DNA of 59,686 nt, filler included. It is 6 parts of 6 records of this genome, joined end to end, with 100 filler letters (N's around TTAATTAATTAA, not from the genome) between each part and the next. Parts side by side here need not be neighbours in the genome. Positions count along the whole stretch, not along the records: positions 47,469 to 59,686 come from DRR723986_8288; 5 more parts are not named here. One strand, written 5' to 3'. The translations under genes were made by a program, and so were the position numbers. Under the pieces are notes generated by a model. The model was not told the origin of the DNA. It did not search any database and saw nothing but the letters and a program-made list of their open reading frames with translations. This document shows, piece after piece, positions 1 to 59,686 of this stretch; position 1 is the first letter of the stretch, and every line of letters begins with the position of its first letter.

Positions 1-259
1 GGTAGACGCCCATCATCTCGAACTGGCGCAGAACTGCGGTTCCGTAAAAGGTGACCGAGGCCCCGATGCGCGGGATGACCGCATCATATCCCGTCAGCTT
101 TTCGCCGTTGTAATAGATTTCGGGCCGCCGGGCCGCGATGTTCATGTAGCAGCGCAGCGTGTCGATGATATCGAGCTGGTGGCCGCGTTCTTCGGCGGCG
201 GCCTTCAGCCGCTGATGCGAATAGAGTTTGGCATTCCGGGCCAGCATGGCGATTTTCAT
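1..259 (-). CDS. rimK: RimK ATP-grasp alpha-L-glutamate ligase, 5' part (runs off window start)
   Basis: Reverse translation from ATG at 259: [27 protein letters not shown]...[28 protein letters not shown], the typical RimK N-terminus. Not in the ORF track. Confidence 0.92.
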
Positions 260-768
260 TACGTGTCCTTCCTGTGCGAATAGGCCGGCCTTTGCGAGAC
301 CAGGAATGTCCGGCGCGTGTGAACGGCGACCGAGTGGTTCTTGAGTGCAGACCTCCCGACGATCATTGGGAAGGTCATGTTGGTACGGTCCGCAAGGGAC
401 AGGTCGATGGTCCACAGGCGGGTGCCGAAACGGGCCTTTGTTCGGATCACCAGACGCTCTTCCGGGACACCGCTGGTGTTCTTGATGTCCCGCGTGTGCA
501 GCAGCGGTGCTTCGACGGTGTGCAACCCCTGATCGTCACTTTCCCAGTCAGGCAGTGTCTGAAACCGCACCCAGTGCTTACCGCTTCGATCAAAAAGCTC
601 GATGTTCTCGGCATGGATTGCGGACGTGCGGGCCCCCGTGTCGATCTTGGACTTGACCATGGGCAAACCCATGTCGGGCAGGCCGACATATTCCATCCAG
701 CCAATGATCGTGATCGGCTTGGGCTTGGACGCGGGCTTGAGGGTGACGGGCGACGGGTGATCGGGCAT
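259..768 (-). CDS. RimK-associated putative aspartic (so-called ATP-dependent zinc) protease family protein
   Basis: IGWMEYV...[13 protein letters not shown]...[13 protein letters not shown] motifs. ATG at 768 overlaps the mgtE stop; its stop overlaps the rimK ATG. Confidence 0.85.
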
Positions 769-2135
769 CAGACAAGCCATGGCATCAGAAGGGTTGCAAA
801 GCTGAGCACGAAGAAAAATCCCGCCATATCGGTGATCGTCGTCAGCAAGGGGCCGCTGGCGGCGGCCGGGTCCTGCCCGAGACGTTTCAGAAGCAACGGA
901 ACCACACCACCGATCGACACCGCAAGCATCGTGTTGAGGGCAAGAGCCGCGCCGATGACCAGACCGAGCGCCGGGCTGCCCTTCCAGATCCAGGCCACAA
1001 GGCAGATCAGAACGCCAAGCGCGATGCCGTTGATGACACCGACAGAGATTTCCTTGACCCAGACCCGCACGGCATCCATGGGCCGCACCAGGCCAAGGCT
1101 GAGTTCCCGCATCGTCACACCCACGGCCTGATTTCCGGAACAGCCGCTCATGTCCGACACCATCGGCAGGAACACGGCCAGGGCGATCACGGCGGCCAAG
1201 GTTTCCTCATAGGCGGAAATCACACTGGCCGCGACGATGTTCAGCAGGATGTTGGCCGACAGCCATGCCAGCCTGCGGCGCGACCGCAACCACAGCGGCA
1301 TGGAGCGCAGTTCATCCCCGACCACACCCTGACGTTTCAGGCTTTCGCTTTCGCTGCGTTCCAGAACGGCCCCGGCCAGAGCAGACCGGGAGACAACCCC
1401 GACCAGCTTTCCAAGCTCGTCGATGACCGGAACGCCAAGGAATGGATGCTCGTCAAAGACGTCTTCCAGCTTGTCCAGCGGTGTATCGACCCGAACGGTC
1501 AAGGGGGGAACCATGATCTCGGTCAACCGCGCGCTGCGCTTTGCGGTCAGCAGGCCACGCAGCGAGACCACCCCGACGGGGCGACCATCTGGATCGACCA
1601 CATAGGGGTGCTGACCCCTGTAGCGTTCGAAATCGTCGTCGTCAGAGGCCAGTGCCCGCAGCACCTTGCCAACGGTGGCCGTGTCTTCGAAGCGAAAGAC
1701 CTCGGCCATCATCAGGCCGCCTGCCACATCATCTTCATAGGCCGCCAGACGCCGCACATCAGCCGCATCCGCGTCGTCCATCCGCGACAGCACCGCCTCG
1801 GCGTCTTCGGAATCCATTTCCCCGATGACGTCCGCCTGAATATCTGAATCCAGCTCTTCCAGAATTTCGGCGGCCCGTTCCGGTTCGAGGCGCTCGACCA
1901 GATCAACCGCAACCTCGTTCGGTGCCTCTTCGACCAGTTCCGCCGCCAGCTCTGCCGGGATCAGTTCCAGAACACGGTCCCTGTCCTCTGGCGTCAGCGT
2001 CAGAAATTCGCGCAGCGCATCACTGTAGGACAGGGGATCGAGCAGATTGACGATAGCCTCTGCGTCGCCCGCCTCGACGGCGTCGCGCAACTCTCCTGCC
2101 ATAACGGCAAATTCTGGTTCCGGCGTGTCGGCCAT
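768..2135 (-). CDS. mgtE: Magnesium transporter MgtE
   Basis: Acidic N-domain, two CBS domains, TM region with SDMSGCSGNQ and PAAASGPLLTTITDMAG. Confidence 0.92.
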   Translation of the reverse strand: MADTPEPEFAVMAGELRDAVEAGDAEAIVNLLDPLSYSDALREFLTLTPEDRDRVLELIPAELAAELVEEAPNEVAVDLVERLEPERAAEILEELDSDIQADVIGEMDSEDAEAVLSRMDDADAADVRRLAAYEDDVAGGLMMAEVFRFEDTATVGKVLRALASDDDDFERYRGQHPYVVDPDGRPVGVVSLRGLLTAKRSARLTEIMVPPLTVRVDTPLDKLEDVFDEHPFLGVPVIDELGKLVGVVSRSALAGAVLERSESESLKRQGVVGDELRSMPLWLRSRRRLAWLSANILLNIVAASVISAYEETLAAVIALAVFLPMVSDMSGCSGNQAVGVTMRELSLGLVRPMDAVRVWVKEISVGVINGIALGVLICLVAWIWKGSPALGLVIGAALALNTMLAVSIGGVVPLLLKRLGQDPAAASGPLLTTITDMAGFFFVLSFATLLMPWLV

Positions 2136-2217
2136 CGGTCTCACTCCCATCTGATTTCGCCTTTACATAGGCAAAAATATTTTGTCTATAGGTAAAAATT
2201 ATTTACGGAATGACGAC

Positions 2218-2484
2218 ATGAACTACGGTGACGTTGCGACACATCTTGCCCGCCTCTACGCCGAGGATTTCGGCGGAAAACACTCCGGGCGCTACAGAAT
2301 CTCCTCCAAGCTCCTTCGGGATCTGATGGGGCGGCGACGGCTTCACCCGGAAGATTACGCAGGCATCGCGCGCGCCCTGCTGGAAGAGGGCTTTGTCTTT
2401 ATCGACATGGAAAGCTTTTTCGTGGTGATGAGCGCGAATTCATTCGTGAACTACCGCAGGGCGGGCAAGGATCAGCTGTCCTGA
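2218..2484 (+). CDS. Small hypothetical protein (~88 aa)
   Basis: ORF MNYGDVATHLARLY...NYRRAGKDQLS, divergent from mgtE; no family recognised. Confidence 0.6.
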   Translation: MNYGDVATHLARLYAEDFGGKHSGRYRISSKLLRDLMGRRRLHPEDYAGIARALLEEGFVFIDMESFFVVMSANSFVNYRRAGKDQLS

Positions 2485-2640
2485 CATAGATCGCCCTGAC
2501 CGCAACCGGCGCCGCAACCGCGTGACGATATTTTGATCAAGTTTGCTACAGCCGTCGGCCATGTCTTTCTGTCATTGTCTTTTGAGACTCTTGCCATTTG
2601 GTCAAACCAAGAGGAAAACGGGAGCGAGCAGGAGGGCAGG

Positions 2641-4023
2641 ATGACAACCCAGACCGATACGATCGCAGGTGTTTCACGCGACCGCCTTCAGGCCATGACC
2701 CTGCGCGAGACGGCGCGCTATGTCGACAGCCGCCCGAAGACACGGGCGGCGCTGGACGCGGGGGCAAGCCCCTATCTGGATGCCGTTCCGATGCATTGGA
2801 TGAAGGATTGGCCCGGCCCCTTCCCCATGCTTGTCGCCAAAGCCAAAGGCGCGGAGCTGACCGATATCGACGGCAACCTGCTGGACGATTTCTGCCTTGG
2901 CGACACCGGTTCGATGTTCGGACATTCCCCAAAACCCGTTGCCAAGGCCATTCGCAAACAGGCAAGGCGCGGTCTGACCTACATGCTGCCAACGCAAACG
3001 GCGCTTGAAGCGGGGCAACGCCTGAGGGAAACCTTTGGCGACTACCTGTGGCAGATTGCGACCACCGCAACCGACGCCAATCGCTTTGCCCTGCGTGTGG
3101 CCCGTGCCGTGACCGGCAAGCGCAAGGTGCTTGTCTTCAACGGCTGCTACCATGGCACGGTCGATGACGCGATGGTGACGCTTTCGGGGGGACGCACAAT
3201 CACCCGCCCCGGGCTTGTCGGACAGGTCAGCGATTTGACCGACCTGGCCGTTGCGGCAGAGTTCAACGATCTCGACAGCGTGCGTGCGGCGTTGGAAACC
3301 GGCGAGATCGCAGCGATCCTGACGGAACCCGTCATGACCAATTCCTGCATGGTTCTGCCCGATGACGGCTTCCATATGGACCTTCGACGGCTGGCCCGTG
3401 AACACGGCGCGTTGTTGATCATTGACGAAACGCACACGATCTCTTCGGGGCTTGGCGGCTACACGGCTGTCCACGGGCTGGACCCGGATATTTTTGTCGT
3501 CGGCAAGTGCATCGCGGGCGGGATGCCGACTGCGGTCTGGGGCCTCAGGCCCGATATTGCCGCCGCATACCAGCGCTACGACAAGGCGCGTGCGCCGGGC
3601 CATTCCGGCATGGGCACCACCCTGTCGGCCAATCCGATGCAGTTCGCCTGCCTGAACGCCACCTTGTCAAAGGTGATGACGGCCGAAAACTACGCCCATA
3701 TGGAACGCGGTGCCGCGCGACTTCAGGATGGTCTGGGCACAGCCATCCGCCGCCATGGTGCGCCGTGGCATGTTGTCAGGGTCGGTGCGCGGGTGGAATT
3801 CATCTGCGCCCCCGGCCCCTTGCGAAACGGCACTGACGCCGCCAGGGCCCATATCCCGGAGGTTGAGGCCATCGTTCACATGGCGTTGGTCAATCGCGGG
3901 TGCCTGATTGCCCCGTTCCACAACATGATGCTGGTCAGCCCCACCACCGGGGACGACCAGATCGACCGGCTGATCACGGCCTTTGACGCCGTGCTGTCGA
4001 ACCTTTTCACCGTGAGGACCTGA
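2641..4023 (+). CDS. Class III PLP-dependent aminotransferase (GSA-aminomutase-like, probable amine/polyamine transaminase)
   Basis: FNGCYHG, TEPVMTN, LIIDETHT, VVGKCIAGG (PLP Lys) motifs; GGAGGG SD before ATG 2641. Confidence 0.88.
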   Translation: MTTQTDTIAGVSRDRLQAMTLRETARYVDSRPKTRAALDAGASPYLDAVPMHWMKDWPGPFPMLVAKAKGAELTDIDGNLLDDFCLGDTGSMFGHSPKPVAKAIRKQARRGLTYMLPTQTALEAGQRLRETFGDYLWQIATTATDANRFALRVARAVTGKRKVLVFNGCYHGTVDDAMVTLSGGRTITRPGLVGQVSDLTDLAVAAEFNDLDSVRAALETGEIAAILTEPVMTNSCMVLPDDGFHMDLRRLAREHGALLIIDETHTISSGLGGYTAVHGLDPDIFVVGKCIAGGMPTAVWGLRPDIAAAYQRYDKARAPGHSGMGTTLSANPMQFACLNATLSKVMTAENYAHMERGAARLQDGLGTAIRRHGAPWHVVRVGARVEFICAPGPLRNGTDAARAHIPEVEAIVHMALVNRGCLIAPFHNMMLVSPTTGDDQIDRLITAFDAVLSNLFTVRT

Positions 4024-4024
4024 C

Positions 4025-5416
4025 ATGACCCTGCCCTGCCCCTCTGGTGCCACGCTTGCAGAGGCCGAAGCCTTCCTTGCCGCGCATCCTGACATCGAGG
4101 CCGTGGATATTGTTTTGCACGATTCCAACGGCATCGGGCGGGGAAAGATCATTCGCCGCCATGAACTTCTGGCGCTGTACAAGTCGGGCAGACACATGCC
4201 AATTTCTGTGCTCGGGCTGGACATCGTCGGCGAGGATGTACACGAAACCGGGCTGATCTGGGACCAGGGGGATGGCGACCTGCGGGCCTGGCCGATTCCG
4301 GGCACGCTGAAGCGGATGCACAACACCAGCCCGCCGCGCGCCGAGGTGTTCCTGTCGCTTTATGAACTCGATGGCACCCGCATGGGATCCGACCCGCGCC
4401 ATGCCCTGCTGCGGCAGGTCGAGGTGCTGGCAGCCAGCGGCCTGACACCCGCCGGGGCATTCGAGCTGGAATTCTTCCTCGTTGCCCCCGAACGCGCGCC
4501 GGACGGGTCGCTGCAACCGGCCGCAGATGTGCTCGATGGCCGTCGCAGTCGCAAGACCGAGGTCTATTCCGTCGATCACCTGCAAGGCATGCTGCCGCTG
4601 TTTTCTGATATCTATGCGGCTGCCCGTCACGCCGGGATCAGGGCCGAGACACTGATTTCGGAATATGCCCCGGGTCAGTACGAACTGACATTGCATTACC
4701 GAGAGGATGTGATGCAGGCCGCCGACGATCTGGTGCGCCTGAAGCGCATCGTCCGTCAGCAAGCCCGCCACCACGGGGTGACCGCCTGTTTCATGGCCAA
4801 GCCGTTTGCGGATTATGCGGGTTCCGGAATGCACTTCCACGTCTCGATGCGCGATAACACGGGCCGGAACGTGTTTGCCGAACAGGGCGACACGCGCTTT
4901 GCCCCGGCGTTGCTGAATGCCATTGGTGGCTTGCGCCAGACAATGGCCGAGTCGATGCTGGTCTTTGCCCCGCACCTCAACTCCTGGCGCCGCTTCGCCA
5001 ATCAAAGCTATGCGCCGGTTTCGACCGCGTGGGGCGCCAACAACCGGTCCGTCGCGCTGCGCGTTCCCGAAGGCGATATCGCCGCGCGCAGGGTCGAACA
5101 TCGCCCAGCAGGGGTGGACGCAAACCCCTACCTTGTTGCGGCAACGGTGCTGGCTGGCATTCACCACGGGCTGGAACATCAGATCGACCCCGGCCCCGAG
5201 ACGATCGGAAATGCCTACGGCCAAGAGGACGATGGCCCGGAGTTCCCCCGCGACTGGCGGGCAGCGATTGAACGCGCGCGCGAGTCCGAGTTCCTGCGCG
5301 CGGCACTTGGCCAGGAAATGCACCGCACCTTCGTGGCGGTCAAACAGGCAGAATATGACCGCGTGGCCCGCACCATCACTGAAATCGACTACGACCTCTA
5401 CCTGCATTCGGTCTGA
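4025..5416 (+). CDS. Glutamine synthetase-family gamma-glutamyl-amine ligase (PuuA/PauA-like)
   Basis: ELEFFL, SEYAPGQYE, FMAKP..GSGMHFHVS, NNRSVALRVP, EHRPAGVDANPYL motifs. Confidence 0.88.
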   Translation: MTLPCPSGATLAEAEAFLAAHPDIEAVDIVLHDSNGIGRGKIIRRHELLALYKSGRHMPISVLGLDIVGEDVHETGLIWDQGDGDLRAWPIPGTLKRMHNTSPPRAEVFLSLYELDGTRMGSDPRHALLRQVEVLAASGLTPAGAFELEFFLVAPERAPDGSLQPAADVLDGRRSRKTEVYSVDHLQGMLPLFSDIYAAARHAGIRAETLISEYAPGQYELTLHYREDVMQAADDLVRLKRIVRQQARHHGVTACFMAKPFADYAGSGMHFHVSMRDNTGRNVFAEQGDTRFAPALLNAIGGLRQTMAESMLVFAPHLNSWRRFANQSYAPVSTAWGANNRSVALRVPEGDIAARRVEHRPAGVDANPYLVAATVLAGIHHGLEHQIDPGPETIGNAYGQEDDGPEFPRDWRAAIERARESEFLRAALGQEMHRTFVAVKQAEYDRVARTITEIDYDLYLHSV

Positions 5417-5536
5417 GAAATCGCTTGAACGCTTCGGGCATCGTTGGCAGCTTCGCGGGGCGCGCGTTTCGCCTGGGAATGCCTGACAACGCAGGAGCCC
5501 GATGCAACATCTTCCTCCACCTTCGGATCGACTGCC

Positions 5537-6706
5537 ATGAAGACCGCGCCCAAGCGGCCTTGGCTTGTGCTGGCGGGTTTGGCCCTTGGTGTGACTGTCA
5601 CCAACGGATTTGCCCGCTTTGCCTACGGGCTGCTGCTGCCGGCGATGAGATCCGAGATGGGCTGGACGTATGCGCAAGCGGGTTGGCTGAACACCGCCAA
5701 CGCGCTTGGATACATCATCGGTGCAATCCTGACGATGTATCTGATACGGCGTGTTTCTCCATCGCAGCTGTTTGCCTTCGGGTTGGTCACGACGACGCTG
5801 GCTCTTCTGGCGACGGGACTCAATTCGGCGATCTGGTGGCAGACGACATGGCGCATCCTCGCGGGCATTCTGGGCGCAATGTCGTTTTCCACCGCAGGCG
5901 CACTGGCCGCGGGGCTGTTTCAAGGCGACGCGCGCAGAAATGCGATGGCCATTGCGATCCTGTTCGGAACAGGTGGAGGCCTGGGCATCGTTCTGGCGGG
6001 CGCAGCGCTGCCCCTGTTCCTGGAGGCATATGGCCCTGCAGCCTGGCCGATGGGGTGGGTTGCCATCGGTGTAGCGAGCCTGTCGGTCCTGCCCCTGTCG
6101 CTTTGGGCGGGGCTGCAGATGCACGCCGCCCGTCAAGGCCCGACGCAAGCGCCCGCCTTGCCTTTGCGGCGAATGCTGCCGGAAATGGTGGGCTATGCAG
6201 GCTTTGGATTGGGCTACATCGTCTATCTTACCTTTCTGTCGGCCTGGATGACAGACCAGGCTGCCAGCGCAGGGTTCATTGCGCTTGTCTGGGTCGTTCT
6301 CGGACTTTCGATCTGTTTTTCCCCGCTGGTCTGGCGGCCCGTTCTGTCGCGCTATGCCTCTGGCCTTCCGCTGGCGTTGATCCTGATCGGCATTGCAGTC
6401 GGGTCCGCCATGCCTGTCGTGTTGACCAGCGGTCCGTATTTGCTGGTCTCGGCGATCATCTTCGGCCTTTCGGTGTTCATGGCCCCAGGCGCGGTGACCA
6501 GCTTTATCCGCCAGAACCTGCCGCAGGAAAGCTGGGGGCGTGCCATCAGCCTGTTCACCGTGGTATTTGCCGTGGCTCAGACTGTCGGTCCTTATGCGGC
6601 CGGTCTGATCGGCGATGCATTTGGCACGATCGGCGTCAGTCTGTTGGCCGCCGCCGCGCTGTTGCTGGTCGGGGCGGCCGTGGCGTCTTTGCAGAAAGCC
6701 TTGTAG
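5537..6706 (+). CDS. YbfB/YjiJ-family MFS transporter
   Basis: GFARFAYGLLLPAMR..W...AGWLNTANALGY motif; ~12 hydrophobic segments. Confidence 0.85.
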   Translation: MKTAPKRPWLVLAGLALGVTVTNGFARFAYGLLLPAMRSEMGWTYAQAGWLNTANALGYIIGAILTMYLIRRVSPSQLFAFGLVTTTLALLATGLNSAIWWQTTWRILAGILGAMSFSTAGALAAGLFQGDARRNAMAIAILFGTGGGLGIVLAGAALPLFLEAYGPAAWPMGWVAIGVASLSVLPLSLWAGLQMHAARQGPTQAPALPLRRMLPEMVGYAGFGLGYIVYLTFLSAWMTDQAASAGFIALVWVVLGLSICFSPLVWRPVLSRYASGLPLALILIGIAVGSAMPVVLTSGPYLLVSAIIFGLSVFMAPGAVTSFIRQNLPQESWGRAISLFTVVFAVAQTVGPYAAGLIGDAFGTIGVSLLAAAALLLVGAAVASLQKAL

Positions 6707-6812
6707 CGCATCCGCCGCTTGGCGAGCGTCGTCGTCACTTGCTGGTTTCAAACCGGGCGTGGGTCGGTTTAGATGATGCCAGAAGACCGCCGAAACAGGC
6801 AAGGACGGGCCC

Positions 6813-7436
6813 TTGGCAAAATTGAAACAAAATCCGCACCGGCAAACCGATGACCGCGAAAAGGTTCTGGAAGTTGCCATAGGACGAGAGGTGCGTGGCT
6901 TTCGCCTGCAACAGGGCATTACCGTGGCCGATCTTGCAGTCCTGACCGGGTTGTCCATCGGCATGTTGTCGAAGATCGAGAATGGCAACACATCGCCATC
7001 ACTGACCACCCTGCAAACCTTGGCAAACGCGCTGTCCGTGCCGTTGACCGCCTTTTTCAGACGCTTCGAAGAGCATCGAGAGGCTGTGCATACCAAGGCG
7101 GGCGAAGGGATGGAAATTGCCCGCGAAGGCACCCGCGCAGGGCATCAATACAACCTGCTCGGCCATATAGGCGCAAATGCCAGTGGCGTCATGGTAGAAC
7201 CCTACCTGATCACCCTGACCGAGGAATCCGACATCTTCCCGACCTTTCAGCATGGCGGGATCGAAACGATCTACATGCTGGAGGGTGAGGTCATGTACCG
7301 CCACAATGACCGGCTTTATCACCTGTGCCCCGGTGACACCCTGTTCTTTGATGCCGATGCCCCGCATGGGCCAGAAATCCTCAAGGTTCTGCCTGCGCGC
7401 TATTTGTCGATCATCTCTTATCCGCAGACGACCTGA
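6813..7436 (+). CDS. XRE-family HTH + cupin transcriptional regulator
   Basis: GLSIGMLSKIENGNTSPSL HTH; cupin FQHGGIE...FDADAPHGP. Start codon uncertain. Confidence 0.88.
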   Translation: MAKLKQNPHRQTDDREKVLEVAIGREVRGFRLQQGITVADLAVLTGLSIGMLSKIENGNTSPSLTTLQTLANALSVPLTAFFRRFEEHREAVHTKAGEGMEIAREGTRAGHQYNLLGHIGANASGVMVEPYLITLTEESDIFPTFQHGGIETIYMLEGEVMYRHNDRLYHLCPGDTLFFDADAPHGPEILKVLPARYLSIISYPQTT

Positions 7437-7661
7437 CCACGCGGACTGATTCCGGGCAAAGCCCTGATCGTGGGGCGTATCCCCGCCCGTTTCCCAATCA
7501 TTCCTCGCATCATTTGCCCGATCCGACAGCAAAACCAGTTTTGATGTCGGATTTTCCTTGCAAAATTGCCCCTTGTGAAAAAATTATTCCTAAGGGTTTA
7601 TGCGGGCGCTATCTGCTGCTAGCGTGTCGCCCAGACCATTCTTTGAAAGGAAGATGCACAG

Positions 7662-8555
7662 ATGTGCGGGATCGTAGGATTGTTCCTGAAGGACAAGGCG
7701 CTGGAACCTCAGCTCGGCGCGCTTCTGACGGATATGCTGATCACCATGACCGACCGGGGACCGGACAGTGCCGGGATCGCGCTTTATGGCGCGTCGGGCG
7801 ACCGGGCCAAGCTGACAGTGCAGTCGGACAACCCCGGTCAGGATTTCGCGACGCTGGCCGATGACCTCGGGGCCGCGCTTGGCACCTCTGTTACATTGCG
7901 CGCAAATGATACCCACGCCGTGCTGAACCTGCCCGCCGATCAGGTCGAGGCAGCGCGTGCCATAATTTCAGAGCGCCCCGGCCGCATCCGGGTGATGAGC
8001 GATGGCGACGTGATCGAGATCTACAAGGAGGTCGGCCTGCCCCGCGACGTAGCGGCCCGGTTCAACCTGCAATCCATGTCCGGCACCCATGGCATCGGCC
8101 ACACCCGCATGGCCACCGAATCCGCTGTAACCACCGAAGGCGCGCACCCGTTTTCCACCGGGCCGGATCAGTGCCTTGTCCATAACGGCTCGCTGTCGAA
8201 CCACAACAGCCTGCGCCGGAAACTGCGGCGCGAGGGTGTGCGGATCGAAAGCGAGAATGACACTGAAGTGGGCGCCGCCTATCTGACCTGGAAAATGCAG
8301 AACGGGGCTACCCTGGGTGAAGCGCTGGAAGCGTCGCTGACAGATCTGGACGGGTTCTTCACCTTTGTCGTCGGCACCAGGGAAGGCTTTGGCGTGGTCC
8401 GCGACCCGATTGCCTGCAAACCCGCCGTCATGGCGGAAACCGATCAATATGTAGCCTTCGGCAGCGAATACCGCGCGTTGGTGAACCTGCCGGGCATCGA
8501 AGCGGCCCGCGTTTGGGAACCCGAGCCCGCCACCGTCTATTTCTGGAGCCACTGA
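7662..8555 (+). CDS. glxB: N-methylglutamate synthase subunit A (class II glutamine amidotransferase, MgsA/GlxB)
   Basis: N-terminal MCGIVG, RGPDSAG, GHTRMATES, HNG motifs; followed by GXGXG and FMN subunits and a GlnT-type ligase. Confidence 0.9.
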   Translation: MCGIVGLFLKDKALEPQLGALLTDMLITMTDRGPDSAGIALYGASGDRAKLTVQSDNPGQDFATLADDLGAALGTSVTLRANDTHAVLNLPADQVEAARAIISERPGRIRVMSDGDVIEIYKEVGLPRDVAARFNLQSMSGTHGIGHTRMATESAVTTEGAHPFSTGPDQCLVHNGSLSNHNSLRRKLRREGVRIESENDTEVGAAYLTWKMQNGATLGEALEASLTDLDGFFTFVVGTREGFGVVRDPIACKPAVMAETDQYVAFGSEYRALVNLPGIEAARVWEPEPATVYFWSH

Positions 8556-8556
8556 G

Positions 8557-9234
8557 ATGAGCCAGATCGACCTTGCAACCACCTCGCTACGCGAGTTGAA
8601 CGAAACCCTTCAGGCGCAGAAAGGCGGCGACAACCAGACCGCGTGGCAGGTGCTGAACCCGCGCGGCAGCCACGCGCTGGCCGTGGGTCTGGACGCACCC
8701 ATTGAAGTGACCGTGAAGGGCCACACCGGCTATTACTGCGCCGGCATGAACCAGCAGGCGACCGTGCATGTCGAAGGCTCCGTAGGTCCAGGCGTGGCGG
8801 AAAACATGATGTCAGGCGCGGTGATCGTCGACGGTGACGCCAGCCAATATGCGGGCGCAACCGGGCATGGCGGACTGTTGGTCATCAAGGGCAATGCCTC
8901 CTCGCGCTGCGGGATTTCCATGAAAGGGATCGACATCGTGGTGCATGGCAATATCGGCCATATGTCGGCCTTCATGGCGCAGGCCGGAAACCTTGTTGTC
9001 TGCGGTGATGCGGGCGACGCGCTTGGGGATTCGCTCTATGAAGCGCGGCTTTTCGTGCGCGGATCGGTGAAAAGCCTCGGCGCGGATTGCATCGAAAAAG
9101 AGATGCGCCCCGAACATCTGGACCTGCTGGCTGACCTGCTGGATCGTGCGGGCGCAGATGCAAAGCCGGAAGAGTTCCGGCGCTACGGATCTGCCCGGCA
9201 GCTTTATAACTTCGACATCGACAACGCCTATTGA
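8557..9234 (+). CDS. glxC: N-methylglutamate synthase subunit B (GXGXG domain, MgsB/GlxC)
   Basis: GYYCAGMN, GVAENMMSG, RCGISMKG beta-helix repeats. Confidence 0.9.
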   Translation: MSQIDLATTSLRELNETLQAQKGGDNQTAWQVLNPRGSHALAVGLDAPIEVTVKGHTGYYCAGMNQQATVHVEGSVGPGVAENMMSGAVIVDGDASQYAGATGHGGLLVIKGNASSRCGISMKGIDIVVHGNIGHMSAFMAQAGNLVVCGDAGDALGDSLYEARLFVRGSVKSLGADCIEKEMRPEHLDLLADLLDRAGADAKPEEFRRYGSARQLYNFDIDNAY

Positions 9235-9245
9235 GGACGAGGACC

Positions 9246-10589
9246 ATGAGCGATCAAGACCACAAGATCCCCCGCACCGTCCCCATTCAATCGGCGACGT
9301 TTTCCAACCCGATCAATGCCGAGATCCGCCGCGCGGCGGCGACCGGCATCTATGACATTCGCGGCGGCGGTGCGAAGCGGAAAGTGCCGCATTTCGACGA
9401 CCTGCTGTTCCTTGGCGCGTCGGTGTCGCGCTATCCGCTGGAAGGCTACCGGGAACGCTGTGACACCTCGGTGACGCTTGGCACGCGGTTTGCCAAGAAC
9501 CCGATCAAGCTGGATATTCCCATCACCATCGCAGGCATGAGCTTTGGCGCGCTGTCCGCACAGGCGAAAGAGGCGCTCGGGCGTGGTGCAAGTGCGGCTG
9601 GCACCTCGACCACCACCGGTGACGGCGGCATGACGCCAGAGGAACGGGGGCATTCCAGCAAGCTGGTCTATCAATATCTGCCCTCGCGCTACGGGATGAA
9701 CCCCAATGACCTGCGCAAGGCCGATGCGATCGAGATCGTCGTGGGTCAGGGTGCCAAGCCCGGCGGCGGCGGCATGTTGCTGGGTCAGAAGATCAGCGAC
9801 CGGGTGGCCGAGATGCGGACCCTGCCAAAGGGCATCGACCAGCGTTCTGCCTGTCGTCACCCCGACTGGACTGGGCCGGACGACCTTGAAATCAAGATCC
9901 TCGAACTGCGCGAAATCACCGGCTGGCGGGTGCCGATCTATGTGAAGGTCGGCGGCACCCGGCCCTATTTCGACACCGCCCTTGCCGTGAAAGCTGGCGC
10001 TGACGTGGTGGTGCTGGACGGCATGCAGGGCGGCACCGCCGCCACGCAGGATGTGTTCATCGAACATGTGGGCCTGCCGACGCTGGCCTGTATCCGCCCC
10101 GCCGTGCGCGCCTTGCAGGATCTGGGGCTGCACCGCGAGGTTCAGCTTGTGGTCTCTGGCGGTATTCGCACCGGGGCCGATGTGGCCAAGGCGCTGGCGC
10201 TTGGTGCGGATGCGGTTGCGATCGGCACCGCCGCACTGGTCGCGCTTGGCGACAATGATCCGAAATGGGAAGCCGAGTATCAGAAACTCGGCACCACCAC
10301 CGGGGCCTATGACGACTGGCACGAGGGGCTGGACCCGGCGGGCATCACCACCCAAGATCCGGTGCTTGCGGCGCGTCTGGACCCGGTCGATGCCGGGCGG
10401 CGGTTGCGCAACTACCTAAAAGTGATGACGCTGGAGGCGCAGACCATCGCACGGGCCTGCGGGCACAACCACCTGCACAATCTGGAACCGGAGGATCTCT
10501 GCGCCCTGACGATGGAGGCCGCCGCCATGGCGCAGGTGCCTTTGGCCGGCACGGACTGGTATCCGGGGAAACCGGGCAGCGGATACTGA
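9246..10589 (+). CDS. glxD: N-methylglutamate synthase subunit C (FMN-binding glutamate synthase domain, MgsC/GlxD)
   Basis: AGMSFGALS, TTGDGG, GQGAKPGGGG, DGMQGGT, SGGIRTGADVAKALALGAD motifs. Confidence 0.9.
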   Translation: MSDQDHKIPRTVPIQSATFSNPINAEIRRAAATGIYDIRGGGAKRKVPHFDDLLFLGASVSRYPLEGYRERCDTSVTLGTRFAKNPIKLDIPITIAGMSFGALSAQAKEALGRGASAAGTSTTTGDGGMTPEERGHSSKLVYQYLPSRYGMNPNDLRKADAIEIVVGQGAKPGGGGMLLGQKISDRVAEMRTLPKGIDQRSACRHPDWTGPDDLEIKILELREITGWRVPIYVKVGGTRPYFDTALAVKAGADVVVLDGMQGGTAATQDVFIEHVGLPTLACIRPAVRALQDLGLHREVQLVVSGGIRTGADVAKALALGADAVAIGTAALVALGDNDPKWEAEYQKLGTTTGAYDDWHEGLDPAGITTQDPVLAARLDPVDAGRRLRNYLKVMTLEAQTIARACGHNHLHNLEPEDLCALTMEAAAMAQVPLAGTDWYPGKPGSGY

Positions 10590-10595
10590 TACAAT

Positions 10596-10626
10596 GCGGC
10601 GCGGGGCTTCGGCCTCGCGCCGCTTT
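10596..10626 (+). other. GC-rich intergenic hairpin between glxD and gmaS (RNA-stability element or weak terminator)
   Basis: GCGGCGCGGGGC-TTCG-GCCTCGCGCCGC followed by TTT. Confidence 0.45.
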
Positions 10627-10666
10627 CACGAATAAAGACAGCAACAGGGAAACGGGAACCGACGAC

Positions 10667-11401
10667 ATGACACTTGATCTGGCAGCCTACGCGGCCGAAC
10701 GCGGCATCAAATACTTCATGATCTCCTTCACCGACCTCTTTGGCGGGCAGCGGGCCAAGCTGGTGCCCGCGCAGGCCATCGCCGACATGCAGGCAGACGG
10801 GGCCGGGTTCGCGGGCTTTGCCACATGGCTCGACATGACACCTGCCCATCCCGATATGCTGGCCGTGCCTGATCCCTCTTCCGTCATTCAACTGCCATGG
10901 AAGCCAGAGGTCGCCTGGGTTGCCTCGAACTGCGTGATGGAAGGCGAAGACGTCGCCCAGGCCCCGCGCAACGTGTTGCGCCGTCTGGTGGATGAGGCCG
11001 CCGAGATGGGCCTGCATGTCAAAACCGGGATCGAAGCCGAGTTCTTCCTGCTGACCGCAGATGGCGAGCAGATTTCGGATGAATACGACACCGCCGCCAA
11101 ACCCTGCTATGACCAGCAGGCGGTGATGCGCCGCTACGACGTGGTGCGTGAGATCTGCGATTACATGCTGGAATTGGGCTGGGGCCCGTACCAGAACGAC
11201 CACGAGGACGCCAATGGCCAGTTCGAGATGAACTGGGAGTTCGACGATGTGCTGAAAACCGCTGACAAGCACAGCTTCTTCAAGTTCATGACCAAGTCGG
11301 TCGCCGAAAAGCACGGGCTGCGCGCCACCTTCATGCCAAAACCGGTCGAAGGTCTGACCGGCAATGGCTGTCACGCGCATATCTCGGTCTGGGACGCGCC
11401 C
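10667..11401 (+). CDS. gmaS: Gamma-glutamylmethylamide synthetase (GlnT-type), truncated by contig end
   Basis: KYFMISFTDLFGGQRAKLVP, GAGFAGFA, KPCYDQ, QNDHEDANGQFEMNW; directly after glxBCD. Confidence 0.85.
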
Positions 11402-11501
11402 NNNNNNNNNNNNNNNNNNNNNNNNNNNNNNNNNNNNNNNNNNNNTTAATTAATTAANNNNNNNNNNNNNNNNNNNNNNNNNNNNNNNNNNNNNNNNNNN
11501 N
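11402..11501. other. Artificial contig linker (same linker at 20900-20999, 30115-30214, 36433-36532, 47369-47468)
   Basis: N-run + TTAATTAATTAA (stops in all six frames) + N-run; genes are cut at both sides. Confidence 0.98.
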
Positions 11502-11528
11502 GGGGTTCGATTCCCCTACGGGCTGCCA
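11502..11528 (+). tRNA. 3' end of a tRNA (T-arm + acceptor strand + CCA), most likely tRNA-Glu; cut by contig start
   Basis: GGGGTTCGATTCCCCTACGGGCTGCCA: T-loop GTTCGATTC, ends in CCA; matches my recollection of alphaproteobacterial tRNA-Glu. Anticodon not visible. Confidence 0.8.
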
Positions 11529-11664
11529 CTTTCCTTCATTCGCATCGCTACGCTGAGGGTCGCCTCTGATCGTCCTTGGCCGTTGGGTTGGTCTTTGTGC
11601 CGTGGCGCCGCGCGGCGGCGCGGCGCTCTGGGCCGGTGGGCCTGATCCGGGGGCGGGGCTTGTC

Positions 11665-12810
11665 TCAGGTCGGGCGTTCCGCTTCCTGCGCGCCGTCGAA
11701 GCCCGTCCGCAGGACCGCGCCAAACCGTGGGCCGTGATCGCCCGAGAGGTGATCCCGCGCCACGAGGCTGAGTTGGGTGCTGTCGTGGCGGGCGGTGACG
11801 GTCAGGTGCTCTCCGGGCCGGGCGGGGAGGGCGCGGTCGAGCAGGAAGGCCGTTCGCCCCCAGTGACCCGCGGCGGACAGCCCGTTCGTCAGGGCAAGGC
11901 CGGGGGCCAGCGTCATCTCGAAGAAGACCAGAACCGCGTGGATCGTGCCGGCATCGGTGCAGTCCAGCCGCTCGACCACCTGCTCCGGCGCAAGGCGGGG
12001 CCGGGCGAAATCGACGTGGAAGAGGTCGCGGGCCGGACCAAGCGGCCGCAGTCCGAGGGTGGCGAAATCGCCCGGCGTGATCTGCGCCACGCTGGCGAAG
12101 CGGTGAAAGGCGTCGAGGGCGAATCCCTCTGCCTCCTGCGGGCGCCATTGCGTCCACAGGCGGTCGCTTTCGACCAGTTGCGCGCGCAGCCGGCCGTGCA
12201 GCGGGATCGCGCGGCCATCGGGGCGCACCAGCCGTCCCAGCGCGTCGACCAGCGTGGCGAGGGCGCCTTCGCCCAGCAGGACGGTATCGACGATCTCGGA
12301 GACGAGCACATCCGCCGGGCGGGGCAGGTCGGCGCCGACACGGAGTTCGTGCGAGGGTTTGGCGATGACGGTGATGCGGTCGGACAGGCCGTTGCCGGCG
12401 ATGACCCGGCGCGCGGCCTGCGCGATCAGCGGCTGTTGTTCGCAGGTATAGACGTGGGCGGCCCCGGCGCGCGCGGCCAGCATGGCGGTCAGCCCCGCGC
12501 CGCAGCCGATGTCGAGCACGATGTCGCCGGGGCGCACCGTCCGGGCGATGGCCTGAGCGTAGGCGCGATTGCGACGCCGGTCGGCCAGCATCGGGAAGTG
12601 CCAGCGCGGCACCAGAAGCTGGTGCAGCCGTTCGGTCAGGATGCGCGCGTCGTGGTGGTCCGGCTCATCCGCCAAGGCCTCTTGCAGCAGGGCCGAGGTG
12701 CGCAGCCCGCCGTCGGTCAGCGGCTGCGCGCGTGCCAAGGCGACGAGGTCGTCGGCCCGTCCGCGCCGGTCGGTGACGGAGGGCAGGGGGCAGACGTGGT
12801 CTTTGGCCAT
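11665..12810 (-). CDS. SAM-dependent methyltransferase homologous to eukaryotic protein arginine methyltransferases (PRMT7/PRMT9-like)
   Basis: C-terminal part of ORF 11665..14208 from ATG 12810 (GAGG SD): RWHFPMLADRRRN..Y, VLDIGCGAG, VYTCE, double-E loop VSEIVDTVLLGEG, GHW (THW-like) loop. Confidence 0.82.
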   Translation of the reverse strand: MAKDHVCPLPSVTDRRGRADDLVALARAQPLTDGGLRTSALLQEALADEPDHHDARILTERLHQLLVPRWHFPMLADRRRNRAYAQAIARTVRPGDIVLDIGCGAGLTAMLAARAGAAHVYTCEQQPLIAQAARRVIAGNGLSDRITVIAKPSHELRVGADLPRPADVLVSEIVDTVLLGEGALATLVDALGRLVRPDGRAIPLHGRLRAQLVESDRLWTQWRPQEAEGFALDAFHRFASVAQITPGDFATLGLRPLGPARDLFHVDFARPRLAPEQVVERLDCTDAGTIHAVLVFFEMTLAPGLALTNGLSAAGHWGRTAFLLDRALPARPGEHLTVTARHDSTQLSLVARDHLSGDHGPRFGAVLRTGFDGAQEAERPT

Positions 12811-13089
12811 GGGGTATCGTCCTCGTTCTAAGGATCCGCACCGCAGCCGGTGCGCGCTGTCCGGCCGGTCTAGCGGACGGAGGCATAAGATCCCGTAAAC
12901 GTCCGGGCTTCGGTTGGCACGAAGGGGGGCGCGCGGGTCGAGGGAGAGGCTGCCGCCAGCAGGTCGGGCGCTGATCCGGCGACGGGGCTGGCGGCGGACC
13001 GATGGGGCCGCACTGGCTGGCCGGTGGGTGGGGGGCGCGCGGCGGCCCGTGCTTGCAGCGGCGGACGCAGGCTTGCCCGGGCGAGGCGC

Positions 13090-13232
13090 TCCGCGCGCCG
13101 CTGGTCGGGGTCGTCGGGACGGTCGATCTTGATCACGTCGGCGCCAAGGAACGCCATCTGGTCGGCGGCGAAGGGCCCGGCGCGGACATGGGTGGCGTCG
13201 ATGACCTCGAGGCCTTCGAAGGCACGGGGCGT
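13090..13232 (-). pseudogene. 5' relic of a family III CoA-transferase (CaiB/BaiF)
   Basis: Reads (ACG)PRAFEGLEVIDATHVRAGPFAADQMAFLGADVIKIDRPDDPDQRR, then similarity is lost; start codon appears mutated to ACG. Confidence 0.75.
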
Positions 13233-13253
13233 GGGCTGTCTCGCTGGTTCGGT

Positions 13254-14294
13254 CTAGGGGGCGCTGCCCCGGCCCATGCGGCTGGTGAGCCGGGTGAGCC
13301 AGTGCAGGTTGGGCATGATGACGAAGATCCGGGCAAGGTGCATGGCCGTGACCAGCGCCACGTCCTGCCCGAGGATGCCCGCCGTCAGCGCCATCTCGGT
13401 GGTGCTGCCGGGGGCGAAGCCCAGCACCATGGTCGCAAAGGGGCTGCCGAAGAGCCTGCAGGCGATCCAGGCGCCCAGCACGCAGAGCGCCAGCAGCAGG
13501 CCCGAGGTCACGAGGACGGAGGCCACGAGGCCCCGGCGCTCGGTAAAGGTCCGGCGGGTGAAGCAGGAGCCGAGCCATGTGCCCAGCACCACCTGCGCCG
13601 CGGCCAGCATCGGCTGCGGGATATCGAAGACCGGCTGACCCAGCGCCGAGAGTGCCGCGGCCATGAAGAGCGGGCCGAGGAAGAAGGGGTTCGCCAGCCT
13701 GAGCGCGCGGAACAGGACCGGGCCCGCTAGCGCCCCGGCCAGCGTCACGGCGGCGGCGGTCAGCCCGTGGTCGACCTCTGGCGGTGGCACGCTCAGGGTG
13801 TCGCCGCCCAGCACCAGAAGCGTCGGGAAGAGCGTCACCACCAGCGCGATGCGCATGGTCTGGGCGAAGATCACCGGCGCGGGCGAGACCCCGTAGTGTT
13901 CGGCGATCACGCTGGCCTCGACCGGAGAGGTCGGCACCACCGAAAGGAAGGCCGTCACCCCGTCGGTGCCGTAGACCCGGCGCTGGAAGCCGCTGACCAA
14001 AAGCGAGATCGCGAGGATGTAGAGGCTGGTGAACAGCAGGAGCGGCGCGGTCTGGAGCAGGGCGTGGAAGGCCTCTGGCGTGAAATGCGCGCCGACGAAG
14101 GTGGCCACCGTGACCTGCCCGAAGGGGCGCGTGCGCTTGGGCACGGTCACGACCAGAAGGCCGGAGGCGGTGAGCGCTCCGGCGGTCAGAAGCGGGCCGA
14201 TCATCCATGGCAGCGGCACGCCGATCTGGTCGAAGACCAGCCCGGCGAGGCCGCAGGCGGCGTAGAGGCAGGCAAGCGCCGGTAGGGTCTTCAC
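13254..14294 (-). CDS. AbrB-family (AidB-regulator type) duplicated membrane protein
   Basis: GVPLPWMIGPL and LANPFFLGPL repeats, APGSTTEMAL, VTAMHLARI. Confidence 0.85.
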   Translation of the reverse strand: MKTLPALACLYAACGLAGLVFDQIGVPLPWMIGPLLTAGALTASGLLVVTVPKRTRPFGQVTVATFVGAHFTPEAFHALLQTAPLLLFTSLYILAISLLVSGFQRRVYGTDGVTAFLSVVPTSPVEASVIAEHYGVSPAPVIFAQTMRIALVVTLFPTLLVLGGDTLSVPPPEVDHGLTAAAVTLAGALAGPVLFRALRLANPFFLGPLFMAAALSALGQPVFDIPQPMLAAAQVVLGTWLGSCFTRRTFTERRGLVASVLVTSGLLLALCVLGAWIACRLFGSPFATMVLGFAPGSTTEMALTAGILGQDVALVTAMHLARIFVIMPNLHWLTRLTSRMGRGSAP

Positions 14295-16408
14295 GCGGGG
14301 CCGTCCTCCTCCATGCGCAGCAGCGCGTCGAGCATCGTCACGCCGTCGCCCTTGGGCAGGATGGCGAGCGGGTTGACCTCTGCTTCGGCGATCCGGGGGG
14401 CGAGGGCAAGGCGCGAGAAGGCGGCGACCGCCTGCGCCAGCGCCTCGAGGTCGCCCTCGGGCAGGCCTCGATAGCCGCGCAGGGGGGCGAAGCCCTTGAC
14501 CTCTGCCACCATGGCGCGGGCGGTCTCGGGCGTCACCGGGGCGGGGCGGCAGGTGGCGTCGCGGTAGACCTCGGCCAGAATGCCCCCGGCGCCTAGGGTC
14601 ACGATGGGCCCCACCAGCGGATCGCGGGTCAGCCCGAGGATGGCCTCGCCCAGCCCGGGGTTCATCTCCTGAACCAGAACGGCGTCGAGCGGGTAGCCGG
14701 GGGTGTGCGCCTCGGCCGAGGCCTTCATGCGGGCGATGGCCTCGCGCAGGGCATGGGCGTCGCGGATGTCCAGCGCCACGGCACCGGCCTCGGACTTGTG
14801 CGGCAGGTCGACGGAGACGAGTTTCGCCACCAGCGGAAAGGCCAGCGGGATCGTGTCCGGTGTTTCGTCCGGGGCGAGGAGCAGCGTGGCGGGACGGCTG
14901 AGCCCAAGCGTTTCGAAGAACGCGCCGGCGGTGGCCTCGGACTGGACCCCGGCGGGGAGGGCGGCGAGCGCCTTGGTCAGCGCGGCGGGCAGCGGCTGGG
15001 GCGGGGTCGTGGCGGCGGGGGCGGGGCGCAGCAGCATGGCCACCGTCTCGGCACAGGTTTCCAGCGTGTGGAAGGCCGGGATGCCCGCCTCGTTCAGCAG
15101 CGTCAGGCTGTCGGGCGCGTGCGGCAGGGGGAAGCCCAGCACCGGGGCCGCTCCCTCTGGCGCCTCGCGCACGGCGTCGAGGATCGGGGCCACCGCAAGC
15201 TCGGGGTTGAACTGCGCCGAAGAGCCGATGGCCACCACCAGCACCCCGGTCTCGGGGTCGCGGATGAGCGTGTCCACGACCGCGCGCATGGTGTCGTATT
15301 GCGTGCCCGCAAGCGTCACGTCCACCAGCTTGTCATGGCCCAGCGGGATGCCTTGGGCGGTCAGGGCCGCGCGGGCGGCGGGGCTGGCGGTGCCGATCTC
15401 GACGCCGCGGGCCGCAAGCTGGTCCACCACCATGGCGCCGCCGCCGCCGGTGGTCGAGACGACCGTGGCGCGGCGCGGGCGGCCCTCGGGCAGGCGGGTG
15501 CGGGACAGGGCGCGGGGCGCCTCGATCAGGGTGTCGAACTGCTGCGCCTCGTGAATGCCGATCTCGCGCAGAAAGGCCGAGACGGCGGCGCGCCCGCCGG
15601 TCAGCGCCCCGGTGTGCGAGACCGCCAGCGCGCGGCCTTCCTCCGAGACGCCGATCATGTAGGCCACCACCGGCTTGCCGCGCCGGGCCGCGCCGCGCGC
15701 GAAGGCCGCCAGCGCCTCGGGGTCGCGGATGGTTTCGAGGAAGAGCTGGAAGGCCTGCGTCTGCGGATCGTCCAGCAGAAGGCCGCCCAGCGTGCCGACG
15801 CCCGTGCAGGCCTCGTTGCCCAGCGACACCAGCGTGGAAAAGCCGTGGCCGCGCTCTTGCCCGCGCGAGAGCAGCGTGCCGATGACCGAGCCGCTTTGCG
15901 ACAGGACGGCGGTGGAGCCCCGGTTGACCTGCGGCGTGGCGAAGGCGGCATTGGTGGTGCAGGCAAAGCCCGCGTGGGTGTTCACCACGCCCATGGAGTT
16001 CGGGCCGATCAGCAGCATCCCCGCCTCGCGCGCGATGGCGGCGGCGCGGTTCTGCCGAGCCTGTCCCTCGGCGCCCGCCTCGGCAAAGCCGTCGGCCAGC
16101 ATCGACACGACGGGCACGCCCTTGGCGGCGCAGTCCAGCAGCGCGGTCAGTGCGGCCTCGGCGTCGAGCAGGATGTAGGCGTGATCCACCGGCCCGTCGA
16201 GCGCGGCGACCGAGGGCGCGGCGGGCAGGCCCATGACCTCGGCGCGTCCGGGGTTCACCGGCAGGATGCGGCCCGCGTAGCCGTGCTGGCGCAGGAAGGT
16301 CAGCGGGCGGGCGGTCAGCCGTGCGGGGTTCGACGAGGCCCCCACCAGCGCCACACTGGCGGGTGCGGTCAGGGCCTCGAGGCGATCGTGTGCGGCGCCG
16401 CCCGTCAT
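14291..16408 (-). CDS. Acetate--CoA ligase (ADP-forming) family acyl-CoA synthetase
   Basis: C-terminal part of ORF 14291..17623 from ATG 16408: VALVGAS, GPNSMG, SQSGS, SHTGAL (phospho-His), ATP-grasp HKSEAGAV and EVNPL; ATGA overlap with the upstream gene. Confidence 0.88.
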   Translation of the reverse strand: MTGGAAHDRLEALTAPASVALVGASSNPARLTARPLTFLRQHGYAGRILPVNPGRAEVMGLPAAPSVAALDGPVDHAYILLDAEAALTALLDCAAKGVPVVSMLADGFAEAGAEGQARQNRAAAIAREAGMLLIGPNSMGVVNTHAGFACTTNAAFATPQVNRGSTAVLSQSGSVIGTLLSRGQERGHGFSTLVSLGNEACTGVGTLGGLLLDDPQTQAFQLFLETIRDPEALAAFARGAARRGKPVVAYMIGVSEEGRALAVSHTGALTGGRAAVSAFLREIGIHEAQQFDTLIEAPRALSRTRLPEGRPRRATVVSTTGGGGAMVVDQLAARGVEIGTASPAARAALTAQGIPLGHDKLVDVTLAGTQYDTMRAVVDTLIRDPETGVLVVAIGSSAQFNPELAVAPILDAVREAPEGAAPVLGFPLPHAPDSLTLLNEAGIPAFHTLETCAETVAMLLRPAPAATTPPQPLPAALTKALAALPAGVQSEATAGAFFETLGLSRPATLLLAPDETPDTIPLAFPLVAKLVSVDLPHKSEAGAVALDIRDAHALREAIARMKASAEAHTPGYPLDAVLVQEMNPGLGEAILGLTRDPLVGPIVTLGAGGILAEVYRDATCRPAPVTPETARAMVAEVKGFAPLRGYRGLPEGDLEALAQAVAAFSRLALAPRIAEAEVNPLAILPKGDGVTMLDALLRMEEDGPA

Positions 16409-17571
16409 TCCGCCGCCACGCTGCGCGGCGCGCGCTGCGAGAAGCGGCGGTCGAAGATGCCCTCGGCGATGCGGTTCTTCAGGATCTCGACCGATCCGCC
16501 CGCGATCATCCAGCCGCGCGTCCGGCGCAGTGCATATTGCGCGGTGCTGTCCTCGGAGAAGCCGAGGCCGCCGAGGATCTGCACCGCCTCGTTGGCGGCG
16601 AAGAACCCGGCCTCGTTGCAGGCGAGCTTGGCCATCGCAGTCTCCTGCGCCGAGGGCAGGCCGTCCTCGCCGTTCACCGCCGCGCGCATCAGCAGCAGCT
16701 GCGCCGCCTCCAGCCGCACGGCCATGTCGGCGAACTTCCATTGCAGGCCCTGAAACTCGCAGAGCGCGCGGCCGAACTGGCGGCGCTGGGCGGCATGGTC
16801 GCGCGCGAGGGTGAAGGCATGGCGCCCCACCGCCAGCGCGCGGGCGGAATTGCCCAGACGCTCGACGTTGAAGCCCGCGATCTGCTTCTTGAAGCCGCCC
16901 TCGCCAAGCAGCACGTTCTCCGGCGGGACATAGACGTTGTCGAAGTAAAGCTGCGACCACGTCTCGCCGTTCATGAAGGTGGAGGGCTGGCCGATGGTGA
17001 AGCCGGGCGTGCCCCTCTCGATCAGCACAGAGCCGATGCCGCCCACCCCCGGCCCGAAGCGCAGGTAGACGAGGAAAAGGTCGGCCTCGGAGGAATGGGT
17101 GCCGAAGATCTTGGTGCCGTTGACGCGGAAACCTGCGCCGTCGGGCGTGGCGGAGGTCACGAGGTCGGTCACCGCGGACCCGGCCTCGGGCTCCGTCATG
17201 CCCAGCGAGATCAGCGCCTTGCCCTGCAGGATCGGGCCAAGGAAGCGCGCCTTCTGCTCTGCCGTGGCGAATTCCGCGAAGGTGCGCACCGGGCCGAAGT
17301 TGGCCGCCTGAATGACGTCGCCCGAGCGCGGGCAGACCTCGGCCACCGCCTGAATGGCGAGGATCGCGTTGACCAGCCCGCCGCCGATGCCGCCGTCCGC
17401 CTCGGGGATGGTGATGCCCAAGAGGCCCATCTGCGCGAAACGCGCCGCCACGTCCCAAGGGTAGCTGTCCGCCCGCGCCCGCGCCGCCGCGCCCTCGGCC
17501 AGTTCGGCAAGGGCAAAGCGGCGCACGGTGTCGTAGAACATCTGCTGTTCCTCGGTCAGCTTGAAATCCAT
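16405..17571 (-). CDS. Acyl-CoA dehydrogenase
   Basis: MDFKLTEEQ, GMTEPEAGS, NGTKIF, RRQFGRAL..FQGLQWKFADM, AVQILGGLG, IAGGSVEI. Confidence 0.92.
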   Translation of the reverse strand: MDFKLTEEQQMFYDTVRRFALAELAEGAAARARADSYPWDVAARFAQMGLLGITIPEADGGIGGGLVNAILAIQAVAEVCPRSGDVIQAANFGPVRTFAEFATAEQKARFLGPILQGKALISLGMTEPEAGSAVTDLVTSATPDGAGFRVNGTKIFGTHSSEADLFLVYLRFGPGVGGIGSVLIERGTPGFTIGQPSTFMNGETWSQLYFDNVYVPPENVLLGEGGFKKQIAGFNVERLGNSARALAVGRHAFTLARDHAAQRRQFGRALCEFQGLQWKFADMAVRLEAAQLLLMRAAVNGEDGLPSAQETAMAKLACNEAGFFAANEAVQILGGLGFSEDSTAQYALRRTRGWMIAGGSVEILKNRIAEGIFDRRFSQRAPRSVAAE

Positions 17572-17667
17572 CGGGCACCCGTCCATTCACTTCGGTTTCG
17601 GGACAGTCTAGACATCCCGGCACGGGACTATACCGCCATTCTGGTCGGACAAGGGAAACCTGAGCTT

Positions 17668-18594
17668 ATGGATCGCCGATACCGGGACCTGCCGCTGAAC
17701 CCGCTCCGGGCCTTCGCGGTGGCCTCGCAGCACAAGACCTTCACCGCCGCCGCGCAGCACATGGGCGTGAGCCAGGTGGCGATCAGCCGCCAGATCTCGA
17801 CGCTGGAGGATTACCTTGGCGTGAAGCTGTTCGAGCGGGGCGCGCGCTCGGTCAAGCTGACCGACGTGGGCCGCACGCTGGGGCGCGAGGTCAGCGTGCT
17901 CTTCGAAGAGTTGGAGCGCGCGACCCATGGCGTGCTGTCCGACGAGAGCGAGAACACGATCAAGCTGCGGATCTACCCGACCTTCGCGCAGCATTGGCTG
18001 CTGCCCCGGCTCGGGGCCTTTCAGGCGCTTTATCCCGACTATCGCTTTCGGCTGGATACGACGGTGGAGCCGCTGGATTTTCGCGGCACGCATCTGGACG
18101 TGGCGATCCAGCTTGGCCACGGCACATGGCGCGATGCCCGGTCGCGCAAGCTCTTCGACGAGACGGTGGATGTGGTCTGCAGCCCCGCCTACGCCCGCGC
18201 GCGGGGCGGCCTGACCACACCCGAGGCGCTGGCCGGGGCGGAGTTCCTGCACGCCAAGTACCGCCGCAAGGAGTGGGAGACATGGGCCGAGGCGGCAGGC
18301 GTCGAGCTTGGCGCGCTGGCGGGGCAGGAGTTCGACTCGTCCCTGCTGGTCTATCAGGCGGCGCAGCACGGCTTCGGGCTGGCGCTGGGGCAGGTGGACC
18401 TGCTGTCGAAAGAGCTCGAAAGCGGGCAATTGGTGCAGCCCTTCCGCAAGCCGGTGACGACGGGGGCCTCGTTCCACGTCATCTGGCCGGTGATGAAATC
18501 GGTCTCGACAAAGACCAAGCATTTCATCGACTGGCTGCTCGACACCTCGGGCGAGCCGCGCGCCTTCTTCAAGCGCAAGGGCGCCGGGGGGTGA
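17668..18594 (+). CDS. LysR-family regulator (GcvA-like)
   Basis: PLNPLRAFAVASQHKTFTAAA..MGVSQVAISRQISTLEDYLGVKLFER; divergent from the acyl-CoA dehydrogenase. Confidence 0.92.
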   Translation: MDRRYRDLPLNPLRAFAVASQHKTFTAAAQHMGVSQVAISRQISTLEDYLGVKLFERGARSVKLTDVGRTLGREVSVLFEELERATHGVLSDESENTIKLRIYPTFAQHWLLPRLGAFQALYPDYRFRLDTTVEPLDFRGTHLDVAIQLGHGTWRDARSRKLFDETVDVVCSPAYARARGGLTTPEALAGAEFLHAKYRRKEWETWAEAAGVELGALAGQEFDSSLLVYQAAQHGFGLALGQVDLLSKELESGQLVQPFRKPVTTGASFHVIWPVMKSVSTKTKHFIDWLLDTSGEPRAFFKRKGAGG

Positions 18595-18618
18595 CTGTTT
18601 TGGTTCGGGCTGCACGTC

Positions 18619-18724
18619 GGGGCCGAACGCCTTGACGCGGCCTGCACGGCGGGGCTGACCGATCCGGCTCAGACTGGCCGCCGGGGCTGACCGATCCGGC
18701 GCAGGCTGCGCATCGGGGCTGACC
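18619..18724 (+). repeat. Degenerate tandem repeat with a 32-bp period
   Basis: GGGGCTGACC at 18651, 18683 and 18715 (first two extend to GGGGCTGACCGATCCGGC); degenerate GGGGCCGAAC at 18619. Confidence 0.7.
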
Positions 18725-18810
18725 TGCGGTTGGGCTGTCATGACGTGCGGCCCGGTCGCGCGCGCCCGCACACGGGCCTAGGGTGGACCCGAACGGTGGA
18801 CGGAGGGGCT

Positions 18811-19590
18811 ATGCCGCGGATGCAATACGAGGTGGTCGGGGACCTGCGCGCCGGCGTGCCGCTGGTGCTGGTGCACGGCATGTTCGCCAGCCGCCGCCTG
18901 TGGGATCTGAACCGCGCGGCTCTGGCGGCGCGCTTTCCGCTGGTGCTGGTGGACTTGCCGGGGCACGGGGCCTCTCCACCGCTGGAGGGCGCGGCACCGC
19001 CCGGGGCCTTGGTGCAGGCGTTGGAGGGGATGCGCGCGGCGTTGGGCGTGCCGCGCTGGTTCCTCTGCGGGCAAAGCTTCGGCGCGGGGGTGACGCTGCA
19101 CTATGCGCTGGTCCACCCCGACCGCGTCGCGGCGCAGGCCTTCACCAACTCGCGCACCATGTTCCGCGACGCCTACGGCCCCGAGGAGACCGCCCTGCGC
19201 GAGGCCCGCATCGCCAAGATCCGCGCGGGCGGGCGCGAGGCCATGGGGCGCGAGGTCTTTCACCCGCGCCACGCCAAGCGCTTCCCCGAGCCGATCAAGA
19301 CCGTGCTCTCGGGCGAGGCCGAGCGCATCGACATTCCCACCTACCTGCGGCTCGTGGGAGAGACCGCGCCCGCGCTGTCGTTTCATGGGCAGGAGGCCGC
19401 GCCACAGGTGCCGACGCTTCTGATCAACGGCCGCCACGAGCGCGCCTTTCAGCCCTGCCGCGCGGATCTGGAACGGGCATGGCCCGCGCTCGAGATCGCC
19501 GACATAGACGGCGGCCACGCGGTCAATATCGAGAACCCGCAGGGCTTCGATGCCGCCCTGACCGGATTTCTGGAGCGCCACTCAGGCTAA
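18811..19590 (+). CDS. Alpha/beta hydrolase
   Basis: LVHG, DLPGHGAS, nucleophile elbow GQSFG, C-terminal GGHAVNIENP; GGAGG SD. Confidence 0.88.
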   Translation: MPRMQYEVVGDLRAGVPLVLVHGMFASRRLWDLNRAALAARFPLVLVDLPGHGASPPLEGAAPPGALVQALEGMRAALGVPRWFLCGQSFGAGVTLHYALVHPDRVAAQAFTNSRTMFRDAYGPEETALREARIAKIRAGGREAMGREVFHPRHAKRFPEPIKTVLSGEAERIDIPTYLRLVGETAPALSFHGQEAAPQVPTLLINGRHERAFQPCRADLERAWPALEIADIDGGHAVNIENPQGFDAALTGFLERHSG

Positions 19591-19706
19591 CCGCAGATTA
19601 TGACAGGGCGACGAGTGCCAAGTTGCGGCGCCCCCGGCCGGACGCGATGATCGCCGCCAAGAACACGGTCCGCGGCGCATGCGCCCCGAGACCGGCAGGA
19701 GGACCC

Positions 19707-20084
19707 ATGAGAGAGATAGAGACATCGCCCCGCGCCGCGTGGGAGGCCTATGCCCGCGAGGGCAAGCTGGCCTACCAATGGAGCCCGGACGCCGCCCGCG
19801 CCGTCTGGACGCCGCGCGTGCTTTGCCCCTTCGGCGGGCGGGCGCCGCTGGAATGGCGGGTCAGCGCGGGCCGGGGCGCGATCCATGCCATCACCCTGAC
19901 CCATCCCGCGCAGGGCGACCCCTATACGGTGGCCCTGATCGACATGGACGAGGGCTTTCGGATCATGAGCCGCGTGGAGGGCGCCACCGGTGCCCCCGAA
20001 GAGACCGGACGCCGCGTGACCCTGCGCTTCGTCGAGGAAGAGGGCGCCCCGGTGCCGGTCTTCGACATGGAGGGCGCGGCATGA
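19707..20084 (+). CDS. DUF35-type (Zn-ribbon/OB-fold) thiolase partner protein
   Basis: EGKLAYQ..PRVLCP..LEWRVSAGRG..PYTVALIDMDEGFRIMSRV; AGGAGG SD; upstream of the thiolase. Confidence 0.85.
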   Translation: MREIETSPRAAWEAYAREGKLAYQWSPDAARAVWTPRVLCPFGGRAPLEWRVSAGRGAIHAITLTHPAQGDPYTVALIDMDEGFRIMSRVEGATGAPEETGRRVTLRFVEEEGAPVPVFDMEGAA

Positions 20085-20196
20085 GCGGGCGCGTCATTCT
20101 CATCGCAACCGCGGGTGCCGCCTTGGAAGCGCGGAACGGGGACCTCGATGCAGGCCGCCGGACGCATCGCGGCAACACGACCACGGAGGGCGCGGC

Positions 20197-20899
20197 ATGA
20201 GCGGCAGGACCGGAACCACCCGGGGCGGCACGGCCATCGTGGGCGTGGCCGAAAGCGACCTTGGCCGCGTGGCCGAGGGGGTGACGCCGCAGGACCTCAT
20301 GGCGCAGGGCATTCTGCGGGCGCTGGACGACGCGGGGCTGCGGCTGTCGGACGTGGACGGGCTGTTCCTCGCCGCCAGCCAGCTTCGGATGCCGACGATT
20401 TCCATGTGCGAATACCTCGGTATCGCGCCGCGCTACATGGACAGCAGCTTCACCGGCGGCGCCTCTTTCGAGGCGCTGGCCGCCCACGCCGCGCTGGCGC
20501 TGGAGGCGGGGGCCTGCGACGTGGCGGTGATCGCCTATGGCTCCACCCAGCGCAGCGCGCGCGGCAAGTTTGCCCCACAGCGCGACGTGACCGCCTATGA
20601 CGCGCCCTACAGGCCGCGCCTGCCGATCACCGGCTACGCGCTGGCGGCCAGCCGGCACATGGCCGAGTTCGGCACCCGGCGCGAGGATCTGGCCGAGATC
20701 GCCGTGGCGGCGCGCGGCTGGGCCAAGCTGAACCCCGCGGCCTTCGACCGGCGCGACCTGACCATCGGCGACGTGCTGGGGGCCAAGATGATCTCGACCC
20801 CGCTGACGGTGCGCGATTGCTGCCTCGTGACGGACGGCGGCGGCGCGGTGGTCATGGTGCGGGCGGATCGCGCGAAGGATCTGAAGCAGAAGCCGGTGT
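20197..20899 (+). CDS. Thiolase-like (SCP-x type) protein, truncated by contig end
   Basis: AIVGVAES, DVDGL, GGAS, YALAASRHMAEFG, DCCLVTDGGGAVV. Confidence 0.88.
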
Positions 20900-20999
20900 N
20901 NNNNNNNNNNNNNNNNNNNNNNNNNNNNNNNNNNNNNNNNNNNTTAATTAATTAANNNNNNNNNNNNNNNNNNNNNNNNNNNNNNNNNNNNNNNNNNNN

Positions 21000-21112
21000 C
21001 CCGCCGCGTGATCGACATTCTCGACCGGCGCGAAGAGGCGGTTGCCGAGGCCGAGCGGCAGAAACAGGTGGCCCGCGCGCAAGAGGCGTTCCTGCTGCCC
21101 GCGGCTGAGTGA
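21000..21112 (+). CDS. 3' end of an unidentified gene
   Basis: Open frame RRVIDILDRREEAVAEAERQKQVARAQEAFLLPAAE* ending 4 nt before the next ATG. Confidence 0.45.
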
Positions 21113-21116
21113 CCGC

Positions 21117-21854
21117 ATGACGGTGACCACCCTGATCGGCGTCCTGCTGACGGCCTATGTCTGCACGGATTTCCTGTTCACCACGATCGGCGCGACCCAG
21201 CGCCGGTTCATGACCCGCCGCATCGCCAGCCTCGTCTTCGGGATCTTCCGACGTCTGCCGGACGGGACCCTGCGGCACCTCGCCGTGGGTCCCGTGGTCA
21301 TGAGCGCGGTGGCCTCGTGGTGGGTCGCGGGCATCGGGCTGGGCTGGGGGCTGATCTTCGCCGGGTTCCGCTCTGCCGTGGTGATCGGAGACACCGGCGC
21401 GCCTGTCGGGCTGGCCGGGGCGCTGTCGCATTCGGGGCATCTGCTGTCGACACTGGGCGGCGGGATCACCGAGGCGACGAGCATCCCCTATGCCCTGCTG
21501 GGGGTCGCCTGCGCGGTCAACGGCATGGTGGTGCTGACGCTTTCGGTCAGCTTCGTGCTGTCGACCACCCAGACGGTGACACAGGGCAGGGGCCTTCTTC
21601 TGCTGCGGCAGGCCATCGGACCCGAGGACCCGGAGTGGCGGTCGACCATCCTGCCCGCGCTGGCCACGCTGGTCTCGCAGCTGAACACCGCCCCGCTGGC
21701 CCTGTTCTACAGCCACCCCGACCCGCGCCTGCGCCTGCCGAGACAGCTGGTGGAGCACTTCGGCGCGGAACCAGCCGCGCGGAAGATGCTTTCGGAGCTT
21801 CACGATACCCTGCCGTTGGATGACTGGGCAAAACGCTATCAACTGTCCGAATAG
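21117..21854 (+). CDS. Membrane protein resembling two-TM ion-channel family with a degenerate pore motif
   Basis: Hydrophobic helices flanking HSGHLLSTLGGG (cf. FSGYTLSTLGYG). Confidence 0.6.
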   Translation: MTVTTLIGVLLTAYVCTDFLFTTIGATQRRFMTRRIASLVFGIFRRLPDGTLRHLAVGPVVMSAVASWWVAGIGLGWGLIFAGFRSAVVIGDTGAPVGLAGALSHSGHLLSTLGGGITEATSIPYALLGVACAVNGMVVLTLSVSFVLSTTQTVTQGRGLLLLRQAIGPEDPEWRSTILPALATLVSQLNTAPLALFYSHPDPRLRLPRQLVEHFGAEPAARKMLSELHDTLPLDDWAKRYQLSE

Positions 21855-23455
21855 GCGAGGATGCGGCGCGCCGCCTCGTGTCCCAGATCGCGAACCCGCT
21901 CCAGCCCCTGCACGAAGGGGTCGGTGGGCAGCAGCACCGGGATCGCCACGCAGCTCAGCGTTCCGCGGCAGGTCTCGGGCAGGGCCACCGCGCAACTCAC
22001 CGGATCGAAGGCCCCCGCGCCAGAGGTGGCCAGCCCGGGAAACAGGGTCAGCAGATCGACGGGCCGCTGGCCGCGCGCGTCGATCACCCCGGCCACCGAC
22101 AGACTGCCCCCGGCGTGGTCGATGCGGATGCCGGACGGCTCTTCGGACAGGTCGTACTCGGTGCCGAGACGCAGCAGGTCCAGCACGCCGGCCTCGTGCA
22201 GGGCAAGCATCCGGCGGATCGACCTGTGCGGAACCGAGGCGTAGCAATCGGTGAAGACCGGCTTCAACTCGACGTTCAGGCGCGCCCTGTCCGCGTCGGT
22301 CAGATGCGGAACGATCGGTTCCAGCACCTCGTGCGCGCGCAGCAGCGCGCTGCGCCACGGGTCGGCCCGACGCGCCGCGCGGTCCTCTGCAGCGCGGGCC
22401 AGATCCGTGCGGCTGGCCTCCCACGGGTCGAGGGCAAGGCGCTCCACGAACATGCGCTCGGCGAGACCGTCGAGGTCCTCCACCCTCAGGGCCCGGGCTT
22501 TCGCCGCATCCACGGCCAAAAGATCGCGGACCAGCAGCGCATGGCAGCGGTCCAGCAGACCTTCGCCGCCGCGGGCCGTCTCTTCTGCCACCGCGCTTTC
22601 GGTGAGATGGGTCAGGTCGGGCAGGGGCACCGTGTAGAACCAGTCGGCGGGCGGCAGCAGCCCCTTGCGGGACATCATGGTGATCGCAAAGCCCTCCTGC
22701 CGGCCATTCGGCACCCAGCGCAGGCCGTCCGCCCCATCGACGAAGCGGCCATGGAACCCTGCCAGCGCGACCGCCGAGTCGATGGCGGTCAGCGAGGTGC
22801 CGAGGATCGCGACCTTCTGCCCGATGAAGCCGCGCAGCTTCTCGGCTGGCCAGGGCGATTGCAGGGGCACCGTGCTGCCCGTGTCCTCGTGGGTCCATTG
22901 ATGGCCGGTCGCGAGGATGACGTGGTCGAAGGCCGCTTCGTCCGCCCCGAAAGGCGAGGTCCAGCGCAGCGACAGGCGCCGCCCCACCCGCACGTCGAGG
23001 ATCTCGTGCCGCGCCCGCAGGGTGATACTGTGACCGCGCGCCCGGGCCCGCGCCACCAGCGCCGCCAGTTGCGCGGTGAAGTACTGGCCCAGCACGACAC
23101 GCGGGTAGAAGGCTTCCGGCCCGATCGTGTCGCGCGGCACATCCATCGCCCGCAGGGTATCGGCGTCGCAATCCTGCAACCAGTCCTCGAGGGTCTGGAC
23201 CAGCGGCGGAAGCTCTCGGCTGCCGATGTTGGCAAGCATCTGCGGATGGTTGATGCCATCGCGATAGGGCATCCCCGGGCCGGCGTGGCTGTCGCGCTCG
23301 AAGATATGGATATCCATGGGCGTCGGACCGTCGGTCAGCGCCTGCAGGGCGTAAAGGGTCGTCGGTCCGCCGCCCACACAGGCCACACTTGGCCTGTCAC
23401 GCGGTTCGGTCGCTGGCGCAGCGCCGTCGAGCTGCAGCGGCAAGGCATCGTTCAT
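21839..23455 (-). CDS. FAD/NAD(P)-binding protein (YdhS-like)
   Basis: VACVGGGPT, GPGMPY, MLANI, ILATGH, VAILGTSLTAID, MMSRKGLLP. Confidence 0.85.
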   Translation of the reverse strand: MNDALPLQLDGAAPATEPRDRPSVACVGGGPTTLYALQALTDGPTPMDIHIFERDSHAGPGMPYRDGINHPQMLANIGSRELPPLVQTLEDWLQDCDADTLRAMDVPRDTIGPEAFYPRVVLGQYFTAQLAALVARARARGHSITLRARHEILDVRVGRRLSLRWTSPFGADEAAFDHVILATGHQWTHEDTGSTVPLQSPWPAEKLRGFIGQKVAILGTSLTAIDSAVALAGFHGRFVDGADGLRWVPNGRQEGFAITMMSRKGLLPPADWFYTVPLPDLTHLTESAVAEETARGGEGLLDRCHALLVRDLLAVDAAKARALRVEDLDGLAERMFVERLALDPWEASRTDLARAAEDRAARRADPWRSALLRAHEVLEPIVPHLTDADRARLNVELKPVFTDCYASVPHRSIRRMLALHEAGVLDLLRLGTEYDLSEEPSGIRIDHAGGSLSVAGVIDARGQRPVDLLTLFPGLATSGAGAFDPVSCAVALPETCRGTLSCVAIPVLLPTDPFVQGLERVRDLGHEAARRILAYSDS

Positions 23456-23619
23456 GTCGAATGGGTCCCGCGTTGTCCGGTCGCGAAATCGCGGCACGGC
23501 GTCGTCCTGCATGGAACCGCGAAGCAGGCCCGCAGGTTCCACCGATATCGCCTGCCTCGCGCATTATCCGGGACAGGCGGCTCATCGGCCCCAAGCCCCC
23601 ATCTCGCGGAGACCCCCAC

Positions 23620-24756
23620 ATGCGTATCGCCGTCCTCTCGCACATCCGTCACCCGGTCGCGGCGCCCTTCATGGGCGGTATGGAGGCGCATTCCCATGCC
23701 CTCGTGACAGAGCTGGCGCGGCGCGGGCATGAGGTCACGCTCTTTGCCTCCGGCGATAGCGTCGTGCCGGGGGACGTCGCCCTGCACCCGGTGGTGCCAG
23801 AGCACTACGACCGCGCCTTTCCATGGCATGACTTCCACGGGACCGACGCCTTGAACCGGCATCTGGATGCGGCCTTCGCGGGGATCCTGCCGGTGCTCGA
23901 AACCGGCGGCTTCGACATCGTCCACAACAACAGCCTGCACCGCTATCCGCCGCGTCTTGCCCGCAGCATCGGCCTGCCGATGCTGACCTCGCTGCATGTG
24001 CCGCCCTTCGATGCGCTCCGGCGTGCCGTCCATGCCTCGGGGGCGCCGTGGTCGCGCTTCACGGTCTGCTCGCAGCATCAACTGGGCCTGTGGTCCGACG
24101 GGGCCGGGGATCGCTTTACCGAGGTCGTTCCGAACGGCATAGACACCCGCCTCTGGGCCTATCGCGCGACGGGCGACGGCGCGGCGGTCTGGTTCGGCAG
24201 GATCACCCCCAACAAGGGCACGGCAGAGGCGGTTCAGGCGGCGCGCCTCGCCGGCATGGCTCTGACGCTCTACGGCCCCGTGGAGCATCGCGACTACTTC
24301 GACGAGGCGGTGGCGCCATGGCTTGGCAAGGGCGTCACCTACGGCGGCAACCTCTCGCCCGACGAACTGTCCCGCCGGGTGGCCCGCGCCTCCGTCGTGC
24401 TGTTCACCCCGCGCTGGGACGAGCCCTTCGGCCTTGCCGCCGTCGAGGCCATGTCCTGCGGGGTGCCGGTCGCGGCCTTCGGACGGGGCGCCGTTCCAAA
24501 TGTGGTGGGCAGCGGCGGCGTGATCGCCAAGGAGGACACCCCCTCGGCCCTTGCGGTGGCCATGCTCGCGGCCCGCAAGCTCGACAGGGCGGCGGTGCGG
24601 GCGCATGTGACGCGGAATTTCACCACCGCGCGCATGGTCGATGCCTATGAGAGCCTCTACGCGCGCTGCGCGGCGGGGGTGGAGAGCCCTCTCCCGCAGG
24701 TGTCCTTCCCGGAGATAGAGTTGCCGCGCCGCGAAGTCGCCTTGGCTGTGGAGTAG
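23620..24756 (+). CDS. GT4 family glycosyltransferase
   Basis: PFMGGMEAH, GHEVTLFASGDS, VVPNGID, GRITPNKG, WDEPFGLAAVEAMSCGVPV. Confidence 0.9.
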   Translation: MRIAVLSHIRHPVAAPFMGGMEAHSHALVTELARRGHEVTLFASGDSVVPGDVALHPVVPEHYDRAFPWHDFHGTDALNRHLDAAFAGILPVLETGGFDIVHNNSLHRYPPRLARSIGLPMLTSLHVPPFDALRRAVHASGAPWSRFTVCSQHQLGLWSDGAGDRFTEVVPNGIDTRLWAYRATGDGAAVWFGRITPNKGTAEAVQAARLAGMALTLYGPVEHRDYFDEAVAPWLGKGVTYGGNLSPDELSRRVARASVVLFTPRWDEPFGLAAVEAMSCGVPVAAFGRGAVPNVVGSGGVIAKEDTPSALAVAMLAARKLDRAAVRAHVTRNFTTARMVDAYESLYARCAAGVESPLPQVSFPEIELPRREVALAVE

Positions 24757-25160
24757 CCTGACGGGGAGATCGGGAGGCCCGGAGCGCGGCGAAATGTGGC
24801 CCGAGGGCCGACGGTGTCGGATGTTGCGCGGGACGCCGTAGCCCGGGAGGTTCGGGCGGCTTGGGCGTCTTGGCGCTGGCGGATGGCGAAGTTTCGGGGG
24901 CCTTGGTCGGCTCTTGCAGGCGACCCGGCCTGTTTTCGAGGCAGGCGTCGCGCGGGTGCGGTTTGGGCGGAAGCGTCCGCCAAGACACCCACGGCCCGCG
25001 GTCTTGCTGTGCCTCAAATTCGCGCAATCAGTAATCCTCGCCATTTCAAGGGCTTGTCCGGACCGCCGACAACAAAGCCCGACGGCATACTGACATTTCC
25101 AAACACGAAGATTGACATGTTAGGCGATCCTCTTTCACATTTCAGGGGAAAGGTCTTGCC

Positions 25161-25922
25161 ATGTATGATCCCAGCTCCCCGCTTCTGCGTACCGCTCTGG
25201 CCCCGGACGGCCTGCCCCAGCCCGAGGCCAAGGCGCGGTTCGCCGAGGATCGCCTGCTCGACGCGGTGATCTGGTGCGAGGTCCTGCCGGGCGAAGCCGT
25301 GACCGAGGCGGACGTGATGGAGCGCTTTGCCCTCACCCGCGCCGCCGCGCGGGCCGCCCTGACGCGGCTGGGGTATGACGGCTGGGCCACCCCGCAGCCC
25401 CGCCTCGGCTGGCAGATCCTGCCGGTCTCGGGCGCGCTGGTGGGGCAGGTGTTGACCGCGCGCCGTCTCGTGGAGCCTGCGGCGCTGGCCGCCGCGCCCC
25501 TGACCGCGGCGCAGCGGTCCGAGGTGGAGATGACGGGCCAGATCCTGACCGCGATGCAGCACGATCCGGGCGGCGCGGGGTTCCGCCATTTCGTCGACCG
25601 CGTGGACAGCGCGCTTCTGGGCGCGCTCGACGATTTCACCGCGCGGCATCTGCGCAAGCTCTGGCATCATTCGGCGCGGATGGTGCGCTACCTTGAAGAT
25701 GCCGGCGCGGGCCGCATGTTCCGCCGGGAGGAGGTCTTCGACCTGATCGAGGCGGTGACGCAGGGGGATGGCGCGCGGATCGCCCGCGCCCGCCACGCGC
25801 TGATCGACGCACAGGAACGCTTTGTCCTGCAACAGATGCTGAAAAGCGACGCCGCACTGGGCCCCGGCAGCGGGTTGGGTGCGCGGAAACCACAGGCTGC
25901 CACGCAAGGGAGACCGACATGA
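25161..25922 (+). CDS. GntR-like transcriptional regulator
   Basis: N-terminal wHTH-like PGEAVTEADVMERFALTRAAARAALTRL..PRLGW; first gene of the ABC operon. Confidence 0.7.
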   Translation: MYDPSSPLLRTALAPDGLPQPEAKARFAEDRLLDAVIWCEVLPGEAVTEADVMERFALTRAAARAALTRLGYDGWATPQPRLGWQILPVSGALVGQVLTARRLVEPAALAAAPLTAAQRSEVEMTGQILTAMQHDPGGAGFRHFVDRVDSALLGALDDFTARHLRKLWHHSARMVRYLEDAGAGRMFRREEVFDLIEAVTQGDGARIARARHALIDAQERFVLQQMLKSDAALGPGSGLGARKPQAATQGRPT

Positions 25923-27409
25923 AGACCCTGAGACCCGGACTGCTGGCCGGGGTGGCGCTTATGGCGCTGGCCCTGCCTGCAAGCGCCCGCGACCTGACCA
26001 TCGACCTGACCGGAGAGCCGTCCTCGCTGGACCCCCACATGCAGTGGAACCCGGACAGCTACTACGTCTACCGCAACATCTTCGACAACCTCGTGACCCG
26101 CGACAACGACGGCGAGATCGTGCCGCAGATCGCGACAGAGTGGGAATACGCCAGCGACACGGAACTGGTGCTGACGATCCGCGACGACGTGACCTTTCAC
26201 GACGGCGAGCCGCTGACGCCGGAGGACGTGGTGTTCTCGGTCCTGCGCATCACGAACCCGGACCTCGGCTCGCCGCAGCTGGGGCAGTTCAACTCGATCA
26301 CCGGGGCCGAGGTGATGGAGGGCAACAAGGTCAAGCTGACCACCGACGGGCCGTACCCGGCGCTGCTGGCGCAGCTGGTGAAACTGTCGGTGGTGCCGCA
26401 GCACGTCGTCGAAGAGGTCGGCAACGACGCCTTCAACGCGGCGCCGGTGGGATCGGGGCCGTATTCCTTCGAGGAGTGGAACCGGGGCGTGTCGGTGACG
26501 CTGACGCAAAACGGCGATTACTGGGGCGACATGGGGCCGTTCGAGACCGCGACCTTCCGCGCGGTGCCCGATGCGGCGACGCGGATCGCGGACCTGATGG
26601 CCGGCACCGCCGATCTTGTGGTGGGACTGGACAGCGACGGCGCCATGCAGATGGCGGGTAACGACGCGGTCAAGACGCTGAGCGCCCCGACCGAGCGCGT
26701 GGCCTACCTTGGCTGGAACCTCGACGTGGCGCCCTTCAACGATCCGGACCTGCGCGAGGCGGCGTCGCTGGCGATCGACTCGGCGGGCATCGCAGAGGGG
26801 CTGCTGGGCGCGGGCGAGGCGCCGGTGGCGCAATTGGCCAGCCCCGCGCACTTCGGCTATGCCGATAGCATCGCGCCCTTCGAGTACGACCCCGAGAAGG
26901 CGGCCGAGATCGTGGCCACCAAGGCCGACATCGCGGCGACGCCCACCACCTTTGCCACGGCGCCGGTGTTCGACCAGCGCGTCGTGCAGGCGCTGCAGCA
27001 GATGCTGAACGACGTGGGCTTCAACGTCGAAATCTCCATGACCGACATGCCCACCTACCTTGCCGCCGCGCGGGCCGAGCGCGCCGACCGGCCGCAACTA
27101 AGCTTCGGTCGTTGGTCCTGCGCCTGTCAGGACGCCGACGGCATCGCCTATCCGCTGCTGCATTCGGGCAGTTCGTGGAGCCGGGTGGACATGCCCGAAC
27201 TGGACGCGCTGCTCGAAGAGGCGCGGACCTCGTTGGACGAGGCGACGCGGCAAGAGGCCTACACCAAGGTCCATCAGATCGTGCGCGACCAATACCTGCT
27301 GCGCCCGATCTATCAGGCAGCGGTGCTCTACGGCGCCAAGGCAGAGCTGGAGTTCACGCCCACCGCGAACGAAAGCCTGTTCCTGAACCGCATGAGCTGG
27401 TCCGAGTAA
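25919..27409 (+). CDS. ABC transporter substrate-binding protein (family 5, peptide/nickel type)
   Basis: Signal peptide, EPSSLDP, FHDGEPLTPEDVVFS, PVGSGPY. Confidence 0.92.
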   Translation: MKTLRPGLLAGVALMALALPASARDLTIDLTGEPSSLDPHMQWNPDSYYVYRNIFDNLVTRDNDGEIVPQIATEWEYASDTELVLTIRDDVTFHDGEPLTPEDVVFSVLRITNPDLGSPQLGQFNSITGAEVMEGNKVKLTTDGPYPALLAQLVKLSVVPQHVVEEVGNDAFNAAPVGSGPYSFEEWNRGVSVTLTQNGDYWGDMGPFETATFRAVPDAATRIADLMAGTADLVVGLDSDGAMQMAGNDAVKTLSAPTERVAYLGWNLDVAPFNDPDLREAASLAIDSAGIAEGLLGAGEAPVAQLASPAHFGYADSIAPFEYDPEKAAEIVATKADIAATPTTFATAPVFDQRVVQALQQMLNDVGFNVEISMTDMPTYLAAARAERADRPQLSFGRWSCACQDADGIAYPLLHSGSSWSRVDMPELDALLEEARTSLDEATRQEAYTKVHQIVRDQYLLRPIYQAAVLYGAKAELEFTPTANESLFLNRMSWSE

Positions 27410-27410
27410 C

Positions 27411-28334
27411 ATGGGCCGGTTCCTCCTGCGACGCGGCGGTCAGGCGCTGATTGCGGTCTTCGGGGTCGTGACGCTGGTGTTCTTCATCCAGCGTCTGACC
27501 GGCGATCCGGTTCTGCTGCTGGTGCCTGAGACCGCGACGCAGGCGGACATAGAGGCCATGCGGCGGACGCTTGGCCTCGATCGCGCCCTCTGGGTGCAAT
27601 ACCTCGACTTTCTGGGGGACATGCTGCGGCTGGATCTGGGCCGCAGCTATGTCCAGAACGCGCCAGTCTGGGACATCCTGCTCAGCCGCGTGCCCCAGAC
27701 CCTGCAACTGGCCGCCGGTGCGCTGGCGGTGGCCACGATCATCGGCCTGCCACTCGGCCTGATCATGGCGCTGACCCGGGGGCGGGCGGTGTCGCGGGCG
27801 ATCATGGGGGTCGTTCTGGCCTTTCAGTCGCTGCCGACCTTCTGGAGCGGGATCATGATGATCCTCGTCTTCGGTGTCACGCTGAAGTGGCTCCCGCCCT
27901 CGGGGACCGGCACATGGGCGCATCTGGTGATGCCCTCCATCGCGCTGGGGCTGCTGTCTCTGGCGACCTATGCGCGGATCGCACGGGCGTCGGTGGTCGA
28001 CGAGTTGGGCAAGGACTATGTCCGATCCGCCCGCGCGCGCGGCGTCGGCACCGGGCGGCTGGTGCGCCGCCACCTGATGCGCAACGCGGCGATCCCGGTG
28101 ATTTCCATCACCGCGCTGGAGGTGTCGCAACTGCTGGCAGGCGCGGTGATCGTGGAAACGGTCTTTGCCTGGCCGGGGCTGGGGCTGCTCACGGTGCAAA
28201 GCATCGCGGCCCGCGATTTCATGGTGGTGCAGGCGGTGGTCCTGCTGGGCGCCTTCGTCACCATCGCGGCCAACCTTCTGGCCGACATCCTCTATACGGT
28301 GGTGGACCCGCGCGTCCGCCTCACCGAGACATGA
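27411..28334 (+). CDS. ABC transporter permease (DppB-like)
   Basis: GDPV, LGLDR, DLGRS, YVRSARARG, ETVFAWPGLG. Confidence 0.92.
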   Translation: MGRFLLRRGGQALIAVFGVVTLVFFIQRLTGDPVLLLVPETATQADIEAMRRTLGLDRALWVQYLDFLGDMLRLDLGRSYVQNAPVWDILLSRVPQTLQLAAGALAVATIIGLPLGLIMALTRGRAVSRAIMGVVLAFQSLPTFWSGIMMILVFGVTLKWLPPSGTGTWAHLVMPSIALGLLSLATYARIARASVVDELGKDYVRSARARGVGTGRLVRRHLMRNAAIPVISITALEVSQLLAGAVIVETVFAWPGLGLLTVQSIAARDFMVVQAVVLLGAFVTIAANLLADILYTVVDPRVRLTET

Positions 28335-29155
28335 GCCGCGCGCGCGCCGCCCTGGGCTGGTGGCCCGCATGGCTGCTGGGCGCGCTGGTGCTGGTGGCGC
28401 TGCTGGCGCCGTGGCTGGCGCCGATGGACCCGGACCGGCAGAACCTGCTGGCGCGGCTCAAGGCGCCGGGGTTCGAGGCGCGCGGCGCGGTCTATGCGCT
28501 GGGGTCCGACGAACTGGGGCGCGACGTGCTCAGCCGGGTGATCCACGGCGCGCGGGTCTCGATCTCTGTCGCCGTGGCCTCGGTCATCCTGTCGGGCGTC
28601 GTGGGCGTCGCGGTGGGGATGCTGGCGGGCTACCTGCGCGGCTGGACGGAAACCGTGCTGATGCGGCTGGTGGACATCTTCCTGTCGATCCCGGCGATCC
28701 TTCTGGCGATCATCACCGTGGCGGTGCTGGGGCCGGGGTTCGTCAACGTGATCCTTGTCCTCGCACTGACCCGCTGGCCGCGCTACGCCCGCGTCGCCTA
28801 TGGCCAGACGCTGGCGCTGGCGGACCGGCCCTTCGTGCGGCTGTCGCGGGCGATGGGGGCCAGCACCCCGCGCGTGCTGGCGGTGCACATCCTGCCCAAC
28901 ATCACCGGCCCGCTGCTGGTGGTCGCGACGCTGGAATTCGGACTGATGGTTCTGTTCGAGGCGGGGCTCAGCTTTCTGGGCCTCGGCGTGCAGCCGCCCA
29001 TGGCGAGCTGGGGCGCGATGCTGTCGACGGGCCGCAACTACATCGCCACGGCTTGGTGGATCGCCACCTTTCCGGGGCTTGCGCTGTTCCTCCTCGTGCT
29101 GTCGGCCAACATGATCGGCGACAAGCTTGGAGACGTGATCGGAAAGGGACGCTAG
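28331..29155 (+). CDS. ABC transporter permease (DppC-like)
   Basis: From ATG 28331: LGSDELGRDVLSR, HILPN, EAGLSFLGLG. Confidence 0.92.
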   Translation: MSRARAALGWWPAWLLGALVLVALLAPWLAPMDPDRQNLLARLKAPGFEARGAVYALGSDELGRDVLSRVIHGARVSISVAVASVILSGVVGVAVGMLAGYLRGWTETVLMRLVDIFLSIPAILLAIITVAVLGPGFVNVILVLALTRWPRYARVAYGQTLALADRPFVRLSRAMGASTPRVLAVHILPNITGPLLVVATLEFGLMVLFEAGLSFLGLGVQPPMASWGAMLSTGRNYIATAWWIATFPGLALFLLVLSANMIGDKLGDVIGKGR

Positions 29156-29157
29156 GG

Positions 29158-29916
29158 ATGCATTTCGGAGACGAGTTCAAGGGCCGCCGCGTGGTGGTCA
29201 CGGGGGCGGCGGGCGTCATGGGGCGCGCGCTGGCCGAGACCTTCGACGAGGCGGGGGCAGAGGTCTGCCGCGCCGACGTGAACGCCGACAGCCTGCCGGG
29301 CTTCGCCGTGGCCGCCGACCTGACCACGGATCACGGGCTGGAGACGCTGTTGCAGGCGGTGGCCGACCGCTGGGGCGCGCCGGACGTGGTGGTGAACAAC
29401 GCCGCCATCTACCCCTCCGCCTTCCTGCTGGATATGAGCGTGGCGGATTGGGACCGCATCATGGACCTGAACGTCCGCGCGCCCTTCGTGCTGACGCGGG
29501 GTTTTGCGTTGCAGATGATCGACAAGGGCGTGCGCGGCTCGGTCATCAACATCTCGTCCGGCGCGGCACGCAAGATGCGGCGCACCGCCGTCACCTATTG
29601 CGCGTCCAAGACGGCGCTGGACCGGTTCACCAAGGGGTTCGCGCTGGAGCTGGCAGAGTTCGGCATCCGCGTGAACTGTCTGGAACCGGGTTTCGCGCCG
29701 GGCAGCGCGGTGTCGGCGCTGAGTCAGGAACACATCGACCGCGTGACGAACAACATCCCGCTGAAGGCGCAGACCACCAAGGCCGACATCGGCGCGGCGG
29801 CGCTCTACCTGGCCTCGGACGCGGCGAAGAACGTCACCGGCACCTCGCTGGCGGTGGACGGCGGCAATTCGGCGGGCGTCATGGACGTCTATCAGGACAA
29901 GAAGCACCCGCTATGA
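29158..29916 (+). CDS. SDR-family oxidoreductase
   Basis: VVVTGAAGVMG, NNAA, YCASK, VTGTSLAVDGG. Confidence 0.92.
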   Translation: MHFGDEFKGRRVVVTGAAGVMGRALAETFDEAGAEVCRADVNADSLPGFAVAADLTTDHGLETLLQAVADRWGAPDVVVNNAAIYPSAFLLDMSVADWDRIMDLNVRAPFVLTRGFALQMIDKGVRGSVINISSGAARKMRRTAVTYCASKTALDRFTKGFALELAEFGIRVNCLEPGFAPGSAVSALSQEHIDRVTNNIPLKAQTTKADIGAAALYLASDAAKNVTGTSLAVDGGNSAGVMDVYQDKKHPL

Positions 29917-30114
29917 TCTGGGAGGCGCCCGCATACCGCTGGCCTCGTGGCCACACCGCCGCCGCCTGTTTCAGCGTCGACGTGGACGCGCTGTCGCCCT
30001 ACCTGTGGCAGCACCGGGACGCGATGCCCGGCAAGCTGGCGGCGGTCGAGCATCGCCGCTACGGGATGCGGCGCGGGCTGGCGCGGATGGTCGACATGCT
30101 GGACCGGCTGGGGG
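29913..30114 (+). CDS. Polysaccharide deacetylase family (PuuE-like), truncated
   Basis: WPRGHTAAACFSVDVDA...YGMRRGLARMVDMLDRLG. Confidence 0.8.
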
Positions 30115-30214
30115 NNNNNNNNNNNNNNNNNNNNNNNNNNNNNNNNNNNNNNNNNNNNTTAATTAATTAANNNNNNNNNNNNNNNNNNNNNNNNNNNNNN
30201 NNNNNNNNNNNNNN

Positions 30215-30289
30215 ATAATCCCGCCACACATCGCCAGAGGCTGCGCGCATCAATCCAAAAGCGCGTCCATACTCTGGTGCGCTACTCAT
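30215..30289 (-). CDS. tenA: Probable TenA (thiaminase II), 5' end only
   Basis: MSSAPEYGRAFGLMRAASGDVWRDY; ATGA overlap with the upstream thiY-like gene; thiamine operon context. Only 25 codons visible. Confidence 0.55.
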
Positions 30290-31221
30290 TTCGCGGTCAC
30301 ATCGATGGTGATGGCATCCACAGGATTGATGCTGTCGATCATTCCCTTGTCATTCAGGAACGTCTCAAACCGTGCATAACGACCGTGATCGAAACCAGCA
30401 GGGCGCAGCGCGAAACGTGGCAAGGTGTCCACCCAAGCGCGGGCATTCAGCTCATCTTGCAGCTCGGTCGAAGTGCCCGAGAACACCTTCCAGCTTGCTT
30501 CGGGGTTATTGACCATAAACTGGGTCGCTTTTTCAGTCGCAGCCAGAAAACGTGCAATCTTGTCTTCATCCATTTTTTCAGGATTGGCAACATAGATCAG
30601 CTCATCATAAGCTGGTACGCCCTCTTCTTCGATATAGAAACAAGTGCCGGGGTGGCCTTCGATATCCATCTGGTTCAGCTCAAAGTTCCGGTAGGCACCG
30701 ATAACAGCATCCACCTGACCTGACATCAGCGACGGCGACAACGAGAAGTTGACGTTGATCATTTCGACATCGCTCAGCGCCACGTCGTATTTACCTAGAA
30801 CGGTGCCTAGAACCGCCTCTTCCACACCTGCGACCGAGAACCCGATTTTCTTGCCCTTTAGGTCAGCGGGGGTTTTGATTGGGCCGTCTTTCAGAACCAG
30901 CAAACAGTTCAAGGGGGTCGCAACCAAAGTTCCAACACGTTTGAGTGGCAGGCCTTCGTGGATCTGAAGATGCAATTGCGGCTGATAAGAAACCGCCAGA
31001 TCGGCCTGACCAGCCGCCACCAGACGGGGCGGAGCAGAGGGGTCTGCCGGGGCCACGATTTCGACCTCAAGCCCCTGATCCGCAAAGTAGCCGTTTTCCT
31101 GCGCCACAATAATCGGGCCATGGTCGGGGTTGATGAACCAATCCAGCAGGACGGTCATTTTATCGGCGGCCATCGCCGGGGTCGCTGCAAACAGCGCCAG
31201 TGCCGTAACCAGTTTTTTCAT
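30286..31221 (-). CDS. NMT1/THI5-family (ThiY-like) pyrimidine-precursor ABC substrate-binding protein
   Basis: Signal peptide; LDWFINPDHGP, AVSYQP, GAYRNFE. Confidence 0.85.
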   Translation of the reverse strand: MKKLVTALALFAATPAMAADKMTVLLDWFINPDHGPIIVAQENGYFADQGLEVEIVAPADPSAPPRLVAAGQADLAVSYQPQLHLQIHEGLPLKRVGTLVATPLNCLLVLKDGPIKTPADLKGKKIGFSVAGVEEAVLGTVLGKYDVALSDVEMINVNFSLSPSLMSGQVDAVIGAYRNFELNQMDIEGHPGTCFYIEEEGVPAYDELIYVANPEKMDEDKIARFLAATEKATQFMVNNPEASWKVFSGTSTELQDELNARAWVDTLPRFALRPAGFDHGRYARFETFLNDKGMIDSINPVDAITIDVTAK

Positions 31222-31242
31222 GTTCGCGTTTCCTTTTGAGTA

Positions 31243-32208
31243 TTAGGAGGTAGCAGCCGCGACGAGAACAATTTCGCCGGGCCAATTTTGTTGAATGCGT
31301 TCTGCCGTGCGCCAAGCCCGCAGGCCTGTTGCGCAACACAACGCAATGCGCGCGCTGGGGTCAGGAAGGTGGTTCAGTACCTCATCCGGTGGAATACGGT
31401 TTGCGGTGGGTAAGATCGGGTCGAGGGCCTCGTCCACGCCACGCAATTCGATGATAAAATCGCTATCGGTCAGCTCTGACGGCGTAACAAACGACAGGAT
31501 CTGATCTGGCTCGGGCGCGCCGTCGAAACGAAACGCCGTACTGCGATAGGATTGCGCATCAAACTGCACCATCTGGCCCAGTGGAGAGGGATCAAACCCC
31601 AACAGCACGGCCAATGTCATCTGCGCCTGTATCGCGCCGATCAGACCAACAACCGGCCCTAATACGCCAGCAGTGGCACAGCTTGCTCCGCTGTCCGGCG
31701 CGTCGGGGAACACAGCGCGCACCGACGGTGCACCACCACAAAACCCACCGACGTATCCGCCCATGCCCAACACTGATGCGCTGATCAGGGGTTTACTCAA
31801 TGTCCGGCAGGTATCGCTTAGCGTATAGGTCGCCGCATAGCTATCGGCACAATCCAGAACCACATCAGATTGCCCAATCAAGTAAGCGGCATTTTCGCTT
31901 GTTAGAGTCTGTTTCTTTGCAATTACAGTGATGTCACTGTTCAATTTCTGGCAACGTTCTGCTGCGGCTTGCGCTTTGGGGCGATCACAGTCCCCCTCAG
32001 AAAACAACGTCTGACGGTGCAGGTTTGACAGCGCAACCGTATCCCCATCCACAATTGTCATATGGCCGACACCAGCCCCTGCAAGCAAAGGCAGAACGGG
32101 GGCTGCCAAACCACCAGCACCGATCACCAAAACTCGCGCTGCCGACAGGCGCGCCTGTCCCGCTGCCCCAACTTGGGGCAGGATCATCTGACGGGCATAC
32201 CGGTTCAC
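31243..32208 (-). CDS. thiF: ThiF/MoeB adenylyltransferase with C-terminal rhodanese-like extension
   Basis: RYARQMIL, GAGGL, SNLHRQ, SCATAGVLGP; tail IIELR...LCCATGLRA. Confidence 0.85.
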   Translation of the reverse strand: MNRYARQMILPQVGAAGQARLSAARVLVIGAGGLAAPVLPLLAGAGVGHMTIVDGDTVALSNLHRQTLFSEGDCDRPKAQAAAERCQKLNSDITVIAKKQTLTSENAAYLIGQSDVVLDCADSYAATYTLSDTCRTLSKPLISASVLGMGGYVGGFCGGAPSVRAVFPDAPDSGASCATAGVLGPVVGLIGAIQAQMTLAVLLGFDPSPLGQMVQFDAQSYRSTAFRFDGAPEPDQILSFVTPSELTDSDFIIELRGVDEALDPILPTANRIPPDEVLNHLPDPSARIALCCATGLRAWRTAERIQQNWPGEIVLVAAATS

Positions 32209-32801
32209 CGTGTTACCTCGATCCATTGACGCACGCGGGCTTCGGGGTCCGTGTTGAGGGTAATGTCAGTCACGGCAGACACGATGTCCGCACCGGCCTG
32301 CAAAACACCAGGCGCACGCTCAACGCTCATTCCGCCGATCCCGACCAGTGGGATATCCCCAACCCGCTGTTTCCATTCTGTGACACGTGGCAGGCCCTGC
32401 TGGTGCCATTTCATCTTTTTCAGGATGGTCGGATAGACCGGACCCAAGGCCACATAGGCTGGATTCATAGCAAGAACTCGTTCCAGCTCATCGTCATCAT
32501 GCGTAGAAACGCCTAACTTTAGACCCGCTTTTTGGATAGCTTTCAGATCAGCCTCGTCCAAATCCTCTTGCCCCAGATGCAGCCACTCCACACCCAGATC
32601 AATGGCTGCCTGCCAATAGTCATTGATAACTAGAACACACCCGTATTGGGCACACAGGTCCTGCCCTTTGGCGATCTGTTCGCGGATTATCGCATCCGAT
32701 TGATCCTTGATCCGCAGTTGCACCAATTTGATGCCCAGAGGCAGCATCCGTTCCAACCAATCCGTATGATCAAAAATGGGATAAAAACGATCAAGGCTCA
32801 T
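32205..32801 (-). CDS. thiE: Thiamine-phosphate synthase
   Basis: [31 protein letters not shown]. Confidence 0.93.
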
Positions 32802-33562
32802 GACAAAAATGCCTTTCCTATTACGGGGGTTGAGGCTTCGGCCATATCGCGGGCCTCGATCGGGTCAGCTTCATAAGCCAAACGTCCCGCTTCGACGGCC
32901 AAGGCCATGCCTTTGGCCATCATTTGCGGTTCACCCGCGCGGGCAACCGCCGTGTTCAGCAGAACCGCGTCATATCCCAATTCCATTGCATGTGCGGCAT
33001 GGGAAGGGCGGCCAATTCCAGCATCTACAACCAGCGGAATATCTGGAAACTCAGACCGCATCGCGCGCAGGGCATATTCGTTGTTCAGCCCCCGGCCAGA
33101 TCCAATTGGTGCCCCCCAAGGCATTAGCACTTCGCATCCTGCCTCGAGCAGACGTTCGCCCACAATCAGATCATCCGTGGTATAGGGAAAGACCTGAAAT
33201 CCGTCATCGGTCAGTATGCGCGCGCCTTCGACCAGCTGAAACACGTCAGGTTGCAGGCTGTCAGTATGTCCGATGAGTTCCAGCTTGATCCAACGGGTGT
33301 CAAACACCTCGCGGGCCATATGAGCGGTTGTGACCGCTTCTTTCACTGTGTGGCATCCGGCCGTGTTTGGCAGGATGTGCACACCCAAATCCTGGATCAT
33401 CTGCCAGAAGGTCTGCCCTGCACCGCCTTCACGGCGCAATGATACCGTTGCCACGCCTGCGCCGCTATCGCGAAACGCCTGTTCCAAAATGGCGGGGCTA
33501 GGATATTGCGCTGTACCCAACATCAAAGGGTTCGCCAATTCCGTCCCATAAAAGGTCCGCAT
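32798..33562 (-). CDS. thiG: Thiazole synthase
   Basis: [38 protein letters not shown]. Confidence 0.95.
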
Positions 33563-33565
33563 CCC

Positions 33566-33760
33566 TCAGCCCCCCTGCATCGGCGCGAGCACTTCGACCC
33601 GGTCGCCATCATTCAACATATGCGTGCTGCGCAAGGACGCGGGTACAAACCCTTCGTTTACGGCCGTAGCAACGCGGCCTGAAAAGCCACACTCCTCAAG
33701 CAAAGCAGACAAGGTTTCAGCGACCACGACACGGGGTTCGCCATTAAGCACGATCTTCAT
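33566..33760 (-). CDS. thiS: Sulfur carrier protein ThiS
   Basis: MKIVLNGE...VATAVN..FVP...GDRVEVLAPMQGG (C-terminal GG). Confidence 0.93.
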   Translation of the reverse strand: MKIVLNGEPRVVVAETLSALLEECGFSGRVATAVNEGFVPASLRSTHMLNDGDRVEVLAPMQGG

Positions 33761-34721
33761 CGACCATCTCCGAATGTTTATTGTCCAGCACCAGATCCGC
33801 CACGCCTTGCGCCAAAGCAGGCGCAAGCAAATAGCCGTGACGATAGAGACCGTTCGCGTAAACGGTGCGCCCCAAGCGTCGAATTCGGGGCAGATTATCA
33901 GCAAAGGCAGGCCGAAGATCTACACCGATTTCGAGCACTTCAGCCTCTCCAAAGGCGGGATTCAAGGCATAGGCCGCACTCAGCAATTCCAGCATTGAAC
34001 GGGCGGTGATCCGGCTGCTATCTTCGCTTTCAATCATTGTCGCACCCAGCATATAGACCCCATCCCCACGCGGTACGATGTACAGCGGCATGCGGGGGTG
34101 AAGCAGACGAATAGGCCGCGTTAGAGACACATCTGGGCAACGGATGATCAACATCTCGCCTTTAACGCCGCGCAGATCGTGCAACGTGTCACGGGCATGC
34201 AAGCCCCGACAATCCACAGCTAGAGGCAATCCTGGAGGTGCAGGTTTTCGGTGAAATGTGACCTGATTGGCGATCAACCCACGATAGAGATCTTGCAGGG
34301 CCTTACGGGGATCAAGATGCGCCTCTTGATCAAAGAGCAGCCCCTTACCAAAACGCGTTAGGTCAGGCTCTAATTTGGCTATTTCTTCACGAGTTACCTC
34401 CGAATATGCCTCGGTCCGACGTGCGAAACGACGTAGATCTGGCAGATCTCTGGCGTTGGCAACCACTAGTGTCCCCTTGCGCGTGACCTCGGTTTTGCTT
34501 GCCCACCACTCGATGGCTTTTTGCCCCAATCGCAGAACGGGTTCTTCGGCGTTTTCAAACTCACACCATGGGGCCAGCATGCCGCCCGCCCACCAAGAAC
34601 AGCCATGCGGGCCCGGCGGGCCCGCCGGATCGTACACGTCAACCTTTGCCCCCCGTGCGACCAATTCGGTTGCAACAGCAAGACCGGCAACACCGGCGCC
34701 TATGACGGCAACATCGCTCAT
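33744..34721 (-). CDS. thiO: Glycine oxidase ThiO
   Basis: GAGVAG, SWWAGGMLAP, RGVKGE, NGLYRHG. Confidence 0.92.
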   Translation of the reverse strand: MSDVAVIGAGVAGLAVATELVARGAKVDVYDPAGPPGPHGCSWWAGGMLAPWCEFENAEEPVLRLGQKAIEWWASKTEVTRKGTLVVANARDLPDLRRFARRTEAYSEVTREEIAKLEPDLTRFGKGLLFDQEAHLDPRKALQDLYRGLIANQVTFHRKPAPPGLPLAVDCRGLHARDTLHDLRGVKGEMLIIRCPDVSLTRPIRLLHPRMPLYIVPRGDGVYMLGATMIESEDSSRITARSMLELLSAAYALNPAFGEAEVLEIGVDLRPAFADNLPRIRRLGRTVYANGLYRHGYLLAPALAQGVADLVLDNKHSEMVDEDRA

Positions 34722-35518
34722 CCCCAAATCCGATGGAAATGATGCACTGGGCCGTGACCATGGCCCACGCCCAAGGTATCGGCTTGCGCAATTGCACCCT
34801 GGAGATAATCATGCGCACCTTTTATCGCATCTGGCAGATCCAAGCCTTTGGCCAAACCAGCAGCGATCGATGAGGATAGCGTACAGCCTGTGCCATGTGT
34901 GTTCTTGGTCTCGCGCCGGGGTGCGCTATAATCCCCCAGAATGGTGTCGGCAGATACCAGCAAATCGTGACACACAGCCCCTTCGGCATGTCCACCTTTC
35001 ATCAGAACCGCCTGTGCCCCTAAGCCACAAAGCGCCGCCCCTTGTTGAGCCATTTCAGCGGGAGTCTCTGCGACCATGCATTCTAACAAACAGGCAGCTT
35101 CAGGTAAATTCGGTGTTAGGACTGTCGCGCGTGGCAGCAACACATCGCGCAATGTTTGCACAGCCTCTCGCGCCAACAAAGCATCCCCGGATTTGGCAAT
35201 CATCACCGGGTCCAGCACAATCGGCCCAGAAAAACTGGCAATGCCATCGGCAACGGTTTGAATAATCTCTGGTGTGGCCAGCATGCCAATCTTGATGGCC
35301 CCGACATTCAGATCAGACAGCACTGCATCGATCTGGGCCGCGATCACGTCCAAAGGAATGCCATGCACAGCCGTCACAGCCTGTGTATTTTGTGCGGTCA
35401 CCGCGGTAATGACACTGGCACCATACACGCCCAACGCTGACATCGCCTTGAGATCAGCCTGAATACCGGCCCCGCCTCCGCTATCAGATCCTGCAATTGT
35501 TAGGGCGATTTGTGCCAT
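34718..35518 (-). CDS. thiD: Hydroxymethylpyrimidine/phosphomethylpyrimidine kinase
   Basis: TIAGSDSGGGAGIQADLK, TPNLPEA, KGGH, NTHGTGCTLS. Confidence 0.95.
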   Translation of the reverse strand: MAQIALTIAGSDSGGGAGIQADLKAMSALGVYGASVITAVTAQNTQAVTAVHGIPLDVIAAQIDAVLSDLNVGAIKIGMLATPEIIQTVADGIASFSGPIVLDPVMIAKSGDALLAREAVQTLRDVLLPRATVLTPNLPEAACLLECMVAETPAEMAQQGAALCGLGAQAVLMKGGHAEGAVCHDLLVSADTILGDYSAPRRETKNTHGTGCTLSSSIAAGLAKGLDLPDAIKGAHDYLQGAIAQADTLGVGHGHGPVHHFHRIWG

Positions 35519-35579
35519 ATGCTGCTCCACCAAAATAAAGGGGCAACGCCGGGCACGGGAGGGTCGTCTTGACACATTT

Positions 35580-35665
35580 ACCGTTTCCTACGCCGGAATT
35601 GCCCGGATCAGGTTCGATGGGTTAATGCGCAAACATCTCTCAGCCTAAGAAGGCACCCCAACGGT
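35580..35665 (-). ncRNA. TPP riboswitch
   Basis: Minus strand ACCGTTGGGGTGCC..GGCTGAGA...AACCCATCGAACCTGATCCGGGCAATTCCGGCGTAGGAAACGGT: conserved CTGAGA, ACCTGA and GCGTAGG, P1 ACCGTT/AACGGT; upstream of thiD. Confidence 0.93.
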
Positions 35666-35756
35666 TGCCTGTACATCTCAGGGGTTGGAGGGGGATTCAA
35701 TATCCAAAATGTACATTCTGAACAGCAAAACTGGACTTATCATTAGGTCCAGTTTC

Positions 35757-35794
35757 AAAAAGGGCCGCCCTTTTGACGGGACGGCCCTTATTTT
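35757..35794 (-). terminator. Intrinsic terminator after dnaJ
   Basis: AAAAAGGGCCG...CGGCCCTTATTTT inverted repeat with A/T flanks. Confidence 0.7.
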
Positions 35795-35810
35795 CAGTGT
35801 CAGTGAGGGA

Positions 35811-36432
35811 TCAACCCTTCATGCCATCCCAAAAAGATTTGACGGATGAAAAGAACGATTTGCTCTCTGGGTTGTTGTCTTCGCTCAGATCCTCGAACTC
35901 TTGCAGGATCTCTTTTTGGCGGGCTGTCAAATTGACCGGCGTTTCGACGGCCAGTTCAATGAACATATCCCCGACGCCTGCACCTCGAAGGGCTGGCATA
36001 CCTTTGCCACGCAAACGCATCTGACGCCCCGATTGGCTGCCGCCCGGGATCTGCACCCGACCACGGCCACCGTCAATCGTGGGAACTTCGATCGCCCCGC
36101 CCAACGCAGCCTTGGCCATAGACACAGGAACACGACAATAAAGGTTCACACCATCGCGTTCGAACAGATCGTGCTGTGTCACCTCAACAAAGATGTAGAG
36201 ATCACCAGGAGGTCCGCCGCGCATGCCTGCTTCGCCTTCACCGGCAAGACGAATCCGCGTACCGGTTTCAACGCCAACAGGAATGTTGACAGACAGCGCA
36301 CGGTCCTTTTCGACACGGCCCGCACCCTGACACGATTTACATGGGTTCTTGATGATCTGACCCAAGCCCGAACAGGTCGGGCAGGTCCGTTCAACCGTAA
36401 AGAAGCCCTGCTGTGCGCGAACCTTGCCCATG
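35811..36432 (-). CDS. dnaJ: Chaperone DnaJ, 3' part
   Basis: [16 protein letters not shown] zinc fingers; GDLY, LRGKG, PESKSFF. Confidence 0.95.
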
Positions 36433-36532
36433 NNNNNNNNNNNNNNNNNNNNNNNNNNNNNNNNNNNNNNNNNNNNTTAATTAATTAANNNNNNNNNNNN
36501 NNNNNNNNNNNNNNNNNNNNNNNNNNNNNNNN

Positions 36533-37124
36533 GCTTTTTCTTCGCTTTCATGATGTTGGGCAAGGAAGCATAGCGCGGCTCGTTCAGGCGCAGGTCGGTG
36601 GTCACGATCGCCGGCAGGCTTAGGCTTACCGTCTGCAGCCCACCGTCAACCTCACGGGTCACTGACAGCTTGTCGCCATCGACTTTTACTTCGGAGGCAA
36701 AAGTGCCCTGGGGCATATTGGCCAGTGCGCCGAGCATTTGTCCGGTCTGGTTGTTGTCACCATCGATGGACTGCTTGCCGAGGATGACCAGCTGCGGCTG
36801 TTCCTTCTCGACGATGCCCTTGAGCAGCTTGGCTACTACCAGCGGCTCGACAGCACCACCGGTCTCGACCTGAATGCCACGGTCGGCGCCGAGTGCCAGG
36901 GCGGTACGGATCTGTTCCTGGCAGGACTTGTCACCGATAGATACAGCAATCACCTCGGTCGCGGTGCCCGCTTCCTTCAGGCGCACTGCTTCTTCTACGG
37001 CGATTTCACAGAACGGGTTGATCGACATCTTGACGTTGTTCAAGTCAACGTCGGAGCCATCGGCTTTGGCGCGGACCTTGACGTTGTAGTCAACCACGCG
37101 CTTTACGGCAACGAGTACCTTCAT
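36533..37124 (-). CDS. etfB: Electron transfer flavoprotein beta subunit, truncated
   Basis: [50 protein letters not shown]. Confidence 0.95.
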
Positions 37125-37394
37125 GGAGTCTCCACAGGCGTTTGGGGGTGAGTTTCGGGGCTATGGCATACAAAATATGGCCAGACCCGCATCGAGTCGG
37201 CGGGCTATGTTGCCGCCATTCGAAAGACAGGTCAATAGCCATCGGTGACACCGAAATTGACCGAGGACAACAAAACAACACGCCTTGAGCGGCTGGCGCG
37301 TGTGGTTTTTTATCGTTGAAATTTATATACTTACGCCCCTTTACGGGGTTCTTCCCGAGACTTTTCGCCCGCCATACCGAGATAGGAGCCAACC

Positions 37395-39047
37395 GTGGAA
37401 CGAGAATCAATGGAGTTTGATGTGGTCATCGTGGGCGCCGGCCCGGCGGGCCTCTCGGCCGCCTGTCGGATCATGCAATTGGCCCAGGAGCAAGACCGCG
37501 AAGTCACTGTCTGTGTCGTGGAGAAAGGCTCTGAAGTCGGCGCCCATATCCTCTCCGGCGCGGTGCTGGAACCTCGCGCACTGGACGAGTTGTTCCCCAA
37601 CTGGAAGGAGATGGGCGCTCCGCTCAATACCGCGGTAACCGGTGATAACTTCTTCTTCTATACCAGCGGCAAGGGCGCTATCAAGCTGCCTAACTTCCTG
37701 ATTCCCAAGCCGACCCACAATGACGGCAACTACATCGTATCGATGGGTAATGTCTGCCGCTGGCTGGCAGAACAGGCCGAGGGTCTCGGGGTGGAGGTAT
37801 ATCCCGGGTTTGCGGCTTCCGAAGTCCTGTTCCACGAGGACGGCCGGGTCAAGGGTATCGCCACGGGTGACATGGGTATCAGCGCTGCGGGCGAGCAGAA
37901 GGACAGCTACATGCCGGGCATGGAGCTGCACGCTAAATACACCCTGTTTGCCGAGGGCTGTCGCGGACACCTGGGTAAGCAGTTGATCCGGCAGCTGAAG
38001 CTGGATGAGGGCAAGGATCCCCAGCACTACGGCATCGGCATCAAGGAAATCTGGGAAATACCCGCTGATAAACACCAGCAAGGCCTGGTGGTACACGGCC
38101 TGGGCTGGCCCCTGAGCGAAAGCGGCTCAAGCGGCGGCGCCTTCCTCTACCACGCGGACAGCAACCAGGTTTACATCGGCCTGATTACTGACCTCAATTA
38201 CAGCAACCCGCACGTCAGCCCCTATGAGGAGTTCCAACGCTGGAAGCACCACCCCGAAACCCTCAAGTATCTGGAAGGCGGCACCCGCCTGAGCTATGGC
38301 GCCCGCGCAATCGCCAAGGGCGGCCTGAACTCGCTGCCCAGGATGCACTTCCCCGGCGGCCTGCTGATCGGCTGTGACGCGGGCACCCTGAACAGCGTCA
38401 AGATCAAGGGCAACCACACCGCCATGAAGAGTGGCCTGCTGGCAGCCGAAAGCGTGGTCGAGGCGCTGCTGCAGGGCGATGCGGCGCCTGCGGAGCTCAC
38501 CGGCTACGCCGACCGGATTCGCGGCTCATGGCTGCACGACGAGCTCTACAGCACCCGTAACTTCTCCGGCTTCATGCACAAGTTCGGCTTCATGCTGGGC
38601 TCGGCAATGGTGTGGATAGACCAGACCCTGTTCCGCGGCAAGCTGCCCTTCACCCTCAATGACCGGACGCCGGATTACGCCACGCTGAAGCCGGCCGCCG
38701 AGTGCAAGAAGATCGACTATCCCAAGCCGGACAACAGCATCAGCTTTGACCGCCTGTCCTCGGTGTTCCTGTCCAATACCAACCATGAGGAAGATCAGCC
38801 CTGCCACCTCACGCTGGCAGATCCGTCGATTCCCCTCGCCCAGAACCTGCCCATGTACGATGAGCCGGCGCAGCGCTATTGCCCGGCCGGGGTCTACGAA
38901 ATCGTGGAAGATGGCAGCGGTCAGCGGTTCCAGATCAACGCCCAGAACTGCGTCCACTGTAAAACCTGTGACATCAAGGATCCGGCCCAGAATATCAACT
39001 GGGTGGCGCCAGAGGGCTTTGGCGGGCCGAACTACCCGAATATGTAA
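37395..39047 (+). CDS. ETF-ubiquinone oxidoreductase
   Basis: ERESMEFDVVIVGAGPAG, GAHILSGA, C-terminal CPAGVYE and NCVHCKTCDIKDP. Confidence 0.95.
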   Translation: MERESMEFDVVIVGAGPAGLSAACRIMQLAQEQDREVTVCVVEKGSEVGAHILSGAVLEPRALDELFPNWKEMGAPLNTAVTGDNFFFYTSGKGAIKLPNFLIPKPTHNDGNYIVSMGNVCRWLAEQAEGLGVEVYPGFAASEVLFHEDGRVKGIATGDMGISAAGEQKDSYMPGMELHAKYTLFAEGCRGHLGKQLIRQLKLDEGKDPQHYGIGIKEIWEIPADKHQQGLVVHGLGWPLSESGSSGGAFLYHADSNQVYIGLITDLNYSNPHVSPYEEFQRWKHHPETLKYLEGGTRLSYGARAIAKGGLNSLPRMHFPGGLLIGCDAGTLNSVKIKGNHTAMKSGLLAAESVVEALLQGDAAPAELTGYADRIRGSWLHDELYSTRNFSGFMHKFGFMLGSAMVWIDQTLFRGKLPFTLNDRTPDYATLKPAAECKKIDYPKPDNSISFDRLSSVFLSNTNHEEDQPCHLTLADPSIPLAQNLPMYDEPAQRYCPAGVYEIVEDGSGQRFQINAQNCVHCKTCDIKDPAQNINWVAPEGFGGPNYPNM

Positions 39048-39113
39048 GGGTGTTCCCGGGGGTGTGGCGCCCTGCCCGCCCCGGTCAGCTTGCCTGGCTC
39101 ATGCCAGTTCCCG

Positions 39114-39647
39114 CTACGCCTGTTCCGCCAGCCGGAACGCTATGCCCTGGCTGGTGACAATCCCCTCGTCATCGGCCAGCGCTACCAACTGATACCAGGC
39201 ATTACGATTGCACAGCGCGCTCAGGCCATGGTCCAGCCGGATGGCAGCGATGCCATCACAGTCCGGGTCCAGGAACAGCGGATGCTGCTGATCAACGACA
39301 ACCCGCTTACCGGTATTCAAGCCAAGCTGCAGCTCAGGGCCGTCCGGAGTCTGCACGCCGTCAACGGCGACGACCAGCAGCGGATGTTGCTCCACCCGGA
39401 TACGCCACTTTTCCGCAGGGGTTACCAGGTAGTAGTCGCCGTCGTCCTCCCGACGCAGGATGCTGGCGAATAGCCTGACAATCGCGTCCCGCTTGATCGG
39501 ACGACCCTCATGGAACCACTGGCCATCCCTGGCAATGCGGATGTCGATGTCACCGGATAGCGCCGGATGCCAGAGGTGCAGCGGCGGAGCCTCCAGATTA
39601 CGTGGACCTGCAAGCCGTTGTTCGATTCGCTCCAGCGATTCCTTCAT
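39114..39647 (-). CDS. DUF1285-family protein
   Basis: PPLHLWHP..GDIDIRIARDGQWFHEG..I.R..VRLFASIL..YYLVTPAEK. Confidence 0.85.
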   Translation of the reverse strand: MKESLERIEQRLAGPRNLEAPPLHLWHPALSGDIDIRIARDGQWFHEGRPIKRDAIVRLFASILRREDDGDYYLVTPAEKWRIRVEQHPLLVVAVDGVQTPDGPELQLGLNTGKRVVVDQQHPLFLDPDCDGIAAIRLDHGLSALCNRNAWYQLVALADDEGIVTSQGIAFRLAEQA

Positions 39648-39717
39648 GACCTATTCCTCTGGCAGTGCGCAGCGCCCTGCGTTATAACGAAGTTTCACAC
39701 CGCAAGCCAGGAAACCC

Positions 39718-40569
39718 ATGATCAACTGGATTCGCACCGCTGTCATCAGCTGGCTACAGCACAAGAAGCCTTTGCCCAGCACACCACTGAGCGACTTCGA
39801 ACGCATCCGCCATGAGGTCAAGCCCTGCGATGTCATCCTGGTGGAGGGTCGTTCCCGGGTCAGTGAGGTGATCAAGCTCGTTACCCAGAGTAGCTGGTCC
39901 CATGCGGTGCTGTATATCGGTCGCCTGCACGATATCGAAGATCCGCTGCTGAAAGACAGTCTCAGACATCATTACATCGGCACGGCAGACAAGCAGCTGA
40001 TCATCGAGAGCGAACTGGGCATGGGCACAGTCGTACGACCGCTGACCGTCTACGAAGGCGAGCATTTGCGTATCTGCCGCCCGCGCGGGCTGCGCTACAA
40101 CGATAGCCAGAAGGTGGTGAAGTACGCCATAGGCCGCCTGGGCACGGCCTACGACGTGCGCCAGATCTTCGACCTGCTGCGCTTCCTGTTTCCATGGTTC
40201 ATCATGCCGCGACGCTGGCGGTCGAGCCTGTTCAGCGTCAATCCCGGTGAGAGCACGCACACAGTCTGCTCGACAATGATTGCCGAGGCATTTGGCAGTA
40301 TCAGCTTCCCGATCTTGCCGCTGGTCAAGCGTATCGAAGGCGGTCTCGTACGGATCTATATGCGCAACCCGAAACTGTGCGTACCCAGTGACTTCGACTA
40401 TTCACCGTATTTTGACATCATCAAGTACCCCTTCCTCGACCTGCATAATTACGCCGAGCAGCGCCTGTCACCCTGGAGCGGCGCGGGGGAACTGACTGAA
40501 GAAGAGAGGAGTCTGTATGTTGTGACCGACGCCGGGGAACCCCCGGAGCCGGCCGCAAGCGAGCGCTAA
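39718..40569 (+). CDS. YiiX/YebB-like permuted papain (NlpC/P60) amidase
   Basis: DVILVEGRSR, SSWSHAVLY, CSTMIAEAF (His before Cys). Confidence 0.8.
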   Translation: MINWIRTAVISWLQHKKPLPSTPLSDFERIRHEVKPCDVILVEGRSRVSEVIKLVTQSSWSHAVLYIGRLHDIEDPLLKDSLRHHYIGTADKQLIIESELGMGTVVRPLTVYEGEHLRICRPRGLRYNDSQKVVKYAIGRLGTAYDVRQIFDLLRFLFPWFIMPRRWRSSLFSVNPGESTHTVCSTMIAEAFGSISFPILPLVKRIEGGLVRIYMRNPKLCVPSDFDYSPYFDIIKYPFLDLHNYAEQRLSPWSGAGELTEEERSLYVVTDAGEPPEPAASER

Positions 40570-41763
40570 TCAGCTGTTACAGCAGCAGTCACCGATCAGG
40601 CGCACATTGATCACACCGTTGAGGGCGCGCATTTCATCCAGCATGGTATCGCTGGGCTGGCCCTCGATGTCGATCAGGTTGTAGGCAATGTTGTCGCGGC
40701 TCTTGTTCAGCATATCGATCACGTTGATATCCTGATCCGCCAGGATCGCCAATACACTGCCGAGGATCTTGGGCACGTTTTCGTTGGTTACCGCGAGACG
40801 GCAGCCGGTGACATGTTCCAGCTGCAGGGTCGGGAAGTTCACTGAATTGCGAATATTGCCGTTCTCGAGGAAGTCACGCAGCTGGTCGGCCGCCATAATC
40901 GCACAGTTCTCTTCCGCCTCGTCGGTGCTCGCACCGATGTGAGGCATCAGGATCACATCGTTGCGGCCAATCAGTCCGGGAGCCGGGAAATCGGTGATGT
41001 ACTTGCGCATCTTGCCCTCGTTGAGGGACTGGAGCACCGCGCTGTTATCGACGATTTCCTTACGCGCGAAGTTCAGCAGGCAAGCGCCCGGGCGCAGGTT
41101 GGCCAGCAATTCCGCGTTAACAAGATTACGGGTAGCGTCCAGCACCGGCAGGTGCAGGCTGATGTAATCGCTACGCGCAAACAGTGAGGCAAGCGCATCC
41201 GCCCGCTTCACCTGGCTGGACAGGCGCCAGGCGGCCTCCACCGAGAGTGCCGGATCGTAGCCAATCACGTCCATACCAAGGGTAAGCGCCATCTCGGCAA
41301 CCAGCGAGCCGATAGCCCCCAGGCCGACAACACCCAGCGTCTTACCCACCAGCTCGCTGCCCTTGAACTGCTTTTTCTGCGCCTCCAGGATCCTGTTGAG
41401 CTCGGCCTCATCGTCCATATCCGCCAGTGTGCGGACATACTCGATGCCTTCGATGACGCCCCGGGAACCCAGCAGCAGGCCAGCCGCGACCAGTTCCTTC
41501 ACCGCATTGGCGTTAGCGCCGGGCGTGTTGAAAACCGGGATACCACGTGCCGTACAGTCAGCAACCGGGATGTTGTTCACGCCGGCACCGGCGCGCGCGA
41601 TCGCCAGGACGCTGGACGGAATCTCTTCCATTTGCAGTTTGTGGCTGCGCAGCATGATGGCGTCAGGGTGGGCAAATTCGCTGGCGATCTCATAGTGGTC
41701 GCGCGGCAGCCGATCCAGGCCCTTTACGGAAATCTGGTTCAGGGTAAGGATTTTGTTGGCCAT
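40570..41763 (-). CDS. serA: D-3-phosphoglycerate dehydrogenase with ACT domain
   Basis: ARAGAGVNNIP, GLGAIG, NFAR, PHIGAST.EAE, C-terminal ACT. Confidence 0.88.
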   Translation of the reverse strand: MANKILTLNQISVKGLDRLPRDHYEIASEFAHPDAIMLRSHKLQMEEIPSSVLAIARAGAGVNNIPVADCTARGIPVFNTPGANANAVKELVAAGLLLGSRGVIEGIEYVRTLADMDDEAELNRILEAQKKQFKGSELVGKTLGVVGLGAIGSLVAEMALTLGMDVIGYDPALSVEAAWRLSSQVKRADALASLFARSDYISLHLPVLDATRNLVNAELLANLRPGACLLNFARKEIVDNSAVLQSLNEGKMRKYITDFPAPGLIGRNDVILMPHIGASTDEAEENCAIMAADQLRDFLENGNIRNSVNFPTLQLEHVTGCRLAVTNENVPKILGSVLAILADQDINVIDMLNKSRDNIAYNLIDIEGQPSDTMLDEMRALNGVINVRLIGDCCCNS

Positions 41764-41779
41764 CTGGTGATCCTGTTAC

Positions 41780-43657
41780 TTAAAGAACGGTAATATCGGC
41801 CTGCTCACGCAACCCCGATTGAAATTCCTGCTGCACAAGGGTGCCGAACTCCGCACCAACCTGGCGTTCCAGGACATTGCGCTGGGCCACCGGCAGGTTC
41901 TCCAGACGGCCTTCGGTCACACGCGCCAGCTCCAGCACCAGGGCATCGCCTGCAGAGTTCATTACGAAGTCGACCTGCGCGCTGTCGCCGGGGGCCGGCA
42001 GAGCGAATGCGCGGCGCAGCACCTCGGGCGGCAGGCTCCCGTTGCGCCGCTGGGCACCAATCTCCACCTGCCATTCGTAGTCATTGGCCAGCGCATAGGC
42101 CTCGAGGCCCTGCCCTGTCTGCAGCGCGGCGACGGCACGTGCCGCCTCGGCAGCCACCGAATCCCGGGCATACTGCTCGGTAATAGCTGTCACGATGTCA
42201 GCGCGTACCACGGCAAGCGGCTTGAGTTCGGGGACGTTGTGCCTGCGAACCCTCAGCGCAAGGAAATGTTCCGATGACAGTTCGATAACCTGGCTGTTAT
42301 GGCCAAGCTCCAGCACTTCCTCGGAAAAAGCGGCGCTGATCAGTGCGGGGTTGGCGAACAAGCCCTCGCTCTGGTTACGGGTCACCGGCTCCGAAACGCT
42401 GACTTCCAGGCCAAGTTCCTCTGCCGGACCGGCAAGGTTGTCGGCATTGAAGCTATAGTCACCCAGGGACTCGGCGGCCAGCAGCAGCGCGGCCCGAGCC
42501 TCGCTCAACTGGATTGTCTGCTCCAGTTCCGGCCGCATTTCCTCAAAAGACACCTGCTCGCCGGCGCGACGCTCGGTGAGCAGGATCAGGTGAACACCGG
42601 CATCGGTGGTAACCGGCTCCGACAATTGGCCGGGCTCCAGTGCCGCAATGGCTTCTTCCATCTCTTCCGGAAAGGCATCACCCGCGGAGAAACCCAGGTC
42701 ACCACCACTGGCAGCGGAACCGATGTCGTCCGACAGCTCCGCAGCAAGGTCGGCAAACGCCCGGCCCTCTGCCAACTGCTCACGGGCGGCGTCGATGCGC
42801 GCCTGGTAGGCGTCATCAGCTTCGTCAGAACCCTGTTCAAACAGGATATGAGACACCCGGTTCTCTGTCTGGTACTGGTACTGGTCCCTGGCGAGTTCGA
42901 ATTCCTGCCGCAGCAGTTCTTCTGCGACTGGCTCCCGGAAGTCGTCTGCCCGCAGCTCGATATACTCAAGGACCACCGATTCCTCGGTCTGGTAGTCGCG
43001 CGCGTTACGCTCGTACCACTGCTCAACATCCGCTTCTGACACTTCCAGGTCCTGGCGATAACGATCCACCGGGATCGTCAGGTAGCGCACATCGCGCTCC
43101 TCGGCTGACACACGGGCGTTCAGCGCCAGTTCTGCCGGCGTTGCAAAGTCACTGCCGGCCAGCCCGCTGCGCTGCTGGTTGGCAATCATGTCCTCCACCA
43201 GGCCCTGTTTGAACGACAACGGCGTGTAGCCAGCGCTGGACAGAAGACTTTTATAGAGTTCCGGGGAAAACTGGCCGTCGACCTGGAACTGCTCCATGCC
43301 GGCGATCACAGTGCCAACCTCGCGGTCAGAAACCGTCAGGTCCATGCCGGCTGCCGCCTGCATCAGCAGTCGACGGCTGATGATGCCGTCGATTGCCTGC
43401 GCGGTGAGGCGGTCATCGTCAAGCATGGCCGGATCGATCGACTCCCCCATCATCGCGATCAGCTGCCGTTTCTGGGCATTAACCGCCTGTTGCACCTCAA
43501 ACGGGCTGATGTCCTCACCATTGACCTCCGCCACGCCGGACGACCCTCCTCCGAGCAGGATTGACTCGATACCGAAGATGGAAAAGGAAATGACGATCAG
43601 GCCAATAATGACCTTGGCCATTGTGCCCTGGATGCTGGAACGAATGTCTTGGAGCAT
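41780..43657 (-). CDS. ppiD: Periplasmic chaperone/PPIase PpiD
   Basis: N-terminal TM, VAEVNGE, parvulin SHILF..SDD.GSA..GGDLG; clpX-lon-hupB-ppiD synteny. Confidence 0.9.
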   Translation of the reverse strand: MLQDIRSSIQGTMAKVIIGLIVISFSIFGIESILLGGGSSGVAEVNGEDISPFEVQQAVNAQKRQLIAMMGESIDPAMLDDDRLTAQAIDGIISRRLLMQAAAGMDLTVSDREVGTVIAGMEQFQVDGQFSPELYKSLLSSAGYTPLSFKQGLVEDMIANQQRSGLAGSDFATPAELALNARVSAEERDVRYLTIPVDRYRQDLEVSEADVEQWYERNARDYQTEESVVLEYIELRADDFREPVAEELLRQEFELARDQYQYQTENRVSHILFEQGSDEADDAYQARIDAAREQLAEGRAFADLAAELSDDIGSAASGGDLGFSAGDAFPEEMEEAIAALEPGQLSEPVTTDAGVHLILLTERRAGEQVSFEEMRPELEQTIQLSEARAALLLAAESLGDYSFNADNLAGPAEELGLEVSVSEPVTRNQSEGLFANPALISAAFSEEVLELGHNSQVIELSSEHFLALRVRRHNVPELKPLAVVRADIVTAITEQYARDSVAAEAARAVAALQTGQGLEAYALANDYEWQVEIGAQRRNGSLPPEVLRRAFALPAPGDSAQVDFVMNSAGDALVLELARVTEGRLENLPVAQRNVLERQVGAEFGTLVQQEFQSGLREQADITVL

Positions 43658-43841
43658 TTAGGAAACTCTATCTTGCAACGTAAAGAGCGCACCGCGGTGC
43701 GCCCTCTAGATTGGTTGGTAACGCCGGTCGAACGCTGGGGATTGTAGGCCCCGAAGTGTTCGATGTCACCTGCCGTCAGGGTAACCCAGCCGGCGGTGTA
43801 TCGGCGCGACCGTCTCAGTTACCGACGGCCAGGCTCTGCGG

Positions 43842-44117
43842 TCAGGAATTGACCGAATCTTTCAGGCCCTTGCCAGCTTTGAAGCTGGGTACGTTGGAGG
43901 CCTTGATCTGGATGGTCGCGCCGGTCTGGGGATTACGACCTTCGCGTGCCGCACGGTGCTTAACGGAAAACGTCCCGAAGCCTACCAGAGAAACCTGATC
44001 GCCCTTCTTCAGTGCGTCAGTAATGCTATCAACTACTGCGTCCAGTGCACGGCCTGCGGATGCTTTTGGAATGTCGGCAGCAGATGCAATGGCGTCAATC
44101 AGATCGGTCTTATTCAC
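43842..44117 (-). CDS. hupB: DNA-binding protein HU-beta
   Basis: [30 protein letters not shown]. Confidence 0.95.
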
Positions 44118-44243
44118 ATGAATCCCCTTGGAAATTATCGTAAACGTTTCAGGAAGGGGCCCCGCCGGGCCCTGGGTACTGTACTCGCGCTTTGCGGCGA
44201 CTTTATACCAGAGGCATTACGAGGGTCAACTGAAACCCCTGCC

Positions 44244-46685
44244 CTAGTGCGTATTTATGCGGCTTTCGCCACCTTGGTCACTACCTGATCCAGTTGACAG
44301 CGTCTCGGCCAGGTAATCTTCGTCGCTGAGCGGCTCCGGCATCTTCTCCAGAGCGATCGCCAACACTTCGTCTATCCACTTGACGGCACGAATATCAAGA
44401 TCCGCCTTGATATTGTCCGGCACTTCCTTGAGGTCACGCTCATTCTCGCGGGGAATGATGACGGTCTTGATACCGCCGCGGCGTGCTGCCAACAGCTTTT
44501 CCTTCAGCCCGCCAATCGGTAGTACCTCACCGCGCAAGGTAATCTCCCCGGTCATCGCCACGTCGGCGCGCACGGGGATACCGGTGCAGACCGACACCAG
44601 AGCGGTACACATCGCGATACCGGCACTCGGGCCATCCTTGGGCGTAGCCCCCTCGGGCACGTGGATATGAACATCGTGCTTCTCGTGATACTGCGCCGCT
44701 ATGCCCAGCATCTGGGAACGACTGCGCACCACAGTGGTAGCAGCCTGGATCGACTCCTGCATCACATCCCCAAGGGAGCCGGTTTTGACATGGCGGCCCT
44801 TACCGGCGACAGACACGGCTTCAATCGTTAGCAGCTCGCCTCCGACCGAGGTCCAGGCAAGGCCTGTTACCTGGCCGATCTTGTTTTCTTCCTCGGCAAT
44901 TCCGTAGTTGTATTTGCGCACGCCGAGCAGATCCGGAAGCATGTCGGAAGTCACCTCGGTGCTACCCTCGACCTCACCCAGGGTGATGGACTTGACCATT
45001 TTCCGGCAGACCTTGGCGATCTCACGCTCCAGCGCCCGCACTCCGGCTTCACGGGTGTAGTAACGAATGATGTCCAGCACGGCCTTTTCGGCAATGCTGA
45101 TTTCTTCCGGCTTCAGCCCATTCACCTTGACCTGCTTGGGTATCAGGTAACGCTCGGCGATGTTCAGCTTCTCGTCTTCGGTGTAGCCCGGGATGCGGAT
45201 AACTTCCATCCGATCGAGCAGCGGACCCGGGATATTCATGGTGTTGGACGTGCACACGAACATCACGTCGGACAGGTCGTAATCCACTTCCAGATAGTGA
45301 TCGTTGAACGCGTGGTTCTGTTCCGGGTCGAGCACCTCGAGCATGGCGGATGCGGGATCGCCCCGGTGATCCATACCCATCTTATCGATCTCGTCCAACA
45401 GGAACAGCGGATTACGAACCCCGGCCTTGGCCATCTTCTGCAACAGCTTGCCCGGCATCGAGCCAATATAGGTTCTGCGGTGGCCCCGTATTTCCGCCTC
45501 GTCGCGCACTCCACCAAGGGCCATGCGGACAAACTTGCGATTCGTGGCACGCGCCAGTGACTCGCCCAGCGAGGTTTTGCCCACGCCGGGAGGGCCTACC
45601 AGGCACAGCACCGGCCCTTTCACCTTGCGCACCCGTTTCTGTACCGCCAGGTACTCGAGGATGCGCTCCTTCACCTCCTCCAGACCGTAGTGATCCTCAT
45701 TGAGAATCCCGGTGGCGCGCTTGAGATCGTGCTTCACCTTGCTGCGCTTGGACCAGGGAACGGTAACCATCCAGTCGATGTAGCTGCGTACCACCGAGGC
45801 CTCGGCTGACATCGGCGACATCATCTTCAGCTTGCCCAATTCCGACAGGGCCTTGTCCCGCGCTTCCTCCGGCATCTTTGCCTCGTCGATGCGGGCCTGC
45901 AGTTCATCCAGTTCGCTGGGTGCCTCGTCCATCTCACCGAGCTCTTTCTGGATCGCCTTCATCTGCTCGTTGAGGTAGTACTCGCGCTGGCTCTTTTCCA
46001 TCTGCTTCTTGACCCGGCCGCGAATCCGCTTCTCGACCTGGAACAGGTCGATCTCGGCCTCCATCAGGCCCATCAGGTGTTCCAGACGACCGCGCACGCT
46101 GGAGATTTCAAGGATTTTCTGCTTTTCCTCGAGGTCGACGCTCATATGGGCAGCGATGGTGTCTGCGAGTCGGCCCGGGTCATCGATCCCGGTCAGTGAG
46201 GTCAGCACCTCCGCCGGCACCTTCTTGCTCAGGTTGACGTATTTCTCGAACTGGCCGACGGTGGAGCGCAGCAAGCCTTCGACCTCAGCCTCGGGAATCT
46301 CCTCGCTCTCGATCTCGCGTACACCGGCTACCGCGAATTCGCCTTCGTCGTTGACGCTGTCGACCGCTGCCCGATAACCGCCCTCGACCAGCACCTTGAT
46401 GGTGCCATCGGGAAGTTTGAGCAACTGCAGGATATTGGACACCGTGCCGACCTGGTAGATGTCGTCAACACCCGGATTGTCGTCAGCTGCGTTGCGCTGG
46501 GCGACGAGAAGGACCTGCTTGTCGCTGGTCATGGCATCTTCCAGCGCCTCGATGGACTTCTCCCGCCCGACGAACAGCGGCAAGACCATGTGCGGGTAGA
46601 CGACCACGTCACGCAGGGGCAGCAGGGGAAGTTCGATAACAGATGAGGAACCCATAACACTCTCCGGGTTGAATGCGTCAGTCAT
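44244..46685 (-). CDS. lon: Lon protease
   Basis: LPLRDVVVYP, GPPGVGKTS, PKDGPSAG. Confidence 0.97.
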   Translation of the reverse strand: MTDAFNPESVMGSSSVIELPLLPLRDVVVYPHMVLPLFVGREKSIEALEDAMTSDKQVLLVAQRNAADDNPGVDDIYQVGTVSNILQLLKLPDGTIKVLVEGGYRAAVDSVNDEGEFAVAGVREIESEEIPEAEVEGLLRSTVGQFEKYVNLSKKVPAEVLTSLTGIDDPGRLADTIAAHMSVDLEEKQKILEISSVRGRLEHLMGLMEAEIDLFQVEKRIRGRVKKQMEKSQREYYLNEQMKAIQKELGEMDEAPSELDELQARIDEAKMPEEARDKALSELGKLKMMSPMSAEASVVRSYIDWMVTVPWSKRSKVKHDLKRATGILNEDHYGLEEVKERILEYLAVQKRVRKVKGPVLCLVGPPGVGKTSLGESLARATNRKFVRMALGGVRDEAEIRGHRRTYIGSMPGKLLQKMAKAGVRNPLFLLDEIDKMGMDHRGDPASAMLEVLDPEQNHAFNDHYLEVDYDLSDVMFVCTSNTMNIPGPLLDRMEVIRIPGYTEDEKLNIAERYLIPKQVKVNGLKPEEISIAEKAVLDIIRYYTREAGVRALEREIAKVCRKMVKSITLGEVEGSTEVTSDMLPDLLGVRKYNYGIAEEENKIGQVTGLAWTSVGGELLTIEAVSVAGKGRHVKTGSLGDVMQESIQAATTVVRSRSQMLGIAAQYHEKHDVHIHVPEGATPKDGPSAGIAMCTALVSVCTGIPVRADVAMTGEITLRGEVLPIGGLKEKLLAARRGGIKTVIIPRENERDLKEVPDNIKADLDIRAVKWIDEVLAIALEKMPEPLSDEDYLAETLSTGSGSDQGGESRINTH

Positions 46686-46773
46686 TACTGACGTACATGG
46701 GGACGAAAACCCGGATCACAAGCCCGACACGACGGTTCTGTCCCGCGTCTGCCCCCGTTTACAGGCGGGGCTA

Positions 46774-47368
46774 CTAGTCTTCGGTGGAGGCGGCCCTGGC
46801 CGGTTCGCTGGTCTGGTACACCAGCAGCGGCTCTGAATCGCCGCGGATTACCGACTCGTCGATAACCACCTTGGATACGTCATCCCGGGACGGGATGTTG
46901 TACATGGAGTCCAGCAGGACACCTTCGAGGATCGAGCGCAGGCCCCGGGCACCGGTCTTGCGTTCCATCGCCTTCTCGGCGACAGCGCGCAGGCCATCCT
47001 CCCGGAAATCGACTTCCACACCCTCCATCTCGAACAGCTTGCTGTACTGCTTGGTGAGCGAGTTCTTGGGTTCGGTGAGGATTTGGACCAGTGCCTCGAT
47101 GTCCAGTTCCTCCAGGGTGGCAATCACCGGCAAACGACCGACGAATTCAGGAATCAGGCCATACTGGATGAGATCTTCAGGCTCGAGGTCGAACAACAGT
47201 TCGCCGACGTTACGCGCCTCGTCCTTGCTCTTGACCTCGGCGTTGAAGCCGATGCCGCCCTTCTCCGAACGATTGCGAATTACCTTATCGAGGCCGGCAA
47301 ACGCGCCGCCACAGATGAACAGGATATTTGAAGTGTCTACCTGCAGGAACTCCTGCTGGGGATGCTTG
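46774..47368 (-). CDS. clpX: ClpX, 3' part
   Basis: [44 protein letters not shown]. Confidence 0.96.
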
Positions 47369-47468
47369 NNNNNNNNNNNNNNNNNNNNNNNNNNNNNNNN
47401 NNNNNNNNNNNNTTAATTAATTAANNNNNNNNNNNNNNNNNNNNNNNNNNNNNNNNNNNNNNNNNNNN

Positions 47469-47582
47469 CTCCACCGATTCGCCGGTCCTGCCCGCGAGTC
47501 GTTCATAGAGCCTGCGATCCTTGACACAGCTCGGGCAGGCGCCATCGTAGAACACGCGAAGCTGATCGCCTGTTGCCGTCAT
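47469..47582 (-). CDS. DCC (DUF393) thiol-disulfide oxidoreductase family, 5' part
   Basis: LRVFYDGACPSC (DxxCxxC); cut by contig start. Confidence 0.8.
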
Positions 47583-47821
47583 CGCTATCCCCCCTGTTTG
47601 CATCGCATTCATCTGACTACACGATAAAGCACTGCGTGGCTCCCGTTAACCCTTCGGGTCTCAGGCATAACCCGCGAGAGGCTGTGCCATCGCCCGGAAA
47701 TTACAGGCAAGTTTCGATCACTGTCTGGCTCGCATGTTTTTCGTTCGTGAGTCCAAGATAACTCATTGCTCATTGATGACGCCGCTATTCAGCCAGCAAA
47801 AATCAGCACCACACCAAGCCC

Positions 47822-48274
47822 TTAGAGCACCAGGAATTCGGTCCAGAGACGGCTCAATGATGGCAAGGTCGGCGCCAGAAGCAGAAGTGCCAGAAGCGCG
47901 ATCAGCAGTCCGTTCTGCATCATGTTTGGAGCCGAGGCCGCCGCGTGTTCCAGGTTTGCACGACGGTAGACCATATCGGCAATAGCCAGGAAAAAGGTTT
48001 GTTCCGCGATGCCCCCGAGAGCATTACTCACAGCCAACTCCGGGTGCCCGCGGTAGGCCGCTGTTACCGAGAGCACCGAACCACTGAGGGACGTCGCTGC
48101 CCCCAGAAGCACGGCTCCAGCGGTTGCCTCACCCAGCCCGGTTCGGTCGGCGAGCTGGTCGACCACCCGTGTGATGCGTGTGCCCGCAATTGCAATGACC
48201 AGCGCACAGACGCTGAAAACCACGATGCTCTGTGACAGCGTCCAGCTATCCAGATCCATGATCGGCAATGTCAT
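47822..48274 (-). pseudogene. Truncated sodium:calcium exchanger family gene
   Basis: DQLADRTGLGEA..GAVLLGAATSL, LAVSNALG (first alpha-repeat only); stops at ~150 aa, second repeat missing. Confidence 0.7.
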
Positions 48275-48438
48275 CCTCCTGTTGCCTTTGAAGCCTGCCG
48301 CGCGGCCAACGCGAAACGCGCGACAGCGGACCGTACGCGTGGCCGGGCAGATAAGCGCTGCTTTAGTGAAACAAGCCCGCTTCACGCCCATGGTGGCGAC
48401 ATCCAGTGCAAACGTACAACCCTTGGCTGGGGTTTCTC

Positions 48439-48690
48439 ATGCCCATTTGCACTGTCACGGTCGGGGATCTGGCTTTCTCGCCGCAGCAGAAATCACAAAT
48501 CGCCGAGGCAACCACAGTGGCCCACAGCACCCAAATCGTGGACATCACAGCAGAGTATGTGCGAATCGATCTGCAGCACATTCCGGCCCCCCCGATGATC
48601 GAGTGTGGGCGGTTTTTGCCAGCACCGGGCGATGAAGCTGAGCGGGAAAAGGTGATAACTCTGGAAAAGCGGGCCAGCGTGCCTAAATAA
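48439..48690 (+). pseudogene. cis-CaaD/Cg10062-like tautomerase, copy 1, with internal deletion
   Basis: MP..TV..QQKSQIAEA.T.AHS joined directly to QIVDITAE..IECGRFLPAPGDE; the middle present in copy 2 is missing. Confidence 0.75.
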
Positions 48691-48694
48691 CCGC

Positions 48695-48716
48695 AATAAT
48701 GGATCTGTCCCGGTTT
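48695..48716 (+). repeat. Boundary motif copy A
   Basis: AATAATGGATCTGTCCCGGTTT. Confidence 0.75.
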
Positions 48717-48779
48717 CCCCGGTCCTATCTGCTGAACTTCTGCTAACATCATGCACTGCAAACTACTTTTTAGCCCTGC

Positions 48780-49589
48780 ATGGTTTTAACAATGCTTGAT
48801 CACATCAACCGGTTCTTATTTCTGGCACTCTGTTTAGTCACAATATCTGGCTGCGCAACGCAAACGATCAACACCAGCTTCAATGCCCTTCCGTCAGACG
48901 ATTCAATGGCATATTTCTCAGAAGGATGGATCATCCAGAAGCAGGAGTCTGATGACTATGTAGTTCAGATGGCTGTCCGAGATAGAAAACAGGCGTGGGA
49001 GGCAATCACTGGTCTTCTGTTCGTTCAAAACAAGTCTGAAAAACCCGTAAACGTCAGTGTGGAAAACATCTCCTTTCAGCAGGACGAGTACTCGATTGAC
49101 CTTCTTTCTTACAACGAACTGACTCAACAACACATCAGTCGCGCTCAATCCCGGAGAACTGCACTTGCCCTCAGCGCTATGGCCCAGAGCTTCAGTGCTG
49201 CCCAGCCTCAGACCACCACAACCTATGGTTCGGGAACTTCATACGGAAGCGGAGGGACTACAAGCTACTATGGCACCACTCAGTCATACACCCATGACCC
49301 TGCTGCCTCAGCGGCAGCTAAGGCTCAGATTCAAGCCAACGTCCAGGCCGGAGTTTCAAACATCCAGACAGACCTGCAGCGAAACCTTAATTCGATGGAT
49401 GGATATCTCCAGAAGACAACTGTTTTTCCAGGGCAGAGTTACAGTGGAAGGTTTCAATCCCAGATGACCCGCTTCGACCAAAGGCGCGAGTCGATATATG
49501 CTCTGACAGTAGAACTCGACGGCGAAAGGTTCAGCTTCAAGTTTATCGAGGAGGCAGACATCCAGACGCACCAGCGCAAACTGTTCTGA
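48780..49589 (+). CDS. Hypothetical lipoprotein
   Basis: Lipobox-like FLALCLVTISGC; G/S/T/Y-rich linker TTTTYGSGTSYGSGG. Start may be a downstream ATG. Confidence 0.75.
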   Translation: MVLTMLDHINRFLFLALCLVTISGCATQTINTSFNALPSDDSMAYFSEGWIIQKQESDDYVVQMAVRDRKQAWEAITGLLFVQNKSEKPVNVSVENISFQQDEYSIDLLSYNELTQQHISRAQSRRTALALSAMAQSFSAAQPQTTTTYGSGTSYGSGGTTSYYGTTQSYTHDPAASAAAKAQIQANVQAGVSNIQTDLQRNLNSMDGYLQKTTVFPGQSYSGRFQSQMTRFDQRRESIYALTVELDGERFSFKFIEEADIQTHQRKLF

Positions 49590-49629
49590 GAAGGTCAGAA
49601 CTACCAGAGACAAGGACAGCTCAAACAAG

Positions 49630-50376
49630 ATGAACAGCAACTACAAAATCGCTCTACTCATCGACTGTGACAACGTCAGTCACCAATCCATCGAAGGGGT
49701 ACTCTAGGAGCTCGCCAAATACGGGGCTGTGAACGTGCGCCATGCCCACGGAAACTGGAACGGTCCGCAACTGGGTGGCTGGATCGAAAAGCTCCACGCC
49801 AACGCCATCCGGCCGGTTCAGCAGTTTGCCTATACAACCGGCAAGAACGCTACCGATGCATCAATGATCATTGATGCCATGGACCTGCTCTACAGCGGGA
49901 ACGTCAATGCGTTCGCCCTCATGACCAGCGATTCCGATTTTACCCCTCTGGTGATGCGAATTCTCGAAGCCGGCCTACCGGTCTTTGGATTCGGCGAACG
50001 CAAAACTCCCATGCCATTCGTGAACGCCTGCTCGCAATTCATCTACACGGAGAACCTGCGGGAAGAAGCTGAGGAGCCCGATAACGTCAACAACGGCGGC
50101 ACGCCAAAACCGACGGTCGAGACCAAGTGGGAACGGAACAAACTGAGGGGCGACGCCGTGCTGGTGCGGACTCTACGAACTGCGGTGGAACAGACTGCTG
50201 ACGATGATGGTTGGGCGCATCTAGGAAAAGTTGGCCAGTATATTTCTAATAACAGCTCTTTCTCCCCCGTGAACTACGGGTACAAGAAGCTGAGCGATCT
50301 TATTCGAGCCAGTGAACTCTTCGAGATGAGTGTGCGGGATAAGAACGTCCTGCATATCAAAAGCCCAGAAAAATAG
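49630..50376 (+). pseudogene. NYN (LabA/DUF88) + LOTUS/OST-HTH protein with in-frame TAG at codon 26
   Basis: MNSNYKIALLIDCDNVSHQSIEGVL*ELAKYG (TAG at 49705-49707), then GKNATD..DAMDLL, SDSDFTPL, FSPVNYGYKKLSDLI. Confidence 0.82.
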
Positions 50377-50390
50377 CTTTGTCCCGGTTT
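50371..50390 (+). repeat. Boundary motif copy B (overlaps the NYN stop codon)
   Basis: AAATAGCTTTGTCCCGGTTT. Confidence 0.75.
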
Positions 50391-50574
50391 ACCCTCTGAT
50401 TCAGGCCCAGCTGATAAGACCCACCTTTACGGTAACAATCTGTTTCATTTTTTGAAGTGTGCAAATTGTAGTTAGCTTGGTAACTTACGCTCTGTAATGC
50501 CAAACTTTACTGAAGAAGGCCACCTCACAGTTGGCCCGCACGGGAAGCAAACTCATAAATTTAAAGGATGAAGT

Positions 50575-51036
50575 ATGGAATATGATGACTTGGAATACGT
50601 CGGCTTTTGGGCTCGAACTGGCGCAACGCTGATCGATTCTATCTTGATAGGTATAATTGTGTTTCCCTTGCTCACCGCGTTCTATGGTGAGTCCTATTGG
50701 GATAGTACAAGTTTAATTGTTGGGCCTATGGATTTTCTTTTGTCCTGGGTATTTCCTGCTGTAGCTGTGATTCTATTTTGGATATCAAAACAGGCAACAC
50801 CAGGGAAAATGGCCGTTTCCGCCAAAATTGTTGATGCCAAAACTGGCAATGCTGCAACCACTGGCCAATTGATCGGACGCTACCTCGCATACTACCTCTC
50901 CTTAATACCGCTTGGTCTTGGCTATTTCTGGGTGGCCTTTGATTCCCGCAAGCAGGGCTGGCATGACAAGCTCGCGGGGACAGTGGTCGTGCGGAAGAAG
51001 CACCGGGCACCGAGACCAGTTTCGTTCGACACCTGA
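50575..51036 (+). CDS. RDD family membrane protein
   Basis: YVGFWARTGATLID, QATPGKM, RKQGWHDKLAGTVVV. Confidence 0.9.
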   Translation: MEYDDLEYVGFWARTGATLIDSILIGIIVFPLLTAFYGESYWDSTSLIVGPMDFLLSWVFPAVAVILFWISKQATPGKMAVSAKIVDAKTGNAATTGQLIGRYLAYYLSLIPLGLGYFWVAFDSRKQGWHDKLAGTVVVRKKHRAPRPVSFDT

Positions 51037-51122
51037 CATACGCATATTGGAAGGTTTGCAGAGAATGACGCCTGAATACGCAGAGAAAGGCATAACACTT
51101 CCTTCACATGCTTAAGGGACCG

Positions 51123-51170
51123 AAACCGGGAAAGGTTTATTTCGCGAAGTAATAGACCCGTCCCGGTTTT
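51123..51170. repeat. Inverted doublet of the boundary motif (copies C- and D+)
   Basis: AAACCGGGAAAGGTTTATTT-CGCGAAG-TAATAGACCCGTCCCGGTTTT between two convergent genes. Confidence 0.78.
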
Positions 51171-51173
51171 GCC

Positions 51174-51668
51174 TCAAGGTTTGCAAGAGATGTGGCCTTG
51201 TACGTTCGCCGCATTTATTGTTGGCTCAGGAAAGGCATACGTAAGATCCATAGATTGCCCACTGCCGAAGTTCAATTTTTGTACACGCTCAAAATTACCT
51301 TCGGAGGTGGAGATTTTTGCAGTAACTGTGATTTCACCTTGCTCCCCATGATTTTTCACAGTCGCATTGTATCTATAACCGAAGTCGCCTTCTCCGTTTA
51401 TCAACAGCACATCCTGAGTGAGCTGATTATTCGACAGCTCGCAAACTGCCTTACTCCCTCCAGAATCTAACAAATTTTCGACTTCAGAAAGAATGAAGGC
51501 AGCTTTCCCACTAAAAATAAGATATACAAACCAAAACGCAATTACCGATTTCCAGAAAACTCCCGTCCAATAATCAGTCGAGTGAGGTTTTTTCACACCA
51601 CAATGGGGACATTTTTCAGCTTTATTAGAAACCTCTTCACCACACTCTCTGCATTTAACAATCGCCAT
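51174..51668 (-). CDS. Zinc-ribbon membrane-anchored hypothetical protein (probable integron cassette ORF)
   Basis: MAIVKCRECGEEVSNKAEKCPHCG, one TM helix, extracytoplasmic domain; starts ~30 nt after the R' box of an attC-like site. Confidence 0.8.
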   Translation of the reverse strand: MAIVKCRECGEEVSNKAEKCPHCGVKKPHSTDYWTGVFWKSVIAFWFVYLIFSGKAAFILSEVENLLDSGGSKAVCELSNNQLTQDVLLINGEGDFGYRYNATVKNHGEQGEITVTAKISTSEGNFERVQKLNFGSGQSMDLTYAFPEPTINAANVQGHISCKP

Positions 51669-51699
51669 CGATAAAAATCTCCTTCCTATGATTTATTGG

Positions 51700-51789
51700 A
51701 AATAACGCTCCGCACAGGGGCAGACAAATAAGCGCAGCGTTCTGGCTGTCCCAGCGACCAACGGGAGCCATTGCTGCGGTTTTTTATGC
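51700..51789 (-). mobile_element. Integron attC-like recombination site (R'' box degenerate)
   Basis: Minus strand GCATAAA..CAGCA..GCTCCCGTTGGTCGCTGGGACAGCC...GTCTGCCCCTGTGCGGAGC-GTTATTT: imperfect 90-bp palindrome ending in GTT; TAAC mutated to TAAA. Confidence 0.7.
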
Positions 51790-52018
51790 ACCATCATTGG
51801 GCAATGAATACCAAATCTTCCTACCAAGCCAACCGTCACAAAAGAGATTTGGTGTATGACATGATAAAACGGATTTATTTATCGGCGCTGTATCGCGTTA
51901 TATTTGTATGATTATATTTCATGGCTCAGCAATTCGTGCGTCCAGCACTTGAATAGCTTTGGCATAGCGCAATTCTGTGCGTTCGATCTTGATCATCTCT
52001 CGTCAGTCCGGGTCGACG

Positions 52019-53371
52019 TCACTCTTTAATGATAAGGCTCTCTGCTCTCTTAAGTTTACCTAGTGCAGCATCAAAGACTTGCTCTCCACTTTTGGTATGC
52101 TGCTGGTAGACAGCAATGAGTTGATCGACTTTATTGATGGTGGCATAGGTCAATTGGCTGTTCTGTTGTTTGGCTTGTTTTGCGGCTTCCTCCGCTTTTT
52201 GGAACTCATTTCGAGCTGTATCGAAGTCATTCAGCGCATCACGTCTTAGCTGTTTAATCTTTTCAAAATGTCTTTTAAGCGACTTGAACCCTTTCAACTC
52301 AAACAGTGATTCGTTGATTTTTATGAGACTAGCGGCAATCTCGGCCTTCATTCCTGCAGATTGAATACCATTCGACAATAGCCAGTCGTTATCCAACTTG
52401 ACCATTTGCGTCACTGCACCTTGGACTGAGGCATTTTGCTTCGCGACCAACCAACGCTCGTAAGTCTTATCACGTAGGAGTTTGACGCCGCCATTGTCGA
52501 ATACTTGGAAGTTCAGCTTATCAGGATTGATCCGCTCATCGGCGATACGCCCGATCTTCGGTCTGAACTTGAACACCAGAAGCTGTTTGGCACCCTCTAG
52601 AACTTGAGGATAATTGGGGAATTGAGGGCAGATTTGACGGATTTCGGGAATGATTTTTTCTTGCAAATAAGCGGCGGGGTGTGAGTTGAGAACCTCCTTT
52701 TTGACCGCCTCGTTATCATATTCCGCAATGACGCTGACGTAGGAATGCTGGCACCATTTGGGTCCGGGCTGACTAAACCATGAAATAAACTTTAGGCCTT
52801 CGCTCTGATGCAACACATAGTCATTGATCTCGCTGCGAATAAGCTGTTCTTCAACTTCGGCGGCGCTCCGCGGGTCGAGGGCTGCCAATTGCCTGGAATT
52901 AAGGTGGTATTGCGCATCAAGGGGGCGGTGACCGGTTACTTCAGCCCCTGCTTTACTGACTTTTACCGTGATGCTATCCCAAGGTGGGGGCTTGTTGCTT
53001 TTGAGGGCGGAGACAAGTCCACTCGGGGCCATATTGCTCGGCTTGCGGTACATGGCCAGAGTGATGTAATCGATCTCGGCTTCGGCACCACAAACACGCT
53101 GAATTGAGGGGAGAATGGCATCATACACCCACTGTTGCAGAGGCTTGCCAAGCGCTGCCATTCGTTGTTCGTGAGGAGCGGAATAAAAAACACTGACCGG
53201 GATGGCGCGACCGGGAAGGTTGTGATCTTCACACCAACGCTGGTTTGATGACCATGGAAACGAGAGGACCCAAAGCCCGTCTTGCTGATAAATCACCTTG
53301 TCGTCGTTTTGAGCGATTGCTGGCAGAGCAATCAGGAAACCCAGACCGACAGTTATCGCTCTTAAAATCAT
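52019..53371 (-). CDS. Secreted hypothetical protein with two tandem Cys-containing repeats and a coiled-coil tail
   Basis: Signal peptide ..ALPAIA; repeats VIYQQDGL..RWC..ILPSIQRVC and VLHQSEGL..KWC..IIPEIRQIC. Confidence 0.7.
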   Translation of the reverse strand: MILRAITVGLGFLIALPAIAQNDDKVIYQQDGLWVLSFPWSSNQRWCEDHNLPGRAIPVSVFYSAPHEQRMAALGKPLQQWVYDAILPSIQRVCGAEAEIDYITLAMYRKPSNMAPSGLVSALKSNKPPPWDSITVKVSKAGAEVTGHRPLDAQYHLNSRQLAALDPRSAAEVEEQLIRSEINDYVLHQSEGLKFISWFSQPGPKWCQHSYVSVIAEYDNEAVKKEVLNSHPAAYLQEKIIPEIRQICPQFPNYPQVLEGAKQLLVFKFRPKIGRIADERINPDKLNFQVFDNGGVKLLRDKTYERWLVAKQNASVQGAVTQMVKLDNDWLLSNGIQSAGMKAEIAASLIKINESLFELKGFKSLKRHFEKIKQLRRDALNDFDTARNEFQKAEEAAKQAKQQNSQLTYATINKVDQLIAVYQQHTKSGEQVFDAALGKLKRAESLIIKE

Positions 53372-53479
53372 ATTAACCCTCGGTAGCCTAAAATAATCAT
53401 GACATTGACTAGGCAGCGCGCTTCGTTATTGTGATCATTTGACAGCATCGTTACTGTTATAACAAAGCACCAACCATTC

Positions 53480-53620
53480 TTCGCCAAGACCGCCTTCCCA
53501 TGCTTAACGTGATTTCTGAACTTAGCCATCAGCCGCCCGGATTCAATGGCTTCGATCATCTGCTGAACTTCCACAGCAACCAACCGCTGCTCGGTTTGGG
53601 CCTTGATAAAGTGAAGAGCG
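53480..53620 (-). pseudogene. Possible fragment of a NERD-domain protein (C-terminal region)
   Basis: HFIKAQTEQRLVAVEVQQMIEAIESGRL..FRNHVKH resembles, from memory, the segment following NERD domains. Confidence 0.4.
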
Positions 53621-53777
53621 GTATCAGGTACCAGATATAATCGGAGAGGGGCGGTAACGCCGGGGCGTAGTCCATCTGTCATCCTTAACAGCGCCGTTTA
53701 TCAGTTTCTTAAAACTACACACTAGTCTAATACATGGGAAACTTCCCACTCGGGAGACGAATAATTTAGTAAACCAC

Positions 53778-53813
53778 ATAAAACAAAAGCCGCCCGGTTT
53801 CCCGAGCGGCTTT
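53778..53813 (-). terminator. Intrinsic terminator
   Basis: Minus strand AAAGCCGCTCGG-GAAA-CCGGGCGGCTTTTGTTTT. Confidence 0.75.
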
Positions 53814-53846
53814 CTCGCCTGCTCTCTGGTCGTCTCGACGTGCGTA

Positions 53847-53930
53847 TCAGGCAGCTGCCAGGTACGCCCCTGCAAGCGCCAGCACACAGCCAACCCCACG
53901 ACTGAACCGGCTATCCGCCTTCAGCAAGCA
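53847..53930 (-). pseudogene. 3' remnant of a membrane-protein gene (LysE-like C-terminal helix)
   Basis: ..RFSRGVGCVLALAGAYLAAA* followed by a terminator; nothing upstream except motif copy E. Confidence 0.5.
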
Positions 53931-53939
53931 TCAAAACCG

Positions 53940-54025
53940 AAACCGAAACAGACCTATCTATTAGATGCATCCACAACGCATGTTGCTAACGGTCGGTTTT
54001 CAAAATAAATCTGTCCTGGTTTTTT
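53940..54025. repeat. Second inverted doublet of the boundary motif (copies E- and F+)
   Basis: 53940-53962 reverse complement AATAGATAGGTCTGTTTCGGTTT; 54002-54025 AAAATAAATCTGTCCTGGTTTTTT. Confidence 0.7.
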
Positions 54026-54030
54026 CTCCA

Positions 54031-54522
54031 TTAACCTCGAAACCCAGTTCGCTGAGTTGGTCCAGCATGGACCGGCAGTTCGATAATTTCACCAACCACA
54101 CCGCCTTCACTCACCTGCAACCGCCCTACCGTGATCGGCAGCGTAAAACGCCGGGGCCCGGCACCGCCCGGATTGAAATAAAGAACATCGCCAATCCATT
54201 CATTGCGGGGTTTGTGGGAATGGCCGGCAATCACCACGCGGTAACGGCCTTGCGGATCGAACTCGAGGGTTTTGACATCGTGGAGCATGTAGAAGGCGTG
54301 GCCGAGAAATTCCAGATCCTGAACATCAGGGAGCGTCGCTGCACGGCCTGCTGTATCGATATTGCCGCGGATAGCAACCAGGGAAGCGATGGCCTCCAGT
54401 GCTTCCAGAACCTCATCCCGCCCCACATCACCGGCATGCAAGATCAGATCCGAGCCCTCCAGAGCCTCCAGGGCTTCGGGACGCATTTTGCTGTGGGTGT
54501 CTGCGATTACCCCGATTTGCAT
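54031..54522 (-). CDS. YfcE/MJ0936-family metallophosphoesterase
   Basis: IADTH, HAGD, RGNID, GHSH, NPG motifs. Confidence 0.9.
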   Translation of the reverse strand: MQIGVIADTHSKMRPEALEALEGSDLILHAGDVGRDEVLEALEAIASLVAIRGNIDTAGRAATLPDVQDLEFLGHAFYMLHDVKTLEFDPQGRYRVVIAGHSHKPRNEWIGDVLYFNPGGAGPRRFTLPITVGRLQVSEGGVVGEIIELPVHAGPTQRTGFRG

Positions 54523-54669
54523 GTTTACGCCTCGTTCAGTCTCTCAGTCGACCTACCTGGCCCGTTCGTGTGGCCAGGCAGATAAGCGTTGCTATAGTGA
54601 AACAACCCCGCCTCACGCCCATAGTGGCGAGATCCAGTGCAGACGTACAACCCATGGCAGGAGTTTCCC

Positions 54670-55096
54670 ATGCCCACATACACCGTCCCGGTCGCGAACC
54701 TGTCTCTGACGCCGCAGCAGAAATCACAGATCGCGGAGGCCATCACAGCGGCCCACAGCGCTCAAACCGCCGCTCCCCGGTTCTTTCTTTGCCCAGGTTG
54801 TGTTTTCTGCGGCCAACGAGGGCGATCACTTTATGGGTGGCAGAGCGAATATCGCACCTCAGGTGTATGTGCACGGCCTGGTGCTGGAGGGCAGAAGCAC
54901 TGAGATCAAACAGGCCCTGATGAGCCAGATGCTTGAACAAATCGCCCAAATAGTGGACGTCACAGCTGAAGATGTCTGGATTTATCTGCAGGACATTCAG
55001 GCCACCCAGATGGTCGAGTTTGGGCGGCTTTTGTCAGCATCGGGCGATGAAGCTTGGTGGGCAAAGGGATTGCCTTCGGCAAATCAAACAACCTAA
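54670..55096 (+). pseudogene. cis-CaaD/Cg10062-like tautomerase, copy 2, frameshifted
   Basis: MPTYTV..AEAITAAH..APRFF / AQVVF..HFMGG..VYVHGL..EGRS..VWIYL..QMVEFGR; apparent 4-nt duplication TTCTTTCTTT at 54781-54790. Confidence 0.8.
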
Positions 55097-55117
55097 ATAA
55101 TAGATCTGTACTAGTTC
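55095..55117 (+). repeat. Boundary motif copy G (degenerate)
   Basis: AAATAATAGATCTGTACTAGTTC directly after tautomerase copy 2, the same position as copy A. Confidence 0.6.
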
Positions 55118-55207
55118 TCAAAGCGGCGGCTGAAAGCAATCCGCCTTATGCTCCTTACTCATGGCAAGGTTGCCATGAAATTCGATATTGTCAAGTCTGT
55201 CACAAGC

Positions 55208-56065
55208 TTATCCTATATTGCGATTTATAACCGCCGCTAACTGATCTAAACGATCATGGTCTTTCATTAATCCAGTATAGAATATAGAAAGCCAATTATT
55301 TGGCGTATCATGGTCCTTATCCATATAATTTCTGTATTTCTCAAGAACAACTTTCAAATCAGCACCTTTGAAATCTTGCACGGACAACGGGAGAAGCAAA
55401 CCCAGCTTATCATGAGGACGCTGACTTAAATCACTCCAATATTTTTCAAACCAACCTTGAGTTGCTTCGTTTTGAATTACTTCTTCAAGATGAAACTTTA
55501 AAATATCAATATTAGGATGCTTTTTATCTATAACTTCTATAGAAATGCTAGGTGCATAAAACTCTCCTTTAAACACAGATTGATACAATCGGTCTGTCAG
55601 AAAATCATCATAATATGGATGAATTACTCTTGCAGGAGATGCTGCGCCTTTAACAACAGTCCCCCTTAACGAATTACAATTACAAGCTGGAACAAGATTT
55701 TTTGAAAAAAATGAGTACTCTGGGTAGTCATCTTTGGGAAGATAGTGATCTAAAGTACCATTACCGAACCCCCCACACATTGGGCAAAGGGTCGGTGATA
55801 AACTTCGACGATACTCTTTTATAAATTGCAAGCGACCTTTCGGAGGAGAGCGATAGTGAGTTCTTAACGCCTTCTTAAGATCGCCACTAATCGGCAATGG
55901 AACTATATTCCAAGGGTTTCCTCCGCTTTTATTATATAAATTGTATTGACTATGAAACTGGACATATTCATCTATCAAGCTTGGATAGCTCCCCAGACCT
56001 TCATTATTAGCTATAAGCTGTAGCTCTTTAATATCGTCAACAGCAGGAGGATCAATTCTCTTCAT
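55208..56065 (-). CDS. HNH endonuclease (PtuB-like)
   Basis: CPMCG..TLDHYLPK..YPE..NLVPAC.CN, IHPYYD; overlaps the ATPase stop by 14 nt. Confidence 0.85.
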   Translation of the reverse strand: MKRIDPPAVDDIKELQLIANNEGLGSYPSLIDEYVQFHSQYNLYNKSGGNPWNIVPLPISGDLKKALRTHYRSPPKGRLQFIKEYRRSLSPTLCPMCGGFGNGTLDHYLPKDDYPEYSFFSKNLVPACNCNSLRGTVVKGAASPARVIHPYYDDFLTDRLYQSVFKGEFYAPSISIEVIDKKHPNIDILKFHLEEVIQNEATQGWFEKYWSDLSQRPHDKLGLLLPLSVQDFKGADLKVVLEKYRNYMDKDHDTPNNWLSIFYTGLMKDHDRLDQLAAVINRNIG

Positions 56066-57737
56066 TATCTTCCTCCACGTTCAGCTTCCTTCGCAAGTAC
56101 ATCAAGACATCCGCGGACAGCTCTGCTTCTAGCTCTCTTAACAATGAATCTCTAGCTTCAGGATTTTGTGGAAATCGATCTAGTATATCTTCAACTAACC
56201 CATTAGTAATTTCATCCTCAAAAACAAAATAAGAGATGGCTCCAACATCTGCACCAAATGTTTTAAGCCTAGGGTTTTGGATACTTACGCGACCATCGCC
56301 GTCGCCTTTAAATACCAGAACTTGGGTTCTGGGGACCTCTCGAACGAAATACGCAGAGTGTGTGGCAATAACAGCAACAGAGCCAGTGGATTTTAGTAAT
56401 CGATCAAGGATTCGGACAAACTCTGATATAAAGTTTGGGTGAAGGTGTGTTTCCGGTTCATCTAGTAGAACGAGGGTTCCATTTTCAACGAACAAACATG
56501 CTTGAACAACAAACTGAATAAATGACAATTGTCCACTGCTGAGAGGAAAAATTTCACCTTCTATGTAAATCGATGGGTTAGCATTGCTTACGACAGCACC
56601 TTGTACTTCTAATTTAGCCTGCTCTCCTCCACGGTTTAGCTTCAAAAGCGGCACGTAAAGTTTACCGTTGACTCTTAAAACATGATCAGCCGCAACTGAA
56701 ATATCCTTTCTCAAAGGTATGACGACATTCCTAACATTAGAAAAAAATTGTATACTATCTTCAAACAATTTCCAGCGGTCGTTATTGCCAATAAGTTCCT
56801 CAGACCGAGCAAGCTGAACGCAGAGATCACAGAACCCCCTTGAGGCCTTTACACTCGCACTCCTATTGAGCATTAATCGTCGATACTTAATTCTTTTGTT
56901 CTTGCGCTCAGGCGGGAAAGTATTGACTGTTTCCCCCGGCGTAGCAATGGCAAGCAAGCGGCTCACCATGGGCCTACCGTAGTTAGGATCAGAAAAACGC
57001 TGATCTCCTTTAACCAAAGACTTCGCTATTGTGTGGAGAGCTTGGCTTTTACCTAGACCATTTCGTCCAATTAGCACACTGATTCTTTTCGGTAGGATAC
57101 TCTTAGTATCAAACCTCAAATTTAGATTGTGATTTTCTGGGAACCCTGCAAGATCATATGAAAGCTTAAGCTCAGTAGAAATTCTAGAAAAGCTTTCTCC
57201 CTCCAAACCATCAAGAAGTGTATCTGCATTATGGAACGCGAAAAAACGATCAGAGTCTCTCATGAAAGCTAAACTAAATACTTCCGTTTTTACTGCAGCA
57301 TCGACGAGTTTAGCTCGTTTTGGAAAGCGCCGACAGGCAACCAAATCGTTTAAAGCTAGGAGAAGACTGTTTGCCTCTTCAGTTCCATGTTCATTTACAA
57401 AGTATCTATAATTCTTCATTCCTCCCTGTAGTGTAAAAAAATCAGGTAATTCGCTCGCCTCGAGCAACTCGACTTGATTTGATACCTGACCACTATCATC
57501 GACATTTTCATTACCTGACGTGAACCCGAGAAATACGCGGCCTTCTATTTCCCTTCGTCCGCCTCCAAAATAAATAAGATATCGGTAGCTACACCTATAT
57601 CTAAAATCATTCCAGCTATCATTCACTGGCGAAAAAATTATCGCTGGACACTTAACATCTGGAAACCTTATAGCATTCCCGCAAAAGTAGATATTAAAAT
57701 CAGCCCCAACACTTCTGTCTATTCGACCGTCTTCCAT
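56052..57737 (-). CDS. ABC-type (AAA_21-like) ATPase (PtuA-like)
   Basis: Walker A GRNGLGKS, signature LSSGQ, Walker B LVLLDEPETHLHP, H-loop IATHS; ~210-aa N-terminal domain with DSWNDF. Confidence 0.88.
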   Translation of the reverse strand: MEDGRIDRSVGADFNIYFCGNAIRFPDVKCPAIIFSPVNDSWNDFRYRCSYRYLIYFGGGRREIEGRVFLGFTSGNENVDDSGQVSNQVELLEASELPDFFTLQGGMKNYRYFVNEHGTEEANSLLLALNDLVACRRFPKRAKLVDAAVKTEVFSLAFMRDSDRFFAFHNADTLLDGLEGESFSRISTELKLSYDLAGFPENHNLNLRFDTKSILPKRISVLIGRNGLGKSQALHTIAKSLVKGDQRFSDPNYGRPMVSRLLAIATPGETVNTFPPERKNKRIKYRRLMLNRSASVKASRGFCDLCVQLARSEELIGNNDRWKLFEDSIQFFSNVRNVVIPLRKDISVAADHVLRVNGKLYVPLLKLNRGGEQAKLEVQGAVVSNANPSIYIEGEIFPLSSGQLSFIQFVVQACLFVENGTLVLLDEPETHLHPNFISEFVRILDRLLKSTGSVAVIATHSAYFVREVPRTQVLVFKGDGDGRVSIQNPRLKTFGADVGAISYFVFEDEITNGLVEDILDRFPQNPEARDSLLRELEAELSADVLMYLRRKLNVEEDNEEN

Positions 57738-57896
57738 TCAAACAATTCCAATATTACCTTAATATTTTTAATAATAATTACCAACGCCCATATATCAATG
57801 AGGCCGAATAATTTGCTTTCTTCATAGATACGCTTGCCAGTCCTTTATAAATCAATCAAAATCTAAACTCAAAGATATCATTGACAGCGCCGAGGG

Positions 57897-57955
57897 TATT
57901 AACGACCGTGTAATAGGCGCGAGTTTTCAAGCGCTCCAATTAACCCATTTTATAT
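57897..57955 (-). mobile_element. Degenerate short attC-like site
   Basis: Minus strand ATATAAA..TAATTGGAGCGC..GCGCCTATTA..GTTAATA, starting 5 nt after the HEPN gene stop. Confidence 0.4.
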
Positions 57956-57960
57956 AAATT

Positions 57961-58551
57961 TTAAGACATCGTTCGAAACCAATCTTTAACGGTCAGATGG
58001 AGACGGTCCACTTCATCTTCCGTGATAGGGCAACAATGAGCTATAGGACCACGCAGCAAATTCAGACTTCCCATTACCCTCTCGACAGCTCTGCGGCTGT
58101 TAAATATTGTTCCAAATATATCCCAGTTCCCAGTGATAATTACGGACAGCTCGCCGAAAGTTGTATAGTCAATTTCGTTGTCTGATCGCCGGCTAATCCC
58201 ACTATCTACTTCTTTCTGAGCGCGATTTTTGACATCGTCTCTAATTCTTTGTGCAATTCTCTCAGAGCTCCACCAGTTTGAGCCTTCCGCGTCAAATAGA
58301 ACATCGACAAGTAATTTTCTGATAGATGTTTCTAGACAGTAAAACAGCTCATAGTGCTGCGACATATTTGCTGCTTCAGCACGAACTGCCTGCTCAAATT
58401 GAGGGTAAAAACGAGCTTCGTCGACAGTTGACTCTCGGGCGTGGTGTCCGAGTTCGATATTATATTCGTTCTCGATATTCCGTATCTCATCTGAAATCAG
58501 ACAACCAGTCATTCCGAACGCCCTGATATGATTGACGGCCTTCTTATTCAT
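57961..58551 (-). CDS. Swt1-like HEPN domain protein (putative RNase)
   Basis: FYCLETSIR, NWW, DYTTFGEL..II..NWDIF, RGPIAH (RxxxxH); ATG 58551 overlaps the upstream stop (ATGAATAA). Confidence 0.82.
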   Translation of the reverse strand: MNKKAVNHIRAFGMTGCLISDEIRNIENEYNIELGHHARESTVDEARFYPQFEQAVRAEAANMSQHYELFYCLETSIRKLLVDVLFDAEGSNWWSSERIAQRIRDDVKNRAQKEVDSGISRRSDNEIDYTTFGELSVIITGNWDIFGTIFNSRRAVERVMGSLNLLRGPIAHCCPITEDEVDRLHLTVKDWFRTMS

Positions 58552-59194
58552 TACTATCACTCAGCAGATTCTCTTTGAGACTCTTGAAAATTGCATTGAA
58601 AACAGCAATATCTGAGGTCGCAGGAAGGTTTAGATTTATCGTATAACCAAGGTTCAAACCAATGCCTTGGTTATTGGAGGGAGGCAGCTGAACTTGGTAG
58701 CTTGCCGCTGGCTGACCATTCTGCGATTCTAAGTCGTTCATCTGTACAGCTTCTTCACTCGTCTCTGAAGCTGAGAAGTCAGCAAAGGATTTTATGTTTT
58801 TTATGCAGCTCGCTGTATAAGTGACAGTTGAGGAGTCATGTTCTTGACCCGTCACCTCAATAATCAATCCTTTGAGTTTTGCTTCGCTCAACTCATGAAC
58901 ATACTCGTTTCGTCGATAGAGCTCTGCGTAACCGTGCTTAAGCATTGCTGCAGCCGCTTCACCGCGTGTGGCTGGGTTTCTGAATTTTCGGTAGATTGCC
59001 GTTGGTGTCCCGTCGGCGCCAGCCATACCTACTTTCTTCAGATATGCCGCCATTTGATTCCCGGAACCACTAGGAATCTTCAAGATCTCCTTGACGAAGT
59101 CCTGGCTAATTCGATCAGGTGTTGCGGCCTTAGCAATTCCATTTAGTGCTTTTGTCACGTTTCCTGGGGCAGTCACATAAGGCAGGTTAGCCAC
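58544..59194 (-). CDS. DUF5343-like protein
   Basis: LPY..PG....L..I..AATP..ISQDF, GTPT..Y..FR, GYAELY.RNEY.H, C-terminal YTINLNLPATSDIAVFNAIFKSLKENL. Confidence 0.75.
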   Translation of the reverse strand: MANLPYVTAPGNVTKALNGIAKAATPDRISQDFVKEILKIPSGSGNQMAAYLKKVGMAGADGTPTAIYRKFRNPATRGEAAAAMLKHGYAELYRRNEYVHELSEAKLKGLIIEVTGQEHDSSTVTYTASCIKNIKSFADFSASETSEEAVQMNDLESQNGQPAASYQVQLPPSNNQGIGLNLGYTINLNLPATSDIAVFNAIFKSLKENLLSDSNE

Positions 59195-59233
59195 TATTCA
59201 TTTCTCCTTTTCATTGTCCTACATGATAGGAAG

Positions 59234-59305
59234 TCATAACGCCAATATTAAGCAGCCGCCTTGCCGGAGCACCGCGACGGTCCGGTGGAGGGCCGGAATG
59301 GACTT
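59234..59305 (-). mobile_element. Partial attC-like site (R' side intact, R'' side lost)
   Basis: Plus strand TCATAACGCCAATATTAAGCAGCCGCC..CGGTCCGGTGGAGGGCCGGAATGGACT; minus-strand GTTATGA lies ~40 nt before the DUF5343-like start. Confidence 0.55.
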
Positions 59306-59647
59306 CCACCCAATAAAGTGACCTCACTCCATAGATCGAGCAAATCGGCGTAATGGGCTGCCAATGACATAGTTTTACCTTCGCTCGATACATTGGCCAC
59401 CTCAAGATCACCAAACACCTCTACTATAGCCTCGACTTCCCTTTCCTGAAGTACTACGCGAAACAAATCAGTCTCTTCTCCACCTTCGTGCTTCTCAGGC
59501 TTTTCAATCGGGCCTTGCTCAATGATCGCCTTCAGCTTATTCGCGATCCTTGGATACGCGGGACGAACCACATCAATGGTTTCTTCTATCACTGATCTGC
59601 CAAACACATTCGCCGCCTTTGCTAACTCTATATTCAGGCTGGTTCAT
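59248..59647 (-). pseudogene. Small acidic hypothetical cassette gene, probably damaged at both ends
   Basis: Body VFGRSVIEETI..PIEKPEKH.GG.ETD.F..HYADLLDLW; ATG 59647 is out of frame with the body; the C-terminus reads into the attC remnant. Confidence 0.55.
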
Positions 59648-59654
59648 CGTGGGC

Positions 59655-59686
59655 ACTTAACGCCCGGCTCACGCGCCGGCTTGGAG
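59655..59686 (-). mobile_element. attC-like site, R' end (cut by window end)
   Basis: Plus strand ACTTAACGCCCGGCTCACGCGCCGGCTTGGAG; minus-strand GTTAAGT 7 nt before ATG 59647. Confidence 0.6.

Follow-up and report, generated by a model that had tools for sequence, protein, structure and literature searches.

A repeat at the module joints of a variable Marinobacter gene island is very probably a TIRtron terminal inverted repeat

The TIRYT/TIRtron class was named by Di Nocera, De Gregorio & Rocco in 2013 (PMC3733652). TIRYT has been equated with TnpA_Y1 subclass 2.1 (Quentin et al. 2018, PMC6006769) and is group 1 of the RAYTs of Bertels et al. 2017 (PMC5581495). As far as their repeat lists and groupings go, these accounts describe a RAYT-like Y1/HUH gene encoding a protein of ~230 aa with an extended C terminus. 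The gene is flanked by non-hairpin inverted repeats bearing the signature GGGGWSAS (PMC3733652, PMC6006769). Tens of repeat copies occur as singles, dimers or clusters, with a patchy cross-phylum distribution (PMC3733652, PMC6006769, PMC5581495). The system described here shares these features. The published repeat lists and groupings do not report what is seen here, terminal inverted repeats (TIRs) that are array-confined and lie at module joints. The Marinobacter TIR core, CGGGACAG, is also one base off the TIRtron consensus. Our window, a stretch of 59,686 nucleotides, differs further in holding orphan decayed TIRs only, with the gene absent.

Other systems are similar in part. As in REP/REPIN-RAYT systems, a Y1 gene lies between inverted copies of its own repeat, and gene-less inverted doublets and orphan singlets occur. 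However, our repeat is non-palindromic, has no GTAG head and is common to several phyla, whereas REPs are species-specific. Tens of copies are found in arrays rather than hundreds dispersed, and the gene is multi-copy or lost rather than single-copy and vertically inherited. TnpA_REP (subclass 2.1) has been tied to picocyanobacterial prochlorosin gene clusters (Laurenceau et al., bioRxiv 10.1101/2020.03.09.984088). There too, full-length genes and many fragments are interspersed with accessory gene clusters. The same authors propose diversifying recombination; their later note calls causality unsupported. In that system no inverted repeats were found and all cargo belongs to one gene family. 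Here, the joints carry a defined 21-bp TIR and the cargo is heterogeneous. Integrons likewise consist of small accessory genes, unrelated and often without promoters, that are gathered in one or a few arrays per genome, in units of one module plus one site with a strong same-orientation tendency of the sites. Unlike integrons, our sites lack attC boxes or a fold, both strands carry genes, nothing like a fixed attI platform was identified and the candidate enzyme is HUH/Y1, not a tyrosine recombinase.

Motif copies and modules in the window

The motif, AAATARATCTGTCCCGGTTTT, is 19-21 bases long. Scanning for AATARRTCTGTCCCGGTTT at three or fewer mismatches gave six matches, against 0.05 expected by chance; 0 of 100 shuffles gave six. 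Copies 1 to 6 lie at 48698-48716 (+), 50372-50390 (+), 51123-51141 (-), 51151-51169 (+), 53940-53958 (-) and 54004-54022 (+). The original prediction counted seven. The remaining one, copy 7 (55097-55117, +), has more than three mismatches and was recognised by orthology, with better-preserved orthologues in L006, L102 and G143. We add an eighth, also decayed, at 53781-53801 (+), orthologous to L063 3851-3871. Copies in the array carry 2-5 mismatches each. At the same threshold, the predicted absence of the motif from the other five contigs holds. This is uninformative because the window consists of six unrelated contigs joined by N runs (GC 62, 72, 69, 56, 60 and 48%).

For copies taken singly, no folding was seen (z 0.3 to 0.8). 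The 51123/51151 pair forms a hairpin (z -2.4), recorded by repeat search as inverted repeat I19. The lack of a hairpin in single TIRs was counted against Y1-type catalysis; hairpins are the known substrate form of characterised Y1 transposases.

The left edge of the variable region is a conserved flank (47469-48327, -) at the start of the contig, with a fragment of a Na/Ca-exchanger family gene (Pfam Na_Ca_ex, E 1.2e-11). The flank is 93-95% identical to L006 and L104, and homology to both stops at 48327-48333. Module 1 (48328-48716, +) comprises tautomerase copy A and motif copy 1, and holds repeat families D1 and D2. Aligned with tautomerase copy B, copy A lacks an internal stretch of 183 nt. 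Module 2 (48717-50390, +) contains a 269-aa ORF of no known family and an NYN/LOTUS gene (Pfam NYN 7e-28, OST-HTH 6e-15; in-frame TAG at 49706), then motif copy 2. As predicted, the NYN ORF (49729-50376) terminates in the TAG of the motif. The block is 90% identical in L102, with motifs bounding both sides, and homology blocks from six other loci terminate at its end (50390-50396). Module 3 (50391-51169, +) has an RDD-family gene (Pfam RDD 2.7e-24) and then a head-to-head doublet of copies 3 and 4 with a 9-nt spacer. This orientation is that of motif copies around TIRYT genes; the doublet is a gene-less mini-TIRtron.

Module block 4 (51170-54022, -) is 100% identical to G143:C2:415802-418632. 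It holds a Zn-ribbon ORF, a 450-aa ORF, a 104-aa ORF and a HupE/UreJ-type gene fragment, together with the decayed eighth copy and the doublet of copies 5 and 6 (spacer 45 nt). The Zn-ribbon stop (ORF end 51174) does adjoin copy 4, but at 5 nt, not the predicted 3. The cut-off gene had been labelled LysE-like. This label is not supported; the 91-aa ORF has no Pfam match, and in another Marinobacter genome a HupE/UreJ gene has the homologous DNA as its 3' end. The next block (54023-55117) contains a metallophosphoesterase gene (54031-54522, -; Pfam Metallophos_2 4e-31) and tautomerase copy B (+, frameshifted; Pfam Tautomerase_2/_3), then copy 7. The phosphoesterase stop (ORF end 54031) again lies beside a motif, 9 nt from copy 6 rather than ~5, and this gene adjoins a motif in 16 loci. 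Copies 1 and 7 align with each other where the duplicated tautomerase module ends, as predicted. Right of copy 7 is a strain-specific block (55118-59686, -) with no motif copies and no match to 40 kb of G143 surrounding the locus. PADLOC identifies two candidate defence gene pairs within it, PDC-M01 (55208-57737) and PDC-M34 (57961-59194), with matches of 6e-39, 2e-61, 1e-35 and 5e-40.

Relationship of the motif to TIRYT genes

The motif is very probably the TIR of TIRYT elements. In Pelobacter locus L121, Y1_Tnp genes (Pfam E 1e-10 to 8e-12) are bracketed by inverted motif copies. Using the L121 protein, tblastn found matches in 26 of 120 loci; these were chosen because they contain the motif and include many orthologues, hence locus counts are not independent events. 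Full-length homologs (44-54% identity) occur in SAR324, Hyphomicrobiales, gammaproteobacterial MAGs, Tamilnaduibacter and Marinobacter. Among eight full-length close homologs, a direct TIR overlaps or follows the stop codon in all seven judgeable cases, and an inverted TIR lies 60-140 nt upstream of the gene in seven. At ten Marinobacter loci with full-length TIRYT, a direct TIR follows the alignment end in nine (by 9 nt in eight, otherwise by 34 nt). An inverted TIR is found 66-132 nt upstream in eight (116-118 nt in six).

The HUH motif and Y..NP are invariant across six TIRYT homologs, which score 72-83 bits with NCBIfam REP_Tyr_transpos. The reverse complement of the TIR contains CGGGACAG or, in L031 and L033, GGGGACAG; this fits the published signature. 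Motif pairs no more than 150 nt apart are head-to-head in 26 cases and tail-to-tail in two, with doublet spacers of 7 to 118 nt. Inverted copies flank RAYT-like Y1/HUH genes in relatives from several phyla, in keeping with one candidate enzyme that the original prediction had named. The same prediction spoke of an undescribed system. That description is not supported: the terminal repeat that the motif matches belongs to a known element, of a class already named in 2013 (PMC3733652).

No TIRYT gene is encoded in the window, as foreseen, and none was found in the near-identical genome G143. There, 7 of 7 motif matches fall within 11 kb, and an array of this kind without the gene indicates that the window array is an enzyme-less relic. 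All its TIRs are orphans, some standing singly and others paired in two head-to-head doublets with no gene between. The surrounding variable island is decayed, and the Marinobacter genome it belongs to has lost the enzyme. The median number of TIRs is 17 in genomes with an intact cognate gene (n=11) and 3 in the remaining 140 (p 1.3e-6 by Mann-Whitney test across 151 genomes, kinship ignored). Loci around intact genes hold up to 13 TIRs per 8.8 kb (9-13 in five loci), mostly with 0-2 mismatches. Many genomes have large arrays without an intact cognate gene. For example, G001 has 21 copies and a TIRYT remnant of 45 codons only, and G005 has 40 copies and TIRYT fragments only. Hence, shuffling need not require the enzyme at present.

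Across the genus of G001, the motif is present in 117 of 151 genomes sampled (control 0 in all), and is restricted to one or a few arrays per genome. In G001, a complete 4.4-Mb Marinobacter chromosome, 18 of 27 matches fall in 35 kb; in G005, 29 of 40 fall in 57 kb. The reversed-pattern control for whole-genome scans gave 0-1 matches. Together with G143, these genomes bear out the predicted clustering over random scatter. Neighbouring pairs, doublets excluded, are more often in the same orientation (103 vs 57). Relative to replication, strands are split 165 vs 88 for all loci and 29 vs 32 outside Marinobacter. Such a bias is expected for Y1 enzymes; here it is not robust.

Module exchange and its possible causes

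In all likelihood, TIRs mark real exchange joints, as the original prediction proposed. Of 1550 distinct endpoints of inter-genome HSPs, 166 lie within 10 nt of a TIR 3' end, against 1.07% at random positions. For 307 TIRs, a homology block ends at 57 and begins just after 72; only 20 are spanned. Partner genomes upstream and downstream of a TIR frequently differ. Several indels take the form of one module plus one motif; in some, TIRs bound the filled site on either side and the empty site has just one (L023/L038, L102/window, L110/L039, L116/L039 and L038/L091). In run X15, a contig fuses 48715 to 51160 and modules 2 and 3 are absent. Two raw-read runs contained almost no reads from this organism (1 and 0 could be placed), and neither a circle nor an excision product was observed. 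G143 is 98.4% identical to the window over 7610 nt, then fully unrelated right past copy 7. The joints separate inserted, deleted or exchanged modules of one to three accessory genes. A single fixed breakpoint base was not observed. In junction triplets, the crossover is near the 3' end of the TIR (L102/window) or in its 5' part (L023/L038).

We lean slightly towards a reading that combines a TIRtron TIR, exchange joints and catalysis by TIRYT. For the last component, TIRYT rather than host recombination, the balance is even. A TIRtron is an element of ~850 bp with a TIRYT gene (RAYT-like Y1/HUH, TnpA_Y1 subclass 2.1) between two inverted TIRs. When present, the enzyme would cut one strand, either at the CCCGGTTTT end of the TIR or slightly past it, and rejoin it to another TIR copy. 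Two direct TIRs could then release or take up a unit of one module plus one TIR, and the arrays would grow and reshuffle locally. Thus, the enzyme would assemble the arrays; no array-building role of TIRYT is described in the literature searched. Once the gene is lost, TIRs would decay, as in the window. The proposed chemistry is borrowed from IS200/IS605 enzymes (IS608, ISDra2), which belong to the same superfamily and excise and insert single-stranded circles in a similar way. In their "peel and paste" reaction, single-strand cleavage beside a recognised end yields a circle that inserts beside a short specific sequence. Unlike TIRtrons, these elements have subterminal hairpins and no TIRs. 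TIRYT proteins score only 20-23 bits with NF033573 (cut-off 55), and no TnpB partner was seen.

Alternatively, though with less probability, the copies may be passive scars of repeated TIRtron or mini-TIRtron insertion in a permissive low-GC island. The host would then drive turnover, by flanking-gene homologous recombination after DNA uptake, slippage between 21-bp direct repeats or microhomology joining. TIRs would coincide with joints only as short identical intergenic sequences. Arrays do persist and vary in genomes without intact enzyme. Among 101 collinear indel pairs, 20 have a TIR at or in the gap and 81 do not, and a plain microhomology deletion accounts for at least one joint. The shifting crossover and the lack of a robust strand bias fit too. 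However, slippage leaves unexplained the insertion of unrelated modules exactly at a TIR. The tight confinement of copies implies that new ones land beside old ones, and an intact gene goes with more numerous, more perfect TIRs. Tandem re-iterations of the TIR 3' end (15% of copies) are a local footprint unexpected from flanking-gene recombination.

A site for Xer/dif-type or other recombinases encoded elsewhere is very unlikely. Like the pdif modules of Acinetobacter plasmids, the modules lie between short sites that occur in both orientations. However, the motif has no 11-6-11 dyad and doublet spacers vary. The tyrosine recombinase that the original prediction also named as a candidate is not supported since IntI-model matches are absent from the main arrays of G001 and G005 and from their immediate neighbourhood; TIRYT is the sole protein family recurring beside the motif across phyla. 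It is equally improbable that the motif is an operator, terminator, RNA motif or other signal for regulation or termination that lies at gene ends by chance. Copies are intergenic, often a few nt from stop codons, and in 29 of 250 copies the motif TAR closes an open frame of at least 100 codons, compared with 12 and 11 for the other two frames. Against this, single copies lack a hairpin or T-run terminator shape, the orientation of the motif does not follow that of the genes, synteny is interrupted at the motif, and the 21-mer is nearly identical across phyla only in company of a TIRYT gene. Least credible is an unusual attC used by an integron integrase: despite the cassette-like architecture and an IntI gene ~4 kb from a motif cluster in Pelobacter G004, it is contradicted by the box search (48300-55200 has no RYYYAAC...GTTRRRY pair spaced by 40-150 nt, and every copy is free of such a box within 10 nt, as predicted), the unfolded single copies, the use of both strands and IntI placement (in G001 1.6 Mb off the main array, in G002 on a separate contig, none above cut-off in G003 and G005).

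A second repeat, GGCCGGGCAGATAAGCGCTGCTTT (family D4), occurs at 48341-48364 (+), 51718-51741 and 54572-54595. By eye, it is similar to the inverted TIR core with a 1-nt gap, and may be the decayed left end of the element.

Motif copies in the window and across genomes

The last contig (47469-59686) begins with a conserved flank of 59% GC and continues at 40-53% GC. Here, the original prediction placed seven copies of a motif, now described as a ~21-bp repeat. Six match the consensus with at most three mismatches; 0.05 copies are expected by chance and none of 100 shuffles gave six. The seventh (55097) falls beyond this threshold but is orthologous to better copies in two motif-selected loci, L006 and L102, and in G143, a genome near-identical to the window. 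As predicted, the tautomerase modules end alike, with the seventh copy closing the second module where copy 1 closes the first. An eighth, decayed copy (53781-53801) has an ortholog in locus L063. Single copies are not palindromic, again as predicted; they do not fold beyond shuffles and have no GTAG head. Two head-to-head pairs are present in the window. The pair at 51123/51151 (9-nt spacer) folds better than shuffles but the pair at 53940/54004 (45-nt spacer) does not.

The motif was said to be missing from the other five contigs. None is found there, but the observation is uninformative. Briefly, the six contigs have GC contents of 62, 72, 69, 56, 60 and 48%, and hence come from unrelated organisms. 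The joints between them (11402-11501 and four others) are N runs around a TTAATTAATTAA linker with stop codons in all frames, and the concatenation is artificial. A megablast search of the whole last contig against a plasmid collection gave no match.

Genes in the array agree in general with the labels first given to them. The exception is a "LysE-like" fragment, which has no Pfam hit and corresponds, in homologous DNA from elsewhere, to a HupE/UreJ gene at its 3' end. Several genes are decayed. Tautomerase A has a 183-nt deletion (48523-48538), tautomerase B is frameshifted (54637-55096) and the NYN gene contains an in-frame TAG at 49706. In G143, the latter two genes are intact (NYN, 248 aa; tautomerase, 154 aa). 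Hence, part of the window's defects may be assembly error. Upstream of the NYN gene, a search for a left-end repeat found only a stretch resembling a ribosome-binding site. To the right of copy 7 are two candidate anti-phage pairs: PDC-M01 (ATPase, 56052-57737; partner, 55208-56065) and PDC-M34 (DUF5343, 58544-59194; HEPN_Swt1 gene, 57961-58560). This defence block (55208-59194) was not found in the 40 kb of G143 DNA around the locus (396000-435800). Comparison of the window's cargo genes across phyla found nothing common except a 24-residue Zn-ribbon match. A second repeat of 24 nt, GGCCGGGCAGATAAGCGCTGCTTT, occurs at 48341-48364, 51718-51741 and 54572-54595, upstream of both tautomerase copies and past the point where the Zn-ribbon gene begins. 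This repeat may be a decayed inverted copy of the motif, or else an operator.

An exact-pattern scan, using one genome per species, identified at least 120 motif loci. Among the matches listed, most are in Marinobacter; the others are in Desulfuromonadales/Pelobacter, Desulfobulbales, SAR324, Hyphomicrobiales, Thiodiazotropha and other gammaproteobacterial MAGs. A few Firmicutes and Bacteroidota genomes gave single matches, which may be fortuitous; some tens of chance matches are estimated for the pattern in the collection. Across 177 instances, the conserved unit is ~23 nt, rAAAATArATCTGTCCCGGTTTTc, and conservation stops there. In whole-genome scans, copies lie in arrays and are not dispersed. 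In G001, a complete Marinobacter chromosome of 4.4 Mb, 18 of 27 matches are within 35 kb. The corresponding figure for genome G005 is 29 of 40 within 57 kb, and all seven matches in G143 (4.0 Mb) are inside C2:408903-419759. A reversed-pattern control gave 0-1 matches per genome. In a sample of 151 genomes belonging to the same genus as G001, 117 had the motif, and the control gave 0 matches in all 151. Copies per genome ranged from 0 to 36 at up to two mismatches, reached 40 at three mismatches, and were clustered.

Identity of the motif as a Y1/HUH-element TIR

No enzyme gene was predicted in the window, and we detected no remnant of one in its last contig (best E 0.07 for TIRYT, a RAYT-like Y1/HUH transposase). 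Co-occurrence with such a gene, one of the checks proposed for the motif, was found in relatives, where RAYT-like Y1 genes lie between inverted motif copies. In the Pelobacter locus L121, Y1_Tnp-domain genes are bracketed in this way. Homologs or fragments of the L121 protein occur in 26 of 120 motif-selected loci among the matches listed. Full-length homologs, from four other lineages, are 44-54% identical. In these, a direct motif copy overlaps, or comes after, the stop codon, and an inverted copy precedes the gene by 60-140 nt; the TAA or TAG of the motif is often the stop codon of TIRYT. The arrangement with copies at both ends was seen twice in L121, and in L033, L031, L111 and L083. Ten Marinobacter loci encoding full-length TIRYT were examined. 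The direct copy lies past the alignment end in nine (by 9 nt in eight loci and 34 nt otherwise), and the upstream inverted copy is present in eight, at 116-118 nt in six; eight of the ten thus carry a copy at each end. These data identify the motif as the terminal inverted repeat (TIR) of a Y1/HUH element.

Six TIRYT sequences, of 222-233 aa, share invariant NHVHL (HUH) and RY.E.NP motifs. The Pfam Y1_Tnp match spans only residues ~12-136, and a C-terminal extension continues beyond the ~120-aa core. Scores with NCBIfam REP_Tyr_transpos (NF047646), at 72.6-83.0 bits, straddled the cut-off of 80, which was exceeded in one of five sequences. The IS200 model NF033573 gave 20-23 bits, well short of its cut-off of 55. 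A search of PDB with a TIRYT sequence gave 0 matches at E<=0.01. Doublets lacking a gene are head-to-head, oriented as around the TIRYT genes, in 26 cases, versus two in the opposite arrangement.

Extracts of Di Nocera et al. 2013 (PMC3733652) name the TIRtron, the TIRYT enzyme and the TIR signature GGGGWSAS. This signature appears as GGGGACAG in L031 and L033, and as CGGGACAG, matching at 7/8 positions, in Marinobacter and the window. Judged by sequence, the arrangement is that of a TIRtron with the TIRYT enzyme of Di Nocera et al. 2013, putatively subclass 2.1. The element class is therefore known already, and the suggestion of an undescribed system does not hold. TIRYT is TnpA_Y1 subclass 2.1 in extracts of Quentin et al. 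2018 (PMC6006769), where its genes are without flanking REP-like hairpins. The same extracts place RAYT-like class 2 Y1 genes in ~1/4 of bacterial species, yet without evidence for mobility. In extracts of Bertels et al. 2017 (PMC5581495), RAYT group 1 is widely distributed and its flanking 16-mer has ~12 copies per replicon.

Among the 151 genomes of the genus survey, the TIRYT model was positive in 99. With the same model, G143 had no TIRYT-family match even at E<=1. Window copies of the TIR have 2-5 mismatches to the 21-mer consensus, versus 0-2 for most copies near intact genes. The median number of TIRs was 17 in genomes with an intact cognate gene and 3 in other genomes (p 1.3e-6, uncorrected for phylogeny). 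Ten genomes without an intact gene have at least 15 copies. We conclude that TIR copy number and perfection track the intact TIRYT gene.

Matches to the TIRYT model in Marinobacter fall into three score classes. Those of at least 380 bits are the cognate of the motif TIR. A second class, at about 190-245 bits, is often a single full-length copy (e.g. G001:C1:1275818-1276465), and a third, at about 55-60 bits, comprises ORFs of 326-397 aa. No conserved partner gene was found beside the intact TIRYTs of ten loci; the widest neighbour cluster was an ATPase (4/10) and the rest was varied cargo. In the L121 region (G004:C10:238000-257900, a Pelobacter MAG), three TIRYT-family genes, one of them interrupted, are clustered with six TIRs and an IS3-type (rve) transposase.

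TIRs at the joints between gene modules

We compared all versus all the 120 loci among the matches listed and the window contig; these loci are not independent samples. Among these matches, 166 of 1550 distinct HSP endpoints were <=10 nt from a TIR 3' end, compared with 1.07% at random positions. Homology blocks arriving from the TIR 5' side end sharply at -2 to +3, in part because the motif is common to every copy. At 307 TIRs among the matches listed, a block ends at 57, starts just after 72 and spans only 20. The partner genomes of the upstream and downstream blocks are often not identical.

For five indels, one genome has TIRs on either edge and its partner has a lone TIR. Among these is a 476-nt module in L102 that is missing at window copy 1. 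The window block 48703-50390 has TIRs on either side in L102. Compared with L006, the window has 5.7 kb extra between the flank (48327) and copy 6. G143 is 98.4% identical to the window over 47470-55079 (7610 nt), including 100% identity over 2831 nt, and is unrelated from copy 7 onward. TIR copies are clustered and coincide with exchange joints.

A contig from sequencing run X15 joins 48715 to 51160, with 7 other letters between, and skips modules 2 and 3 (48717-50390 and 50391-51169). Some TIRs are also followed by short repeats. Tandem re-iteration of the TIR 3' core and the next 2-6 nt was found within 30 nt after 45 of 305 copies among the matches listed, compared with 2.4% in random windows and 16/305 upstream of copies. 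The units are 11-19 nt long. Examples are found in L007, L035, L056, L062, L072, L081, L111 and the window (48716-48730 and 53930-53958).

A 3992-nt contig of run X15 is circularly permuted relative to the window (48000-55400 examined), with the novel joint at a TIR. Each end borders a 38-nt node (54164-54198) whose depth is doubled. This contig may represent a circle, either free or re-integrated, or may instead reflect a tandem rearrangement or an artefact of the assembly graph. In L063, on a MAG contig 95-97% identical, a 790-nt insertion (430-1220) relative to window 51969/51972 occupies a site without a TIR. Close to this insertion site, a loose end was seen at 51863 in run X13, and may or may not correspond to the same variant.

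A possible gene-capture platform and its alternatives

We infer that TIRYT would cut one strand at a TIR, at or just outside its CCCGGTTTT end, and rejoin it to another TIR. Such a reaction would release and capture units of a module plus one TIR. The strand-cutting chemistry is modelled on IS200/IS605 enzymes. Such a mechanism would also account for new copies landing beside old ones. The circularly permuted X15 contig may be an excised circle of this kind, or its re-integrated form, and the re-iteration footprint may bear on the TIRYT mechanism. Tentatively, we raise the possibility that TIRYT and the 21-bp TIR are an integron-like gene-capture platform using HUH single-strand chemistry. Any two TIRs could be recombined, with units excised as circles and re-inserted beside resident TIRs. 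The platform would build the Marinobacter arrays of up to 57 kb, and carry defence and other accessory genes from strain to strain and across phyla.

In the main alternative, the role is passive: TIRs may instead be insertion scars and short homologies exploited by host recombination. TIR involvement was seen for just 20 of 101 collinear indel pairs, and one joint is a microhomology deletion. Alignment of loci did not reveal the fixed breakpoint base that the original prediction proposed to look for; the crossover point in the TIR varies between cases. In the Marinobacter data, TIRs are restricted to arrays, fall at the joints where accessory and defence modules have been exchanged, and follow the intact gene in number. 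If the role of the TIR is only passive, the motif is still a useful marker for variable islands in Marinobacter.

The capture platform, if true, would provide a biological role for TnpA_REP subclass 2.1, which is large and function-less. TIRYT function becomes a testable question in culturable bacteria, and the Marinobacter data point to a second, chemically different route toward integron-like gene arrays. Our literature search found no description of TIR confinement to arrays or of a role at module joints, and no function assigned to the TIR-flanked subclass; published TIR lists might already include the Marinobacter-type TIR. The nearest precedent is a preprint tying subclass 2.1 genes to prochlorosin clusters, in which no repeats were found and to which its authors later added a caveat (bioRxiv 10.1101/2020.03.09.984088).

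Known systems differ from the present one. Classical REP/REPIN sequences are imperfect palindromes with a GTAG (or CGTC) head, dispersed in hundreds of copies, whereas the motif is not palindromic and is clustered in at most 40 copies. IS200/IS605 elements have subterminal hairpin ends; the ends described here are 21-bp inverted repeats without a hairpin of their own. An integron attC array or CALIN does not fit. The region 48300-55200 has 0 RYYYAAC...GTTRRRY pairs 40-150 nt apart, no R''/R' box is <=10 nt from any of the eight copies, and single copies are unfolded. The integron integrase of G001 (TIGR02249) is at 103 kb and the array is at 1.77 Mb; none scored above the cut-off in G003 and G005. 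Among the genomes searched (G001 to G005), an integrase is near a motif cluster only in Pelobacter G004. This gene, scoring 453 bits (cut-off 265), is about 4 kb from the TIRYT cluster of L121.

A Xer/dif (pdif) site is 28 bp, in which a 6-bp spacer separates two arms of 11 bp. This dyad is absent from the 21-mer, and spacers between paired copies are 7-118 nt. A regulatory signal is contradicted by the lack of folding in single copies and by the synteny breaks at the motif. As a general stop codon, the motif TAR is in excess over other frames only about 2-fold.

Replication-strand bias was evident over all loci among the matches listed (67 versus 34, p 0.0013). The 48 non-Marinobacter loci had none (19 versus 19). 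Hence, the bias is probably shared ancestry. In G001, two small clusters do not follow the pattern of the main array, which lies on the negative-skew replichore with copies mostly on the C-rich strand.
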